From: Obrimoposthia wandeli
Taxonomy: Eukaryota
NCBI GenBank assembly: GCA_977020255.1
Contig: CDROCS010003739.1
Location: 1-64,000, forward strand
Length of the DNA stretch: 64,000 bases
Direction of reading: 5' to 3'
Part shown: piece by piece, positions 1-64,000 of the stretch
Numbering within the stretch: the first letter of the stretch is position 1
How the letters are laid out: every line of letters starts with the position of its first letter
Program-made: the position numbers and the translations under genes
Notes under the pieces: model-generated
Told to the model about the DNA's origin: nothing
Seen by the model: only the letters and a program-made list of their open reading frames with translations
The model's database searches: none

Positions 1-588
1 ACGCCGCACGACAAACCAATTAAAATGCCAGCATCCCCACAGGCCAAGAAAACACCCTTTATCTGGATGATTTCTTGGAATGCTAGATTGGTCTTAATTC
101 CAGATCCAAAGGTGAAATAAAGGGCTTTCATTACTTTGAAGATCCTCAGAAGTATCCCCTAAAGGATATTGCTGATGTGTACTGATTCCGGGAAATAGAG
201 CAAAAAGCTACGGTGAATTAAAAAGCAAGCGTCAACTCAATAACAAAGCAATACATGTGCCAAAAGGTTGAAGTGAGTCTATCAGAAAGAGTTGCGGGCA
301 TACTAACTTCATACCAACTTAGTCCGCCTTGAGATGAGTCGTATGGCACAATATCATAAAAAGTTACTCAAGAATCAGCTTTATCAATGCGTTAAGGTTA
401 ATTACAGGACGAGCTTTTATGGTGCTCTGTAGGAAGAACGCCAGACGGTACCGAAAAAGCTTCAAAATTTAAGAGAAAATGGAAAGCGATTAATACTGCC
501 AAAGAAACGAAAACGAACATCTCCACCAAGGTGTGTGATTTATAAACCATCTCGTTATCCGTATAAAAAAAGAGCCGCTCGCTGTTAA
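1..588 (+). pseudogene. IS4 transposase C-terminal remnant with several frameshifts and stops
   Basis: Homologous segments lie in different frames. The final TAA (586-588) lies inside the terminal repeat. Confidence 0.8.
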
Positions 589-601
589 GCGAGCGGCATT
601 A
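1..601 (+). mobile_element. Degenerate IS4-family insertion sequence, 3' part and right end (left part outside window)
   Basis: Frameshifted fragments read like an IS4 transposase C-terminus: IKMPASPQA..ARLVLIPDPK, KDIADVY*..EIE..YGELK (Y-x2-R-x3-E-x6-K region), GILTSY..VRLEMSRMAQYH, ISFINALRLI, NLRENGKRLILPKKRKR..PSRYPYKKRAARC*. Terminal TTAAGCGAGCGGCATTA (585-601) reverse-complements to TAATGCCGCTCGCTTAA, like the IS4 terminal repeat TAATGCCGATCAGTTAA. Confidence 0.85.
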
Positions 602-622
602 ACCCTTCGGGGTGCCTTTTTT
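602..622 (+). terminator. Rho-independent terminator half (ACCC-TTCG-GGGT-GCC + T-tract) used as the IS4 target
   Basis: acccttcggggtgcctttttt directly abuts the IS end. Confidence 0.7.
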
Positions 623-857
623 ATTTTTGGCAGTGGCCCGTCCTGAGATAAGTTGACACATTAGCGGCTTATCTATGAACGTGCGAATAATTTGGTTGGT
701 AGTATTGATAGTTAGTGCCATGATTACTTGAGACTTGAGAAGGTAAATACAGATGTTTTAGTACAAGAGGAAATGAGAAGGGCTGGTGGTAAAAAGTCAT
801 GCCAAGAAACAGCGTTTAAGCTGCTTCTTAGCTCTTAGCTTTAGAGTCAGAGTTTGA

Positions 858-1346
858 TTAAGCGCCCGGAGGGCACGCTAGGCTTTCGCTAATTAATTCA
901 ATCAGGCTATCTTCAAGGCCAAATCGCAATTCTAGCAATTCCCCGATTGAAGAAAGATCTTTATCTAAATCTGTCAGCGTATTTTCTTCGGCGATATCGC
1001 TATAACGATCGGTGAAATTAAGAATCGGATCGGTTGTTTGAGTGATACTCGCGTAAAGCCGTGAAATGTCTTCTGTCGGTGAATATCCTGTCGTATTCCA
1101 CTTTTCCATGACCATATCGTAGATTTTGAAATGACCTGCTGAAATGTAATCGACAACTTGTTGGCAAAAGAGTTGTAACTGTGAAGAGGTAGGTAATTGG
1201 CGTGTATTGTTTTTAAAAGGTGGTAGACCGGCCAATTTACAGTAGTCGATCAGTAATTGCTGCCGGGACACCAGCCAGTGATCGATAACATCACTCGTAC
1301 CGCCCCACTGTTGTTGAACTTGCTCAAATTTACTTAACATGACCAT
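858..1346 (-). CDS. rsd: Regulator of sigma D (anti-sigma70), Rsd/AlgQ family
   Basis: MVMLSKFEQVQQQWGG, IDHWL..RQQLL, LVDY/VVDYISAGHFKIY motif, GELLELRFGLED. Start moved to the MVML ATG. Confidence 0.95.
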   Translation of the reverse strand: MVMLSKFEQVQQQWGGTSDVIDHWLVSRQQLLIDYCKLAGLPPFKNNTRQLPTSSQLQLFCQQVVDYISAGHFKIYDMVMEKWNTTGYSPTEDISRLYASITQTTDPILNFTDRYSDIAEENTLTDLDKDLSSIGELLELRFGLEDSLIELISESLACPPGA

Positions 1347-1529
1347 GCCCTCATGATCTATTTGCACTATGACGATATTGATTAAAAATAGGTATTATAA
1401 AATACGTATTTCAAAACAAAGGCGACTCAGTACAATTACTGATGAATCTCTTTAAAAAGAGAGCCTTTATATACGGACTTAAAATCCGTTATGTAGTTAG
1501 ATTGCCAGTAAAACCGATACCCTGCAAGG

Positions 1530-2321
1530 ATGGATGTAACATTGATGTTAAATAAACGAGAATTAGCTTATTGGTGTGTGGTAAATGATCGCAAATTATA
1601 TCTATTAGATAATGCGATTCCACTATTGGAAGAGTCAGAATTAATATTTAATACCGACTCAGCACGAGTAATTGGTGAATATTTAGGTCGCCCTGTTTAC
1701 TGGATAGAAGCGAGTAGTTGTTCACATAGTGATGATTTCTATACGCAAAGAGAATTATTAGGTGGTGATCAGACTCTGTTTGATTTAGCAGGAAGGGCAA
1801 CTCAGCTTTCCCACATGTTGCATACACAAGGTTTTTGCTCTGTTTGTGGAGGATCGGCTACTTTGGCCGATGATCAATTTGCAATGGTATGTCAGCAATG
1901 TAGTCACGCACAATATCCTCGAGTATCGCCTTGTGTCATTGTTGCTGTGCGCAAAAACGATCAAATATTATTGGCACAGCATCCTCGGCATAAATCAGGA
2001 ATATATACGGTCATTGCTGGTTTTGTTGAAGCCGGTGAAACATTAGAACAATGTGTTGCGCGGGAAGTTGAAGAAGAGACGGGCATTCAGGTACACAATA
2101 TTCGCTATTTTTCGAGTCAGCCTTGGGCATTTCCTTCCAACATTATGATGGCGTTTTTAGCTGATTATGAAAGCGGTGAGCTAAAGCCTGATTATGAAGA
2201 ATTGAGTGATGCGATTTGGACAAAGGCGACTGAGCTACCTGCAATCGCTCCTAAAGGCACGATTGCACGAGTGCTTATCGATAAGACACTTGATCTAATA
2301 AAAGCCACTAAACATATATAA
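1530..2321 (+). CDS. nudC: NAD(+) diphosphatase / NAD-cap decapping Nudix hydrolase
   Basis: Zn finger FCSVCG..CQQC, YPRVSP, Nudix box GFVEAGETLEQCVAREVEEETG, SQPWAFP. Confidence 0.96.
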   Translation: MDVTLMLNKRELAYWCVVNDRKLYLLDNAIPLLEESELIFNTDSARVIGEYLGRPVYWIEASSCSHSDDFYTQRELLGGDQTLFDLAGRATQLSHMLHTQGFCSVCGGSATLADDQFAMVCQQCSHAQYPRVSPCVIVAVRKNDQILLAQHPRHKSGIYTVIAGFVEAGETLEQCVAREVEEETGIQVHNIRYFSSQPWAFPSNIMMAFLADYESGELKPDYEELSDAIWTKATELPAIAPKGTIARVLIDKTLDLIKATKHI

Positions 2322-2535
2322 GAACCTTTAAAACAAGGGATTCGGTTCGATGAGTGGAATTCACGATGCATTAATTATAACTATTCACGAGTCGAATTTG
2401 TTTTAAGCTTCATACTGAATCGCAAATAGTGTTTCAAGCTTGTTGTAATAAACATGATCTGCTTAACAATCAGGCTCTTTTGTTGTAGTCGATGAGTGAT
2501 ACAATACGCCCCAGAATTTATCCATGGAGTTTCGA

Positions 2536-3603
2536 ATGAGCGAATTAAAGAATGACCGCTACCTACGTGCGTTATTAAAGCAGCCGGTAGATTGCACACC
2601 AGTATGGATGATGCGTCAGGCTGGCCGTTACTTGCCAGAATACCGTGCGACACGTAGCGTTGCTGGTGACTTTATGTCGCTATGTAAGAACGCGGAACTA
2701 GCGAGTGAAGTAACGCTTCAACCACTACGTCGTTTTCCTTTGGATGCAGCGATTCTCTTCTCCGATATTTTAACTATTCCTGATGCAATGGGATTAGGCC
2801 TGTATTTTGAAGCGGGTGAAGGGCCTAAATTTGAGCGTCCGATTACCTGTAAAGCGGATGTAGATAAGATCGGCCTACCTGATCCGGAAGGCGAATTACA
2901 GTATGTAATGAATGCAGTACGTCAAATCCGTAAAGATCTACAAGGTGAAGTGCCACTGATCGGTTTCTCTGGTAGCCCATGGACTTTAGCGACTTACATG
3001 GTTGAAGGTGGTAGCTCTAAAGCCTTCACTAAAATCAAGAAAATGATGTATGCAGAGCCCGCAACCTTACATTTACTGCTTGATAAGCTAGCAGATAGTG
3101 TTATTGAATACTTGAATGCGCAAATCAAAGCGGGTGTGCAATCGGTTATGGTCTTTGATACCTGGGGTGGTGTATTAACGCCAAGTGACTATAACGAATT
3201 CTCATTGCGTTATATGCATAAAATCGTTGATAGTCTAATTCGTGAAAATGATGGTCGTCGTGTTCCCGTTACGTTATTCACTAAAAATGGCGGTATGTGG
3301 TTAGAGCAAATTGCAGCAACAGGCTGTGATGCAATCGGCCTTGATTGGACGATTAATATTGCTGATGCTAATCGTCGAGTAGGCGACAAAGTTGCCCTTC
3401 AAGGCAATATGGATCCATCGATTCTATATGCACAGCCAGAGCGTATTCGCCAAGAAGTCGCGACGATTCTTGAAGGTTATGGTGATGAAGGTACAGGCCA
3501 CGTGTTTAACCTTGGTCATGGCATTCACTTAGATGTACCGCCTGAAAATGCAGGTGTGTTTGTTGATGCTGTGCATGAGCTGTCTAAGCCATACCATAAA
3601 TAA
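2536..3603 (+). CDS. hemE: Uroporphyrinogen decarboxylase
   Basis: [27 protein letters not shown]. Confidence 0.98.
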
Positions 3604-3630
3604 TACGACATATTTAATATTTTAAGATAG

Positions 3631-3661
3631 AGCCCACGTGACTTATTGCGTGGGCTTTTTT
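3631..3661. terminator. Terminator between convergent hemE and UDG-like gene
   Basis: agcccacg-tgacttattg-cgtgggct followed by a T-tract. Confidence 0.75.
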
Positions 3662-3665
3662 GTGG

Positions 3666-4271
3666 TTATTTTTTATCACTTCTATCTCTGTTATTTAAGT
3701 GCTGGTGAACATACTCTCTGATATATGGCACAACATCTTCTTCAAACCATGGATTTCTCTTTAGCCACAGTGCATTCCGAGGCGAAGGATGAGGCAAAGG
3801 AATATACCGTGGTGCCCATTGACGCCAAGCACGCACGGTTTCAGTAAGTGTCTTGGGCTTATTGTCGAGGTAGTAATTTTGCGCGTACTGCCCAATGATT
3901 AATGTCATGCCGACATTAGGTAATAAAGGTAAGACTTGATGATGCCATTGTGGGGCACATTCTGGTCGAGGCGGTAAATCGCCCGACTTGCCTTTTCCGG
4001 GGTAGCATAAGCCCATCGGCATAATGGCAATTTGTTGGGGGTCATAGAAGGTTTCTGAATCTAAATCGAGCCAGCGGCGTAACCGTTCACCGCTTGGGTC
4101 GTTCCATGGGATGCCCGTTTCATGGACTTTACGGCCCGGAGCTTGACCAATAATCATCAGCCTTGCTTGTGAATGCGCTTGAATGATCGGACGTGGCCCC
4201 GTAATAAGGTGATCTTTGCAGATCTCGCAGTGTCGTATCTGATCGAGCACGTTATTAAGATGTTGCGCCAT
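3666..4271 (-). CDS. Uracil-DNA glycosylase superfamily protein (family 4/5-like, probable 4Fe-4S)
   Basis: IIGQAPG and LPHPSPRN motifs. Cys pattern CEIC..LCYPG..ECAP. Start set at MAQHL because the longer ORF overlaps the upstream gene. Confidence 0.85.
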   Translation of the reverse strand: MAQHLNNVLDQIRHCEICKDHLITGPRPIIQAHSQARLMIIGQAPGRKVHETGIPWNDPSGERLRRWLDLDSETFYDPQQIAIMPMGLCYPGKGKSGDLPPRPECAPQWHHQVLPLLPNVGMTLIIGQYAQNYYLDNKPKTLTETVRAWRQWAPRYIPLPHPSPRNALWLKRNPWFEEDVVPYIREYVHQHLNNRDRSDKK

Positions 4272-4281
4272 ATTGTAAGCC

Positions 4282-5193
4282 TCAATACCCTTTATCAAAA
4301 TCAACGTTATAGCGTAATGGTTGATGGGCCATAAAACGTAAATAGTTGTCTTGAAAAATGTCGAATACCTGCTCAGGAAAGCTTTCAGCTGCGATGTGAG
4401 GAGTAATCGTAATTTTTTCATGCTTCCAGAACGGATGATCTTCTACGAGTGGCTCTTGATTGAAAACATCCAGAAAAGCATGCAGAACTGAGCTTTTATC
4501 GATCGCATCCAGTAAGCCATGCTCACAAACAGCATTGCCGCGGCCGACATTGAACAGTAAAACGTTATTGCAGTGCGCCAAAGTACCCGCATTAAGCAGT
4601 TGGTCTGTATTAAGTGTGGCAGGTAAGGTTGAAACAACAATTGTCGCCATAGCCAGTGCCTCTGTCAGCTTTGATAAAGAATAAACCTGATCAAACGCGG
4701 TTGTATCGCATATACCCGATCGATTAACCCCTATTACTTTAATGCCGAATGCACTTGCTACCTGAGCTAAATGGCTACCAATAGAGCCTGTGCCTAATAT
4801 CACCATGGTTTGGCTAGTTAGCGAACGATAAGGCTGCGGTTGCCATACACCAGCGTGTTGCTGCGTGTGATAAAGGCTGAAATGACGAGTGTGATTAAGC
4901 GTGAACCCAATAATATATTCCGCAATGAGTTGACCAAAATGTCCTCGAATATTGGTTAATTGATAGTCTTGACGTAATTCGGGTTTAATTAGGGCATCAA
5001 TACCCGCAAAAGTAGACTGTAACCAGCGTAGTGCTGGGGAGTTATCTAATTGCCGGGCGATCTTGGGAGGATCTGCTAATATTATCGAGGCTTGCTTGGG
5101 ATCATCGGTGATAACCAAGTGTGGTAATTGTGCTTGTTTGATTAATTGATGATAGGTCGCTTGTTGTCGAGATACAATCAGTACTTTGTTCAT
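4282..5193 (-). CDS. D-isomer-specific 2-hydroxyacid dehydrogenase (GhrA-like)
   Basis: ILGTGSIG Rossmann motif, FNVGRG, LDVFNQEPL, ITPHIAA. Confidence 0.92.
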   Translation of the reverse strand: MNKVLIVSRQQATYHQLIKQAQLPHLVITDDPKQASIILADPPKIARQLDNSPALRWLQSTFAGIDALIKPELRQDYQLTNIRGHFGQLIAEYIIGFTLNHTRHFSLYHTQQHAGVWQPQPYRSLTSQTMVILGTGSIGSHLAQVASAFGIKVIGVNRSGICDTTAFDQVYSLSKLTEALAMATIVVSTLPATLNTDQLLNAGTLAHCNNVLLFNVGRGNAVCEHGLLDAIDKSSVLHAFLDVFNQEPLVEDHPFWKHEKITITPHIAAESFPEQVFDIFQDNYLRFMAHQPLRYNVDFDKGY

Positions 5194-5261
5194 CGCTTTT
5201 CCTTTTGTGCGGGCGAGTTATGCATTAAACTCCCTTGCAAATCACTATCGTAGATTATCCC

Positions 5262-5849
5262 ATGCTTAAGAATCCTGTTCAGCTTCGCGTCGAAAAACTA
5301 GAACCATGGCAACACCTGACTTTTATGGTCTCGCTGTGTGAGCGTATGTACCCGAATTTTGCGTTATTTTGTGAAGAAACAAAATTTGCAGAAGCGCAAA
5401 AATACCGTGTGATCGTAGACAGTATTTGGGAAATCTTGACAGTTAAGAATGCCAAAATTAACTTCGAAGGTCAGCTAGAAAGATTAGAAGATTTGGTGCC
5501 AAGTGCTGCTGATTATGATCTTTATGCGGTACACCCTGCGATTGATGCTTGTGTCGCACTTGCTGATCTACTACATGCCATGTTAGATCGCGATCTGATG
5601 CTTGAGACATTAGAAAAGATCAGTAGCATATCTGCAGAAACGGTTGCCGATCTTGAGTTTGCTCAAACGGGTATTGAGATAACAAACGAAAACCAAAAAG
5701 ATAACGAAGCCGTTTGTGAAGAATGGGATGTCCAGTGGGCTATTTTCCGTGCGCTGAAAGAAGCAGATCAACGCGATATCGAGTTGATTAAAAGCCTACG
5801 TGAAGAATTACGTGATGAGCAAGTCAGTAATATTGGCATTGCGTTGTAA
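5262..5849 (+). CDS. yjaG: DUF416 / YjaG family protein
   Basis: MLKNP..LEPWQHLTFMVSLCERMYPNF, VHPAIDAC, EEWDVQWAIFR. Lies near hupA as in enterics. Confidence 0.9.
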   Translation: MLKNPVQLRVEKLEPWQHLTFMVSLCERMYPNFALFCEETKFAEAQKYRVIVDSIWEILTVKNAKINFEGQLERLEDLVPSAADYDLYAVHPAIDACVALADLLHAMLDRDLMLETLEKISSISAETVADLEFAQTGIEITNENQKDNEAVCEEWDVQWAIFRALKEADQRDIELIKSLREELRDEQVSNIGIAL

Positions 5850-5885
5850 ATCACGATAGTCATGAACATGTGACTGAGCAATATT

Positions 5886-5913
5886 AAAAAAGGAGCCTAA
5901 TGGCTCCTTTTTT
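5886..5913 (+). terminator. yjaG terminator
   Basis: aaaaaaggagcc-taat-ggctcctttttt. Confidence 0.85.
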
Positions 5914-6197
5914 ATGTTTGGTTAATAAGAAATAAAGCGTAATGAATGACGATACATCCGGGCAAGATTGCTTTGATGTAAACTTGTTAATCACCAGTTA
6001 AGTGTAATATTCCAATTGGTAACATATAAAGCAGTTCAATTAACTGGTTGTTGGTTCTTATTTGTTCCAATCGACTTATTTAATATTGTTGCTTGAATTG
6101 TGATCGTAAAGGCGTTTATAACTGGACGTAATCGATAAGGCATTGCCTTGTCATCTTAACTATTAATTACGTCATTACTTGTCGTGTAGGAATGAGC

Positions 6198-6299
6198 ATG
6201 AAAGCATCCGCTTTTTTGAAAACCGTCAATAACAACAGCTACCTTGCTGTTAGTATTCGCGTGCTCCTCTTACTCTCTCTGAAACTCATTCGGGGCTGA
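6198..6299 (+). CDS. Putative branched-chain amino acid leader peptide (33 aa) upstream of brnQ
   Basis: MKASAFLKTVNNNSYLAVSIRVLLLLSLKLIRG*. SD-like AGGAA upstream. LLLL run plus V/I codons and a C-terminal RG, as in leuL/ilvL. Below the ORF-track size cutoff. Confidence 0.7.
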   Translation: MKASAFLKTVNNNSYLAVSIRVLLLLSLKLIRG

Positions 6300-6414
6300 C
6301 AGGCTATATCTTTTTTCTGTCGGCTTGTGAAGAAGCTGGCAGGGTAATATTCGACATTCAAGTTCCCTTCTCGTTTCCTCCAAGCTTAAACAAACAGCTG
6401 TATCGAGGAACACC

Positions 6415-7737
6415 ATGTCAAATACACCAGTGCTAAGTGCACGCAATATTGTAGCGTTAGGTTTCATGACTTTTGCCATGTACTTAGGCGCAGGTAATTT
6501 AATATTCCCTCCTTTTTTAGGCTTTCAAGCTGGTGAACATTTCCTATCGGGCATGACGGGTTTCCTGTTAACCGGGGTGGGGCTGCCTGCTTTAGCGTTG
6601 ATTATCGTCGCTTTAGTGAAAGGTTCAGATAACCTGACTGCGGCTTTGCCTCGTCCGTTAGCGACTAGTTTTTGGGTAATGGTGTTCATCGTGATTGGGC
6701 CTGCATTTGTTATTCCCCGTGCCATCACGGTGGCGTATCAGTTCAGCTTTGCGCCATTTATTGGTGGTGACGTGTTAGTGCCGTTCTCAATCGCGTTCTG
6801 TGTTATTACTATCTTGTTCTCATTGTTTCCGGGGAAATTGGTCGACACCATTGGTAAATGGCTAACTCCTGTTTTATTGGCTATTTTAGCCGTTATGGCA
6901 GCTTTTGCGTTCTTGTTTCCTGCCGGTCAAGTGATGCAGGCGAAAGGTCCGTATGTTGATGGTGCATTGGCAGAAGGCTTGACCCAAGGCTACATGACGA
7001 TGGATGCTTTGGGCTCGATTGGGTTTGGTTGGGTAATTTTCCGAGCGATCAAAAGTATGGGAGTGGAATGTCCGAAAGCCACTGCCAAATATACCTTCAT
7101 TGCAGCAGTGATGTATGCAACCGCGATGGCTGCGGTGTACTTGTCGCTGGCTTACATCGGTTCAACCAGTGCTGATTTAGGAACAGATTTCACCAATGGT
7201 GGTGAGATCTTGACGGCATTCACTAATCACCATTTTGGTGTGTTCGGCACCATGTTGCTGGGTTTAGTGATGATATTGGCATGTTTAACGACCGCTATTG
7301 GTGTGACTACTGCGGGCAGTGAGTTTTACAACCGTACCTTCTCTTCAGTGTCGTACAGTCGTAGTGTATGGGTAACGATGATTTTGGCGGGTTTAGTTGC
7401 CAATGTGGGCTTGGATCAGTTATTGGCAGTGACATTACCAGTCGTTGTCGCATTGCACCCGATTGCCATTGCGTTGTTGATGATTGCACCATTACGTCAT
7501 CGTATCGCACCGATTGCAGTATTAATGACGGTGGCGATAGCTTTGGTTTTTGGTTGTTTCGATGCCGCGCATATCTTGGGTATCATGCCACAAGCGTGGG
7601 ATGTTTGGTTTACGCAACATGTACCGTTGTACCATTATTACGCAGGCTGGATTGTTCCAACGGTCGTGATGCTGGTGGCTGGCTTGGTTATGACACATCT
7701 TATCAAGAAGCCAGTGCCTGCTACGGTGAATGCTTAA
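6415..7737 (+). CDS. brnQ: Branched-chain amino acid:cation symporter (LIVCS)
   Basis: LGFMTFAMYLGAGNLIFPP, GYMTMDALG, LACLTTAIG, about 12 TM helices. Confidence 0.95.
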   Translation: MSNTPVLSARNIVALGFMTFAMYLGAGNLIFPPFLGFQAGEHFLSGMTGFLLTGVGLPALALIIVALVKGSDNLTAALPRPLATSFWVMVFIVIGPAFVIPRAITVAYQFSFAPFIGGDVLVPFSIAFCVITILFSLFPGKLVDTIGKWLTPVLLAILAVMAAFAFLFPAGQVMQAKGPYVDGALAEGLTQGYMTMDALGSIGFGWVIFRAIKSMGVECPKATAKYTFIAAVMYATAMAAVYLSLAYIGSTSADLGTDFTNGGEILTAFTNHHFGVFGTMLLGLVMILACLTTAIGVTTAGSEFYNRTFSSVSYSRSVWVTMILAGLVANVGLDQLLAVTLPVVVALHPIAIALLMIAPLRHRIAPIAVLMTVAIALVFGCFDAAHILGIMPQAWDVWFTQHVPLYHYYAGWIVPTVVMLVAGLVMTHLIKKPVPATVNA

Positions 7738-7787
7738 CAGAACGAGGCACGCCTCTCGATAGTGTACAGCATGCTTTTGCAGATAAT

Positions 7788-7813
7788 AAAAAGGGACCCT
7801 AGTGGTCCCTTTT
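7788..7813. terminator. Bidirectional terminator brnQ / CNNM gene
   Basis: aaaaagggacc-ctagt-ggtccctttt. Confidence 0.8.
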
Positions 7814-7841
7814 GGATGCAATGTTAAGTATGCGATGTAAA

Positions 7842-8897
7842 TTACTCGTCGTCTTTACTTTCAATCACGCCGTGTTGTTGTTTCCAGTTTTCCCAGCGTT
7901 GGTAAGCCAGTTGCTGCATGTCGGTATTTTTATCGGCTTCATCGACAATTTCTTCGCCCACTAAGCTTTCAAAAATATCCTCTAGCGTGACTAACCCCTG
8001 AACCGTACCGTATTCATCAACCACAAGAATAAGCTGAGAATGTTCTATCATGAGTCGTTCAAATGCTTGAGGTACGCTCATATTGTTCATTACAACCGGG
8101 ATCGGGCGCATTACGGCCCCCAATTCTTTATTGCCATGACCTGCTTGGCTTTCTGCAAATAACTCAAGGCGATGCACAAAGCCTAAAATATTGTCCTTTT
8201 GTTCGCTATATACCAACGGACGAGAAAAAGGACTTTCTTTATGTTCTGCTAGAAATGCATTGACCGATTGCTCAGCTTCAACGCGAAAAAGGACGGTGCG
8301 AGGGGTCATGATCTTGGTCACGCTCACATCACGGAATTGCAGTAAGTTCGTCAGGATTTTAGATTCCCCTTCTGCTAATTCACCCGATTCTTTCGCTAAC
8401 ATTGCCATTGCTGATAATTCATCACGTAATTTTGGTTGTACATGACCATGGGATAAACGACGTGTGATTTGTTCAGATCCCCAAACAAAAGGCGTTAATG
8501 CCCATACCATCCAGTTAAGAATTATTGAGGCCGTTGGTGCCATTTGACGCCAGTAGGTTGCCCCGAGCGTTTTCGGAATAATTTCAGAAAATAGCAGAAT
8601 ACCGAAAGTTAAAACGGCAGAAAAAACACCGAGCCATTCACTACCAAATACGACCGTTGCTTGGGCACCTGCCGTTGCTGCACCCACAGTATGGGCAATA
8701 GTATTTAGCGTCAAAATGGAGGCCAATGGGCGGTCAATATTTTCTTTTAAGGCAGCTAAACGCGGTGCTGCAGGGTGGTTTTGCTGGCGTAATGAGCCAA
8801 TATACGTTGGTGAAATACTAAGCAAAACCGCTTCTAAAACCGAGCAAATAAACGAAATACCAATAGCAATTGTGATGTAAATCGTAAGGAGAATCAT
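7842..8897 (-). CDS. CNNM/DUF21 transmembrane + CBS-pair protein (CorB/hemolysin-like)
   Basis: SFICSVLEAVLLS, LASILTLNTIAHTVGA, FSEIIPKTLG, IMTPR, VVDEYG..VTLEDIFESLVGEEIVDE. Confidence 0.9.
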   Translation of the reverse strand: MILLTIYITIAIGISFICSVLEAVLLSISPTYIGSLRQQNHPAAPRLAALKENIDRPLASILTLNTIAHTVGAATAGAQATVVFGSEWLGVFSAVLTFGILLFSEIIPKTLGATYWRQMAPTASIILNWMVWALTPFVWGSEQITRRLSHGHVQPKLRDELSAMAMLAKESGELAEGESKILTNLLQFRDVSVTKIMTPRTVLFRVEAEQSVNAFLAEHKESPFSRPLVYSEQKDNILGFVHRLELFAESQAGHGNKELGAVMRPIPVVMNNMSVPQAFERLMIEHSQLILVVDEYGTVQGLVTLEDIFESLVGEEIVDEADKNTDMQQLAYQRWENWKQQHGVIESKDDE

Positions 8898-8991
8898 GCA
8901 AACCTGTCAGTGATAAATGTAGATGGGGATATATTAAGCGGTGTCGAGAGGAAGAAATACAACTATTTCACCAATGAGATTTGTAATGTTT

Positions 8992-9007
8992 TGTGAACTT
9001 GCGCTCA
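8992..9007. promoter_or_regulatory. Possible CRP site upstream of hupA
   Basis: TGTGA-acttgc-GCTCA (5/5 + 3/5 of TGTGA-N6-TCACA). Confidence 0.4.
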
Positions 9008-9126
9008 GTTTATGGTTAAAGAGTCCGCACATAGCCACATGATAGCTGACAAACCTTTGCCACACGGGCTTATTTTGAATTAGAGTTGTGGCGTCTGAAG
9101 AACATAAACCTTAGAGGGGAAACCAA

Positions 9127-9399
9127 ATGAACAAGACTCAACTAATTGACCTGATCGCAGAAAAAGCAGATCTATCAAAAGCGCAAGCAAAGCTAGCTTT
9201 GGAATCAACTCTTGAGGGCATTACTGGCGCGCTTAAAGAAGGCGATCAAGTTCAACTAATCGGCTTTGGTACATTTAAAGTAAATCACCGTGCAGCACGT
9301 ACTGGTCGTAACCCACAAACTGGTCAAGAAATTCAAATTGCAGCAGCGAATGTTCCTGCATTTGTTTCAGGTAAAGCACTGAAAGATGCACTGAAGTAA
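9127..9399 (+). CDS. hupA: Nucleoid protein HU-alpha
   Basis: [33 protein letters not shown]. Confidence 0.97.
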
Positions 9400-9442
9400 T
9401 CTATACTCCGCCAGGTAATCTTATCTGGCGGTGTTTTCTTTT

Positions 9443-10141
9443 ATGAAGCTTTTAGCTCCTCTTTTTTCTCTCTTTCTTCTAACTGGCTGTGTGGCTAGTT
9501 CTGTTCCCGAAAATCCTATCGCACCTATTCAAACGATCTCTGGTGGTAAAGTCACTGGCGATACGACATCACTCTATTGGTACTCTTACCGACAAAAGCG
9601 CGCGATTCAATTATCAGAAGTGGTAATGGTGGGCGATGCTAGTAAATATCATTCTGATTATCGTTGGCGTGAAGGCAAGTTACGTGAGATGAAACGTCAA
9701 GGTACGCAATTACATGATGATGAATTAAAGTCGTTCACGATACATGTGCGTTACGATACTGAAGGTAGAGCGGTATTCCAACGTTATACGGTGGCGGACA
9801 CAGTCTTACCATTATCTGATGCTGAACTTACTGAATTAAAGATTCAAGCTAATACTGCGATTGATCTGGTGAAAAATAACAGTAAGCAAGGTACGTCATT
9901 AATTCAAGGGCGATGGGCTGGCAATCGTTTTATGCGCTGTGGTGACAATAGAGAACTTGACGTCGCTTTTCAGCCCATATTGACAAATTTGATGGTGAAG
10001 CAAGTACAAGCACAATCTCAAGATGGCTTTATGGCTGTGAACGGTAAAATACAGAAAAAAGACTTGATCGCAGAACAACTGTTGTTGTTAAAAGACAATA
10101 CTCAACATTGTATTTATCCTCCGAAATTATTGGATGAGTAA
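9443..10141 (+). CDS. yjaH: DUF1481 / YjaH family lipoprotein
   Basis: Lipobox LTGC, YRWREGKLRE. Position between hupA and purD. Confidence 0.8.
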   Translation: MKLLAPLFSLFLLTGCVASSVPENPIAPIQTISGGKVTGDTTSLYWYSYRQKRAIQLSEVVMVGDASKYHSDYRWREGKLREMKRQGTQLHDDELKSFTIHVRYDTEGRAVFQRYTVADTVLPLSDAELTELKIQANTAIDLVKNNSKQGTSLIQGRWAGNRFMRCGDNRELDVAFQPILTNLMVKQVQAQSQDGFMAVNGKIQKKDLIAEQLLLLKDNTQHCIYPPKLLDE

Positions 10142-10168
10142 TACTTCATTTTGCGGTTAAGAGTAGAT

Positions 10169-10201
10169 AAAAAAACGCGCTGACATATCAGCGCGTTTTT
10201 T
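10169..10201. terminator. Bidirectional terminator yjaH / purD
   Basis: aaaaaaacgcgctga-cata-tcagcgcgtttttt. Confidence 0.85.
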
Positions 10202-10278
10202 ATTGATAGTACGATGTGAATAAGACCGACAATGTTTACAGCTAATCAATCAGGTTTCATTCTGTACGGGCATATAAC

Positions 10279-11568
10279 CTATGCCTCTAGCTCGCGTGCA
10301 ATCGCACGGTAGCCAATATCATCACGGTGGAACATGCCATCCCATGATATTTGTTTAGTAAGCGCGTAGGCACGTTGCTGGGCGTCAGAAACGCTATCAC
10401 CCATTGCTGTTGCACATAAAACACGACCACCGTTAGTGACAATATCGCCATTGTGACTGGCTGTACCGGCTTGGAATACTTTTTCACCAGCAACGTCTTG
10501 CTGTGGAAGGCCTGAAATAATTGCGCCTTTCGCGTAATCGGCAGGGTAACCACCAGCGGCTAAAACGATCCCCATCGCAGCACGTGGATCCCACTTTGAT
10601 TCAACGGTATCCAGCTTCTGATCAATAGCGGCAAGGCATAGTTCAACAAGATCAGATTGTAGGCGTAACATGATTGGTTGTGTTTCAGGATCACCAAAGC
10701 GGCAGTTGTACTCAATCACTTTTGGTGTGCCATCGGCCATCACCATCAAGCCTGCATATAAGAACCCGGTGTAAGGCGTGTTTTCTGCTGCCATACCGCG
10801 TACGGTTGGGTAGATAACGTCTTCCATGACACGATCATGAATTGCTTGGGTAACAACAGGTGCTGGAGAGTATGCGCCCATGCCGCCAGTATTAGGGCCG
10901 GTATCGCCATTGCCGACACGTTTGTGATCTTGGCTGGTGGCCATAGGTAGTACATTTTTACCGTCGACCATTACGATGAAACTGGCTTCTTCACCGTCAA
11001 GGAATTCTTCAATCACCACACGGTGACCCGCTTCACCAAATGCATTACCTGCAAGCATGTCGCGTACTGCGCCTTCTGCTTCTTGTAATGTCATCGCAAC
11101 GATAACGCCTTTACCTGCTGCTAAGCCATCGGCTTTAACAACAATGGGCGCACCTTTTTCTTGTAGGTAAGCTAAAGCGGGTTCAATTTCAGTGAAGTTC
11201 TGGTATTCCGCGGTAGGGATATCATGGCGAGCAAGAAAGTCTTTAGTAAATGCCTTTGAGCCTTCAAGCTGAGCAGCCGCTTGCGTTGGACCAAAAATAG
11301 CTAAACCTGCCGCACGGAACGCATCAACCACACCAATAACGAGAGGTGCTTCAGGGCCAACAATGGTGAGGTCTATCGCGTTTTCTTTAGCAAAAGCGAC
11401 TAATGCCTCGATATCTTCAACACCAATAGCAACATTTTCGACTTTAGGTTCAAGAGCTGTACCAGGGTTACCTGGAGCAACGAAAATAGTGTTTACGTCT
11501 GCAGATTGTGCCGTTTTCCACGCGAGTGCATGTTCACGACCACCATTACCAATAATAAGAACTTTCAT
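10279..11568 (-). CDS. purD: Phosphoribosylamine-glycine ligase
   Basis: MKVLIIGNGGREHALAW, GPNTGGMGAYSP, EYNCRFGDPETQ. Confidence 0.98.
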   Translation of the reverse strand: MKVLIIGNGGREHALAWKTAQSADVNTIFVAPGNPGTALEPKVENVAIGVEDIEALVAFAKENAIDLTIVGPEAPLVIGVVDAFRAAGLAIFGPTQAAAQLEGSKAFTKDFLARHDIPTAEYQNFTEIEPALAYLQEKGAPIVVKADGLAAGKGVIVAMTLQEAEGAVRDMLAGNAFGEAGHRVVIEEFLDGEEASFIVMVDGKNVLPMATSQDHKRVGNGDTGPNTGGMGAYSPAPVVTQAIHDRVMEDVIYPTVRGMAAENTPYTGFLYAGLMVMADGTPKVIEYNCRFGDPETQPIMLRLQSDLVELCLAAIDQKLDTVESKWDPRAAMGIVLAAGGYPADYAKGAIISGLPQQDVAGEKVFQAGTASHNGDIVTNGGRVLCATAMGDSVSDAQQRAYALTKQISWDGMFHRDDIGYRAIARELEA

Positions 11569-11690
11569 CGTAATTCTTCCCTAATGCTCAATGTACTTAC
11601 TAAATAGAGAAGCCCCTGATGTGAACCAGAGGCATAGTATTCGTTTAAACAGACCAGCGAAATGCACTGGCCTTTTTTGCTATGTGCAAC

Positions 11691-13316
11691 TTAGTGGCGG
11701 AAGTGACGCATGCCAGTAAATAGCATTGCCATACCGTGTTCGTCGGCTGCCGCGATAACTTCATTATCACGCATAGAGCCACCCGGTTGGATAACACATT
11801 TAATGCCTGCTTCAGCAGCGGCGTCTATGCCATCACGGAAGGGAAAGAATGCATCCGATGCCATTACACAACCTTCAACTTGAAGGCCTTCGTCAGCGGC
11901 TTTAATACCGGCAATTTTTGCAGAGTAAACACGGCTCATTTGGCCAGCACCAACGCCAATAGTCATGTCACCTTTAGAGTAAACAATTGCATTAGATTTT
12001 ACGTACTTTGCTACTTTCCAACAGAACAAGGCGTCTTTTAACTCTTCAGCAGTTGGTTGACGCTTAGAAACCACTTTAAGGTCGTCAGCTGAGACCATGC
12101 CTTGGTCACGGTCTTGAACTAATAGACCGCCATTAACGCGCTTAGCGTCAAAGCCCGTGGTTTTAGTTGACCATTCGCCGCACTCAAGTAGACGAAGGTT
12201 TTTCTTCGCTGCAATGATTTCAACCGCTTCAGCTGACACTGAAGGCGCAATGATAACTTCAACGAACTGACGTTCAGTGATAGCTGTTGCTGTTACCGCA
12301 TCGAGTTCGCGGTTGAAAGCAATGATGCCACCAAAGGCTGATGTTGGGTCTGTTTGATAAGCACGGTTGTACGCTTCTAGAACGTCTTTACCGAGTGCAA
12401 CACCACAAGGGTTAGCGTGTTTAACGATCACACATGCTGGCTCTTCAAATTCTTTCACACACTCAAGTGCTGCGTCAGTATCGGCAATGTTGTTGTAAGA
12501 AAGTGCTTTACCTTGAATTTGGCGAGCAGTAGAAACTGACGCTTCCTCAGGGTTAGCTTCAACATAGAAAGCAGCAGCTTGGTGGCTGTTTTCGCCATAG
12601 CGCATGTCTTGTTTCTTCTCGAACTGTTGGTTGAACGTGCGAGGAAATTTGCTCTTGTTTTCAGGAGAAGGAGCGTCACCTTCTTGCTCTTGTTTATGAA
12701 AAGCTGGATCACCGTACGATGGCACCATCGTACCGAAGTAGTTAGCAATCATACCGTCGTAAGCGGCAGTATGTTCGAAGGCTGTAATCGCAAGATCAAA
12801 ACGGGTTGCATGAGTCAGTGAACCGTTGTTTGTTGCCATTTCTGTTAATACGCGATCGTAGTCGCGCGCATTTACAATGATCGTTACGTCTTTGTGGTTC
12901 TTCGCAGCTGAACGCACCATTGTGGGACCACCGATATCGATGTTCTCAACCGCGTCAGCCAGTGTACAACCTGCTTTCGCCACAGTTTCAGCGAATGGGT
13001 ATAGGTTAACAACAACCATATCGATTGGTGCAATGCCATGTTCTGCCATGACGGCATCATCTTGACCACGACGACCAAGTACACCACCGTGTACTTTAGG
13101 GTGCAGTGTTTTTACACGACCATCCATCATTTCAGGGAAGCCAGTATATTCAGAAACTTCAGTTACTTTGATATTTTTCTCTGCAAGTAGACGAGCAGTA
13201 CCGCCAGTAGAAAGAATTTCTACACCACGATTAGCTAGCGCTTGAGCGAATTCAACAATACCAGTTTTGTCTGACACGCTAATAAGCGCACGGTGAACAG
13301 GACGAGCGTTTTCCAT
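11691..13316 (-). CDS. purH: Bifunctional AICAR formyltransferase / IMP cyclohydrolase
   Basis: [38 protein letters not shown]. Start at MENAR because SD spacing fits this ATG. Confidence 0.98.
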
Positions 13317-13455
13317 TGCTACCATCTCTCTAAATACACGGTGAATAGGATATTTCCCAAAACAACTGCATGATGTCGGTAGTCTTGGGAAATATCCTCG
13401 GCTAAAATTGAAAAAGCCAAGCTTTCATTGAGCTGTAGAAGCATCTGTTGTGCGT

Positions 13456-13493
13456 ATTTTACATTAATTTCGAAGTGACGCAAACGTTTGCTC
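13456..13493 (-). promoter_or_regulatory. purHD sigma70 promoter overlapped by a PurR operator
   Basis: PurR box ACGCAAACGTTTGCTC at 13478-13493 (14/16 to consensus). On the minus strand -35 TTGCGT (inside the box), 16 bp spacer, -10 TAAAAT. Confidence 0.85.
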
Positions 13494-13550
13494 TTGGCTG
13501 TTTTCTCTCTTTTACCCTACAAAATCATAGAAAAACAACGGAGTCGGTAT

Positions 13551-13973
13551 ATGTATTTGATTGGACAGCTCGCAAAATTATGTGGGGTAAGTAACGATAC
13601 ACTGCGGTTTTATGAAAAAAATGGCTTAATGGAACCTGCTGGGCGTAGCAATAGTGGTTATCGTTTATACAGTGAAGAAAACTTATCGCGTATCAACTTT
13701 ATTATTAGAGCGAAAGCAATCGGATTGAGCCTAGATGAAATCCGAGAATTATTGGATATTCGATTAGAAGCCAGCCAGCACAGTTGCGCAGAGGTGAAAG
13801 CCATTACCCAAACGAAGTTAGACGATGTTGATATGAAAATCGCAGAATTAACGCGAATTCGAACGGCATTGAAGAAACTCAATGATGCCTGCTGTGGTCA
13901 TGTTGATGATGATGCCAGCCACTGCTCGATTCTTGAAGCGCTTGATGAGCGAGATTGTTGCTCTACATTATGA
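13551..13973 (+). CDS. zntR: Zn(II)-responsive MerR-family regulator
   Basis: IGQLAK..TLRFYEKNGL HTH, SCAEVK, ACCGH..HCSILEAL. Confidence 0.9.
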   Translation: MYLIGQLAKLCGVSNDTLRFYEKNGLMEPAGRSNSGYRLYSEENLSRINFIIRAKAIGLSLDEIRELLDIRLEASQHSCAEVKAITQTKLDDVDMKIAELTRIRTALKKLNDACCGHVDDDASHCSILEALDERDCCSTL

Positions 13974-14012
13974 GTAAATACATTATCGAGCACGAAGCGA
14001 ACCTATTACCCA

Positions 14013-14219
14013 TTACTCTTCATCGGACGATGTTGCTTCTTTGGCATTGCTGATGACATCTTTGGTGGTATCACGAAAGAAATGACCCGTGGCACGCGTG
14101 GCATCGCGAGTGGTATGGCCGATTTCAGTGAAACCATCTTTAATCTCTTGCTTCTCTTGAGCAGAGCACCCTATTAAAAGCACGCTGCTAAATGTGATAC
14201 ACAAAAGTTGCTTTTTCAT
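14013..14219 (-). CDS. Small hypothetical lipoprotein
   Basis: MKK + hydrophobic core + lipobox LIGC. AGAGG SD upstream. Confidence 0.75.
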   Translation of the reverse strand: MKKQLLCITFSSVLLIGCSAQEKQEIKDGFTEIGHTTRDATRATGHFFRDTTKDVISNAKEATSSDEE

Positions 14220-14391
14220 ATCGCCTCTTTCCGATTCGTGAGATGAGTTAAATAAGATATTTTAATGCGACGAACATTTCACTAAAAATTTAATGATTAA
14301 CGTGATCTTACTTTCCCGCAGGGGATAGCTTGGGGATATAAACTGTGATAGCTTCAAAGTCAGTCAATAAAAATAAATGATAGGGAATATC

Positions 14392-14673
14392 ATGTTGAAT
14401 ATTAATGAATATTTTGAAGGCCAAGTGAAATCAATCGGTTTTGAAACGAAAGGCGATCGAGCGAGTGTTGGTGTTATGGCGGCTGGGAAATATACGTTTG
14501 GTACTGCTGCTCCCGAGCGAATGACTGTGGTTAAAGGTTCAATGGATGTGAAGCGACCTGGTCATGTAGAATGGGAAACATTCAATGCTGGGGATGATTT
14601 TGAAGTACCTGGTGATTCGTCATTTGAAGTGCAAATCACGGTATCGACGGCATACCTGTGTGATTACCTTTAA
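14392..14673 (+). CDS. ppnP: Pyrimidine/purine nucleoside phosphorylase (YaiE)
   Basis: [39 protein letters not shown]. Confidence 0.93.
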
Positions 14674-14718
14674 TTTCTGGTGCTATACCGACTAAGTATA
14701 ATGCTTGGTATCGCATCA

Positions 14719-14749
14719 TAAAAAGCTTCGTCTCTACGAAGCTTTTTTT
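14719..14749. terminator. Bidirectional terminator ppnP / malI
   Basis: aaaaagcttcgt-ctct-acgaagcttttttt. Confidence 0.85.
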
Positions 14750-14798
14750 ATAGCCATCAAAAGGTAAATGGTTATAAGTTAATGTTATATATTTTATT

Positions 14799-15821
14799 TT
14801 AGGCCGATTCACGCTTCAACAACGTCGGAGAAAGTATAACCCTTTGTGCTGAGCCTGTATTTTTCTTCATTCTTTCTAGTAAACGCAAACCTGCTTGCTG
14901 GCCGATTTCTTTAGCGGGTGAGGTAACAAAGGTTAACGATGGCTGAGTAAGCTCTGCTTCGGGTACATCATCAAAACCGATTAATGCCACTTGCTGACCA
15001 ATGTAATTATCCTTACCAACACTACGATTCGCGCGGCGCACACCGTAAATAGCACCCAATGCTGTCGCTGGACGGTGGCATAAAATGGCGGTAATTTTTG
15101 GCTGGTGGTTCAATAGGTACTGCACAGCTTCAGCGGCTTCTTTTTGTGAATTGCCACATTCTAGCACCCAATCATTTTTGAAGGGCAAACCGAATTGCAT
15201 CAAGGTTGTACAATAGCCACCAATGCGTTCTGCACGCGTTAATGAATCGCTGCTTCCACCCACATAGGCAATATGGCGATGCCCCTGTTCAATAAGATAC
15301 TGGGTTGCCATTTTAGAGGCGTGGCTATTATCAGGGCCTATGTAATCAATATCAAACTCAACTGATGCACGAGCCACACACACTATCGGTACCTCGTGGG
15401 TCTCTGCCATGTCGATAATCGGTTGTGTAGAGCCCCTTACCGGGCTGAATACAATGCCTGCGACGCTTTGTTGTACCATTGATTGAACACACTTCAAAAG
15501 TTTATCTGGTGAGTCGCCACACTGGGCTAAAAATAGCATATAGCCGTGTTTTTCTAGCTCTTCGCTGATCCCTGCCGTAATTTCGGTATAAAAAGGATCC
15601 GTAATGTCACGCAGGATCAAGCCGATCAAATTTGATTGATTTGATCGTAGGTTAGCCGCCGCCTTATTTCGCACATAGCCAAGCTCATCAATGGCCTTAT
15701 TGACCTTTTTGATGGTGGATTCAGATATCCTTCCTTTATGACCTAATACTAGTGACACGGTAGATACCGAGACCCCCGCGTATTCTGCAACATCAGTAAT
15801 TTTTATTTTTCGAGGGCTCAT
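14799..15821 (-). CDS. malI: LacI-family repressor MalI
   Basis: ITDVAEYAGVSVSTVSLVL HTH, GYVRNKAAANLR. Divergent from malXY, with MalI-type operators between. Confidence 0.88.
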   Translation of the reverse strand: MSPRKIKITDVAEYAGVSVSTVSLVLGHKGRISESTIKKVNKAIDELGYVRNKAAANLRSNQSNLIGLILRDITDPFYTEITAGISEELEKHGYMLFLAQCGDSPDKLLKCVQSMVQQSVAGIVFSPVRGSTQPIIDMAETHEVPIVCVARASVEFDIDYIGPDNSHASKMATQYLIEQGHRHIAYVGGSSDSLTRAERIGGYCTTLMQFGLPFKNDWVLECGNSQKEAAEAVQYLLNHQPKITAILCHRPATALGAIYGVRRANRSVGKDNYIGQQVALIGFDDVPEAELTQPSLTFVTSPAKEIGQQAGLRLLERMKKNTGSAQRVILSPTLLKRESA

Positions 15822-15872
15822 TAACAACAACTTATGGAATTTATTAGCACGCCTTAGGGTGCATTATAACGA

Positions 15873-16082
15873 AGTAAAACGTTATATCTATTTAACCATA
15901 ACCTTATCAGGATCACAGTTTACATAATGTGTTTTACGTCGCGGTATTTACGTGATCAAAGTATCAAAAATAGTTGGTAAAACGTTTTATCATTATTTTA
16001 GTGAATGAGTAAAGCGCTGGCAAAGATGACTTATTAATCTATGTTGGCGTTTTTTTTAAATATTTTGATAAAACGTTTTATC
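15873..16082. promoter_or_regulatory. Three MalI operators in the malI-malX intergenic region
   Basis: AGTAAAACGTTATATC (15873-15888), GGTAAAACGTTTTATC (15976-15991) and the perfect palindrome GATAAAACGTTTTATC (16067-16082). Confidence 0.85.
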
Positions 16083-16126
16083 ACATTGTACCTACAACGA
16101 TAATAAAAGGTTAGAGGTAGCCAATC

Positions 16127-17698
16127 ATGTCTCAGTTTTCCAAAAAAACGACACTATGGGAATTTTTCCAAAGTCTCGGTAAAACCTTCATGTTGCCAGT
16201 CGCATTGCTTGCGTTCTCCGGTATCTTGTTGGGTGTAGGCAGTTCATTGTCTAGCAGCGCAGTAAAAGAAAGTATGCCGTTGCTGGATAATATGGTGCTC
16301 CAATTTATCTTCATGTGGATGACAAAAATTGGCTTAGTTGCCTTTATTTATTTGCCTGTGATGTTTGCCGTTGCTATTCCATTAGGTTTGGCACGTGAAG
16401 AAAAAGGTGTTGCTGCATTTTCCGGCTTTGTTGGTTATGCCGCGTTAAATTTATCGATTAATTTCTACCTGACGGTGGCGAATGTATTGGGTAACCCTGA
16501 ACAGGAAGCTGCATATGGTGTGAAGTCGATTATTGGTGTTGATTCAATTGATACTGGTATTCTAGGTGCGGTGATTGTAGGTATTATTGTTGCCAAACTG
16601 CATATACGTTTTTATACCTATAAGATGCCTGATGCATTAGCATTTTTTGGTGGCGCCCGTTTTGTTCCTATTATTACTACTCTTGTTTTAGGCGTTGTCG
16701 GTTTAGCTGTTCCTCTTGTTTGGCCTTATTTTGCTGCTGGTATTAATGGTGTTGGTACTGCTATTTCTCATGCAGGTCCTTTTGGTCCGTTCTTATTTGG
16801 TACCGGTGAGCGGCTATTATTGCCTATTGGTTTACACCATATTTTAGTGGCATTGGTTCGCTTCACTGAAGCGGGTGGTACGATGGATGTGTGTGGCGAG
16901 ACCGTTAGCGGCGCTCTAAATATTTTCTATTCTGAGTTATCTTGTTCAACCACTGATGGTTTCTCCCCTACGGCAACAGCGTTCTTGTCGCAAGGTAAAA
17001 TGCCAACATTCTTAGGTGGCTTACCTGGTGCTGCACTTGCAATGTATCACTGTGCTCGTCCTGAAAATCGCAGCAAGGTAAAAGCATTGCTGCTATCGGG
17101 TGTAGTGGCGTGTTGGGTTGGTGGTATTACTGAGCCGCTTGAATTCTTGTTCCTATTTGTTGCGCCTGTACTGTACTTCATTCATGCCATCTTAACGGGT
17201 TTCGGTTTCATGGTTATGGGGCTGCTAGATGTCACGATTGGTAATACCGATGGCAATATTATCGACTTCTTAATCTTTGGTGTACTGCAAGGTACAGCGA
17301 CGAAGTGGTATGTGGTTCCGGTTGTCGCGGCAATTTGGTTTGCGATGTATTACAGTATCTTCCGCTTCGCAATCACGCGCTTTAACCTTAAAACACCGGG
17401 TCGTGAAGTTGAAGTGCAAGACGAGTTGGCAGCAGCTGTAACAGGCGATAAAAACTTGGGTTACAAAGGCGATATTATTTTAGCAGCGCTGGGTGGTGCA
17501 GATAATATTCTAGCGTTAGATAACTGTATTACTCGTCTGCGTATGTCGGTAAAAGATATGTCTTTAGTTAACGATGCTGTACTGAAAGCTAATGGTGCGC
17601 TAGGGGTCGTGAAGTTAGATGAACATAATCTACAAGTGGTGATTGGACCGCAAGTTCACATGGTGAAAAATGAAATGCAAAGCTTAATGCCAGCATAG
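16127..17698 (+). CDS. malX: PTS maltose/glucose EIICB component
   Basis: QSLGKTFMLPVALL, GITEPLEFLF, EIIB DNCITRLR. Upstream of malY. Confidence 0.92.
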   Translation: MSQFSKKTTLWEFFQSLGKTFMLPVALLAFSGILLGVGSSLSSSAVKESMPLLDNMVLQFIFMWMTKIGLVAFIYLPVMFAVAIPLGLAREEKGVAAFSGFVGYAALNLSINFYLTVANVLGNPEQEAAYGVKSIIGVDSIDTGILGAVIVGIIVAKLHIRFYTYKMPDALAFFGGARFVPIITTLVLGVVGLAVPLVWPYFAAGINGVGTAISHAGPFGPFLFGTGERLLLPIGLHHILVALVRFTEAGGTMDVCGETVSGALNIFYSELSCSTTDGFSPTATAFLSQGKMPTFLGGLPGAALAMYHCARPENRSKVKALLLSGVVACWVGGITEPLEFLFLFVAPVLYFIHAILTGFGFMVMGLLDVTIGNTDGNIIDFLIFGVLQGTATKWYVVPVVAAIWFAMYYSIFRFAITRFNLKTPGREVEVQDELAAAVTGDKNLGYKGDIILAALGGADNILALDNCITRLRMSVKDMSLVNDAVLKANGALGVVKLDEHNLQVVIGPQVHMVKNEMQSLMPA

Positions 17699-17763
17699 AC
17701 CCACCTACTTATATTACGGGGAGCTTAGCTCCCCGTTTTTCTTTTCCGAATTTGAGGTTTGTT

Positions 17764-18936
17764 ATGTTTGATTTTTCTACCACGGTGAATCGCCATGGTA
17801 CGTATTGTACGCAGTGGGATTATGTAGAAGATCGGTTTGGCCAAGCTGATTTATTGCCGTTTACTATTTCTGATATGGATTTTGAAACTGCGCCCTGTAT
17901 TCAGCAAGCATTACAGCAACGCCTTGAACATGGCGTTTTAGGGTATAGCCGCTGGAATCATGATGATTTTAAGCTAGCGATAACAGGGTGGTTTGATAAA
18001 CGTTTTAATGTGCAGCTGCCTGTCGAATCGGTGGTTTACGGCCCCTCAGTGATCTACATTATTTCTCAATTGGTGCAGATTTGGTCTAAGCAAGGCGACG
18101 GTGTGTTAGTACACACTCCTGCTTATGATGCCTTTGGCAATATGCTGAATGCGAACCAACGTCAATTGTTGGAAAGCCCATTATTAAAAACAGCTGAGGG
18201 CTATCAAATTGACTGGCCACAATTTGAAGCACAGGCGGCGTTGCCTCATTGCAAGATTTTATTATTGTGCAGCCCGCAAAACCCCACTGGACGGGTATGG
18301 ACCAAAGCAGATCTGAGACGTATGGCAGAAATTTGTCAGCGCCATGGCGTCAAAGTGATTTCAGATGATATTCATATGGATGTCGCTTACTCTTCGTATA
18401 TCCCTTGGTCTGAGGTCGCGGTGAATAATGACTGGGCATTGGTCACATCAGGCTCTAAATCCTTCAATATTCCCGCGTTGACTGGTTCATATGCATTTAT
18501 GCCTGATAAGGCAACACGAGAAGCATTTTTATTGCAATTAAAGGCAGCGCACGGGTTATCTTCCCCCTCTATTTTGGGCGTTATTGGTCATATCGCGGCC
18601 TATCAACAGGGTGATGAGTGGCTAGATGCATTGAAAGGCTATTTACACGCGAATTTAGAGTATGTTGCCGAGCGGATTAATTTGGAATTTCCAACCATTA
18701 ATTATCAAGTTCCTGACGGTACTTACTTGGCGTGGATTGACTTGAATTCACTGAAGATTGATATGGATGAATTGCAGCGCACTTTAATTAACGATCATAA
18801 AGTGGCCATTATGCGAGGCGATACGTATGGCTCTGCAGGTGAAGGGTACATCAGATTAAATGTGGGTTGTCCCCGCAGTAAAGTGGTAACAGGTGTGGCA
18901 GCACTGATTGCCGCATTGCAGACGATTTGTCAGTAA
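17764..18936 (+). CDS. malY: PLP-dependent cystathionine beta-lyase / Mal regulon repressor
   Basis: CTQWDYVEDRFG, FTISDMDF, CSPQNPTGRVW, SDDIHMD, PLP lysine in SGSKSFNI. Confidence 0.92.
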   Translation: MFDFSTTVNRHGTYCTQWDYVEDRFGQADLLPFTISDMDFETAPCIQQALQQRLEHGVLGYSRWNHDDFKLAITGWFDKRFNVQLPVESVVYGPSVIYIISQLVQIWSKQGDGVLVHTPAYDAFGNMLNANQRQLLESPLLKTAEGYQIDWPQFEAQAALPHCKILLLCSPQNPTGRVWTKADLRRMAEICQRHGVKVISDDIHMDVAYSSYIPWSEVAVNNDWALVTSGSKSFNIPALTGSYAFMPDKATREAFLLQLKAAHGLSSPSILGVIGHIAAYQQGDEWLDALKGYLHANLEYVAERINLEFPTINYQVPDGTYLAWIDLNSLKIDMDELQRTLINDHKVAIMRGDTYGSAGEGYIRLNVGCPRSKVVTGVAALIAALQTICQ

Positions 18937-19051
18937 TGTTTTTAATTATAAATAGTTAGGTGTTAGTAAATACTTACTGACTTTTTATGCGGTAGATTTA
19001 GCGTAGCTGAGAGTTGCTACGCTAAGTCGGTCTTCCTTATGGTTTAAGGCG

Positions 19052-20020
19052 TTATTTCAAACTGGGTGATTGAGGTTTTATTGGAGAGTTAACATCGAGC
19101 ATTCCAGCTGGTACTCGCTTCATTTGAGCCAGAGAAAGCCCAACCAATACCATGCCCCCTCCAATTAGATGGTACTGACTAGGATGAACACCCAGCATCA
19201 CAATACTCATACTGGCGGTAAATAACGGCACTAAATTCATAAACAAAGTTGAGCGTGCAGCGCCAATTTGAGTTACCCCTTTTAGCCAGCACCATGGCGC
19301 AATAATTGAGGCAGCAAAGGCGGCAAATGCGACCATAGGTAAGGCGCTAAGCGAAATGGCCGTTGTCTCGCTGCTAAGCAATAAAGGCAGTTGTAGCAAG
19401 GCACCCAGAAATACTTGGCAATACACCGCGCACCAAGGTGTTAATGGTAGCTTCCAGCGATTCAGTAATACGGAATACAAAGCATAAGAGAGGCTGGAAA
19501 CAAACATAAGTATGTCGCCTTGCTTTAACCCTTGCGTCAGTAATTGGTTCAGGTTGCCTTCGCTCAGCATGTATATCAAACCAATGAATGAGATTAACGC
19601 CCCAACTAAGGTGTGAATTCGTAATTTAGTGCCTAACAGGGGCACGGCGAGAAACAGACCAAATAAGGGCATTAGCGAGAGAAAAATCGCAATGTTTGTG
19701 GCGCTGGTGGTGTAAGCCGCGTAATACGCCAAGCTTTGATTTAATACCATGCCGAGCGATGCCAACACAGTTAGTTTTGTTAGGTGTGCTTTTATTTGCA
19801 GGCGCTGTCGATAAACGGTTGTAAGACAGAAGGGTGTGAGCAACAGCAAAGCGAAAAACCAGCGATAAAATGCAATAGCCCCAGGCTCAATTGTGGCTGT
19901 TGCCATTTTACTAACCACGGCATTTGTCGCCCAAATGGCAACTGCCAAAATGGGGAATAAAAAGCCGATAAACGGATAGTTAGCGTATCGACTCCCTGAG
20001 TGATGTTCAGTCATAGTCAT
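19052..20020 (-). CDS. EamA/DMT-family transporter
   Basis: About 10 TM helices in two EamA repeats. WATNAVVSK..FYRW, FMNLVP motifs. Confidence 0.88.
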   Translation of the reverse strand: MTMTEHHSGSRYANYPFIGFLFPILAVAIWATNAVVSKMATATIEPGAIAFYRWFFALLLLTPFCLTTVYRQRLQIKAHLTKLTVLASLGMVLNQSLAYYAAYTTSATNIAIFLSLMPLFGLFLAVPLLGTKLRIHTLVGALISFIGLIYMLSEGNLNQLLTQGLKQGDILMFVSSLSYALYSVLLNRWKLPLTPWCAVYCQVFLGALLQLPLLLSSETTAISLSALPMVAFAAFAASIIAPWCWLKGVTQIGAARSTLFMNLVPLFTASMSIVMLGVHPSQYHLIGGGMVLVGLSLAQMKRVPAGMLDVNSPIKPQSPSLK

Positions 20021-20050
20021 TTTCTCTCATTGATGTAGGGGGATTACAAG

Positions 20051-20078
20051 TTATTAGGTAAAACGTTTTACCTAATAA
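20051..20078. promoter_or_regulatory. Perfect 28-bp palindrome with MalI-operator core
   Basis: TTATTAGGTAAAAC|GTTTTACCTAATAA. Core GGTAAAACGTTTTACC. Confidence 0.7.
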
Positions 20079-20165
20079 GAGTGTTACATGGCGGGAGAGA
20101 ACCTGATATGCCAAACCAGACAGTCAATTGACCGTGTCAGACAACGTGCATGTGAACGAGGTGGA

Positions 20166-20969
20166 ATGATGGAACAACAACAATTTATGCCCCAATTAGT
20201 TGAGCAATTGCCCACAGATGTCTTTATTCATTATTTCCATATCGCCGCAGGTACAGAAACCTTACCCCATCATCATCGTTGGGGGCAGGTGCACCTTATT
20301 AAGCATGGTGTACTAGAGATGGAAGTTGAAGGGCAGAAAATGGTGTCGCCTGCTGGGTACGCCATTTGGACTCCTGCGAATGTGGTTCACCGAGCTTATA
20401 ACCGTAAAGAGATCGAATATTGTGCGATTAACATTAATCAGCACCTTGTGGCTCAGTTGCCTCAGCAGGCCTGCATGATTGCATTATCTCCTTTAGTGCA
20501 GGCAATTATTGATGATTTGGTGCATCGAGAAGTGGCGGCAGTTGATAACTATCAAGATCAATGCCTGACTGATGTTCTGATTGCACGTCTCGCCTCTGCT
20601 AAGCGTATGGATAATTTTCTACCCACTACATCAGATACTTTGTTGAGTCCAATTCTAGCCTCTCTGGAGGCCGATCCTGCAGACAATCGTTCATTGGGGG
20701 CTTGGGCTAAACACGTGTATTCCACTGAGCGTACATTAACCCGTCGTTTTCAGCGTGAATTGAAGATGAGCTTTAATGAATGGCGACAGCGCTTAAAGGT
20801 GGTTCATGCTCTGCATTTATTAAAGTTACGGTATTCGACTAATGATGTCGCTTTTAGCCTTGGCTACAGCCAAGCCTCATCATTTATAAAAATGTTCCGT
20901 CGTCAAACTGGTATGACGCCAGAGGTTTACCGCTCGAAATTACTAATAACCCAGCAAAGCGAAAGGTAA
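20166..20969 (+). CDS. AraC-family regulator with cupin sensor (NimR/YeaM-like)
   Basis: HHHRWGQV cupin, C-terminal double HTH (VAFSLGYSQASSFIKMFRRQTGMTP). GAGG SD favours the ATG at 20166 or 20169 over 20088. Confidence 0.9.
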   Translation: MMEQQQFMPQLVEQLPTDVFIHYFHIAAGTETLPHHHRWGQVHLIKHGVLEMEVEGQKMVSPAGYAIWTPANVVHRAYNRKEIEYCAININQHLVAQLPQQACMIALSPLVQAIIDDLVHREVAAVDNYQDQCLTDVLIARLASAKRMDNFLPTTSDTLLSPILASLEADPADNRSLGAWAKHVYSTERTLTRRFQRELKMSFNEWRQRLKVVHALHLLKLRYSTNDVAFSLGYSQASSFIKMFRRQTGMTPEVYRSKLLITQQSER

Positions 20970-21006
20970 AGCTATGATGAAAAGGCCTCGATTGTAAGGA
21001 AACTTG

Positions 21007-21213
21007 ATGCTAATAAATATAAAAGCTCACTTGAAGCAATGGATGCAAAAGAGTTGTACGGCGGAGTTGCAAGGTGGTGTGGATGAACAAGCGTTAGGGC
21101 GGTTATCTGATGGGGAACTAAAAGCCTTGGCAACGGATGGTAAAAGCAAAAATGAAAAGTATGCCGCTCAGCAGTTACGGTTAAAAAGGGCGATGAAAGA
21201 AAGAGAGGAATAA
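21007..21213 (+). CDS. Small charged hypothetical protein or 3' gene remnant
   Basis: AAGGA SD 6 nt before ATG 21007. Helical, charged C-terminus. An alternative frameshifted reading exists (see findings). Confidence 0.4.
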   Translation: MLINIKAHLKQWMQKSCTAELQGGVDEQALGRLSDGELKALATDGKSKNEKYAAQQLRLKRAMKEREE

Positions 21214-21221
21214 AAATACGA

Positions 21222-21256
21222 CAAAAAAAAAGGCTCGCACCCAAAAGTGCAAGCCT
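21222..21256 (-). terminator. fis terminator
   Basis: Minus strand gaggcttgcac-ttttgg-gtgcgagcc followed by a T-tract. Confidence 0.8.
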
Positions 21257-21287
21257 CAATAATAATTGCGTTACTAAACCTTTCGGT

Positions 21288-21584
21288 TTAGTTCATGCCG
21301 TATTTCTTTAGCTTCTTACGAAGTGTACCGCGGTTGATACCCATCATAGTTGCTGCACGTGTTTGGTTACCACGTGTGTACTGCATGATTGTATCTAATA
21401 GCGGTTGCTCAACCTCTGCAAGCACTAGCTCGTACAGATCGTCGACTTCCTGACCATTTAACTGAGCAAGATAGTTTTTTAGCGACGCTTTAACAGAGTC
21501 ACGTAGTGGTTTCTGTGTGATTTGGTCTTGTGACGTTACAGTTGTTACTGTTAACGCTTCGGAAGTCAGATTTTGTTCGAACAT
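21288..21584 (-). CDS. fis: DNA-binding regulator Fis
   Basis: [49 protein letters not shown]. Confidence 0.99.
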
Positions 21585-21607
21585 AATTCTGTAAGCTCTT
21601 CTAGTAT

Positions 21608-22573
21608 TTATGCAACGTTTTCGAAGTAGCCTTGCAGCGCATCGATTTGCTCTTGAGCATTCTCGAGTGCGTTGAAGGACCGACGGAAATCACCAGCTGG
21701 TGCATGTTCTTTTAAGTACCAAGACACGTGTTTACGTGCAATGCGCAACCCTAAATATTCACCGTAGAAACGATGAAGTTCTTGAACATGTCCCAACATA
21801 ATGCCACTTACCTCATCCATAGATGGGGCAGGCAGGTATTCGCCGGTTGTTAAGTAATGCTGGATTTCTCTAAAAATCCACGGTCGCCCTTGTGCAGGTC
21901 GACCAATCATCAAAGCATCTGCACCCGTATAATCGAGTACAAAGCGAGCCTTTTCCGGTGAATCGATATCACCGTTAGCAATTACCGGAATTGATACCGC
22001 TTGTTTAGCTGCTTTGATGTAGTCATATTCCGCTTCACCTTTGTACATGCAAGACTTCGTTCGCCCATGAAGCGCTAAAGCTTGAATGCCACATTGTTCC
22101 GCGATTTTAGCAATGTCGACACAGTTACGGTTGTCTAAATCCCAACCTGTACGCGTTTTTAGCGTAACAGGTACATCGACTGCACCCACAACGCTACGAA
22201 GAATTTCTTCGATCAACGCAGGGTGTTGCAGTAATGCAGAACCAGCCAAGCGTTTATTAACCTTTTTCGCTGGACAACCCATGTTGATATCGATGATTTG
22301 CGCACCGTTCTCAACACTAAATTGTGCAGCTTCAGCCATCAGCTTTGGATCTGCTCCTGCAATTTGAACCGAGCGAATCCCCGATTCACCTTCATGAACC
22401 ATTCGGTTCTGCGATTTAGCCGTTTTCCATAAATCTGGATTCGATGACATCATCTCGCTAACAGCCATTCCTGCGCCGTAGCGAAGGCATAGTTCACGAA
22501 ATGGCCGATCGGTCACACCCGCCATTGGCGCGACTATCAGCTGGTTGTTTAGTTGATATGGACCGATTTGCAA
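21608..22573 (-). CDS. dusB: tRNA-dihydrouridine synthase B
   Basis: [29 protein letters not shown]. Upstream of fis. Confidence 0.97.
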
Positions 22574-22598
22574 TGTCTGTTCCTGACTGTGCCAGTAA

Positions 22599-22634
22599 GG
22601 GCGCGCATTTTACGCATTTTTTCCCTTTCTGAAA
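22599..22634 (-). promoter_or_regulatory. dusB-fis promoter with GC-rich stringent discriminator
   Basis: Minus strand TTTCAG-N16-TAAAAT-GCGCGCCC. Confidence 0.65.
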
Positions 22635-22745
22635 AGACCAATAATTGAGCATTTAGTTTTTGTTTAACAAAAATGTATGTTTTTCAATCAATTGCCTATT
22701 TTTTGCACAGTAAAAAAGGTAAATTAAAATGGTTAGTGGCGAAAA

Positions 22746-23630
22746 TTACGCCTTACAACCAGAAATTCGGCACCACTCATCACGTGCAACAACTGGGTCT
22801 AATGCCAATTCGTCACTGTAATATGTAGATACGTCTTCAGCTTGAATTTCCAATACACCTGAAATTGCTAGCTTACCGCCCGGCTTCACAAGGCTTTTTA
22901 TTACAGGTGAAAGCTCACGTAATGGGCCCGCAAGAATGTTTGCCACAACCACATCAGCTAGTACATCAGTTGGCTGATCTTGAGGTAAGAAAAGCTCTAA
23001 TTTATCTGAAACACCGTTACGTTCTGCGTTATCGCGTGATGCTTGAATAGCTTGTGGATCGATATCGATACCAATGACTTTCTTTGCACCTAGCTTAAGT
23101 GCAGCAATGGCTAAAATGCCAGAGCCACAACCGAAGTCGACAATGGTTTTATCGGTTAAATCTTGACCGTCAAGCCACTCTAAACATAACGACGTTGTTG
23201 GGTGAGTACCTGTACCGAATGCTAGACCTGGGTCAAGTAGTACATTAACCGCGTTTGGCTCTGGTGCTTCACGCCAGCTTGGGCAAATCCATAAACGACG
23301 ACCAAAACGCATAGGGTGGAAATTTACCATCCACTCACGTTCCCAATCTTTATCTTCTAATTGCTCGATTTTGTGAGCAAAGCCTTCAGCAATTAGAGGG
23401 CTGTTCTTTAGCATGTTCAGCACGAAATCCATGTCGGCTTCAGCATCGTATAACCCAATAACATCAGTATCACCCCACAGGCGAGTTTCACCTGGCATTG
23501 GTTCGAATACTGGTGTGTCTTGTGCGTCAAGGAAAGTGGCAGATAAAGCCCCTGTTTCTTCCATTAACATATCGCCAATCGCTTCCGCATTTTCAGCAGT
23601 TGCGTTTAGTTTGATTTGAATCCAAGGCAT
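22746..23630 (-). CDS. prmA: Ribosomal protein L11 methyltransferase
   Basis: [40 protein letters not shown]. Confidence 0.97.
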
Positions 23631-23802
23631 GGCTAATTCGCTTATTATTTGGCTACAGTTTGAACATAAGGGCGAGATTCTAGCATGAAATTTCAGCAAT
23701 CCACACCTATAGTACGTCAATCACATCAGCAGTTTTTATTGATATAAAAAAAGATAACGCCATAGGCGCTATCTTTAAGATGTATAGCAGAGGCTTATCA
23801 GA

Positions 23803-25257
23803 TCAATGCTGTGGTGCGATTACCAGCGCAGGTTTGGTGAGGCTGCCAAGCACAAAAGCAATCAGGCCAACGCCCAATGTGGGCACGATGGCATGTAACC
23901 CCCCTAAGTCGGGCTTAATAATCGATAAGCTAATATAGCAAACCAATCCTGATACCATTGACGCTAACGCCCCTGTCGCCGATGCCTTTTCCCAGTATAA
24001 CCCGAGCACGAGTGGCCATAAGAACACCGCTTGCATGCCCCCAAAGGCTAATAGATTTAACCAGATGATCATCTCGGGCGGGTTAGTGGCGGCAATAAAA
24101 ACCAAAACAGAAAAGATACCGGTTACCCACAACGATAGCTTAGAAAGGTGCTTGTTGGCGTTAGGCCCTTCAGCGGCTTTAGGGTTGATGTAATTGAGGT
24201 ATAAATCTTTTAATAACGTGGCAGAGGCCTGGATCAGTTGTGAGTCAATGCTCGACATAATGGCTGCCATAGGGCCAGCCAAGAAAATACCTGCCACCCA
24301 AGGGGACAAAACGGTCATCATCAAGGTGGGCATGATCTGATCTGGGCTAGCAATGTCGGGCACGATAGCGCGACCTAATGCGCCTGATAAGTGCATACCT
24401 AGCATTAGGAAAGCCACCATCGCCGTGCTAATCACCATCCCTCTATGCAATGAACGGCTGTCTTTATACGCCATACAGCGTACAGCGGCGTGGGGAAGAC
24501 CAATTACCCCAAAACAGACCAGAATCCAGAAACTCAATATAAAGGGTTGGCTAAGAAAATTATCAGGACCAAAGGGGGTAATCAATGACGGATCAATGTG
24601 GTGTAATTCTGTTATCAGCTCACCGACACTGCCGCCGACATGCACTACACCTGCAAGTAGGGCAATGGTGCCAATAATCATCATAATACCTTGCAACGTA
24701 TCGGTCATTACAACAGCACGAAACCCGCCAATGGTCGTATACAGGCCAACAGTAACGGCAAAGATCATTAACCCTTGTGAATAGGGTAATCCGGTGACCG
24801 TTTGTAATAAGCGTGCGCCACCGACAAATTGCACCACCATGGTGCCAAAGAAAGCGAGCAATAAGGCTAAAGAAGCGAAGATGACGACGGCTTTATTTTT
24901 ATAGCGCGCATATAAAATATCATTAAGGGTTAAGGCATTATGCCGTCGAGCTTCAATGGCGAATTTTTTTCCCAGTACCCCTAGCGTTAACCACGCAGCA
25001 GGCAGCTGGATCATGGCAAGTAATACCCAGCCGAGTCCCATTTTATATGCGGCCCCTGGCCCGCCAATAAATGAGCTGGCACTGGAATAGGTGGCCGCCA
25101 ATGTCATTGCTAATACAAAGCCCCCCATGCTGCGATTACCCATCAAGTATTCGCTTAAGAAGCCTTTAGATGAGGTACTTTTACGTCGACTGAAAAACGC
25201 TAAGGCAAACACAGCGAGCAAATAGATCACTAAAGGAATGAGTATTTGGCTATTCAT
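23803..25257 (-). CDS. panF: Sodium/pantothenate symporter
   Basis: EYLMGNRSMGGFVLAMTL.ATYSSASSFIGGPGAAY. Gene order yhdT-panF-prmA. Confidence 0.93.
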   Translation of the reverse strand: MNSQILIPLVIYLLAVFALAFFSRRKSTSSKGFLSEYLMGNRSMGGFVLAMTLAATYSSASSFIGGPGAAYKMGLGWVLLAMIQLPAAWLTLGVLGKKFAIEARRHNALTLNDILYARYKNKAVVIFASLALLLAFFGTMVVQFVGGARLLQTVTGLPYSQGLMIFAVTVGLYTTIGGFRAVVMTDTLQGIMMIIGTIALLAGVVHVGGSVGELITELHHIDPSLITPFGPDNFLSQPFILSFWILVCFGVIGLPHAAVRCMAYKDSRSLHRGMVISTAMVAFLMLGMHLSGALGRAIVPDIASPDQIMPTLMMTVLSPWVAGIFLAGPMAAIMSSIDSQLIQASATLLKDLYLNYINPKAAEGPNANKHLSKLSLWVTGIFSVLVFIAATNPPEMIIWLNLLAFGGMQAVFLWPLVLGLYWEKASATGALASMVSGLVCYISLSIIKPDLGGLHAIVPTLGVGLIAFVLGSLTKPALVIAPQH

Positions 25258-25531
25258 GATCACTGTCCTTTTCAATTTCGAGAGACATATCTTGGTAGAT
25301 GAACTTGACCATTAAGCCGCACAGTACCGTGAAGAGAATGGGACCAATAATACAGGCGAGTAAAAACCACAGCGGAAAGCCCCAATAGAGCTCAGGCAAA
25401 GTTGTTGTAATCTCTGTGGATGAGAAAGCATAGGCCGAAACATACCACCAGATGAAATAGGCAATCGCTAAGCCTACCGCCCATTTAGCCTCTTTATGAG
25501 CCTGACGATAACGTGCAGAGAGTGTTTTCAT
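25250..25531 (-). CDS. yhdT: DUF997 / YhdT membrane protein
   Basis: RYRQAHKEAKWA, GFPLWF..CI. Overlaps the panF start. Confidence 0.9.
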   Translation of the reverse strand: MKTLSARYRQAHKEAKWAVGLAIAYFIWWYVSAYAFSSTEITTTLPELYWGFPLWFLLACIIGPILFTVLCGLMVKFIYQDMSLEIEKDSDHE

Positions 25532-25732
25532 ACACTGTTGTCTCCAATAGTGTTGGCACTACTTCAAAGGGATTGAGAGAAGGAGAGTAATGCTCATACA
25601 AATGAAAAAGGGGGGTATTGTGGCAAAAGTTATTTATCAGTGCCACTGACCTGTATCAATTTGTTAGAAAATCGTGTCGAAGAAAAAGGAAATAACCGTG
25701 AAATAGAGGAGGAATATAATGAAAGGCACATA

Positions 25733-25756
25733 AAAAAGGCCACCCAAAGGTAGCCT
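25733..25756 (-). terminator. accC terminator
   Basis: Minus strand aggctacc-tttg-ggtggcc-ttttt. Confidence 0.75.
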
Positions 25757-25786
25757 CGATTTTTTATTCACGCGTTTATCGCGAAA

Positions 25787-27130
25787 TTATTGTAGACCAA
25801 GTTTCTTCTCTAGATAGTGGATGTTTGCACCACCATGCTGGAAGTTTTCATCTGCCATAATTTCTTGCTGTAGCGGGATATTGGTTTTAATACCATCGAT
25901 GATTGATTCACCTAATGCGTTACGCATACGTGAAATTGCCACATCGCGGTTCTCGCCGTATGAAATCAGCTTACCGATCATTGAATCATAATGCGGTGGT
26001 ACTGTGTAGCCTGAGTAGATATGAGATTCCCAACGAATACCCATGCCACCTGGCGCGTGAAAGCGCGTGATTTTACCTGGGCAAGGTAGGAAACGCACAG
26101 GATCTTCTGCATTGATACGACATTCGATAGCATGGCCACGAATTTGAATATCAGATTGGCTGAATGATAATGGCTGACCAGCTGCAACACGAAGCTGTTC
26201 TTTGATCAGATCAACACCAGTTACCATTTCGGTTACTGGGTGTTCAACCTGAATACGGGTGTTCATTTCAATGAAATAGAACTCACCGTTTTCGTACAAG
26301 AATTCAAATGTACCAGCGCCACGGTAACCGATTTCGATACAAGCACGCGTACAACGTTCGCCGATGAATTTACGCATTTCTTCAGTGATGCCTGGTGCTG
26401 GTGCTTCTTCAACAACTTTCTGGTGGCGACGCTGCATTGAACAGTCACGTTCACCTAAGTGAATAGCATTACCTTGACCATCAGCCATGATCTGAACTTC
26501 GATATGGCGAGGGTTTTCAAGGTATTTCTCCATGTAAACCACATCGTTATTGAAGAACGATTTAGCTTCAGCACGTGTCATCGCGATAGCTTCTGCTAGT
26601 TCAGCTTCAGTACGAACAACGCGCATACCACGACCACCGCCGCCACCAGATGCTTTGATGATGACAGGGAAACCAATACGCTTAGCAAAAGATTTGTTTC
26701 TTGCTTCGTCGTTATCCAATGGGCCATCAGAACCTGGTACACAAGGAACGCCCGCTTTTTTCATTGCGGTAATCGCTGATACCTTGTCACCCATCATGCG
26801 AATAGTTTCCGCTTTAGGGCCAACAAAGATAAAGCCAGAACGCTCTACTTGTTCTGCAAAATCAGCATTTTCAGACAAAAATCCGTAACCAGGGTGAATC
26901 GCAACAGCCCCTGTGATTTCTGCTGCGCTAATGATGCGTGGAACATTCAAATAGCTTTCAGAACTTTTGGCAGAACCAATACATACCGTTTCGTCTGCAA
27001 GTAATACGTGCTTAAGATCGCGGTCAGCTGTTGAGTGAATCGCAACAGTCTTAATGCCTAGTTCTTTACAAGCACGCAGAATACGAAGGGCGATTTCGCC
27101 TCGGTTCGCTATAACTAATTTATCTAACAT
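25787..27130 (-). CDS. accC: Acetyl-CoA carboxylase biotin carboxylase
   Basis: [44 protein letters not shown]. Confidence 0.98.
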
Positions 27131-27142
27131 AATAGGCCTCTG

Positions 27143-27592
27143 TTACTCGATGATAACAAGAGGCTGATCGAACTCGATAGCGTCGCCATCTTCAGCAAGA
27201 ATAGCAATAACCACACCCGCTTTATCAGATTGGATTTGGTTCATCATTTTCATCGCTTCAACGATACAAAGCGTGTCGCCAACGTTTACAGATTGACCCA
27301 CTTCAACAAAAGATTTTGCTTCAGGGCTTGGCGCACGGTAGAAAGAACCAACCATTGGAGAAAGAACTTGGTGGCCCGTAGGTTCAGCGGCAACAGGTGC
27401 AGCAACTGTTGCCGCTTCTACAGGTGCTGGTGCTGCAAATTGAGGTGCTGGCATGTACTGCTGTGTAGGTAATGCAGATGCAGGAACATTACGACTGATG
27501 CGTACTGACTCTTCACCTTCAGAAATTTCTAATTCAGCAATACCAGATTCTTCAACCAGTTCAATTAGCTTTTTAATCTTACGAATATCCAT
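27143..27592 (-). CDS. accB: Biotin carboxyl carrier protein
   Basis: [18 protein letters not shown], biotinylation motif EAMKM. Confidence 0.98.
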
Positions 27593-27619
27593 CTATCTTT
27601 CTCTTTTTATGTTGTTCAG

Positions 27620-28072
27620 TTAGCTTTCTGATTGCAGGCGTCTTACCGCAGCATTCAGGGCGAATTCATAACCATCTGGACCAAGACCGCAAATAACACC
27701 GACTGCTTTATCTGATAGATAAGAGTGATGGCGGAATGGTTCTCTTGCGTGAACATTAGATAAATGCACTTCAATAAATGGAATTGCGACACCGAGTAGA
27801 GCATCACGAATGGCGACGCTGGTGTGGGTGAACGCAGCGGGATTGATAATAATGAAATCCACATTGCCATGAGCTTGGTGGATTGCATCAATCAATTCAT
27901 GTTCTGCATTTGATTGAATGTGATCTAATGTGACGCTTAGATTGGTTGCCTTGACAGTTAAATCAGCAACGAGTTGAGCCAATGTGTGGTGACCGTAGTG
28001 ACCTGGCTCTCTGAGACCTAGTAAATTTAGGTTAGGTCCATTAATAAGTAAAATCCGTTTAACGGTCGACAT
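27620..28072 (-). CDS. aroQ: Type II 3-dehydroquinate dehydratase
   Basis: [39 protein letters not shown]. Confidence 0.97.
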
Positions 28073-28727
28073 CTTGACGTATATCCACTTGTTTTTGAGG
28101 TTTTACTCTAACAACATGCACAGAACTGCAAAGTTGTATCCCGATGAACTAATTTATACTGCCAAACAATGTTTGTTGAGCGATTATAGAGAAATCACCG
28201 CAAATAGCAGCAAAATACTGGTCTAATCACCGAACTTGCCGCGTACACTTGTAAGCTGTATACATATTTTATAATTTTATTAGACGACCATTTTTACCGC
28301 AAGTTCAGCAGAATAGAGGCGAAAATATGGTGATGGTTCCATTTTCTACACATATTGAAGCGGTTTAATCAATTTGAGTGAGTGATTATTGCTGCCGTTA
28401 TCGACTTGTTTTTTGCATACATTTTTTTAGTGTAGCGGTTTTGTTACGCAGATATCGAGACCAAGGTTTAAAAAACCACACGTGCAGCTGTGCGTTTTGT
28501 AAGCAAATCTTTATTTCAGTTGATGTTATACCAACCTAAATAAGTACCTGATCATTTTTACTGGTTAAAATCGATAATAACTACGTTAGATATTTTATAA
28601 TTAGAACCACTAGTTATTTCAATTTCTGTCTTGTTCTTACCGATTTTTCCTGCGCAAATTTATGACCATTTACTTATCCAGATTGGTATTATGATAAAAA
28701 ATAGTCAGTGTTATTGCTGCATCGATA

Positions 28728-28756
28728 AAAAAAACCGCCAGACGGCGGCTTTTTTA
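28728..28756 (-). terminator. acs terminator
   Basis: aaaaaaaaccgcc-agac-ggcggctttt. Confidence 0.75.
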
Positions 28757-28772
28757 AGCGGGTAGCGTTCTG

Positions 28773-30722
28773 TTATAAAATAGTTTGTTTTTCTGCAATA
28801 AGTTTATCAACCACGCTAGGATCAGCGAGTGTTGATGTATCACCCAAGCTGCCAGTATCACCCGTGGCAATTTTGCGTAGAATTCGACGCATAATTTTAC
28901 CGGAACGTGTTTTCGGTAAGGCATCAGTCCAATGTAGGAAGTCAGGGGTCGCAATCGGACCAATTTCTTTACGTACCCAATCTTTCACTTCTTTATGCAG
29001 CTCAGCGCTGGGTATTTCACCATCATTCAGCGTGATATAAGCATAAATTGCCTGACCTTTAATATCGTGTGGTACACCCACAATTGCAGCTTCTGCTATC
29101 TTATCGAAAGCCACTAATGCGGATTCAATTTCAGCGGTACCCATACGGTGACCTGAAACATTCAGTACGTCATCGACACGACCGGTGATCCAGTAGTAAC
29201 CGTCTTCATCACGACGCGCACCATCACCGGTGAAATACATGCCCTGGAAGGTTGAGAAGTAAGTTTGCTCGAAGCGTTCATGATCGCCCCATAAAGTACG
29301 CATCTGCCCAGGCCATGAATCAATCATGACTAAGTTTCCTTCAGCTGCACCTTCTAGGATATTCCCCATATTATCAACGATGGCCGGCTGGACACCGAAA
29401 AATGGACGAGTTGCAGAGCCAGGTTTTAGTGCTGTTGCGCCTGGTAATGGAGAAATTAAGATACCGCCCGTTTCTGTTTGCCACCATGTATCAACAATAG
29501 GGCAACGGCTGTCGCCAATAGTACGGTAATACCATTCCCACGCTTCTGGGTTAATGGGTTCGCCGACTGATCCCATAATTCGCAGTGAGGATCGTGATGT
29601 ACCTTTAATCGCTTCTGTGCCTTTTGCCATTAATGCTCGAATGGCTGTTGGTGCAGTATAAAGAATGCTGACATTGTGTTTATCAACCACTTCACTCATA
29701 CGGCTGGTTGATGGGTAGTTTGGCACACCTTCAAATAGCACGGTTGTTGCACCGTTAGCCAGCGGGCCATACACCAAGTAACTGTGACCGGTGATCCAAC
29801 CCACATCGGCGGTACACCAGTACACATCACCTTCTTGGTAATCGAAAACATATTTAAACGTCATGGTGGCATACACTAAGTAACCACCTGTTGTGTGAAG
29901 AACACCTTTAGGTTTACCTGTTGATCCTGAGGTATACAGAATGAAAAGAGGATCTTCTGCATTCATTTCTTCAGGCTCACAGTGAGAAGATGCGATTGCT
30001 GTTGCTTCATGCCACCACACATCACGTTCACTGTGCCACTCAACATTGCCACCAGTACGTTTCAGTACCATGACTTTTTCGATACTTGTGACCCCTTTAT
30101 TGGCTAAGGCATCATCGACATTCTTTTTCAGCGGTACTGCGCGACCAGCACGAACGCCTTCATCGGCAGTAATAACGACTTTTGCGTTGGAATCAATAAT
30201 ACGGCCCGCAAGTGCTTCTGGAGAGAAACCACCAAATACAATGGTATGTATCGCCCCAATTCGTGTACAAGCCAGCATGGCAATTGCTGCTTCTGCCACC
30301 ATAGGCATGTAAAGACACACCACATCGCCTTTGCGTACGCCTTGGCTTTTCAGTGCATTCGAGAATTTACAGACTTGTTCGTGTAATTCGTTATACGTGA
30401 ACGTGGCATCATCGGTAGGATCGTCGCCTTCCCAAATGATAGCGGGCTGATCGCCGCGAGTCGCGAGGTGGCGGTCAAGACAGTTTGCCGAAACGTTCAG
30501 TGTGCCATCTTCAAACCAATTAACATTGACATGCCCGGTATCAAAAGAAGTGTGCTTCACTTTAGTGAATGGTTTGATCCAGTCTACAATCTGACCGTGT
30601 TCGCGCCAGAAACCTTCAGGGTTGATAACCGATTGTTGGTACATCTCACGATACTGTTCATCATTTACGTGGGCTGTAGCTGCAATCTCTTGATTGACTG
30701 GATAAACATGAACTTCACTCAT
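28773..30722 (-). CDS. acs: Acetyl-CoA synthetase
   Basis: [34 protein letters not shown]. Start at MSEVH. Confidence 0.98.
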
Positions 30723-30827
30723 CGTACTCTCCTTAGTGTTTCCGTTTTTTTGTCCAATCTGGGACCGGATAATATTGTTTGTCGCTGTTGATACTAACTT
30801 CCGATAGATCAACGTTTGCCACAATTA

Positions 30828-30837
30828 GACTTTAGGA
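30828..30837. promoter_or_regulatory. Putative CrbR box upstream of acs
   Basis: GAC-TTTA-GGA, about 105 bp upstream of the start. ACTTTAG core shared with two other sites. Confidence 0.6.
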
Positions 30838-30924
30838 TTAGAGAGCATGATCAATGTAGGAATTGTAGGTATTACATCGAAATTACATAGAAAACCTTGC
30901 ACCACACAAGGCTTATTGCATTAT

Positions 30925-31551
30925 TTACGCAGAACGGAGCGTGGGAATATCACCGTGTGTGAGTCGTACATAAATCAAAGCGGCAGTAATGGTATCTTCG
31001 AGCGCGTCATGGCGCTCTGGTACCGGAAGGTTAAGGTGGCGACTGATGGCTTCTAAACTTAGATCGTAATAAGCATTCGGCAGAAGCCGTTCTAAACGGT
31101 CATGATAAAGGTGGCTTACCTCAACCAATTTATTGGGTAATGCAAAACCAAATAAACGTCGGTAATAGCGATCCAAAATCGTTTTATCATAGCGAATGTG
31201 ATAACCCACTAAAGGACGATTACCGATAAAATTAAGCAGTGTGGTTAAGGCCTCTTTTTCATCTAACCCTGCGCGTAAATCGTGATGGCGAATACGGTGA
31301 ATAGCGATCGAGTTTGCATCTAAACTGATCGGTGCTCTTAGGGTTAAATGGATCGATTGGCTGGTGAGTATGCGATTATCTTTAATAACGGTTGCCGCAA
31401 TGGTGACCAACTCTGCACTGTGCGGATCAAGGCTGGTGGTTTCACAATCTACAGAGACAAGTTCATCGCCCCTATAGCGATTAAAGAGCTGAGCATAAGG
31501 GTTATCTTTTAATTTTCGCTGATACCAATAACGTCGTAATAGGTTCATCAT
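30925..31551 (-). CDS. DEDDh 3'-5' exonuclease (DNA Pol III epsilon-like) partner of the DUF294 protein
   Basis: VSVDCETT, GYHIRYD, RHDALEDT. Coupled to the upstream gene by a TAATG overlap. Confidence 0.9.
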   Translation of the reverse strand: MMNLLRRYWYQRKLKDNPYAQLFNRYRGDELVSVDCETTSLDPHSAELVTIAATVIKDNRILTSQSIHLTLRAPISLDANSIAIHRIRHHDLRAGLDEKEALTTLLNFIGNRPLVGYHIRYDKTILDRYYRRLFGFALPNKLVEVSHLYHDRLERLLPNAYYDLSLEAISRHLNLPVPERHDALEDTITAALIYVRLTHGDIPTLRSA

Positions 31552-33353
31552 TAATCCCTTATTTGGTAGTGATAACCGAGCCATTCTTTAAACTTTTTTA
31601 CTACATGTAGGCTGTGGCGCAGTAGGTCTCGTTCGGCACGGCTGAGATCACTGACGCTCAATTGCTGGCTTTGTCCACCTGCTTGGTGGTTAAGCTGTTG
31701 GCGTAAACGGGTTTTGATAAAGAGTTTAAGGGCTTCGCTTAAATTAGATGCTGTGGCTGGCTCTAAGACTTTGCGCAATTCGAGCTGGTGAATACGTTCA
31801 AAAGTATTATTGGGTTCAATGTTATTTTCTAAGGCTAATGCGCGAATACCATGCACGATAGGAAAGATCCCACCCCGTTTAATGTCGATCCCTTGCTTGG
31901 TCGATTTTATTTTGCCAAACAGAGTTAAAGGCACACTGAACCGTAAAGCAGGGCGAGTAAAAGTGGATAACAACAGATCTTTTTCTGCTAACTGTTGATG
32001 CAAATAGGTTTGCAGAGGATTAAGCAATACGCGATTACCCGCGATAGCATGGCTATCGGCAAGTATTGCTAAGTCCATCATGGTTTCTTCGGTTGCTTGC
32101 TGGCATGAGCGACTAATCATATGCAGCCATTCACTTTGTGATTTCACCCATTTAGGGTTGTTCACCATGACTTTTCCTGGGCAAAGTGGATAGCCGAGCT
32201 GCTGTAATGTGAGGGTTAATTTACCCATGATATTGGCACAATCTGGCCAGTCGACACCATCTTGAATAATGAGTGCATTATCTTGATCGGTCTTTAAAAT
32301 CTGCTCACCACGTCCTTCAGACCCCATGACAATGAAGCAGCAATAATTGTGCATGGCTGGTGGCACAATTAATTGAAACGCTTTCTCGATAATTTGTTCA
32401 TTTACCGAGGCAATTAATTCCATAACAAATAGCGTATGAATGCCATTATTAAATAAGGTTGTTACCAAACGTTGCTGGCTACTGGCTGCTAACGATAACT
32501 CGTCAATGGTTTCTGCGCGTGCAATGCGTAATGTTAATACGTGAGAGTGGGTGGAAAATAAGCTCAAGACTTGGGTTAAATCTAACATGCCAACAACGTG
32601 CCCGGCATCAAGCACTTGTACCCGTTTCACTTTATGACGGGTCATCGCAATCATGGCATTAAATAAAAAATCATCTTTGTTGACGCTAATCACTGGCGTC
32701 GTGGCGATTTGACTAACAGGGGTATCAGAAGGTAATTGATCTAACATTACTGCATGCAGTAAATCGGTACGGGTAACAATGCCATATTGCGGTGTTGAAT
32801 TAAGAGCCACCAAAGCGGCATCAAAACCTTGGGCACGCATTTTTTCTGTTACCCGCTTTAAATCGGTGTCATGAGGCACAATGAGGCAGGGTTGAATATT
32901 ATCATCATCCACTTTTGTCAAAATGAATTCGGCGAGATTTTGTTGGCGCTGTGCCTCTTCAATTAAATTTTGACGACGTGCTAAATTGCTATCGAAATAG
33001 GCGGCGAATTGTCCGTTAGAACGGTACAGTTCGATAAAAATCTCACGAGGTAAGAGATAGCAGAGCGTGTCTTCTAGCGCGATATAATCATGACGGCTTT
33101 TACTCTCAAGCTGAGCGCGCACATCGAACATATCGTCAGTGACGTAATGGGCATAGGTTTCAGCACCATCAGAAGAGGTTTCTTCAACACCGCCTTTAAT
33201 AATAATAAACAAATAGTTGCAAGCTTCACCAGCCGTAATGATCTTATTGCCTTCACGGTAATAAGCGACATCTAATGCTTCTTTCAGCATTTTTTGCTGA
33301 GCATGATGAAGACGATCAAAGGGTGTGACTGATGTGTCGAATTTATCCGGCAT
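31551..33353 (-). CDS. cNMP-binding + CBS + DUF294 (GlnD-like) putative nucleotidyltransferase
   Basis: N-terminal cNMP fold (IIKGGVEE), CBS pair (GIVTRTDL), MGSEGRGEQILKTDQDNALI nucleotidyltransferase motif, IDIKRGGIFPIVHGIRALAL C-terminal domain. Confidence 0.9.
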   Translation of the reverse strand: MPDKFDTSVTPFDRLHHAQQKMLKEALDVAYYREGNKIITAGEACNYLFIIIKGGVEETSSDGAETYAHYVTDDMFDVRAQLESKSRHDYIALEDTLCYLLPREIFIELYRSNGQFAAYFDSNLARRQNLIEEAQRQQNLAEFILTKVDDDNIQPCLIVPHDTDLKRVTEKMRAQGFDAALVALNSTPQYGIVTRTDLLHAVMLDQLPSDTPVSQIATTPVISVNKDDFLFNAMIAMTRHKVKRVQVLDAGHVVGMLDLTQVLSLFSTHSHVLTLRIARAETIDELSLAASSQQRLVTTLFNNGIHTLFVMELIASVNEQIIEKAFQLIVPPAMHNYCCFIVMGSEGRGEQILKTDQDNALIIQDGVDWPDCANIMGKLTLTLQQLGYPLCPGKVMVNNPKWVKSQSEWLHMISRSCQQATEETMMDLAILADSHAIAGNRVLLNPLQTYLHQQLAEKDLLLSTFTRPALRFSVPLTLFGKIKSTKQGIDIKRGGIFPIVHGIRALALENNIEPNNTFERIHQLELRKVLEPATASNLSEALKLFIKTRLRQQLNHQAGGQSQQLSVSDLSRAERDLLRHSLHVVKKFKEWLGYHYQIRD

Positions 33354-33372
33354 GCTATACCTCGTTTTATAA

Positions 33373-33457
33373 CCTATGTCTTCTTATAACCGATGTATTC
33401 ATATAGCCTATTACGTCATATAACCTATTACGTCATATAACCTATTACGTCATATAG
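33373..33457. repeat. Tandem array of five in-register 17-bp units
   Basis: cctatgtcttcttataa / ccgatgtattcatatag / cctattacgtcatataa / cctattacgtcatataa / cctattacgtcatatag. Confidence 0.9.
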
Positions 33458-33491
33458 TCAGTGTCGCTGATGTAGGCGATAAGCTCTAGAC

Positions 33492-33501
33492 GACTTTAGT
33501 C
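33492..33501. promoter_or_regulatory. Putative CrbR box upstream of the DUF294 operon
   Basis: Perfect GAC-TTTA-GTC. Confidence 0.65.
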
Positions 33502-33690
33502 TATGAGTAATGCCGATTTTTTTATTGTTACCGTTGGTGAGGCATTATAAGAGGGGATTAATGTACAAAGTTTGGCATATTTAAAAGGGGAAAAAGAGAT
33601 TGAAAGATTTGCCTTATTTATCTTTGGGGTTATGGCGATAGGTTGGGCATAATGTCGGCATTATTTCCTATTATGCATTTTGGAATTGGC

Positions 33691-34878
33691 ATGTTTCGTA
33701 GTAGTCCCTATGGATGGACCTCGCAATATCTGTTTGGTTTTTTCTTCACGTATGGTGTTTATCTTCCTTTTTGGGCGTTGTGGTTTGCGCATTTAGGCGT
33801 GGATGCTTCTGATATTGGTTTGTTGCTGGGGTTAGGTCTTGGGGTACGCTGCTTAGCGAATGTCGTGCTGACACCGCGTATTCATAATGTTGAACACCTT
33901 ATACCAGCCTTGCGTTGGTTTACATTAGCCTGCTTGATTGCCTGTGTTATTTATATTTTCTGTGGCGGCAGTCTGTGGGCGTTAGCGGCGGTCACGGTGC
34001 TGTTTAATTTGGCTGCAGGGCCAATTATTCCACTTTCTGACGCATTAGCTAATTTCTATGCAAAAGGGAAACACCTTGATTACGGGCGTACCCGCTTATG
34101 GGGGTCAATTGCCTTTATTGCCGGCTCAACCATTGTAGGAATTTTGGCGGCTAAATATGGGGCGAGTATTATTCCTTGGGTTGCGATTGCAGGTTTAGTG
34201 GTCGCATTATTATTTTCAATGCGCGCACCAAGCATAATGCCAATTGAAACTGAGCATCATGATCAGCCCCGCCCAGCGTTAATCGATATCATCAAAAACA
34301 ATAGCGTCATGCGGTTTTTAATTATTGTCGCCTTGTTGCAAGGTAGTCATGCGGCCTACTACAGTTTCAGTGCTATTTATTGGAAAGAAGTCGGTTATAG
34401 CGAAGCCATTATTGGTTACCTGTGGAGCTTTAGTGTGGTGGCTGAAGTGTGCGTATTTGCATTTAGTCAGCGCTTGTTTGCTAAGTGGAGTGTCGGCATG
34501 ATGTTTCGTCTCGCGGCAGTGGGCGTACTATTGCGTTGGGGGGTAACCGCAACCATGACCGAATTGCCAGCACTGGTGATGGCGCAAGCGCTGCACGGTG
34601 TGACTTTTGCGGCGGCGCACTTGGCGGCTATTCGTTATATTCAGCATGCTAAAAGTAATCAGATGGTGGCATTGCAAGCTCTGTATAATGCATTGCCATT
34701 AGGTGCATTTATGGCAATTATGACGGCACTCAGCGGTTGGTTATATGGTATGTGGGGCGCGAATCTTTTCTGGCTAATGGCTGTTATGGGTATTCCAGTA
34801 TTACTGATGAAAATTGAATCAAAACCACACAGTAATGATCAGTCGTCTGAGTTAGAACACCCTATATCGACAAATTAA
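33691..34878 (+). CDS. MFS transporter (HcaT / 3-phenylpropionate-permease-like)
   Basis: YGVYLPFWALW, DYGRTRLWGSIAF, SHAAYY.FS, 12 TM helices. Confidence 0.88.
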   Translation: MFRSSPYGWTSQYLFGFFFTYGVYLPFWALWFAHLGVDASDIGLLLGLGLGVRCLANVVLTPRIHNVEHLIPALRWFTLACLIACVIYIFCGGSLWALAAVTVLFNLAAGPIIPLSDALANFYAKGKHLDYGRTRLWGSIAFIAGSTIVGILAAKYGASIIPWVAIAGLVVALLFSMRAPSIMPIETEHHDQPRPALIDIIKNNSVMRFLIIVALLQGSHAAYYSFSAIYWKEVGYSEAIIGYLWSFSVVAEVCVFAFSQRLFAKWSVGMMFRLAAVGVLLRWGVTATMTELPALVMAQALHGVTFAAAHLAAIRYIQHAKSNQMVALQALYNALPLGAFMAIMTALSGWLYGMWGANLFWLMAVMGIPVLLMKIESKPHSNDQSSELEHPISTN

Positions 34879-35029
34879 GAGAGTAAGACATTGTTCTTCT
34901 AGTCTTAATTACCCGTTTTTAAACGTATTACAGATCGGCACAGAAAGAACTGTGATCTACCCTGATTGGTGTACTTAATCAGATTGGTTAGTATGGGTTA
35001 ACTTATCGTTAACACAATCAGGAAGTATC

Positions 35030-38000
35030 ATGGCGCAAGGATGGATCGTCGTGCCGGTCTCGTTAGCCTATTTAGGGCTACTGTTTTTTATCGCGTGGTA
35101 TGGCGATAAGAAAACCAAATGGATGGCAAAATATCGCCCATGGATTTATAGCTTATCCATCGCGGTGTATTGTACCTCTTGGACCTTTTATGGCACGGTT
35201 GGTCAAGCCAGCCAAAATACTTGGTCATTCCTACCTATTTATCTTGCCCCCATCATTGTGTTTACCCTCGGTTGGCGCATTCTTGCCCGCTTGATCTTAA
35301 TTGCGAAGCGCGAACACATTACGTCTATTGCTGATTTTATCGCGGCACGTTATGGCAAATCTCAAGGATTGGCGGTATTAGTCACGATTATCGCCGTGGT
35401 TGGTATTCTGCCTTATATTGCTTTGCAGCTACGAGCCATTACGATGGGGCTTGACCAAATCGCGCCCAGTTTAGGCAGTGGGATTAGCATTAATGAAATG
35501 GATACCGCGTGGTTGGTTACCCTTGCATTAGCAGCTTTTACGGTGCTATTTGGTACCCGTCATATTGATACCACCGAGCACCATCGCGGCATGATGATGG
35601 CTGTCGCATTTGAATCATTAGTGAAACTCGCCGCTTTTTTGATTGTGGGTGTTTTTGCGGTGGGCTTGTTATTTGAATTACCTGATTTACAAGCGGTTAA
35701 AGCATCGTATTTAGCATCATCAACGCCAAATATTGGCAGCTTATTGATTCATACCATGCTAACGATGGCGGCGATTATTTGTTTACCTCGCCAATTTCAT
35801 ACTATTGTGGTCGAAAATAATCGGGCGCAAGATTTACATAAAGCCCGTTGGATTTTTCCGTTATACCTCGTGCTGATGGGGATCTTTGTTTTACCGTTGG
35901 CATTAGCCGGGCAAGCGTTGATGATGCCTAATGTGTCTGCTGATACGTATGTGATAAGCCTGCCTTTACAACAAGGGGCTGAAAGTATTGCGCTGCTGGC
36001 TTTTTTAGGCGGCACATCGGCTGCCAGTGGTATGGTGATTGTATCGACCATTGCGTTGGCGATTATGGTTTCCAATGACTTAGTTTTACCATTAGTTTTA
36101 CGCCGTTTAAGAGTGTCTGGAAAAGATTTTAATGCCTTCTCTGGGTTGTTATTGAATGTACGCCGTGCGTTGATTTTATTGTTATTATTATCAGCTTGGG
36201 GCTTTTATCAGATACTCGATAATATTCCATCGCTATCGGCGATAGGCTTGTTGTCTTTTGCTGCCATTGCGCAATTCGCACCAGCATTGTTGGGCGGTAT
36301 TTATTGGCGAAAGGGGAATAAAAAAGGCGTTTATGCAGGCTTGTTTGGTGGCTCGATCATTTGGGTTATTACCATGATGGCCCAAACAAGTATGTTGGCT
36401 GGTAATGCAGATACGAACGTTTTACTCTGGCTACTTACCCCACCACACTTACCTGTATTACAGACTATCACATCGGTTGATTGGGGCATGTTACTCAGTC
36501 TTTTAGTGAATATTGCCTTATATAGCTCGGTATCTTTGATGACTCGTTCGTCATTAACTGAACGATTACAAGCGGCAACGTTCGTGGGGGCCCCGTTACC
36601 TGAAGTTGAAAATTCGAGCTTATATCAGACGCGTGTCACCGTGGCAGAGTTAGAAATGTTGGCGGCCCGTTTTGTCGGTCGTAAACGTGTACATCATGCT
36701 TTTCGTCAATTTGCAGAACAACATCAAGATCCATTATTACCTCAACAGCAAGCATCTGGTGTCTTAATTCGGCATACCGAACGAGTGCTTGCTGGGGTAT
36801 TTGGGGCATCCTCTGCTCGGTTGGTATTAACGTCTGCGTTGCAAGGGCGAAATATGCAGCTTGAGGAGGTGGCCACCATTGTGGATGAAGCCTCTGAACT
36901 GTTCGATTTCAGCCGAGGTTTATTGCAAGGGGCTATTGAACATATTAGCCAAGGTATTACTGTCGTAGACAAGCAATTAAGGCTGGTGGCATGGAATCAA
37001 CGTTATCTTGAGTTATTCACCTTTCCGCCGGGTTTAATTCAAGTAGGCCGACCCATTGCGGATGTGATCCGACATAATGCGATGGAGGGATTATGTGGAT
37101 CTGGCGATCCTGAAAAGCATGTTGCTAAACGGGTAGAGCACTTGCTGCGAGGTACGGCGCATACGTCTTCCCGTGTTCGTGCTGATGGGCTGGTTATCGA
37201 AGTACAAGGTAATCCGATGCCGGGCGGTGGTTTTGTGATGAGCTTTATTGATATCACCGCTTTTCGTCAAGCAGAGCAAGCGTTGAAAGATGCCAATGAA
37301 CACCTAGAAGCCAGAGTACAAAAGCGCACCCAAGAGCTGGAACAATTGAATCGTCGCTTGGTAAATGCAACCCAACAAGCCGAGCAACAAGCCCAATCAA
37401 AGAGTCGATTTTTAGCGGCTGTGAGTCATGATTTAATGCAGCCATTAAATGCAGCGCGTTTATTTTCATCTTCGTTATCAGAGCTTGCGAAAGAAGATGA
37501 AACCATCAAACTGTCGCGCCATATTGAAAGTGCCCTCGGTGCGGCAGAAGATTTGATTGGTGACTTATTGGATGTGTCGCGACTCGAAGCAGGCAAGCTA
37601 CAAGTGAATGTTCATCCATTTGCTATTAGTGAAGTCTTCGATACCTTGAGCGCTGAGTTTGGTGTATTAGCAAAACAACAAGGCGTTCAATTTGCAGTAC
37701 TGGAAAGTAATGCTGTGATTGTGTCTGATCCTAAATTATTGCGCCGTGCATTGCAGAACTTTTTAACCAATGCGTTTCGTTATAACCCACATGGCAAGGT
37801 GTTGTTAGGCGTGCGTCGAATTAAAGGTAAGCTGCAGATTGAAGTGTGGGATAACGGCCCTGGTATTCCTCTTGAAAAACAGACTGAAATTTTTGATGAA
37901 TTCACCCGTATTCAAACAAGTGGTGCAGACCATGGATTAGGCTTGGGATTGGCCATCGCCCGTGGGATCAGTCGTGTGCTTGAACATCCGTTATCGTTAC

Positions 38001-38494
38001 GTTCATGGCCGGGGCAAGGCACTGTTTTTGCTCTGTCTATTTCTCGTGGAATATTAGTTCAAAACCAACAAACAGGGTTCCCTCCGTTAGCGGCAGAAAA
38101 GGCGGCACCACTGAACGGGGTGCGTGTGCTATGTGTCGATAATGAGCCTGAAATACTACTTGGAATGGAAACCTTATTGGTGCGATGGGGCTGTGATGTA
38201 CGTTTGGCTGAAAGCGTTGTAGGCGCAATTCAACAACTGGAAGACGGTTGGGTGCCAGAGTTCGTATTAAGTGATTATCACTTAGCCAATAACCAAACCG
38301 GATTACAAGTTTTACAGCAATGCAGTTTACGTTTGGGTAAAACCTTTAAAGGGGCTGTCATTAGCGCCGACCGCACCTCAGAAACCCAGCAGGCTATTCG
38401 AGGTCATGGTTTTAGCTTTATTAGTAAACCAGTAAAACCGTTGAAGTTACGGGCTTTATTGAATCAACGCATGAAAAATGCAGTAAAAACCTGA
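35030..38494 (+). CDS. crbS: Hybrid sensor kinase with N-terminal SLC5 transporter domain (SLC5-STAC-PAS-HisKA-HATPase-REC)
   Basis: YSLSIAVYCTSWTFYG SSS N-terminus, PAS (VAWNQRYLELF), SHDLMQPLNAARLF, DNGPGI, GLGLGLAI, REC CVDNE..DYHL. Confidence 0.9.
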   Translation: MAQGWIVVPVSLAYLGLLFFIAWYGDKKTKWMAKYRPWIYSLSIAVYCTSWTFYGTVGQASQNTWSFLPIYLAPIIVFTLGWRILARLILIAKREHITSIADFIAARYGKSQGLAVLVTIIAVVGILPYIALQLRAITMGLDQIAPSLGSGISINEMDTAWLVTLALAAFTVLFGTRHIDTTEHHRGMMMAVAFESLVKLAAFLIVGVFAVGLLFELPDLQAVKASYLASSTPNIGSLLIHTMLTMAAIICLPRQFHTIVVENNRAQDLHKARWIFPLYLVLMGIFVLPLALAGQALMMPNVSADTYVISLPLQQGAESIALLAFLGGTSAASGMVIVSTIALAIMVSNDLVLPLVLRRLRVSGKDFNAFSGLLLNVRRALILLLLLSAWGFYQILDNIPSLSAIGLLSFAAIAQFAPALLGGIYWRKGNKKGVYAGLFGGSIIWVITMMAQTSMLAGNADTNVLLWLLTPPHLPVLQTITSVDWGMLLSLLVNIALYSSVSLMTRSSLTERLQAATFVGAPLPEVENSSLYQTRVTVAELEMLAARFVGRKRVHHAFRQFAEQHQDPLLPQQQASGVLIRHTERVLAGVFGASSARLVLTSALQGRNMQLEEVATIVDEASELFDFSRGLLQGAIEHISQGITVVDKQLRLVAWNQRYLELFTFPPGLIQVGRPIADVIRHNAMEGLCGSGDPEKHVAKRVEHLLRGTAHTSSRVRADGLVIEVQGNPMPGGGFVMSFIDITAFRQAEQALKDANEHLEARVQKRTQELEQLNRRLVNATQQAEQQAQSKSRFLAAVSHDLMQPLNAARLFSSSLSELAKEDETIKLSRHIESALGAAEDLIGDLLDVSRLEAGKLQVNVHPFAISEVFDTLSAEFGVLAKQQGVQFAVLESNAVIVSDPKLLRRALQNFLTNAFRYNPHGKVLLGVRRIKGKLQIEVWDNGPGIPLEKQTEIFDEFTRIQTSGADHGLGLGLAIARGISRVLEHPLSLRSWPGQGTVFALSISRGILVQNQQTGFPPLAAEKAAPLNGVRVLCVDNEPEILLGMETLLVRWGCDVRLAESVVGAIQQLEDGWVPEFVLSDYHLANNQTGLQVLQQCSLRLGKTFKGAVISADRTSETQQAIRGHGFSFISKPVKPLKLRALLNQRMKNAVKT

Positions 38495-38520
38495 TGTAAA
38501 GGGAGGGGGGATAGATAAAA

Positions 38521-38549
38521 GAAAACGGAGCATAGTGCTCCGTTTGTTT
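38521..38549. terminator. Terminator between convergent crbS and SSS transporter
   Basis: aaacggagca-tag-tgctccgttt. Confidence 0.75.
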
Positions 38550-38606
38550 ATTCTAGCCAACGTATTTTTTACGTTGTGAGTTTCTTATATTTACAGGTTT
38601 CAGCGA

Positions 38607-40310
38607 TTAATGGTCGTGTGCTTCACCCGAACCTTTAGGGTAGCGAATAGATTCAACCATATCTTGAACATCTTGCGGTACTTCAGCGGTGAACTTATTA
38701 ACCACGATAGAAACGACGAAGTTCAGACACATACCTAGCGTACCAATACCTTCGGGGCTGATACCAAAGAACCAGTTATCAGGTGTGCTTGCCGCTGGGT
38801 TGATAAACTTGAAGTAGATGATGTACGAGGCGGTAAATGTAATACCCGTTAGCATGCCCGCAATCGCACCTTCTTTATTCATCTTCTTATAGAAAATACC
38901 CAAAATAATAGCAGGGAAGAAAGACGCTGCCGCTAAACCGAACGAGAAGGCAACAACCTGAGCCACAAATCCTGGCGGATTAATACCAAGGTAACCGGCC
39001 CCGACTATCGCGAGAGCTGCACCGACTCGCGCTGCTAATAGCTCTTGTTTATCGGTCATGTCGGGCTTAAAGCCTTTCTTTAATAAGTCATGAGATATCG
39101 AGGTCGAGATAACCAGTAATAGCCCTGCAGCGGTTGATAATGCTGCGGCTAGGCCACCAGCGGCCAACAATGCCACGACCCAATTCGGTAAATTAGCTAA
39201 CTCGGGGCTTGCCAGTACGATGATGTCGCGGTTGATATTCATTTCGTTACGCTCATCGCCCGAATAGAACATTTTACCGTCGTTGTTTTTATCTTCCCAC
39301 TTAACTAGGCCTGTTTTTTCCCAGTTTTTAACCCAGCCAGGTGCTTGTTCTGCCGACACACCTTGCATGTCAGAGCCGTTGATTGTCTCAATCATATTGA
39401 TACGAGCAAACGCGGCAACGGAAGGGGCTGTAGTATAAAGTAGCGAGATGAATAACAGTGCCCAGCCAGCAGAAATACGCGCATCTTTCACGCGCGGAAC
39501 CGTGAAGAAGCGAATAATAACGTGCGGCAAACCGGCAGTACCGACCATCAATGCAGAACAGATAAAGAATACGTCAACCATGCTCTTTGAACCATCAGTG
39601 TAGGCGGTGAAACCTAACTCTGTGGTTAATCCATCGAGCTTATCAAGTACGTATGTTTCAGACCCTGTTAGCGTAGAACCCAAACCAAGTTGTGGGATAC
39701 TGCTACCCGTCATCATGATTGACGTAAATACCGCAGGAACAAGGAATGCAAAGATGAGAACACAAAATTGTGCAACTTGCGTGTAGGTAATACCTTTCAT
39801 GCCACCCAATACGGCATAGAAAAATACGATACCCATACCGATGATGATACCCATATTGATATCAACTTCGAGGAAGCGGGCAAAGACAACCCCAACCCCA
39901 CGCATTTGACCTGCTACGTAAGTAAACGAAACGAAGATGGCACAAAAGACAGCTACCATACGTGCAGTTCTAGAATAGTAACGCTCACCAATAAAATCAG
40001 GCACAGTAAACTGACCAAATTTACGTAAGTAAGGCGCAAGACACAGTGCGAGCAGTACATAACCACCCGTCCAGCCCATTAGGTATACACCGCCATCGTA
40101 ACCGACGAATGAGATGATACCGGCCATTGAAATAAACGATGCTGCCGACATCCAGTCAGCTGCGGTAGCCATACCATTCGCAATAGGATGCACTCCACCG
40201 CCAGCAATATAGAACTCACTTGTGGTTCCTGCGCGTGCCCAAATGGCAATACCGATATACACCGAAAAGGTGATACCCACTAAAATAAACGTCCAGGTTT
40301 GGATATCCAT
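38607..40310 (-). CDS. Sodium:solute symporter (ActP-like acetate/carboxylate permease)
   Basis: NGMATAADWMSAASFISMAG, GTAGLPHVIIRFFTV. Preceded by the DUF4212 partner gene. Confidence 0.9.
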   Translation of the reverse strand: MDIQTWTFILVGITFSVYIGIAIWARAGTTSEFYIAGGGVHPIANGMATAADWMSAASFISMAGIISFVGYDGGVYLMGWTGGYVLLALCLAPYLRKFGQFTVPDFIGERYYSRTARMVAVFCAIFVSFTYVAGQMRGVGVVFARFLEVDINMGIIIGMGIVFFYAVLGGMKGITYTQVAQFCVLIFAFLVPAVFTSIMMTGSSIPQLGLGSTLTGSETYVLDKLDGLTTELGFTAYTDGSKSMVDVFFICSALMVGTAGLPHVIIRFFTVPRVKDARISAGWALLFISLLYTTAPSVAAFARINMIETINGSDMQGVSAEQAPGWVKNWEKTGLVKWEDKNNDGKMFYSGDERNEMNINRDIIVLASPELANLPNWVVALLAAGGLAAALSTAAGLLLVISTSISHDLLKKGFKPDMTDKQELLAARVGAALAIVGAGYLGINPPGFVAQVVAFSFGLAAASFFPAIILGIFYKKMNKEGAIAGMLTGITFTASYIIYFKFINPAASTPDNWFFGISPEGIGTLGMCLNFVVSIVVNKFTAEVPQDVQDMVESIRYPKGSGEAHDH

Positions 40311-40320
40311 AACTAACCTC

Positions 40321-40587
40321 TTAGTCTTCTTGTACGTTGAATTTACGATCGAGTGCATTCATGCGCACTACATAGACAAAAATCAGTACCACAAAGGTAT
40401 AAATGGAACCCTGTTGCGAGAACCAAAAACCTAATTTGAAGCCACCGATTTGGAAGTTGTTAAGAACATCGACAAATAAAATGCCGGCACCAAACGAAAC
40501 CATGAACCAAATAGTGAGTAGGTAAGCCATTGTACTGAGGTTTTCTTTCCAGTAGGCCTTAGCCTGCTCCTTGGATTCAAACGCCAT
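40321..40587 (-). CDS. DUF4212 small membrane subunit of SSS transporter
   Basis: AYWKENL..LLTIWFMVSFGAGI..GFWFSQQGSI. Confidence 0.9.
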   Translation of the reverse strand: MAFESKEQAKAYWKENLSTMAYLLTIWFMVSFGAGILFVDVLNNFQIGGFKLGFWFSQQGSIYTFVVLIFVYVVRMNALDRKFNVQED

Positions 40588-40685
40588 TGTCATCTCCTTA
40601 CACGTCATGTTAATAATCGCGGCAAATGCGCGTTAATAAAATGTTACAGAAAGACAATAGCAACGATCTCACAACTAAACAGTGC

Positions 40686-40695
40686 AACTTTAGTC
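40686..40695. promoter_or_regulatory. Putative CrbR box upstream of DUF4212-SSS
   Basis: AAC-TTTA-GTC, about 100 bp upstream of the start, same orientation as the other two sites. Confidence 0.55.
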
Positions 40696-40789
40696 GTGCT
40701 AAAAACCAAAAAATCGCCCAAAAATAGGCGATTTTGTGAGGTGAGAGAGGCATTTTGTATGTTAATGACTTGTTGTGTTAGCCGAAGGT

Positions 40790-41422
40790 CTAAGTCATAA
40801 GGTAAAAATCTTTAATACCAATAAGCAGGTTGTTGACCGCCACTGCGGCAAGGATTAACCCCATCACTCGGCTGATAATCGCAGCCCCAACATTGCCGAT
40901 ATATTTCTGGATCTTATTCGCCCCAAGCATCAAGAACAACGTGACTAATAAAACACTCAGCATCACCAATGTTGTGACTACTTGATCGCCCAGCGAGTAA
41001 CGGTTGTTATCCGTTAACATCACCACGGCCATCATTGCCCCCGGTGAAGCAATGGAAGGCACGGCTAAAGGGTATACCGCTAAACTACCGAGTTCAGAGT
41101 GCTGAACCTCTTGTTCGCTTAGTTTACATTCTTGATCTACTTTACCTTCTCCAAAGATCATGGTTAGGGCAAAAAGCAGTAGAACAAGCCCCCCCGCGGC
41201 TTGGAACGCAGGAAGGGGTATTTGCATCGCTTCCAGTAATATCTGACCGATAATAATAAAGAACAATAAAATGCCGGCAGAGATAGCAATAGCTTTTAGT
41301 GCGACTAAGCGGCGTTGTTGTGCATTTAGGTGGCTGGTTTGAGCAAGGTACACGGGCACTGAGCCGATAGGATCGACAACAGCCCAAATGAGGACAAACT
41401 GGGTGAGAAGGACGCTGAGCAA
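40790..41422 (-). CDS. MarC-family membrane protein
   Basis: VVDPIGSVPVY, VYPLAVPSIASPGAM, SRVMGLILAAVAV. Confidence 0.9.
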   Translation of the reverse strand: MLSVLLTQFVLIWAVVDPIGSVPVYLAQTSHLNAQQRRLVALKAIAISAGILLFFIIIGQILLEAMQIPLPAFQAAGGLVLLLFALTMIFGEGKVDQECKLSEQEVQHSELGSLAVYPLAVPSIASPGAMMAVVMLTDNNRYSLGDQVVTTLVMLSVLLVTLFLMLGANKIQKYIGNVGAAIISRVMGLILAAVAVNNLLIGIKDFYLMT

Positions 41423-41724
41423 AATAACCCCCTAAATTAAAATCGTTAATTGTGTGAAATAATGATGACTTTTTACTATTCTTTTCTATGATGTTAATCA
41501 TGTTAGCAAAAATATACGCTTTAAAGGGGGGATTTTTGATATTAAATTGTATTTAAATTTGTCAGAATTTAATAATTACCCATATTTACAGTGACTAAGA
41601 GGAGATTGTTGCTTTCTTTGTGGTTTTGAAGTGAAATTATGGTTAGGTCGTTATTTTGGTGTGTCTTTTGAGCGGTATATTCAGGTATTAACGAAGATAA
41701 ATTAATACCTGATGTTTTTATAAC

Positions 41725-42360
41725 CTATTGGGTTAAATCCATTTGCTGTAATACAATCACGGCTTGAGTACGATTCTTAACCCCGAGTTTACGAAAAATA
41801 GCCGTCATGTGGGCTTTGATTGTCGCTTCTGACACCGTCAACTCATACGCAATTTGCTTATTTAGCAGACCATCAGACAGCATGCATAGCACTTTATATT
41901 GCTGGGGGGTTAATGAGGCTATTTTCTGGGCGAGATCATTAATTTCATCATCTTCATTCCCGAGCCCTTCAGGAAAAAAAGGTTCTCCATCGAGCACTTG
42001 ATGTAGAGCACTGATTAGCGCGCGCATATCACTTGATTTAGGAATAAAACCAAATGCACCATGACTGCGAACCTGCTTAATAACCGTAATCTCTTCACTG
42101 GCGGATATCACGACGATGGGTAAGTCTGGGTATTGGTTGCGCAATTGAATTAAACCTGACATACCATTTGCGCCCGGCATTTTTAAATCGAGCAGCAATA
42201 AGTCAACGTCATGTTCTTTGTCTAATAAGCTGAGCAGGGTATCAAGCGATTCAGCTTCGAGTAAATTGGCACCACTGATCGCCATATGCACAGATTGAAA
42301 AAGTGCATTACGAAACAAGGGGTGATCATCAGCGATAACAATCGTGTATTGAGCGTCCAT
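41725..42360 (-). CDS. crbR: NarL/LuxR-family response regulator, cognate of CrbS
   Basis: IADDHPLFR, LLDLKMPG, LTPQQYKVL..GLLNKQIAYEL.VSEATIKAH. Sits in the acetate locus. Confidence 0.85.
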   Translation of the reverse strand: MDAQYTIVIADDHPLFRNALFQSVHMAISGANLLEAESLDTLLSLLDKEHDVDLLLLDLKMPGANGMSGLIQLRNQYPDLPIVVISASEEITVIKQVRSHGAFGFIPKSSDMRALISALHQVLDGEPFFPEGLGNEDDEINDLAQKIASLTPQQYKVLCMLSDGLLNKQIAYELTVSEATIKAHMTAIFRKLGVKNRTQAVIVLQQMDLTQ

Positions 42361-42541
42361 GACTACCTTTTCATTATTATTTTTAGTTACGCTATCACTG
42401 CTATAAAGCCAGATCAATTCGTTAACACTCAAGATAAGAGCTAGATCAGTCCTTTGGTTTACCGTGATGTAATGCATGATGAAATTGTAGTTAAGTTGTT
42501 TAAACATATAGTCGCTATGTTATGAGGGAATGTAACTATTT

Positions 42542-43702
42542 ATGAGCCAAGGGATGATCCGAAAAATTGATCAACGAAATGATGGCCAACGTTATTTTGA
42601 GCAACAACAATTTCAACGCCAGGAGCAGGGCTGGAAGTTAATTATTGGCACTTCGGTATTGTTATTAGCGTTAGTGGCCGTAGAGTTGTTTTGGTTGGTG
42701 CCAACGTCGAGCAGTTCGAGTAAATCTACCTTTAGTGGATTTGTTGCGGTGATTGGTATTATCTCCTCTGTGCTCTGGCTCGTTGTTCAGGCCGTACCAT
42801 TTAAAGTGCGCTGGCAAAGTGTTTCCGTCGCGCTGGCGTGTTTATTGGGTGGCGGATGGGCGCTGCTCTTTCCATTACTGATCCAGCAATCTAATTTCTT
42901 TAGCGTTTATGCTTACAGTGATCTGTTTATATTTCTTTCGGTCATTGCGTTTTTTAGTTACCGACCTGCACTGTATCTGGCAGTTTTACCTATCCTCTGC
43001 TCGTTATTAGTAACGGATATGTACTTTGGTGATACCAATAATGCGGTAACATTTCTGAGTATGGGAAGCCGACTGATCATTATTATTGTGGTGCGAGAGT
43101 GTCTTTATCATTGGTTTCATGCCTCAGTCTGGCATGAATTTGAAGAGAAGCGCTTACGTAAGGAGCTGGCATCGGTGGCCTTGATCGATCTGGTTACTGG
43201 GCTGCAAAATGATAAACACTTTGAGCTAATGCTGGATCGGGAAATTATGGCCGCTCGCCGTCATAACAGTGATCTCACCGTGATGATGATTAATATTGAG
43301 CCGATGCATTTGTATGCAATGACGTGTGGTCATCAGGCTTGTGACGATTTACTTAAGCGCGCCACCAAAGGATTACGGCGTGGGGTGTATCGCCCTCGGG
43401 ATTTTATTGCCCGTATCGGTAGCAGTGAATTTGCTTTATTGCTGCCAGATACCGATGCCTCAGGTGCAGAAATTGTTGCCGAGCGTATGCAAAGACATGT
43501 TCATCGTTGCTGCGATATGTTGGTGAAAGGGGAGTTAGAGCAACCAATGGCTGTCATGATTACCATTGTGGAATGGGCACCAAGCGTAAATGTGAGAACA
43601 ATGCACAGGTATATGCGGGATGCTCGCAGTCAGCTAAACCTTGATGAGCCGCAGAAGTGTGCAGATAGCGTGTCGTATTATGATCCCGTGAAGTATCGTT
43701 GA
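42542..43702 (+). CDS. Membrane-anchored degenerate GGDEF protein (likely c-di-GMP effector)
   Basis: 5-6 TM helices. D.VTGLQN, RPRD I-site, active site GSSEF. Confidence 0.8.
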   Translation: MSQGMIRKIDQRNDGQRYFEQQQFQRQEQGWKLIIGTSVLLLALVAVELFWLVPTSSSSSKSTFSGFVAVIGIISSVLWLVVQAVPFKVRWQSVSVALACLLGGGWALLFPLLIQQSNFFSVYAYSDLFIFLSVIAFFSYRPALYLAVLPILCSLLVTDMYFGDTNNAVTFLSMGSRLIIIIVVRECLYHWFHASVWHEFEEKRLRKELASVALIDLVTGLQNDKHFELMLDREIMAARRHNSDLTVMMINIEPMHLYAMTCGHQACDDLLKRATKGLRRGVYRPRDFIARIGSSEFALLLPDTDASGAEIVAERMQRHVHRCCDMLVKGELEQPMAVMITIVEWAPSVNVRTMHRYMRDARSQLNLDEPQKCADSVSYYDPVKYR

Positions 43703-43705
43703 ATA

Positions 43706-43737
43706 TAAAAAAAGAGCACATCATGTGCTCTTTTTTT
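43706..43737. terminator. Bidirectional terminator GGDEF / dsbD
   Basis: aaaaaagagcaca-tca-tgtgctctttttt. Confidence 0.85.
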
Positions 43738-43751
43738 CGCTTTTATCTGAC

Positions 43752-45674
43752 TCAGTTAGCGAGTCGTTGTTTATCTAAGTGCTTGAGAAAGGGTTTAGCT
43801 TTCATAAATCCCGTCAATCGAGCATTAGGCACTCGGTTTCCCTGACCATCCCAGAAATCGAGAGTCGGTAAGCCTAGTACGTCTAGTTCCTGTAGTAGCT
43901 TGATGTCTTGCGGTGAGCTTTTTGTCACATCGGCTTGCAGCAAAACAAACTTGTTTAACTCGGGCATAACCGATGCATCATGGAAGGTGTACTTTTCAAA
44001 CTCTTTACACGCCACACACCAGTCAGCGTAAAAATCTAACATTACGGGTTTGCCTTGTGCTTTTGCCGCAGCTAATGCGCTATTAAGCTCGTTGATATTG
44101 GCGATACGTTGAAACTCGATGTTATTCGACTCACTTGTTGTTGTTGTTGGTTGCGTGCCAGTAATCGCTTGATACAAAGGCTGGGTAGCAAGAAATAACC
44201 CCAAAATAGCCACGACAGCGAGTGTACTGCTACGCCATGATGTCGGCATGGAGGTTTTGATGTGATATAACCAACCAAATGCTGCAATGCCTAATGCAGA
44301 CCATAAATAAGGCACCCACTGGTGCGGTAAAATACGCTCTAGTAAGAAAATCGGCACGGCTAATAAAATAAACCCGAAGAATATCTTCACATGAATCATC
44401 CAATTCCCCGCTTTAGGTAGCAGCTTATTACCAAACATCGCGGCAAGAATAAGAGGGATCCCCATACCAATGGCGAGTGCATACAGGGCGATGGCACCCG
44501 TTAATAAATCACCACTTTGCGCGACATACATTAACGCGCCAGATAATGGCGCTGTTGTGCAGGGTGAGCAGACCAAACCAGAGATTGCTCCCATAGCAAA
44601 TACACCCCCGACACTGCCACCTTGTTGCTTGTTACTTAGCCCACTTAACCATGTTTGCACACTGCTTGGCAGCTGTAAGGTATAAGCCCCGAACATGGAT
44701 AGTGCAAGCAACACAAACATCACACTTAATGTAATTAACACATAAGGGTGCTGCAATGCTGCCTGAAATTGCATGCCAGCAGAAGCAACCACTAACCCTA
44801 ATAAGGTGTAGGTAAGCGCCATTCCTTGCACATAAATAAAGGCTAAGCGAAATGCCCGACCTTGGCTGAGCTTACCGCCACCTAAAACAATACCGGTCAG
44901 AATGGGGTACATAGGAAGTACACATGGCGTAAACGCTAAACCGACACCTAAAGCAAGGAACAGGAAGGGAGTCCACCATTGAGCGGCAAGATCGCTAGCC
45001 AGTTGATCTTGTTGCGTGGCAGGTGCTGTTGCCGAGTTTGTTGCTGCAAGGCTTGAAGTATTGGTTGGTTGTACGGTTGGTGTTATGGCAGACGTTTGAG
45101 CCTGCTGAACAGTACCTTCGCGAGTATCTATGTTATCAGCTGTGTTAGTACTCACTTTTGCTTTTGAGCCTATAACCGCGGATAGAGGCACTTGACGAAC
45201 TTCTGGTGGGTAGCAAAATCCGGCTTTGGCACAGCCTTGATAACGGACGGTGAGTGTCGAGTTATTTGTGGCTTCAAGAACGGGGACACTCACTGTTAAT
45301 GGGTCGGTATAAATAGTGACTTGCCCAAAGAATTCATCTTTGTATGGTTTGCCCGTCGGTATGTCAATCTGACCCAGTTGCGCATTATTAGTTGTAACCG
45401 ATAATTGATGTTGGTACAGGTAGTAACCCGGTTTAATTTGCCAATCAAGGTAAACACGATCGCCCTGTTGACTAAAATTAAACGGAAAGGCTTCATCAAC
45501 AGTGACAAATTTATTGGTGCTTTGGCTATCACTGAAGAGCCCTGATACCGAAAATTCAGCGCGTGTAGGTAAGCTAAATACACTAATTAGCAGCGTTACC
45601 AGTATTAAACAGAGGGAAACGATGCGGGGTATTCCGCGATTTTTTTTCAATCCAATCATGCTTATTTGACTCAT
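43752..45674 (-). CDS. dsbD: Thiol:disulfide interchange protein DsbD
   Basis: Alpha domain [11 protein letters not shown], beta domain TPCVLPM / SPCTTAP, gamma domain WCVACK. Long Thr/Ala/Gln-rich linker. Confidence 0.96.
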
Positions 45675-45887
45675 CTACAGGAGGTCCCTGATTAGGCTAT
45701 TTTATCGATTAGGGATAGATTAATGACAGTAACGTCTCGTTCTCGTTAGCGCTATTATTATAACTATACCCAAGTTACCTCAAGATGCTCGTTTCAGCGA
45801 GAATTTGTTGGGCTCTAGGCAAGGCGCTTATTTATATTCTCTAGGACCGCCGTTTAAACATATTAGTTTCATTGTTGAGCAATATCT

Positions 45888-46784
45888 TTATGTTCCTGTC
45901 AGTGCATTTCGCATGAAATTGATAAAACATGTTATATGGCTCGGTACATACCCTAAGCGTTGATACAGCATATAGATGGGACGAGGGGGTGAATACCAAT
46001 CATCCATCATGGTGGTGAGTCTTGCTTGTTTTAAAGCATCAGCCACGACGTAGTTAGGCAAACACGAGATACCTAATCCACTGATTGCTGCTTGTTTAAC
46101 ACTGTTTAAATCGGCAATAGCCATGCGCACTGGAGAGTTAATCCAGATCGTTTCAGGGTGTGCTAAATCAGTTTTGTAAGTAAGTGCCCACTCAAATTCA
46201 GGTACCGTTGCCAAGCGGGCGTGGTGGTTTAATTCATCTGGGTGATGCGGTATACCATATTGTGCAAGGTATTCTGGTGATGCGACGAGCGTACGTTGTG
46301 ATTCGCCAATTCTGGCAGCGGCAAAGCTGGAATTGGGCTGTTGCCCCACTCGAAAAACAACATCGTATTGCTCTGGGCTGTAATCATGGTGTTGATTCGA
46401 TAAATGATTAAGCGAAAGCGTAACTTCAGGATAAAGCGCCAAAAACTGATTGAACAATGGCATGAGCTGATACGTCAGTAAACCTACAGGGGCTGAAATC
46501 CTTAATGCGCCTCTTGGATTTGAGCTGCTGGTATCCATTAATTCACTGGTCGTGGCTTGTAATTCGTCAAGCAAGGGCTGGCAACGTTCGAAGTAATCTC
46601 GCCCTAATGGGGTTAATGCGACATTGCGGCTATCGCGAATAACCAGTTGGCTACCAAGGGTATCTTCTAATCGTTGTAATCGGCGGCTCAGGGTCGCGGG
46701 GGGGACGTCTAACGCACTGGCTGCAGCTCTAAAACTTCCATGTTGGGCTATCGCAATCAGAGCGCGTAGGTCATCTAACTTCAT
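45888..46784 (-). CDS. LysR-family regulator (DmlR/CrgA-like)
   Basis: GSFRAAA..L.VPPATLSRRLQRLE..LG.QL..R, PRGALRISAP. Confidence 0.92.
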   Translation of the reverse strand: MKLDDLRALIAIAQHGSFRAAASALDVPPATLSRRLQRLEDTLGSQLVIRDSRNVALTPLGRDYFERCQPLLDELQATTSELMDTSSSNPRGALRISAPVGLLTYQLMPLFNQFLALYPEVTLSLNHLSNQHHDYSPEQYDVVFRVGQQPNSSFAAARIGESQRTLVASPEYLAQYGIPHHPDELNHHARLATVPEFEWALTYKTDLAHPETIWINSPVRMAIADLNSVKQAAISGLGISCLPNYVVADALKQARLTTMMDDWYSPPRPIYMLYQRLGYVPSHITCFINFMRNALTGT

Positions 46785-47296
46785 ACCATTTTTGCATCGC
46801 TGCATAACGCTTTTACCTCTATCACATGGCTTCTTTAATCTATTATTATAAGTGTTCAGGCTTTCCTGTCTTAAGCCTGAACTGTAACAAACTGAGACGT
46901 ATCAAATAAGTTGTTGGGGAAAATAGCTTGTTTGGCTCGAACAAAGACGATGGGAATCCGTGTTTGTTCATGGTCTTCGCCCTAGGATGGGGCGGAGATT
47001 TAATTCTTCACTTTACCGCTATCATGAGCAATCAGCTCAGTCTTCAAAACATCCTCAGACTCGTTGTGTTTTCTCACGGTCTTCAATTTTTATTTAATAC
47101 CAATCTAGATAAATCTCTGATCATCCTTGCTGATTAAAATCACTCATAACTACGTTATAAAATTTATCATTAGAACGACGATTCACTGCAATTTCTGCCT
47201 TGTTATTATCAATTTGCTCTGCGCAATTATCTGATCATTTACTGATTAAAAATGGTACGGCTAGACGCTGGCACGTGAAACTTATCCATATAAAAG

Positions 47297-47320
47297 AAAA
47301 AGGCCACCCGAAGGTAGCCT
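47297..47320 (-). terminator. dcuA terminator
   Basis: Minus strand aggctacc-ttcg-ggtggcc-ttttt. Confidence 0.8.
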
Positions 47321-47344
47321 TAGTTATATGTGCTTGTTTAGCGA

Positions 47345-48652
47345 TTAAAGAATAATGCCGCCAATCAAGAAGCCTAGACCTACTGACGTAGAGATAGTGA
47401 CCACACCTGGAATAAAGAATGGGTGGTTAAATACAAGGTTACCGATACGTGTAGAGCCTGTGTCATCCATCTCAACCGCTGCTAGTAGCGTTGGGTAAGT
47501 AGGAAGTACAAACAGTGCACTTACTGCTGCAAAAGATGCGATAGCAGTAAGAGGAGCAACACCGATAGCCAATGCTGCAGGCATTAGTGCTACAGTGGTT
47601 GCGCCTTGAGAGTAAAGCAACATAGATGCAAGGAACAAGATAAGTGCTAGCATCCATGGGTAGTCACTAAGTAGTGAACCCGCGACTTCTTTAATGCCAT
47701 CAACGTGTGAGTTAACGAACGTAGAACCTAACCATGCCACACCTAATACACAGATACATGCTGTCATACCAGAACGGAATGTTGGTGCTGCTGCAATTTT
47801 AGAAGCATCGATTTTTGTGAAAGTCACGATAGCTGCTGCTGCTGCTAGCATAACTGCCATGATTGCTTCGTTACGGCCAAGTGCAGGGTTTTCAATAAGA
47901 CCTACAGAGCTTGAGATTGCTGCTGCGTAGCAAACAACAAATGCGATAGCGCCAAGGAAGATGTACGTTGCAGGCTTCGCTGTTGGTAGAATCTCACGCT
48001 TATCAGAACCTTTAAGCTTGATAAGACCTTTTGCTAGGCGATCTTGATAGATAGGGTCATCTTTTAGTTCACAGCCTAGGAAGTTAGCAACGAATGCACC
48101 AACCATACATGCGATAAACGTTGTTGGAATACAAATCGCAAGCAGTGTTAAGTAACCGATGCCCATTGGTTCAAGCAGGCCAGAGAAGAAAACAACCGCC
48201 GCTGAAATTGGTGATGCAGTGATCGCAACCTGAGATGCAACAACCGCAATAGAGAGTGGGCGTGAAGGGCGAATGCCTTGCTCTTTCGCGACTTCAGCAA
48301 TAACTGGAAGCGTAGAGAATGCAGTGTGTCCTGTACCCGCCATCAGTGTCATAAAATATGTCACGATTGGCGCGTAAAAAGTAATGTGTTTAGGGTTTTT
48401 TCGAAGGAAGTTTTCTGCTAATTCAACCAACCAGTCCATACCACCCGCTACCTGCATTGCTGCAATCGCTGTGATAACTGACATGATAATTAAAATTACA
48501 TCAACCGGAATAAATGATTGGCTTGTTGGTACCCCTAAAATTAGCGATAACACAATAACACCAGCACCACCGGCAAGGCCGATTCCAATACCACCAATTC
48601 TTGCGCCTAAATAAATAAACGCGAGAACAACAAATAGTTCTACACCAATCAT
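47345..48652 (-). CDS. dcuA: Anaerobic C4-dicarboxylate transporter DcuA
   Basis: GARIGGIGIG, AGTGHTAFSTLPVI, LPTYPTLLAAVEMDDTGSTRIG. Downstream of aspA. Confidence 0.93.
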   Translation of the reverse strand: MIGVELFVVLAFIYLGARIGGIGIGLAGGAGVIVLSLILGVPTSQSFIPVDVILIIMSVITAIAAMQVAGGMDWLVELAENFLRKNPKHITFYAPIVTYFMTLMAGTGHTAFSTLPVIAEVAKEQGIRPSRPLSIAVVASQVAITASPISAAVVFFSGLLEPMGIGYLTLLAICIPTTFIACMVGAFVANFLGCELKDDPIYQDRLAKGLIKLKGSDKREILPTAKPATYIFLGAIAFVVCYAAAISSSVGLIENPALGRNEAIMAVMLAAAAAIVTFTKIDASKIAAAPTFRSGMTACICVLGVAWLGSTFVNSHVDGIKEVAGSLLSDYPWMLALILFLASMLLYSQGATTVALMPAALAIGVAPLTAIASFAAVSALFVLPTYPTLLAAVEMDDTGSTRIGNLVFNHPFFIPGVVTISTSVGLGFLIGGIIL

Positions 48653-48778
48653 AAGATTGTCCTGTCTTAAAGTTAAAAAAATAAATAAATAAAAAATAAA
48701 TGGGAATATTGTAGCAAAGAGAGGCGGATTTTCTTCCTGAAAACCCGCTTTATTATTTAGCGGTTACGTTAATTATTA

Positions 48779-50239
48779 TTAGTTATAACGCTTCGCTTTG
48801 TATTCTGGGTGCATTAGGTTTTGTACAGAGAAGATGTCGTCTAGCTGCTCTTCAGTTAGAAGACCACGCTCAAGTACAACTTCGCGTACGTTTTTACCTG
48901 TTTCAGCACAAATCTTACCAACAATGTCACCTTCGTGGTGGCCAATGAATGGGTTTAGGTAAGTAACGATACCGATTGAGTTAAATACGTAACTTTCACA
49001 TACTTCTTTGTTCACTGTGATACCTGATACGCACTTATCACGTAGAGTTACACAAGCGTTTTTCAGAAGTGAAATAGATTCGAACAGTGCTTGACCGATA
49101 ACAGGTTCCATTACGTTCAACTGAAGCTGACCTGCTTCTGCTGCGAAAGTAATTGTTATGTCGTTACCAATAACCTTGAAGCAAACTTGGTTAACTACTT
49201 CAGGAATTACTGGGTTTACTTTTGCTGGCATGATTGAAGAACCCGCCTGCATTTCTGGTAGGTTTAGTTCGTTCAAACCTGTACGAGGACCAGAAGAAAG
49301 TAGGCGTAAATCGTTACAAATCTTAGACAGTTTAACCGCAGTACGCTTAAGAGCACCGTGGATCATTACGTATGCGCCACAGTCAGACGTTGCTTCGATT
49401 AAATCTTCTGCTGGTGTACATGCTAGACCAGTGATTTCAGCAAGACGCTGAACAGCAAGTTCTTGGTAACCAGTCGCAGCGTTTAAGCCAGTACCGATAG
49501 CTGTTGCACCTAAGTTCACTTCAAGTAGAAGATCTGCAGTGTACTTAAGGTTTTTGATTTCTTCTTTAAGAAGAACTGAGTACGCGTGGAATTCTTGACC
49601 AACAGTCATTGGTACAGCATCTTGAAGCTGAGTACGACCCATCTTTAAAACGCCTGCGAATTCTTTATCTTTCGCGTCGAAAGCACCTTTTAGATAATCA
49701 AGTGCTTCAATCATTGTCATGATGCTGTTGTATACAGCAACACGGAAGCCTGTTGGGTATGCACAGTTAGTTGATTGCGATTTGTTTACGTGATCATTAG
49801 GGTTAACGACGTCGTATTCGCCTTTATCTTTACCCATCAGTTCAAGAGCAAGGTTAGCAATAACTTCGTTTGCGTTCATGTTAACTGAAGTACCAGCACC
49901 GCCTTGGTAAACATCAGACGGGAATTGATCCATACACTTACCAGTGTCTAGAATTAAATCACATGCTTGGATGATGTAGTTACCAACTTCTGAAGGAATA
50001 GCGCCTAGTTCTTTGTTCGCCATTGCAGCTGCTTTCTTAGTGAAAACCATACCGCGAACAAAATCAGGAACGTCAGAAATTGTAGTGCTTGAGATGTTGA
50101 AGTTTTCAACAGCGCGAAGTGTGTGGATACCCCAGTAAGCGTCAGCAGGAACGTGACGTTCACCTAGTAAATCTTCTTCAATGCGAGTCGCAACATTTAG
50201 AGTTGCTTCGTTCTTTTCAAGATCAATCATCTGAGACAT
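48779..50239 (-). CDS. aspA: Aspartate ammonia-lyase
   Basis: [33 protein letters not shown]. Confidence 0.98.
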
Positions 50240-50432
50240 AAATATAGCCTTTATGGGGAATCTGCTAATAAAAATTCAAACTTTGAGCCAGTTCTGAATA
50301 AGAATCCATTCCGCAGAAGTTTTGGCTAGATGATCGTACCTGACACCTTATTTGCTGCCGATAATACTCCCCTTTAGTGGTAAAACCATAACCGAGATCA
50401 CTTTTTTGAAGCACATGAAAACATTTGCACAG

Positions 50433-50454
50433 TAATGAGATCTAACTCACAAAT
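50433..50454. promoter_or_regulatory. CRP site upstream of aspA
   Basis: aaTGAGA-tctaac-TCACAaa (9/10 core match). Confidence 0.65.
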
Positions 50455-50571
50455 ACTGTTAATGGTTAGGTTCTCAATCATGGTGATAAATGAAGGAATG
50501 TAATCAATTGTGAATGAAGTGTGTATTTACGATTGGTAACGAATAATGCGGAGTAGCTTCGCGTCTATTTA

Positions 50572-50599
50572 GTTGAAAAATGCCAAAATAGCCCCATAG
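50572..50599 (+). promoter_or_regulatory. Sigma32 promoter of fxsA
   Basis: GTTGAA-N14-CCCCATAG. fxsA is a known sigma32 target in E. coli. Confidence 0.7.
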
Positions 50600-50691
50600 T
50601 TAATGTATAGATAAAATTTAATATCTTTTTGGTAATACCTCAGTGATGAAGTGTTACCTGTAAGTGAACAACGACCCCTACGAGGTAAGCT

Positions 50692-51249
50692 GTGTTTCCT
50701 GTATTGCTGTTTCTATTTATTCTAGTCCCTATTGTTGAAATTGGATTATTTGTTCAAGTGGGTGGTTTCTTTGGTTTATGGCCAACTCTTGCTTTCGTAT
50801 TGGTAACAGCAGTTGTGGGGGCGTCATTAGTTCGCAGCCAAGGTATTGCGACCTTGATGTCTGTTCAAAGCCGATTACAACAAGGTGAACTACCGGCTCA
50901 ACAAATTGTTGAAGGTGTTATGTTGGCTGTTGCGGGCGTATTGTTATTAACCCCAGGCTTTATGACTGATGCGTTTGGGATGTTGGTGTTATTGCCTGCA
51001 CCCCGCGCCATGCTTGCGAAGCAATTAATGAGCCGTGTAAAAGTGAATGGTATGGGTTCTGGTTTTTCAGCAGGGTTTGGCGGTGGTCAGGGTTTTGACA
51101 ATCAAAGCCCGTTTGATGGTGCTGAACCTTTTGAACAACAGCATAACCAAAATACACGCAATACTGATAATCAAAACGGTGATGTATTTGATGGTGAGTT
51201 TGAACGTAAAGACGATAAAGATAATGATCAGAATAATCGTTTAAATTAG
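50692..51249 (+). CDS. fxsA: FxsA membrane protein
   Basis: VPIVEIGLF..G, GVLLLTPGFMTD.FG. Confidence 0.95.
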   Translation: MFPVLLFLFILVPIVEIGLFVQVGGFFGLWPTLAFVLVTAVVGASLVRSQGIATLMSVQSRLQQGELPAQQIVEGVMLAVAGVLLLTPGFMTDAFGMLVLLPAPRAMLAKQLMSRVKVNGMGSGFSAGFGGGQGFDNQSPFDGAEPFEQQHNQNTRNTDNQNGDVFDGEFERKDDKDNDQNNRLN

Positions 51250-51379
51250 TTTATCGAATACCAACACAGAGCCTGCGTATAAGTCGACGCAATAAAAAAG
51301 CAGCCATTGGCTGCTTTTTTTGTTCATGCTATTCACATGTTTCAAGGGGGAAAGCGTTATTATTTGTATCGGTATATGT

Positions 51380-52765
51380 CTAAAACCCTGCTTGTTTACG
51401 TATGTGTACAGCATATAGATAAGCACAAATACCGCTGACGATATTGGCAATGGTAATACCAATAAATAATCCTTCAGTGCCATTAAGTTGGCAGCCTAAC
51501 CATGCAGCAGGCAATAAAAAGCCGAATAAACGTAATAAATTCCAGACGAGGGCATGCATTGATTTATGCATCGCATTTAAAGCACTAATTAATAACATAC
51601 ACACAGCTTGAAGCCCGTAGCTGATCGGTACCACTATCAAGTAATGCCACAATTGTTCTTGCACAGCGACATCTTGGCTAAATAAGGCTGATAATGGCCA
51701 ACTGAGCGGAACCATCATCACGAAAATTAACAACTGGAAAATAATGGCAAATCGCATGGCAGTGAACAGGGCTTTAAATGCACGCTCTGGTTTATCGGCC
51801 CCTAAATTTTGCGCCATGAAGGGCATTAATGCCGAGCCTAACGCCATCATGGTAATAACCAGTAACGACTCAATGCGCATTGCTGCACCATAAGCTGCAA
51901 CAGATGTTGTGCCTTGCGTGGCAAGTAACCACATAAGTAATGCACCAGATAATGGATTTAACGCATTGGATAGCCCAGCAGGCATACCAATTTGCATCAC
52001 CTTTTTCCAATCATTAAGCAGTAATGTAGGCTTCGGTCTTGCCAGCATTTTTTCGCGGTAAATTAAAATAAAGAGCGAATACAGTAGGGCGAATGCCCAG
52101 CTTATGCCACTGGCAATCGCGGCACCTTTTACCCCTAATTCAGGAAACGGGCCGTAGCCAAAGATCAATAAAGGATCGAGCACGCCATTGATCAAACCGG
52201 CCAACATCATGATCTTTGCGGGGGTTTTAGTATCACCCGTCGCACGAATCGCACTATTTCCTGCCATCGGAATAACCAGCAATGGGATCGCTAAATACCA
52301 GATACTCATGTATTCACTGATCACGGGCAATAAATCAGGGCTTGCGCCAATGAGTGAAAACAAAGGTTCAATCGTGGTGATACCTAAGCACGATGCTGCA
52401 ATAACCAGTATAACGGCCAATAAAATACCATGGCTGGCAAAGCGCGCTGCTGAATGCCCATCCCCTTGACCTAATAAGCGACCAATATTGGTCGAGATAC
52501 CAATACTGACCCCCATCGTGATGCAATTTACCGCAAAGGTAACGGGAAAAGTGAAGCTGACAGCAGCCAGTGCATCAGTGCCTAATAATGAGATAAAAAA
52601 AGTATCAACGAGGTTGAACATCAAGATCGCGACCATACCAAATACCATAGGTACAGCAAGGCGGCGCAATACATCGGCGATAGGATCAGATAGCAGCCCG
52701 TGTTTGTCGGGGCGTTGATTTACGGTCTTAGGGATTGCCGGCAGGGACCTTTTTTCTTTTAACAT
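51380..52765 (-). CDS. MATE-family efflux transporter
   Basis: FNLVDTFFISLLG, IRATGDTKTP, LDPLLIFG.GP.P.LG..GAA.A. Confidence 0.93.
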   Translation of the reverse strand: MLKEKRSLPAIPKTVNQRPDKHGLLSDPIADVLRRLAVPMVFGMVAILMFNLVDTFFISLLGTDALAAVSFTFPVTFAVNCITMGVSIGISTNIGRLLGQGDGHSAARFASHGILLAVILVIAASCLGITTIEPLFSLIGASPDLLPVISEYMSIWYLAIPLLVIPMAGNSAIRATGDTKTPAKIMMLAGLINGVLDPLLIFGYGPFPELGVKGAAIASGISWAFALLYSLFILIYREKMLARPKPTLLLNDWKKVMQIGMPAGLSNALNPLSGALLMWLLATQGTTSVAAYGAAMRIESLLVITMMALGSALMPFMAQNLGADKPERAFKALFTAMRFAIIFQLLIFVMMVPLSWPLSALFSQDVAVQEQLWHYLIVVPISYGLQAVCMLLISALNAMHKSMHALVWNLLRLFGFLLPAAWLGCQLNGTEGLFIGITIANIVSGICAYLYAVHIRKQAGF

Positions 52766-52862
52766 AATGGTCTCGGATTTGATTCGCACGATTACCCTAA
52801 AGCAAAGAGTGTGATCGGGCAAAAATTCTCGGGGTTATTTTCGGAATATTTAGTGCTTAGGG

Positions 52863-52890
52863 CTTGGTATCCTGAAAAACGACCCAACAT
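52863..52890 (+). promoter_or_regulatory. Degenerate sigma32-like promoter of groESL
   Basis: CTTGGT-N14-CCCAACAT versus consensus CTTGAA-N13/14-CCCCATNT. Confidence 0.4.
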
Positions 52891-52975
52891 GTGTACTTAA
52901 CAGAACAAGTAAGTAACCTCTAGTGTGCTACTTGTTTATATCCCATGGATCTTACCCAATCAGGAGAGACGACCA

Positions 52976-53266
52976 ATGAACATTCGTCCTTTACATGACC
53001 GAGTTATCGTTGAACGCCAAGAAGTTGAATCTAAGTCTGCTGGTGGCATTGTGCTAACTGGTTCTGCTGCCGAAAAATCAACACGTGGTGTTGTACTAGC
53101 TGTAGGCAAAGGCCGTATTCTAGAAAATGGCACAGTTCAAGAGTTGGACGTTAAAGTTGGTGATACCGTTATTTTTGCTGAAGGCTACGGCACTAAGTCA
53201 GAAAAGATTGATGGTAAAGAAGTCCTAATCATGTCTGAAAATGACATCATGGCAATCGTTGAATAA
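52976..53266 (+). CDS. groES: Co-chaperonin GroES
   Basis: [30 protein letters not shown]. Confidence 0.99.
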
Positions 53267-53292
53267 TCCATTCACTTTAAATAAATAATTAA

Positions 53293-54960
<1,668 letters not shown>

Positions 54961-55021
54961 TCATCATCCTGTCGTTATTAACAACATGGTGTTGATCATT
55001 GTGCTGTAAATAACCACTGAT

Positions 55022-55052
55022 AAAAAAGAACCCGTCTTATGACGGGTTTTTT
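55022..55052 (+). terminator. groEL terminator, serving as the 5' exon stem-loop for the intron
   Basis: aacccgtc-ttat-gacgggtt followed by a T-tract. Confidence 0.85.
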
Positions 55053-55054
55053 GT

Positions 55055-57184
55055 GTTTGCTCGGCGAAGCCAGCAAACCCGTCTGCTTGAAAGAAAGCAG
55101 AATCACCCAGACTGAGGGGAAGATAATCCGAAACGCAAGGGTTGCCATTGGCCAACGATGAGGTCTGAAGGAAGCGATAGGAAGTTAGAGGTACATAACG
55201 CAAGTGGAACCCATATGTGGCGGGACGATTGGTGGGTAAGTGTCCGCACAGTATCGCTTTGAAGCCGATACTCAGACAAACCAATCACGTGAAAGGGATG
55301 GGATCTCTAATACAGGGACTGGTGCAGTAACCGAGTTTGAAGCATCAACTCCAGCATAAGGCTGGAAGCATAAGCACAAGAGGTGACTCAAGGCTTATGT
55401 TGGTGTGAGGTGGCAGATGAACCCGTAGTAGTGAGTAAGGCTAGGCCTGTGAAAGCCAGTAATGGTGTGGAGGATAAAACTGAACTGACCAGCAGCAACG
55501 TGTTTGCTGGAGCTAACATAGCCGCTGCCAGCGCCAAAGCTATGGCTGCGAGAAGGGGGAAGTAATCATTTAATACACTGAAAAGAAGCGAAAAACCAAA
55601 ACAGGTGCACAAGCTGCCGATTAGGCAGGGGCATCCTCCAATGGCAAAGAGTGAAATCGGCGCGATGGCTAGAGCTGCACATATAGGAGTAGTCATTCCT
55701 ACTCATTGGAGTGCAAGAAGGCGGGCTAAGTGACAGATTGCGAAATGCTAGAACACCTAACTGCGGTGACGAAACAAACCGAACTGACTTGGAAATAGCG
55801 AATGGACAGTGATGTGAGACAGTAACCGTGCGAATATATTACAGCATGCGGACGCCTGCTTTCAATGCAAGCGCTCTATGAGGGATTCAGAAAAGTGTGG
55901 AAAACAAGTTAGGCGCTCCCGGCGTAGACGGGCAGTGCGTGGAAGATTTTGCGCAAGATCTGGAAAGTAACCTCAAACAGTTACTGCTTGAACTGGGTAA
56001 GAAAAGCGGCGGTATCAACCGCAACCCGTTAAGCGCGTCGAGATCCCAAAAGATGACGGCGGCATACGTTTATTGGGGATCCCGCAGTTCGAGATCGAAT
56101 TGTTCAACAATGTCTATCGACCATCATGACCCATCTTCGATCCCGACTTTCATCCATCAAGTTATGGATATCGTCTGGGTAGGAGTTGTCATCAGGCCAT
56201 CGAGTAAAGCCACGATGTTTATACGCCAGTATGGGCGTCGACATGTGGTGGATATGGATCTGTCGAAATGCTTTGATATGCTCGATCGCGACCTGATCAT
56301 CCAATCAGTCAAACGACGTATCACAGACGCAGTATTCTATGCCGAGGCTGATAGACCTGAAAAAGTGGGGTCATGATAGGTGCACGGTTGGCAGAAAAGT
56401 GAGCTGGGAAGCCCACAAGGTGGCGTGTTCAGTCCACTGCTTGCCAATATTTATCTCGATGCCTTTGATCAAGACATGAAGAAGCGAAATCACCGAATAG
56501 TGCGCTACGCTGACGATATTCTGATCTTGTGCTGCACGCAAGCTGCCGCCGAGCATGCGAGAAAAGTCGCCAGTCATATCTTGGAAAAGCAACTGAAGCT
56601 AACAGTGAATGAACGCAAAACTCATATCGCCCACAGTGACGAAGGGGTTAAATTTCTTGGCGTTGTGATAGGGACACACTCTACACGGATACAAGAAAAG
56701 AAGTTCAACCACTTTAAAGCCAAAGTAAAGCGGCTCACCCGACGAAACAGTGGAAAGAACTTAGCCATGGTGCTTAAAGAACTGAATCCTGTTTTGAGAG
56801 GAACCGTCAACTACTTTAAGATAGCGAATATAAGCCGAAAGTTAACCCAATTAGCGGGATGGATAAGGCGTAGGCTGAGGCGTTTACAATTAAAGTTGTG
56901 GAAGAAGCCGATGAAACTGCATCGGAGATTGAAACAGCTTGGTTATAAGCCGCCATTCAAGTTTATGACGATGGACTCATGGAAAAATGCCGCGAGTCCA
57001 TTATCCCACTATGCCATGCCGAATCAATGGTTCAAGGAAATTGGCTTATATGCGATAGACGAAGTGAAAACAGGGATCTTGCTCCCTGTAAGATAGGGAA
57101 TAGAAGACTACAGGAGCCGTATACGAGGTCCGTACGTACGGTTCTGTGAGAGGGATGAGGCGGTAACGCCTCACCCTACTCGAT
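55055..57184 (+). mobile_element. Group II intron, class C (IIC)-like, about 2130 nt
   Basis: 5' GTTTGCTCGGC aligns with the IIC start GUGUGCCCGGC. IIC domain IC motif AACGCAAGGGT..TCTGAAGGAAGCG at 55132-55176. Short DV GAGCCGTATACG-AGGTC-CGTACGTACGGTTC at 57114-57144. DVI ends CCCTACTCGAT. Inserted just downstream of a terminator stem. Confidence 0.9.
55828..57096 (+). pseudogene. Intron-encoded reverse transcriptase/maturase (RT-X, no endonuclease), frameshifted
   Basis: GAPGVDG, YQPQPVKRVEIPK..GG.RLLGIP, VRDRIVQQ, F.P.SYGYR.GRSCHQA and VVDMDLSKCFD are spread over at least six frame changes. PQGG, YADD and domain X are intact in 56380-57096. Confidence 0.9.
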
Positions 57185-57205
57185 ACCTGTAACATTATAT
57201 TGTGA

Positions 57206-57364
57206 TTATTCCATAGTGTAAGTATCGATTCTGCAATAGCCACACAGCCCCGCAATTATACCAATCAAGATCAGTATCAATATTCGGCGTAAGTACCTTG
57301 CCAACAAGGCGCTAATCGTTGTAAATAGGATAATGCTAAGCTATAAAAACAATGACAGGCTCAT
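57206..57364 (-). pseudogene. Possible small two-TM membrane protein with an in-frame TAG at codon 8
   Basis: MSLSLFL*LSIILFTTISALLARYLRRILILILIGIIAGLCGYCRIDTYTME*. Confidence 0.4.
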
Positions 57365-57987
57365 CAGTGAAATTTCTCAAAAAGCTGCACGGAAAATAAT
57401 TACGTTTAAAAACAGCAGCTTACGATGTTGATTTTAGCCTTTAATTTCCAGTATCAATTGTGATCACCTTTTTGCTGTATTTTGCCCATAAACACGTACG
57501 TTATTTATTTGCATAAAGTATGCCTGTGTTCTATTCCTATGGCAGGCATAAAATATAGCCGCCCCTTTGCTTTGAAAAAAGCTCAAAAAGCAGTACGCAT
57601 TTTTACTCATTTAAAATCAATGAGTTAATGGCTTTGTTTTGTATTTTTAGTAATGTGCGATTTTAGTTCACCTTTTAGGTGTGAATTATCAGGTTTTCTG
57701 TACTAGGCTTGCTTTGGGGTTGCCTGTGTATTAATGATTATGTTTGGTTCACATTGAAATTAGCTGGAAAAGCTGTACGCGAAATAAATATAATTAATAT
57801 CAATGACTTATGTGCGCGGGGGAGGTTGTTCATTATAGGTTGTATTCTCGGTCACCTTTTTGCTGTTTTTTGTCGCCCTAGGTGTACGATAAGTTTGGGC
57901 GTGGTCGTTAATTGATGAGTTACAGCTAAAACAAGAGAGAAAATATTAAGTGGAGTGTTTCGGAAGAGGGTTACGATGTGTAAAAAA

Positions 57988-58013
57988 GAAAAGCAGCCAG
58001 TAACAGCTGCTTT
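57988..58013 (-). terminator. rimK terminator
   Basis: aaaagcagc-cagtaaca-gctgctttt. Confidence 0.7.
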
Positions 58014-58062
58014 TAATTAGATCGAATAGTAAGGCACTCGTCGATAACGTTGAGGCTAACTT

Positions 58063-58968
58063 TTACTGATGCTGTAAATGACGGCGATTTTTCTTTGCGG
58101 CATTTTTTTCGATATATTCGATAATCATACCGGCAATGTCTTTTTCTGTTGCCGCTTCAATACCTTCAAGACCAGGTGATGAGTTAACTTCCATAATGAG
58201 TGGGCCGCGTTCAGAGCGAAGTAAATCGACCCCTGCAACGCTTAACCCCATCGCTTTTGCTGCTGCTACTGCTGTTTTGCGTTCTTCTGGTGTAATGCGT
58301 ACCAGAGATGCGCTACCACCACGGTGTAAATTCGAACGGAACTCACCATCAGCGGCTTGGCGTTTCATGGCAGCAATGACTTTATCGCCAATCACGAAAC
58401 AGCGAATATCAGCACCGCCCGCTTCTTTAATGTATTCCTGTACCATGATGTTGGCTTTTAGCCCCATAAAAGCTTCAATAACACTTTCTGCCGCCGTTTG
58501 GGTTTCGGCTAGCACGACACCAATACCTTGAGTGCCTTCTAATAATTTAATGACGAGTGGCGCACCACCAACCATTTTTATTAAATCGGGTACATCGTCT
58601 GGCTTGCTGGCAAAACCGGTAATCGGCATGCCTACGCCTTTACGACTTAATAATTGTAAAGAGCGTAGCTTGTCACGAGAACGTGAAATGGCAATCGACT
58701 GATTTACCGAGAACACATCCATCATTTCAAATTGACGTAATACCGAACAGCCATAAAATGTTATGTCGGCACCAATACGTGGAATGATGGCGTCAAAACC
58801 CGTTAAATCATTACCTTCAAAATGAATAGAAGGCTGCACCGAGTTAATATTCATATAACAACGCAGGGCATTAATGATAACCGCTTCATGACCACGAGCT
58901 TCACACGCTTCACGTAAACGGCGGGTTGAGTATAGGGTATCGTTCTGGGACAAAATGCCAATTTTCAT
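58063..58968 (-). CDS. rimK: Ribosomal protein S6--L-glutamate ligase
   Basis: [52 protein letters not shown]. Confidence 0.97.
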
Positions 58969-59144
58969 TGCGTTTCTCGCGACTTATAAAAGGTGATATG
59001 GGGTCAGTGTGGGAAGTTTGGCGAACTTCAATTTGCTGAAGTATAGCAATACTGAATAAGCGGCGACTATGCTCTTTATCGATAAAAAAATCGAGATATG
59101 TGGCGATGATATTTTTTTATCGAGTTAATTAAAAGCATTGATTA

Positions 59145-59402
59145 ATGCCTGTTTATAAAGGAGATAAGCTTTTGGGTTATTATGATCAAAAAGCTGCACA
59201 AGCTGTACGGCCTATTAATAACAATGACTTACGTCTTGTTATTTTGAGTCGCCATATTCTTTTTGAGTTGGTTCAGCTTTTTGGTGCTTTATGTTATATA
59301 TTGCGTACAGAGGTAGAGGTGAAGCAATCAACGGTCGTGATAACTTGATGCACCAGCATGTCTTTAAATCAGTACTGGTGCTTAATGGGAAGATTATTCT
59401 AG
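59145..59402 (+). pseudogene. Hypothetical ~85-codon gene interrupted by TGA at 59346, convergent with epmB
   Basis: MPVYKGDKLLGYY..STVVIT* then in-frame [17 protein letters not shown], ending in a 9-nt overlap with the epmB stop. Confidence 0.4.
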
Positions 59403-60416
59403 GTGAAGGTCGAGTGGCGTTTTACTTGTTCGCCCCCCAATTTCGCGTGTTAATTTTGGGACCATATACCCCGACACATTTTGCATTAGACCGGCCATTA
59501 AGCGGCGCGCTTCAGTGTCATCGACCATATAATGAGCAGCACCTTGTACCTTATCTAAAACATGTAAATAATAAGGTTGGATACCTGCGGTAAACAAGGT
59601 TTCGCTAAGCGCAGTAAGTGCCTCAACAGAATCATTAATCCCGCGTAACAACACACCTTGGTTCAGTAGAGTGACATTCACGCGTTTGAGTTTTTTCATG
59701 GCACCAGTAAGATCATTGTTAATCTCATTGGCGTGATTAATATGGGTAACCAGAATCGTTTGTAAGCGGCTATTGCTAATCAATGTACATAACTCATCAG
59801 TAATACGGTTAGGTATGACGACAGGCAAGCGAGTGTGGATACGCAGGCGTTTAATATGAGGGATAGATTCTATGTTATCCAATAACCATGCTAACTCGTG
59901 ATCTTTTGCCATTAATGGGTCACCGCCCGATAAAATGACCTCATTCAACTCTGGGTGTTCAGCAATGTAGTTCAGCGCCGTTTTCCACTGTGTTTTACCG
60001 CCCTTATTATCGCTATAAGGGAAATGACGGCGAAAGCAGTAGCGGCAATTCACCGCACAACCACCTTTCACAATCATTAACGCGCGGTTTTTGTATTTGT
60101 GCAGTAAGCCTGGAATGGCGTTGTCTTGTTCTTCTAAAGGATCGAGAGAATACCCGTCATATACCTCAAATTCCTGCTCTAAAGGCAGAACTTGTCGTAG
60201 CAGTGGATCATAGGGGTTGCCAATTTCCATTCTATCAACAAAGCTCATTGGTACACGTAACGGAAATAATTTTCTCGCGGCTAAGCCCTTTTCCCATGGT
60301 ATGGGATCGATTTTTAGGTTTTTTAGTAGCAGAAAAGGATCTGAAATCGCATTAGCTAGATCATTAAGCCAGTTTTGCTCAACAGTTGAGGCGTTTCGGG
60401 TTATTATATGCGGCAT
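59394..60416 (-). CDS. epmB: EF-P beta-lysylation protein, lysine 2,3-aminomutase-like radical SAM
   Basis: [34 protein letters not shown]. Divergent from efp. Confidence 0.96.
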
Positions 60417-60450
60417 TAAATACAACTCGAAGATGTGTAAGAGGATAGAA

Positions 60451-61017
60451 ATGGCGTCTTTCAGCACCAATGAATTCCGCAGCGGAATGAAAATTATGCT
60501 AGATAATGAACCTTGTGTCATTACCGAAAACGAATTTGTTAAGCCAGGTAAAGGTCAAGCATTCAGCCGCGTAAAAATCCGTAAGCTACTTTCGGGTAAA
60601 ATTCTTGAAAAAACGTTTAAATCTGGCGAGTCAGTTCAAGCTGCCGATGTAGTCGAGGTTGAACTTGATTACCTATACAGCGACGGTGAATTCTACCACT
60701 TCATGGACAACGTTTCATTTGAGCAGATTGCAGCCGATGTAAAAGCTGTTGGTGATAATGCTAAATGGTTGGTAGAAAACAACACGTGTACGCTAACACT
60801 TTGGAATGGCAATCCTATTATTGTTACCCCACCAAACTTCGTAGAACTAGAAGTGACTGAAACTGATCCTGGCCTAAAAGGCGATACACAGGGTACTGGT
60901 GGTAAGCCTGCAACACTTATAACGGGCGCCGTTGTACGTGTTCCACTGTTCATCCAGATTGGCGAAGTGATCAAAGCTGATACGCGTTCTGGTGAATACG
61001 TAAGCCGTGTGAAGTAA
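60451..61017 (+). CDS. efp: Translation elongation factor P
   Basis: [10 protein letters not shown] (modified Lys), [17 protein letters not shown]. True start at 60451. Confidence 0.98.
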
Positions 61018-61260
61018 TATTTACTTTTCAGGTAAAAAAGAAGTCGCTAAGGCGGCTTTTTTTATGCCTGTAATTCAGGCAAATTAATCACGAATTTGGA
61101 TGTAATTACTGGGTTAGGCGGCTTAGGTATTTTAGAAAAAAATCAAAAGCTTGCTGATGTAAGTCAAAATAAAAAGATTCACTAACAATACGCACTTATT
61201 TGACCTATAAAAAAAGCACCGCCTAAGCGGTGCTTTTTACATTCTGTACATCAATGATGA

Positions 61261-61623
61261 TTAAATCATGAATACAAAGATAATTGCTAAAGCTGATACT
61301 AGGAACGCTGTCGCGTAACAAGCGATCTTACCAACCACACCAGTGTGGAATTTAAGATCGTGCATACCATGATGTAGGCGGTGCATTGCATGCCACATTG
61401 GTAGTGCTAGTGTCGCGATAGTAAATAGAGCGCCAATGAAGCTTGTTACAAAGCCTGATACTCGCTCATAGCTCATTGCATCTGCATCAAGTATGCCAAA
61501 TGGCACCATGATACCAAGAACAAGTACAGTAACTGGTGTTAGCATTGCGAACCAAGTACCACCAGCACCAAACAGACCCCACCATACAGGTTCGTCAGAA
61601 CGCTTAGGATTTAGATTTACCAC
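61261..61623 (-). CDS. frdD: Fumarate reductase subunit D
   Basis: [30 protein letters not shown]. Confidence 0.96.
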
Positions 61624-61633
61624 GTGGTTCTCC

Positions 61634-62017
61634 TTAAACTAACACTAGAACGACCAGTGAGATTGCAGCAACTGCAGCCCACTGAGCTAGTACAATAATC
61701 GTCTTATCAAGTTTTTTGCCTTTAATTTTAATCGGCACTACTTGAGGCATCATGCTGAAGAAGGTTTGTGCGTGGAACAAGCTGGCAAGAAGCGCAAGAA
61801 TGTTTAATACCACCACAATTGGGTTAGACATAAAGCTTAACCAACCCGCCCAAGCTTCTGGCCCTTTCACTAGACAACCTAGACCGAACGTCAGGCAGAT
61901 AGTGAAAAAGATCAAAGGTAAAATTGTTGCTTCACGTACCATGTAGAAGCGGTAGAAAGGATCATCTTTCCACCAAGTACGTGTCATTTCGCGAACGTAA
62001 GGTTTACGGTTGCTCAT
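61634..62017 (-). CDS. frdC: Fumarate reductase subunit C
   Basis: [19 protein letters not shown]. Confidence 0.96.
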
Positions 62018-62019
62018 CC

Positions 62020-62760
62020 TTATGCCTCCTGAGGCTTAATCATGGCAATAATAAAATCTTTAGAAGATTCAACTTTACCTTGGTTAACCGCTGCTGCTGG
62101 ATCGACGCTCTTCGGACAAACTTCAGAACAGTAACCAACAAATGTACAACCCCAAGCGCCGTTTTCGCCGTTAATCAGCTTCATACGCTCTTGAGCACCG
62201 TTATCACGGCTATCTAGGTTGTAGCGGTGTGCTAGTGTCAGTGCAGCAGGACCAATGAATTCAGGGTTCAAACCAAACTGAGGACATGCTGAGTAGCAAA
62301 GACCACAGTTGATACAACCTGCAAATTGCTTGTATTTAGCCATTTGCTCAGGTGTTTGGTTATTCGGACCATCTTCAGGGGTACGGTTGTTACCAATGAT
62401 GTATGGCTTGATAGCTTCAAGACGTTCGATGAACGGCGTCATATCAACAATCAAATCTTTTTCGATAGCAAAGTTAGCCAATGCTTCGATTTTCAGACCA
62501 TTTGGGTATTCACGTAAGAAGGTTTTACAAGCTAACTTAGGTACCTTGTTAACCATCATGCCGCAAGAACCACAGATTGCCATACGGCAAGACCAACGGT
62601 AAGCCAGATCTTTATCTAGGTTATCTTTGATGTAACCCAGTGCATCAAGCACTGACATGGTATCGTTAAACGGTACTTCAAATAGTTCAAAATACGGTTC
62701 TGCGTCTTTTTCTGGATCATAACGCAGGATTTCTACTTTTTGGATGCGATTGCCTGACAT
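62020..62760 (-). CDS. frdB: Fumarate reductase iron-sulfur subunit
   Basis: [38 protein letters not shown]. Confidence 0.98.
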
Positions 62761-64000
62761 TATGCCTTCTCCTCTGCTTGCTTTGCTTCAGCGGCTTCTT
62801 TTGCTGCTGCTTCTTCAGCTGCTGCACCGTATAGGCGTGCTTTAGGCTGAGACTTAGTGATTGTCACATCGCTGTATTCAATACGAGGTGCTTTATCACC
62901 GTTGTAGAATGCAAGTGAGTGCTTCAGGTAGTTTACGTCATCACGTTCTGTGCAGTTGTCATCTAGACGTTGGTGTGCACCGCGTGATTCGCGACGAAGA
63001 ATAGCTGAATGAGCCATTGTTTCTGCCACTTCCAGACCGTAACCAATTTCGATGGCATAAAGCAGATCGGTGTTGAATACTTTGCCTTTATCTTTGATGC
63101 TGATCTTCTTATAACGCTCACGAAGCTCTGCTAGTTTATCAACAGTCGCTTGCATTAGAGATTCTTCGCGGTAGATACCACAACCCGCTTCCATGGAGTG
63201 ACCCATTTCAGTACGGATATCAGACCAATTTTCGTCGCCTTCTTGAGACATTAGCGCATCAAGACGATCTTGAACGGCTTGAATCTGCTTAGTGATAGAT
63301 GCTTCATTCCAACCCTTGAATTCTACTGCACGCTTCGCTGCACCTTCACCCGCAAGGCGACCGAATACAACAAGCTCAGCTAGAGAGTTAGAACCTAGAC
63401 GGTTAGCACCGTGAAGACCAACAGATGAACATTCACCGACTGCGAATAAACCAGCAATACGTGTTTCGTTGTTCTTGTCTGTTTCAATACCGCCCATGGT
63501 GTAGTGAACCGTTGGACGAATTGGAATTGGCTCTTCAGCAGGATCGACGTTTACATATGCTTTAGATAATTCACAGATGAACGGTAAGCGTTCATGTAAA
63601 TATTCTTTACCTAGGTGGCGCAAATCAAGGTGAACCACGTCGCCCAATGGGTGCTGGATCGTGTTGCCTTTTTGCTGCTCGTGCCAGAATGCTTGAGAAA
63701 CCTTGTCACGTGGACCAAGTTCCATGTATTTGTTCTTAGGCTCACCGATAGGGGTTTCAGGACCCATACCGTAATCTTGTAGGTAACGGTAGCCATTTTT
63801 GTTTAGCATGATACCGCCTTCACCACGACAACCTTCAGTCATCAAGATGCCAGTACCAGGTAAACCTGTTGGGTGATACTGAACGAATTCCATATCACGT
63901 AGTGGTACACCGTGGCGGAACGCCATAGCCATACCATCACCAGTTACGATGCCGCCGTTCGTATTACAGTTGTAAACACGACCCGCGCCACCTGTTGCTA
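62760..64000 (-). CDS. frdA: Fumarate reductase flavoprotein subunit (5' part outside window)
   Basis: [47 protein letters not shown]. Confidence 0.98.

Follow-up and report, generated by a model that had tools for sequence, protein, structure and literature searches.

The 64,000-nucleotide (nt) window examined here (positions 1–64,000 of contig CDROCS010003739.1) encodes on its forward strand, to which all coordinates below refer, a branched-chain amino acid transporter of the LIV-II family, BrnQ (440 amino acids; 6415–7737), which matches Pfam PF05525 (Branch_AA_trans; E = 1.2e-116) and is 36% identical over its full length to E. coli BrnQ. The gene is preceded by a Shine–Dalgarno (SD) sequence, GAGGAA, at 6405–6410 and, further upstream, by a short open reading frame (ORF) of 33 codons plus TGA (6198–6299), with the predicted peptide MKASAFLKTVNNNSYLAVSIRVLLLLSLKLIRG. 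A preliminary description of this stretch had proposed the ORF as a leader peptide with an AGGAA SD and the Leu codons CTC CTC TTA CTC, and both are present: the SD reads AGGA at 6189–6192, 5 nt before the ATG at 6198, or AGGA(A) if extended to 6193, and a second in-frame ATG at 6192 overlaps it without having an SD of its own. The four tandem Leu codons (6264–6275) are followed two codons on by a fifth, giving the putative regulatory segment Leu-Leu-Leu-Leu-Ser-Leu (CTC CTC TTA CTC TCT CTG; 6264–6281), with a Val codon (6261–6263) and an Ile codon (6255–6257) directly on its 5′ side. CTC is the rarest Leu codon in the window, accounting for 6.6% of all Leu codons. Only some annotations include the leader among their genes, under the bare name 'hypothetical protein', and scans of three leader peptides against Pfam and NCBIfam returned no family.

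A predicted sigma-70 promoter at 6093–6122 (−35 TTGAAT at 6093–6098, an 18-nt spacer and −10 TATAAC at 6117–6122) would place the transcription start at about 6128–6131, that is, upstream of the leader and not downstream of it, the arrangement that a leader shared with brnQ calls for. The site was missed by a consensus promoter scan because its −10 element ends in C; the promoter block CTTG(T/A)...GTTTATAAC is nevertheless kept in Photobacterium and S. marina, with GTTAGGGTA as its Vibrio counterpart. Metatranscriptome contigs of close relatives start at about 6124–6148, and none covers 5955–6133. These are low-depth data consisting of contigs only, whose starts are not mapped 5′ or 3′ ends, and they are weakly compatible with a transcription start near 6130.

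Conservation of the leader reading frame

The leader ORF lies upstream of brnQ in 63 of 67 related loci from Photobacterium, Vibrio and two Shewanella, always in frame, with its own SD and start codon and with a variable N-terminus. Specifically, an SD of the AGGA or AGGAGG type stands 4–7 nt before an in-frame start in nearly all lineages, and the leader frame is open in all 21 representative lineages, whereas the other two frames accumulate 44 and 19 stops. The length of the peptide diverges and its N-terminal two thirds are poorly conserved; the conserved part is the C-terminal end, ...LLL(L)SLxLI[RQ][GS], immediately before the stop codon, and three to five tandem Leu codons are found in every lineage. 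The alignment of upstream regions suggested in the preliminary description thus recovers the ORF, SD, start codon, frame and Leu run throughout Vibrionaceae and in the two Shewanella. The core sequence also recurs in metagenomes, where 15 of 16 matches lie upstream of brnQ. No Leu-rich ORF was found in the brnQ upstream region of E. coli K-12, so the element is not common to enterics. A chance origin of the ORF and the stems described below is ruled out by this conservation.

The pattern of conservation points mainly to Leu as the signal. Sensing of Leu-, Ile- and Val-tRNA had been proposed; the Leu run is conserved, but the Ile and Val codons, though present, are not consistently placed. The Leu run is also unusual at the nucleotide level, in that CTC CTC CTG CTC TCT CTG is nearly invariant across the family, third positions included. 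This near-invariance appears to be largely explained by RNA pairing of the codons themselves, and the likeness to leuL ('LLLL...RG') would then be superficial. Outside the helices, synonymous Leu changes are seen, as had been anticipated for a translated run: the two codons 5′ of the first pairing strand vary among CTG, CTA, CTT and TTG.

Overlapping strands from the Leu codons to the brnQ Shine–Dalgarno sequence

The RNA between the Leu run and brnQ can be divided into six strands that form five alternative helices. Region 1 (TTACTCTCTCTGAA; 6270–6283) comprises the codons for Leu3, Leu4, Ser and the last Leu, and pairs with region 2 (TTCGGGGCTGACAGG; 6289–6303), which can instead pair with region 3 (TCTGTCGGCTT; 6316–6326). 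The 1:2 pairing is an RNAalifold consensus helix whose inner five pairs are 97% paired and include three that show compensatory changes (CG/UA, GC/AU and AU/GC). The 2:3 helix is 98.7% paired across 48 sequences and has as its core GCTGACAGG (6295–6303) paired with TCTGTCGGC (6316–6324), the latter strand being shifted by one position from its earlier placement; folded alone, the 2:3 hairpin of the window (6289–6326) reaches −13.3 kcal/mol (z −3.7). The leader stop codon, TGA at 6297–6299, falls inside region 2, and across the family the stop always lies within region 2 or two codons before it.

Region 3 has a second potential partner in region 4. The core of this helix joins GTCGGCTT (6319–6326) to AAGCTGGC (6333–6340); 3:4 is 96.9% paired in the family, with two compensatory pairs, and the window's hairpin, again folded alone, has an energy of −15.7 kcal/mol (z −4.9). 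Region 4 together with the 3:4 loop (GTGAAG AAGCTGGCAGG GT; 6327–6345, of which 6333–6343 is the partner of region 3) can pair along its whole length with the pyrimidine-rich region 5 (TCCCTTCTCGTTTCCTCC; 6364–6381). Region 5 can alternatively contact region 6, the brnQ SD itself, through TTTCCTC(C) at 6374–6381. The mutually exclusive stems that had been described after the leader stop are confirmed in this scheme, as is the pairing of TTCCTC (6375–6380) with GAGGAA (6405–6410), and the stems are conserved with compensatory changes, the covariation that had been looked for. The family comparison adds two elements: region 1 as a partner for region 2, and the co-evolving helix 4:5, which connects 3:4 with the SD.

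The 1:2 and 4:5 helices are supported by the family comparison and not by the window sequence alone, because their energies in the window (−6.4 kcal/mol, z −0.4, and −11.8 kcal/mol, z −0.8, respectively) are no better than those of shuffled sequence. All 21 lineages have the 4:5 helix in an identical register; it is 82.5% paired, and has changed on both sides in 8 of its 14 pairs, in an alignment that was not fitted to the structure. In a swap test, native 4:5 duplexes had a mean energy of −15.5 kcal/mol versus −12.5 kcal/mol for swapped partners (p ~5e-5). In most lineages the part of region 5 that enters 4:5 includes the SD-pairing nucleotides; by comparative sequence analysis, 4:5 co-evolves and is mutually exclusive with 5:6. 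The 5:6 hairpin has an energy of −9.2 kcal/mol in the window (z −1.9). A search for covariation between the anti-SD and the SD gave no signal, the SD being almost unchanged across the family; 5:6 is weak in the P. phosphoreum clade (−2 to −4 kcal/mol), and in the P. angustum clade the anti-SD is placed elsewhere.

A further strand, 'region 0' (CCTGTCAG), lies just 5′ of the leader SD and is complementary to region 2. It is strong in many Photobacterium, weak in the window and absent from the V. harveyi clade and Shewanella; it was rejected as a core element and is treated as a probable lineage-specific accessory.

This layout allows two readings in which the leader senses no amino acid to be weighed. 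The near-invariance of the Leu codons even at third positions is what would be expected if the region acted without being translated, as RNA or DNA recognised, for example, by GcvB/Hfq, CsrA or some other protein, with the ORF and its Leu run as by-products of the CU-rich pairing strands. GcvB represses brnQ in Salmonella/E. coli and V. alginolyticus (PMC9299463, PMC9409037), and the spacer before brnQ has a CA-rich stretch, AAACAAACA at 6390–6398 (CA-rich AACACCACAUAC in Vibrio), that may be a GcvB site. An untranslated element would nonetheless have to accommodate an SD and an in-frame start at the right distance in essentially every lineage despite N-terminal divergence, the absence of stops from the leader frame alone, the synonymous Leu codons outside the helices, and a stop codon precisely in region 2. 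A further point against it is that, in the window itself, a change of CUG to UUA retains Leu at the cost of one 1:2 pair. GcvB control could moreover coexist with an attenuator, and we regard the untranslated element as highly improbable.

Alternatively, the leader might be translated and sense nothing, either as a constitutive upstream ORF setting the basal level of brnQ through ribosome-driven unfolding or coupling, or as the source of a functional small hydrophobic peptide. The C-terminal half of the leader is indeed hydrophobic, and its annotation as a gene by some callers would suit a functional product; its hydrophobic stretch, however, is too short for a membrane helix, and the N-terminal two thirds of the leader are poorly conserved. 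This explanation, which we consider very unlikely, also leaves unaccounted for the run of three to five codons specifying an amino acid that the downstream gene product transports, its use of the rarest Leu codon, and its position exactly 5′ of and within region 1 of a four-strand alternative-pairing layout.

Proposed switching and regulatory output

The reading that we favour, and consider somewhat more probable than all others together, is that of a leader-peptide (ribosome-mediated) attenuator that couples brnQ to charged tRNA-Leu, with access to the brnQ ribosome-binding site (RBS), and not an intrinsic terminator, as its output. The transcript would begin near 6130, and a ribosome would translate the 33-codon leader. 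With Leu-tRNA plentiful, the ribosome would reach the stop codon inside region 2, so that 3:4 pairs and region 5 is left for the brnQ SD; upon its release, 1:2 would re-form and lock the 3:4/5:6 state, leaving brnQ untranslated, and the untranslated C-rich RNA would probably also draw Rho-dependent termination. Conversely, with Leu-tRNA scarce, the ribosome is expected to stall on CUC-CUC-UUA-CUC(-UCU-CUG) and cover region 1, and 2:3 would then form co-transcriptionally. With region 3 engaged in this way, region 5 could be captured by region 4 and the nucleotides of the former loop of 3:4; the SD would be open, and BrnQ would be made and import Leu, Ile and Val.

The lack of a U-tract terminator, which the preliminary description had reported for the window, extends to every lineage, and terminator scans found no intrinsic terminator between the leader stop and brnQ. 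In the window the 3:4 stem is followed by GGGTAATATTCG, and a U-run is absent from this position in every lineage. The combination of 1:2 with the U-run at 6311–6316 was considered as a terminator and rejected, given that the U-run begins 8 nt past the helix and is absent in Vibrio. The element likewise belongs to no Rfam, Pfam or NCBIfam family. An Rfam cmscan of 5800–6600 with E values up to 10 gave weak matches to an upstream terminator hairpin only and, within 6190–6415, nothing but one 13-nt chance match, with no match to Leu_leader (RF00512).

Folding with the two states imposed yields the expected shift for the family as a whole, with mean SD accessibility rising from 0.32 to 0.56 across 48 sequences, but leaves the prediction for the window unchanged (0.26 versus 0.28). 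The clearest case is V. owensii, in which the helices from 1:2 to 5:6 have energies of −13.0, −14.6, −16.6, −18.4 and −11.0 kcal/mol and masking of region 1 raises the probability of 2:3 to 0.98 and that of an unpaired SD from 0.39 to 0.93. At equilibrium, this masking produced a clear shift to 2:3 in V. owensii alone among the 21 representatives, and a slight rise of 2:3 in L016 and L035. A purely thermodynamic switch can thus be rejected, since masking fails to switch most sequences at equilibrium, and the switch would have to be kinetic, operating during transcription as in classical attenuators. In these models it is thermodynamically clean in Vibrio and marginal in the window's own clade.

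A kinetic decision would fit a termination output better than a purely translational one, and this bears on an unlikely competitor in which the same Leu-sensing leader acts primarily through Rho-dependent termination, SD sequestration being secondary. The spacer that separates region 4 from the SD (6346–6404), rich in C and poor in G, would serve as the Rho loading site, perhaps with the CU-rich Leu run; it would be open when 3:4 forms but blocked when either 4:5 or a stalled ribosome covers it. C makes up 27% and G 12% of the spacer in the window, against family means of 32% and 12% over 21 lineages, and this composition, the absence of an intrinsic terminator and the absence of an equilibrium switch in most species all agree with such a device. 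Leader-peptide systems acting through Rho are established, as in tnaC of the tna operon and mgtL of mgtA, and they provide precedents. The pyrimidine bias, on the other hand, is also needed by 4:5 and 5:6 and hence is not independent evidence, and a pure Rho device would have no need for region 5 to stay complementary to the SD across lineages, or for the SD to switch as cleanly as it does in Vibrio. The sequence comparisons as a whole support the earlier proposal of a ribosome-mediated leader with a translational or Rho-dependent output.

Our more specific proposal, which we put forward as a serious possibility at slightly less than even confidence, is that Vibrionaceae possess a six-strand, terminator-less relay (Leu codons/region 1, then regions 2, 3, 4 and 5, and the SD) in which stalling on rare CUC codons opens an RBS about 130 nt downstream, and that this relay represents a previously undescribed gamma-proteobacterial class of amino-acid-sensing translational attenuator, controlling the uptake of branched-chain amino acids and not their synthesis.

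Relation to known leader systems

In gamma-proteobacteria, operons for amino acid biosynthesis are the textbook case of leader-peptide attenuation, and descriptions of it nearly always include an intrinsic terminator. The brnQ leader shares with leuL-leuABCD, ilvL, the ilvBN leader, trpL, hisL, thrL and pheL a short ORF preceded by an RBS, consecutive codons specifying the relevant amino acid (Leu being a substrate of BrnQ), overlapping 1:2, 2:3 and 3:4 helices with these codons inside region 1 or immediately upstream of it, a stop codon at which a terminating ribosome would sit over region 2, and a rare regulatory codon. It differs from them in three respects: 3:4 lacks a U-tract and is not an intrinsic terminator, strands 5 and 6 relay the signal to the SD, and the controlled gene encodes an importer instead of a biosynthetic operon. 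On sequence evidence, the element looks like a classical sensor joined to a different output, namely a co-evolving relay to the SD, possibly Rho-assisted, on a transporter gene.

Counterparts of this proposed output occur in other systems. The leaderless polycysteine sORFs of mycobacteria are amino-acid-sensing upstream ORFs that unmask an RBS (bioRxiv 10.1101/834739). As modelled here for brnQ, a ribosome that stalls at repeated codons for a single amino acid keeps the RBS from being sequestered in those sORFs, with no terminator involved. They belong to another phylum, however, respond to another amino acid and, besides being leaderless, control a single duplex without intermediate steps; the brnQ leader would use a three-step relay (2:3, 4:5 and SD) spanning about 130 nt from the stall site to the RBS. 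In the ermC, cat and cmlA leaders, stalling within the leader ORF re-pairs downstream strands and frees an SD, as our model has it for brnQ; there, it is an antibiotic, together with a particular nascent peptide, that causes the stall, and not a shortage of charged tRNA, and the hairpin relay is shorter. tnaC-tnaAB and mgtL-mgtA resemble the brnQ leader in combining a leader ORF with a C-rich downstream region and no intrinsic terminator. The possible involvement of Rho at brnQ is suggested by base composition only, and tnaC senses free Trp through its nascent peptide, not tRNA charging.

brnQ itself is known to be tuned to branched-chain amino acid status by different sensors. In Firmicutes it is under T-box and CodY control (PMC6123439, PMC5794164), and in Shewanella control by TyrR has been predicted (PMC3223726), in addition to the repression by GcvB discussed above. 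T-boxes also read tRNA charging, but do so by binding uncharged tRNA. No leader peptide is described in the papers on T-box, CodY, GcvB and TyrR control of brnQ, and a literature search found no description of a brnQ leader peptide. A further parallel is the actinobacterial LEU element upstream of leuA, a terminator-less upstream ORF with a Leu run whose CU-rich codons are complementary to the SD (PMC1262725). In that element the leuA SD is itself the partner of the Leu run, in a duplex at the foot of a pseudoknot, and the authors of the study doubted that a ribosome acts as the sensor (PMC1262725); unlike the LEU element, the brnQ leader pairs its Leu run with region 2 and uses a separate strand to pair with the SD.

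If the proposed mechanism is confirmed, control by tRNA charging would extend to the import of branched-chain amino acids in Vibrio and Photobacterium, a task for which Firmicutes use T-boxes, and searches for attenuators that rely on terminators would be seen to miss a class of elements. Confirmation would also allow the small 'hypothetical protein' ORF to be annotated as a leader peptide and would provide a compact natural Leu-responsive translational switch. The element is present in several tractable species, including V. campbellii, V. parahaemolyticus, V. alginolyticus and P. profundum.

A Leu-rich leader ORF conserved upstream of brnQ

In the window, brnQ starts at 6415 (Branch_AA_trans protein, Pfam E 1e-116; 36% identity to E. 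coli BrnQ), and its ATG is served by the Shine-Dalgarno (SD) sequence GAGGAA at 6405-6410. On the 5' side, ORF listing and Pfam place the end of a DUF416 gene at 5849, the terminator scan identifies a strong intrinsic terminator 3' of that gene (5885-5914), and an AT-rich spacer of 280 nt precedes the leader SD, AGGA (6189-6192). The leader ORF comprises 33 codons from ATG 6198 to TGA 6297-6299 and encodes MKASAFLKTVNNNSYLAVSIRVLLLLSLKLIRG, with four tandem Leu codons, CTC CTC TTA CTC (6264-6275), followed by TCT CTG. The ORF, its SD, the Leu codons and the brnQ SD of the preliminary description are all present in the sequence. The terminator at 5885-5914 has a 13-bp stem flanked by an A-run and a T-run and is potentially bidirectional; weak Rfam sRNA matches near the leader (STnc50, STnc40 and others) all correspond to this hairpin, and the Rfam scan returned no family for the leader-brnQ region. 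In the P. profundum group, brnQ carries a five-codon N-terminal extension (window 6415-6432); the ATG of most other species (ATG TTA AGT GCA CG) aligns with GTG CTA AGT GCA CG at window 6430.

A BrnQ protein scan, limited to one genome per species, yielded 67 loci, mostly from Photobacterium and Vibrio, plus Shewanella marina, one Shewanella MAG and three distant genomes; P. frigidiphilum (97%), P. profundum and P. indicum (both 95%) are closest to the window. Of these loci, 63 have a small ORF that ends about 90-155 nt 5' of brnQ; the exceptions are the three distant BrnQs (identity 32-37%) and one Vibrio paralogue. E. coli brnQ also lacks the Leu-rich ORF. The N-terminal two thirds of the leader differ between lineages in sequence and length, and its C-terminal end is kept as (L)LLLLSL-x-LI-[RQ]-[GS] before the stop. 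The core sequence, searched for as an exact pattern in metagenome contigs, matched 16 times: 15 matches precede brnQ and one falls by chance within another gene, which makes the element brnQ-specific; it is also real and conserved. The exceptional Vibrio locus (V. variabilis, upstream of 3001) encodes a BrnQ 68% identical, without the Leu-rich leader or any conserved strand, and is probably a paralogue under different control. A second brnQ-family gene, PBPRA0564, is present in P. profundum SS9 too, where its neighbourhood differs.

Several features suggest that the leader is translated. An in-frame start codon, ATG or rarely GTG, is found 66-105 nt 5' of the conserved Ser codon in almost all lineages, with an AGGA/AGGAGG-type SD 4-7 nt ahead of it. 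Across 21 representatives less than 80% identical, the leader frame contains no stops, against 44 and 19 in the other two frames, which are open in only 3 and 9 of them, respectively. The Leu codons of the first RNA strand (region 1), CTC CTC CTG CTC TCT CTG, are almost invariant at the nucleotide level, which, taken alone, suggests RNA constraint. By contrast, the pair of codons that immediately precedes region 1 encodes Leu in many lineages through differing codons (CTG, CTA, CTT, TTG), and in the window's clade CTG has become TTA, retaining Leu at the cost of one base pair in the first helix. Rare regulatory codons are typical of attenuator leaders, and CTC is the rarest Leu codon of the window (6.6% of Leu codons). 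Pfam and NCBIfam models do not match the peptide, which is occasionally annotated, always as 'hypothetical protein' (V. campbellii, V. alginolyticus, V. parahaemolyticus). Ile and Val codons, included with Leu in the signal originally proposed, adjoin the Leu run (V-A-A-A-I-L-L-L in Vibrio, V-S-I-R-V-L-L-L-L in the window) at positions not fixed across lineages; we take Leu to be the signal, to which Ile and Val may contribute. In the full-length MFE fold, the leader SD GUAGGA (6189-6194) pairs with the Leu codons UCUUAC (6268-6273); the leader could limit its own initiation in this way because CUCCUC-type Leu runs are inherently anti-SD-like, the basis being a single 300-nt MFE prediction, which is not reliable.

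Alternative helices from the leader to the brnQ SD

Forty-eight distinct leaders were aligned, and the RNAalifold consensus pairs region 1 (6270-6283) with region 2 (6289-6303), which contains the leader stop. In this helix 1:2, the inner five pairs reach 97% pairing, and three of them show compensatory changes (CG/UA, GC/AU, AU/GC). Region 2 can instead pair with region 3 (6316-6326; helix 2:3, 98.7% paired), and region 3 with region 4 (6333-6343; helix 3:4, 96.9% paired, both sides changed in two pairs), regions 2 and 4 being near-repeats that are each complementary to region 3. The stems named in the preliminary description are present, the coordinates of one being shifted by one base. Regions 1-4 match the layout of the classical four-strand attenuator; what is missing by comparison is the U-tract after 3:4. 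The sequence there is GGGTAATATTCG in the window and GGGAACACCACAT in Vibrio, and a U-run is absent from every lineage examined. As initially noted, no terminator lies between the leader stop and brnQ, where the scan of the window found no terminator-like site, and scans of two further loci found nothing 3' of the leader.

Folding from the 3:4 loop to the brnQ start codon, with and without region 4, points to a different output. In most lineages, a pyrimidine-rich region 5 (6364-6381) pairs with region 4 and the six-base 3:4 loop (within 6327-6345) if region 4 is available, and with the brnQ SD (region 6) if it is not. By RNAduplex, helix 4:5 keeps one register throughout the 21 representatives, and its footprint on region 5 includes the SD-pairing stretch in most of them. 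Helix 4:5 co-evolves: native partners average -15.5 kcal/mol versus -12.5 when swapped between lineages (permutation p about 5e-5). In the alignment of the 48 leaders, which was not fitted to helix 4:5, its main stretch of 14 pairs is 82.5% paired, and 8 of the 14 show changes in both partners, such as GC/AU at columns 94:155 and AU/GC at 104:145. Such matching is plainest in P. ganghwense, V. furnissii, P. aquae and the Shewanella MAG, where the loop or region 4 is altered and region 5 is altered to match. No covariation was detected in helix 5:6, because the SD is almost invariant.

Two side observations concern the strands themselves. A copy of region 3, complementary to region 2, lies 9-17 nt 5' of the leader ATG, upstream of the leader SD, at five loci (L022, L042, L038, L008 and L007) as CCTGTCAG; the window version is ACTTGTCG (about 6176-6184). 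In V. furnissii and many lineages of Photobacterium, its pairing with region 2 reaches -16 to -19 kcal/mol; the V. harveyi clade and Shewanella lack it, and it is weak in the window. This 'region 0' could keep an untranslated leader closed. In one metagenome contig (L075, 2-60), region 2 is fused directly to the sequence after region 4, and lacks region 3 along with the loops of 2:3 and 3:4. Recombination between near-repeats 2 and 4 would yield such a product; the junction sits at the extreme end of the contig and may be an assembly artefact.

Predicted switching and proposed mode of control

Under Leu-replete conditions, the ribosome would reach the stop codon in region 2, 3:4 would form and region 5 would pair with the SD, turning brnQ off; once the ribosome is released, 1:2 would hold brnQ off. 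Under Leu limitation, a ribosome stalled on the Leu run would cover region 1, so that 2:3 and then 4:5 form, the SD is freed and brnQ is translated. Our comparison supports and extends the ribosome-mediated attenuation first proposed, by way of the conserved leader, the conserved helices and a modelled output in which a sensing end like that of a classical attenuator is coupled to an SD-sequestering relay in place of a terminator.

Predicted energies for V. owensii and the window are, respectively, -13.0 and -6.4 kcal/mol for 1:2 (window z -0.4), -14.6 and -13.3 for 2:3 (z -3.7), -16.6 and -15.7 for 3:4 (z -4.9), -18.4 and -11.8 for 4:5 (z -0.8), and -11.0 and -9.2 for 5:6 (z -1.9). In V. owensii, 1:2, 3:4 and 5:6 are favoured with region 1 free and 2:3 and 4:5 with region 1 covered; masking region 1 alone raises the 2:3 probability to 0.98 and the unpaired SD from 0.39 to 0.93. 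In the window, the two states are then about equal and predicted SD accessibility is unchanged (0.26 versus 0.28); its copy ranks among the weaker versions of the relay. Masking region 1 alone clearly switches only V. owensii among the 21 representatives. As with classical attenuators, the outcome would have to be decided while the RNA is being transcribed, by formation of 2:3 ahead of the synthesis of region 4. When the states are forced on all 48 sequences, mean SD accessibility rises from 0.32 to 0.56; because the sequences are related, the p-value of this comparison calls for caution.

The spacer between region 4 and the brnQ SD is 32% C and 12% G in every lineage. Given this C-rich, G-poor composition and a choice that must be kinetic, termination by Rho on untranslated RNA would probably reinforce the brnQ-off state. 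Such termination might even be the main output, which is the principal rival to the SD-sequestering relay favoured here. Amino-acid sensing by an upstream ORF that unmasks a ribosome-binding site has been shown for mycobacterial poly-Cys sORFs (bioRxiv 10.1101/834739), and in the actinobacterial LEU element a Leu run pairs with the leuA SD (PMC1262725).

Promoter region and other controls of brnQ

A conserved promoter is predicted upstream of the leader, with -35 TTGAAT (6093-6098) and -10 TATAAC (6117-6122). Low-depth metatranscriptome contigs from close relatives begin at about 6124-6148 and span the leader and the start of brnQ, and none covers 5955-6133; this is weak evidence, compatible with a transcription start near 6130. 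Upstream of the promoter lie a dyad, AGCAGT-N7-ACTGGT (6031-6049), whose P. angustum counterpart is the perfect palindrome CAGTGA-ATA-TCACTG, and a conserved block, CACTTATTT(T)ATTTTG (6065-6085); both may be transcription-factor or UP-element sites adding a transcriptional layer to brnQ. Between the predicted start and the leader SD, a hairpin with a covarying stem (window 6126-6173; L054 2744-2762; V. owensii L020 about 2750-2785) is followed in several species by a T-run and scores as terminator-like (Vibrio CACCAAGG...CCTTGGTG CTTTTTTG); the window stem is GACGTAAT...ATTACGTC, without a T-run. It is a candidate 5' stabiliser, pause site or extra attenuator.

We found no description of a leader peptide on brnQ in the literature searched, and an earlier prediction within comparative work on proteobacterial attenuators is possible. 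For Shewanella, a study of regulons names six classical attenuators and assigns brnQ to TyrR control (PMC3223726). Repression of brnQ by GcvB, reported in enterics and V. alginolyticus (PMC9299463, PMC9409037), can coexist with the attenuator. CA-rich spacer stretches, AAACAAACA in the window (6390-6398) and AACACCACAUAC in Vibrio (L020 about 2941-2952), look like targets of the GU-rich R1 region of GcvB, control by which may explain them.
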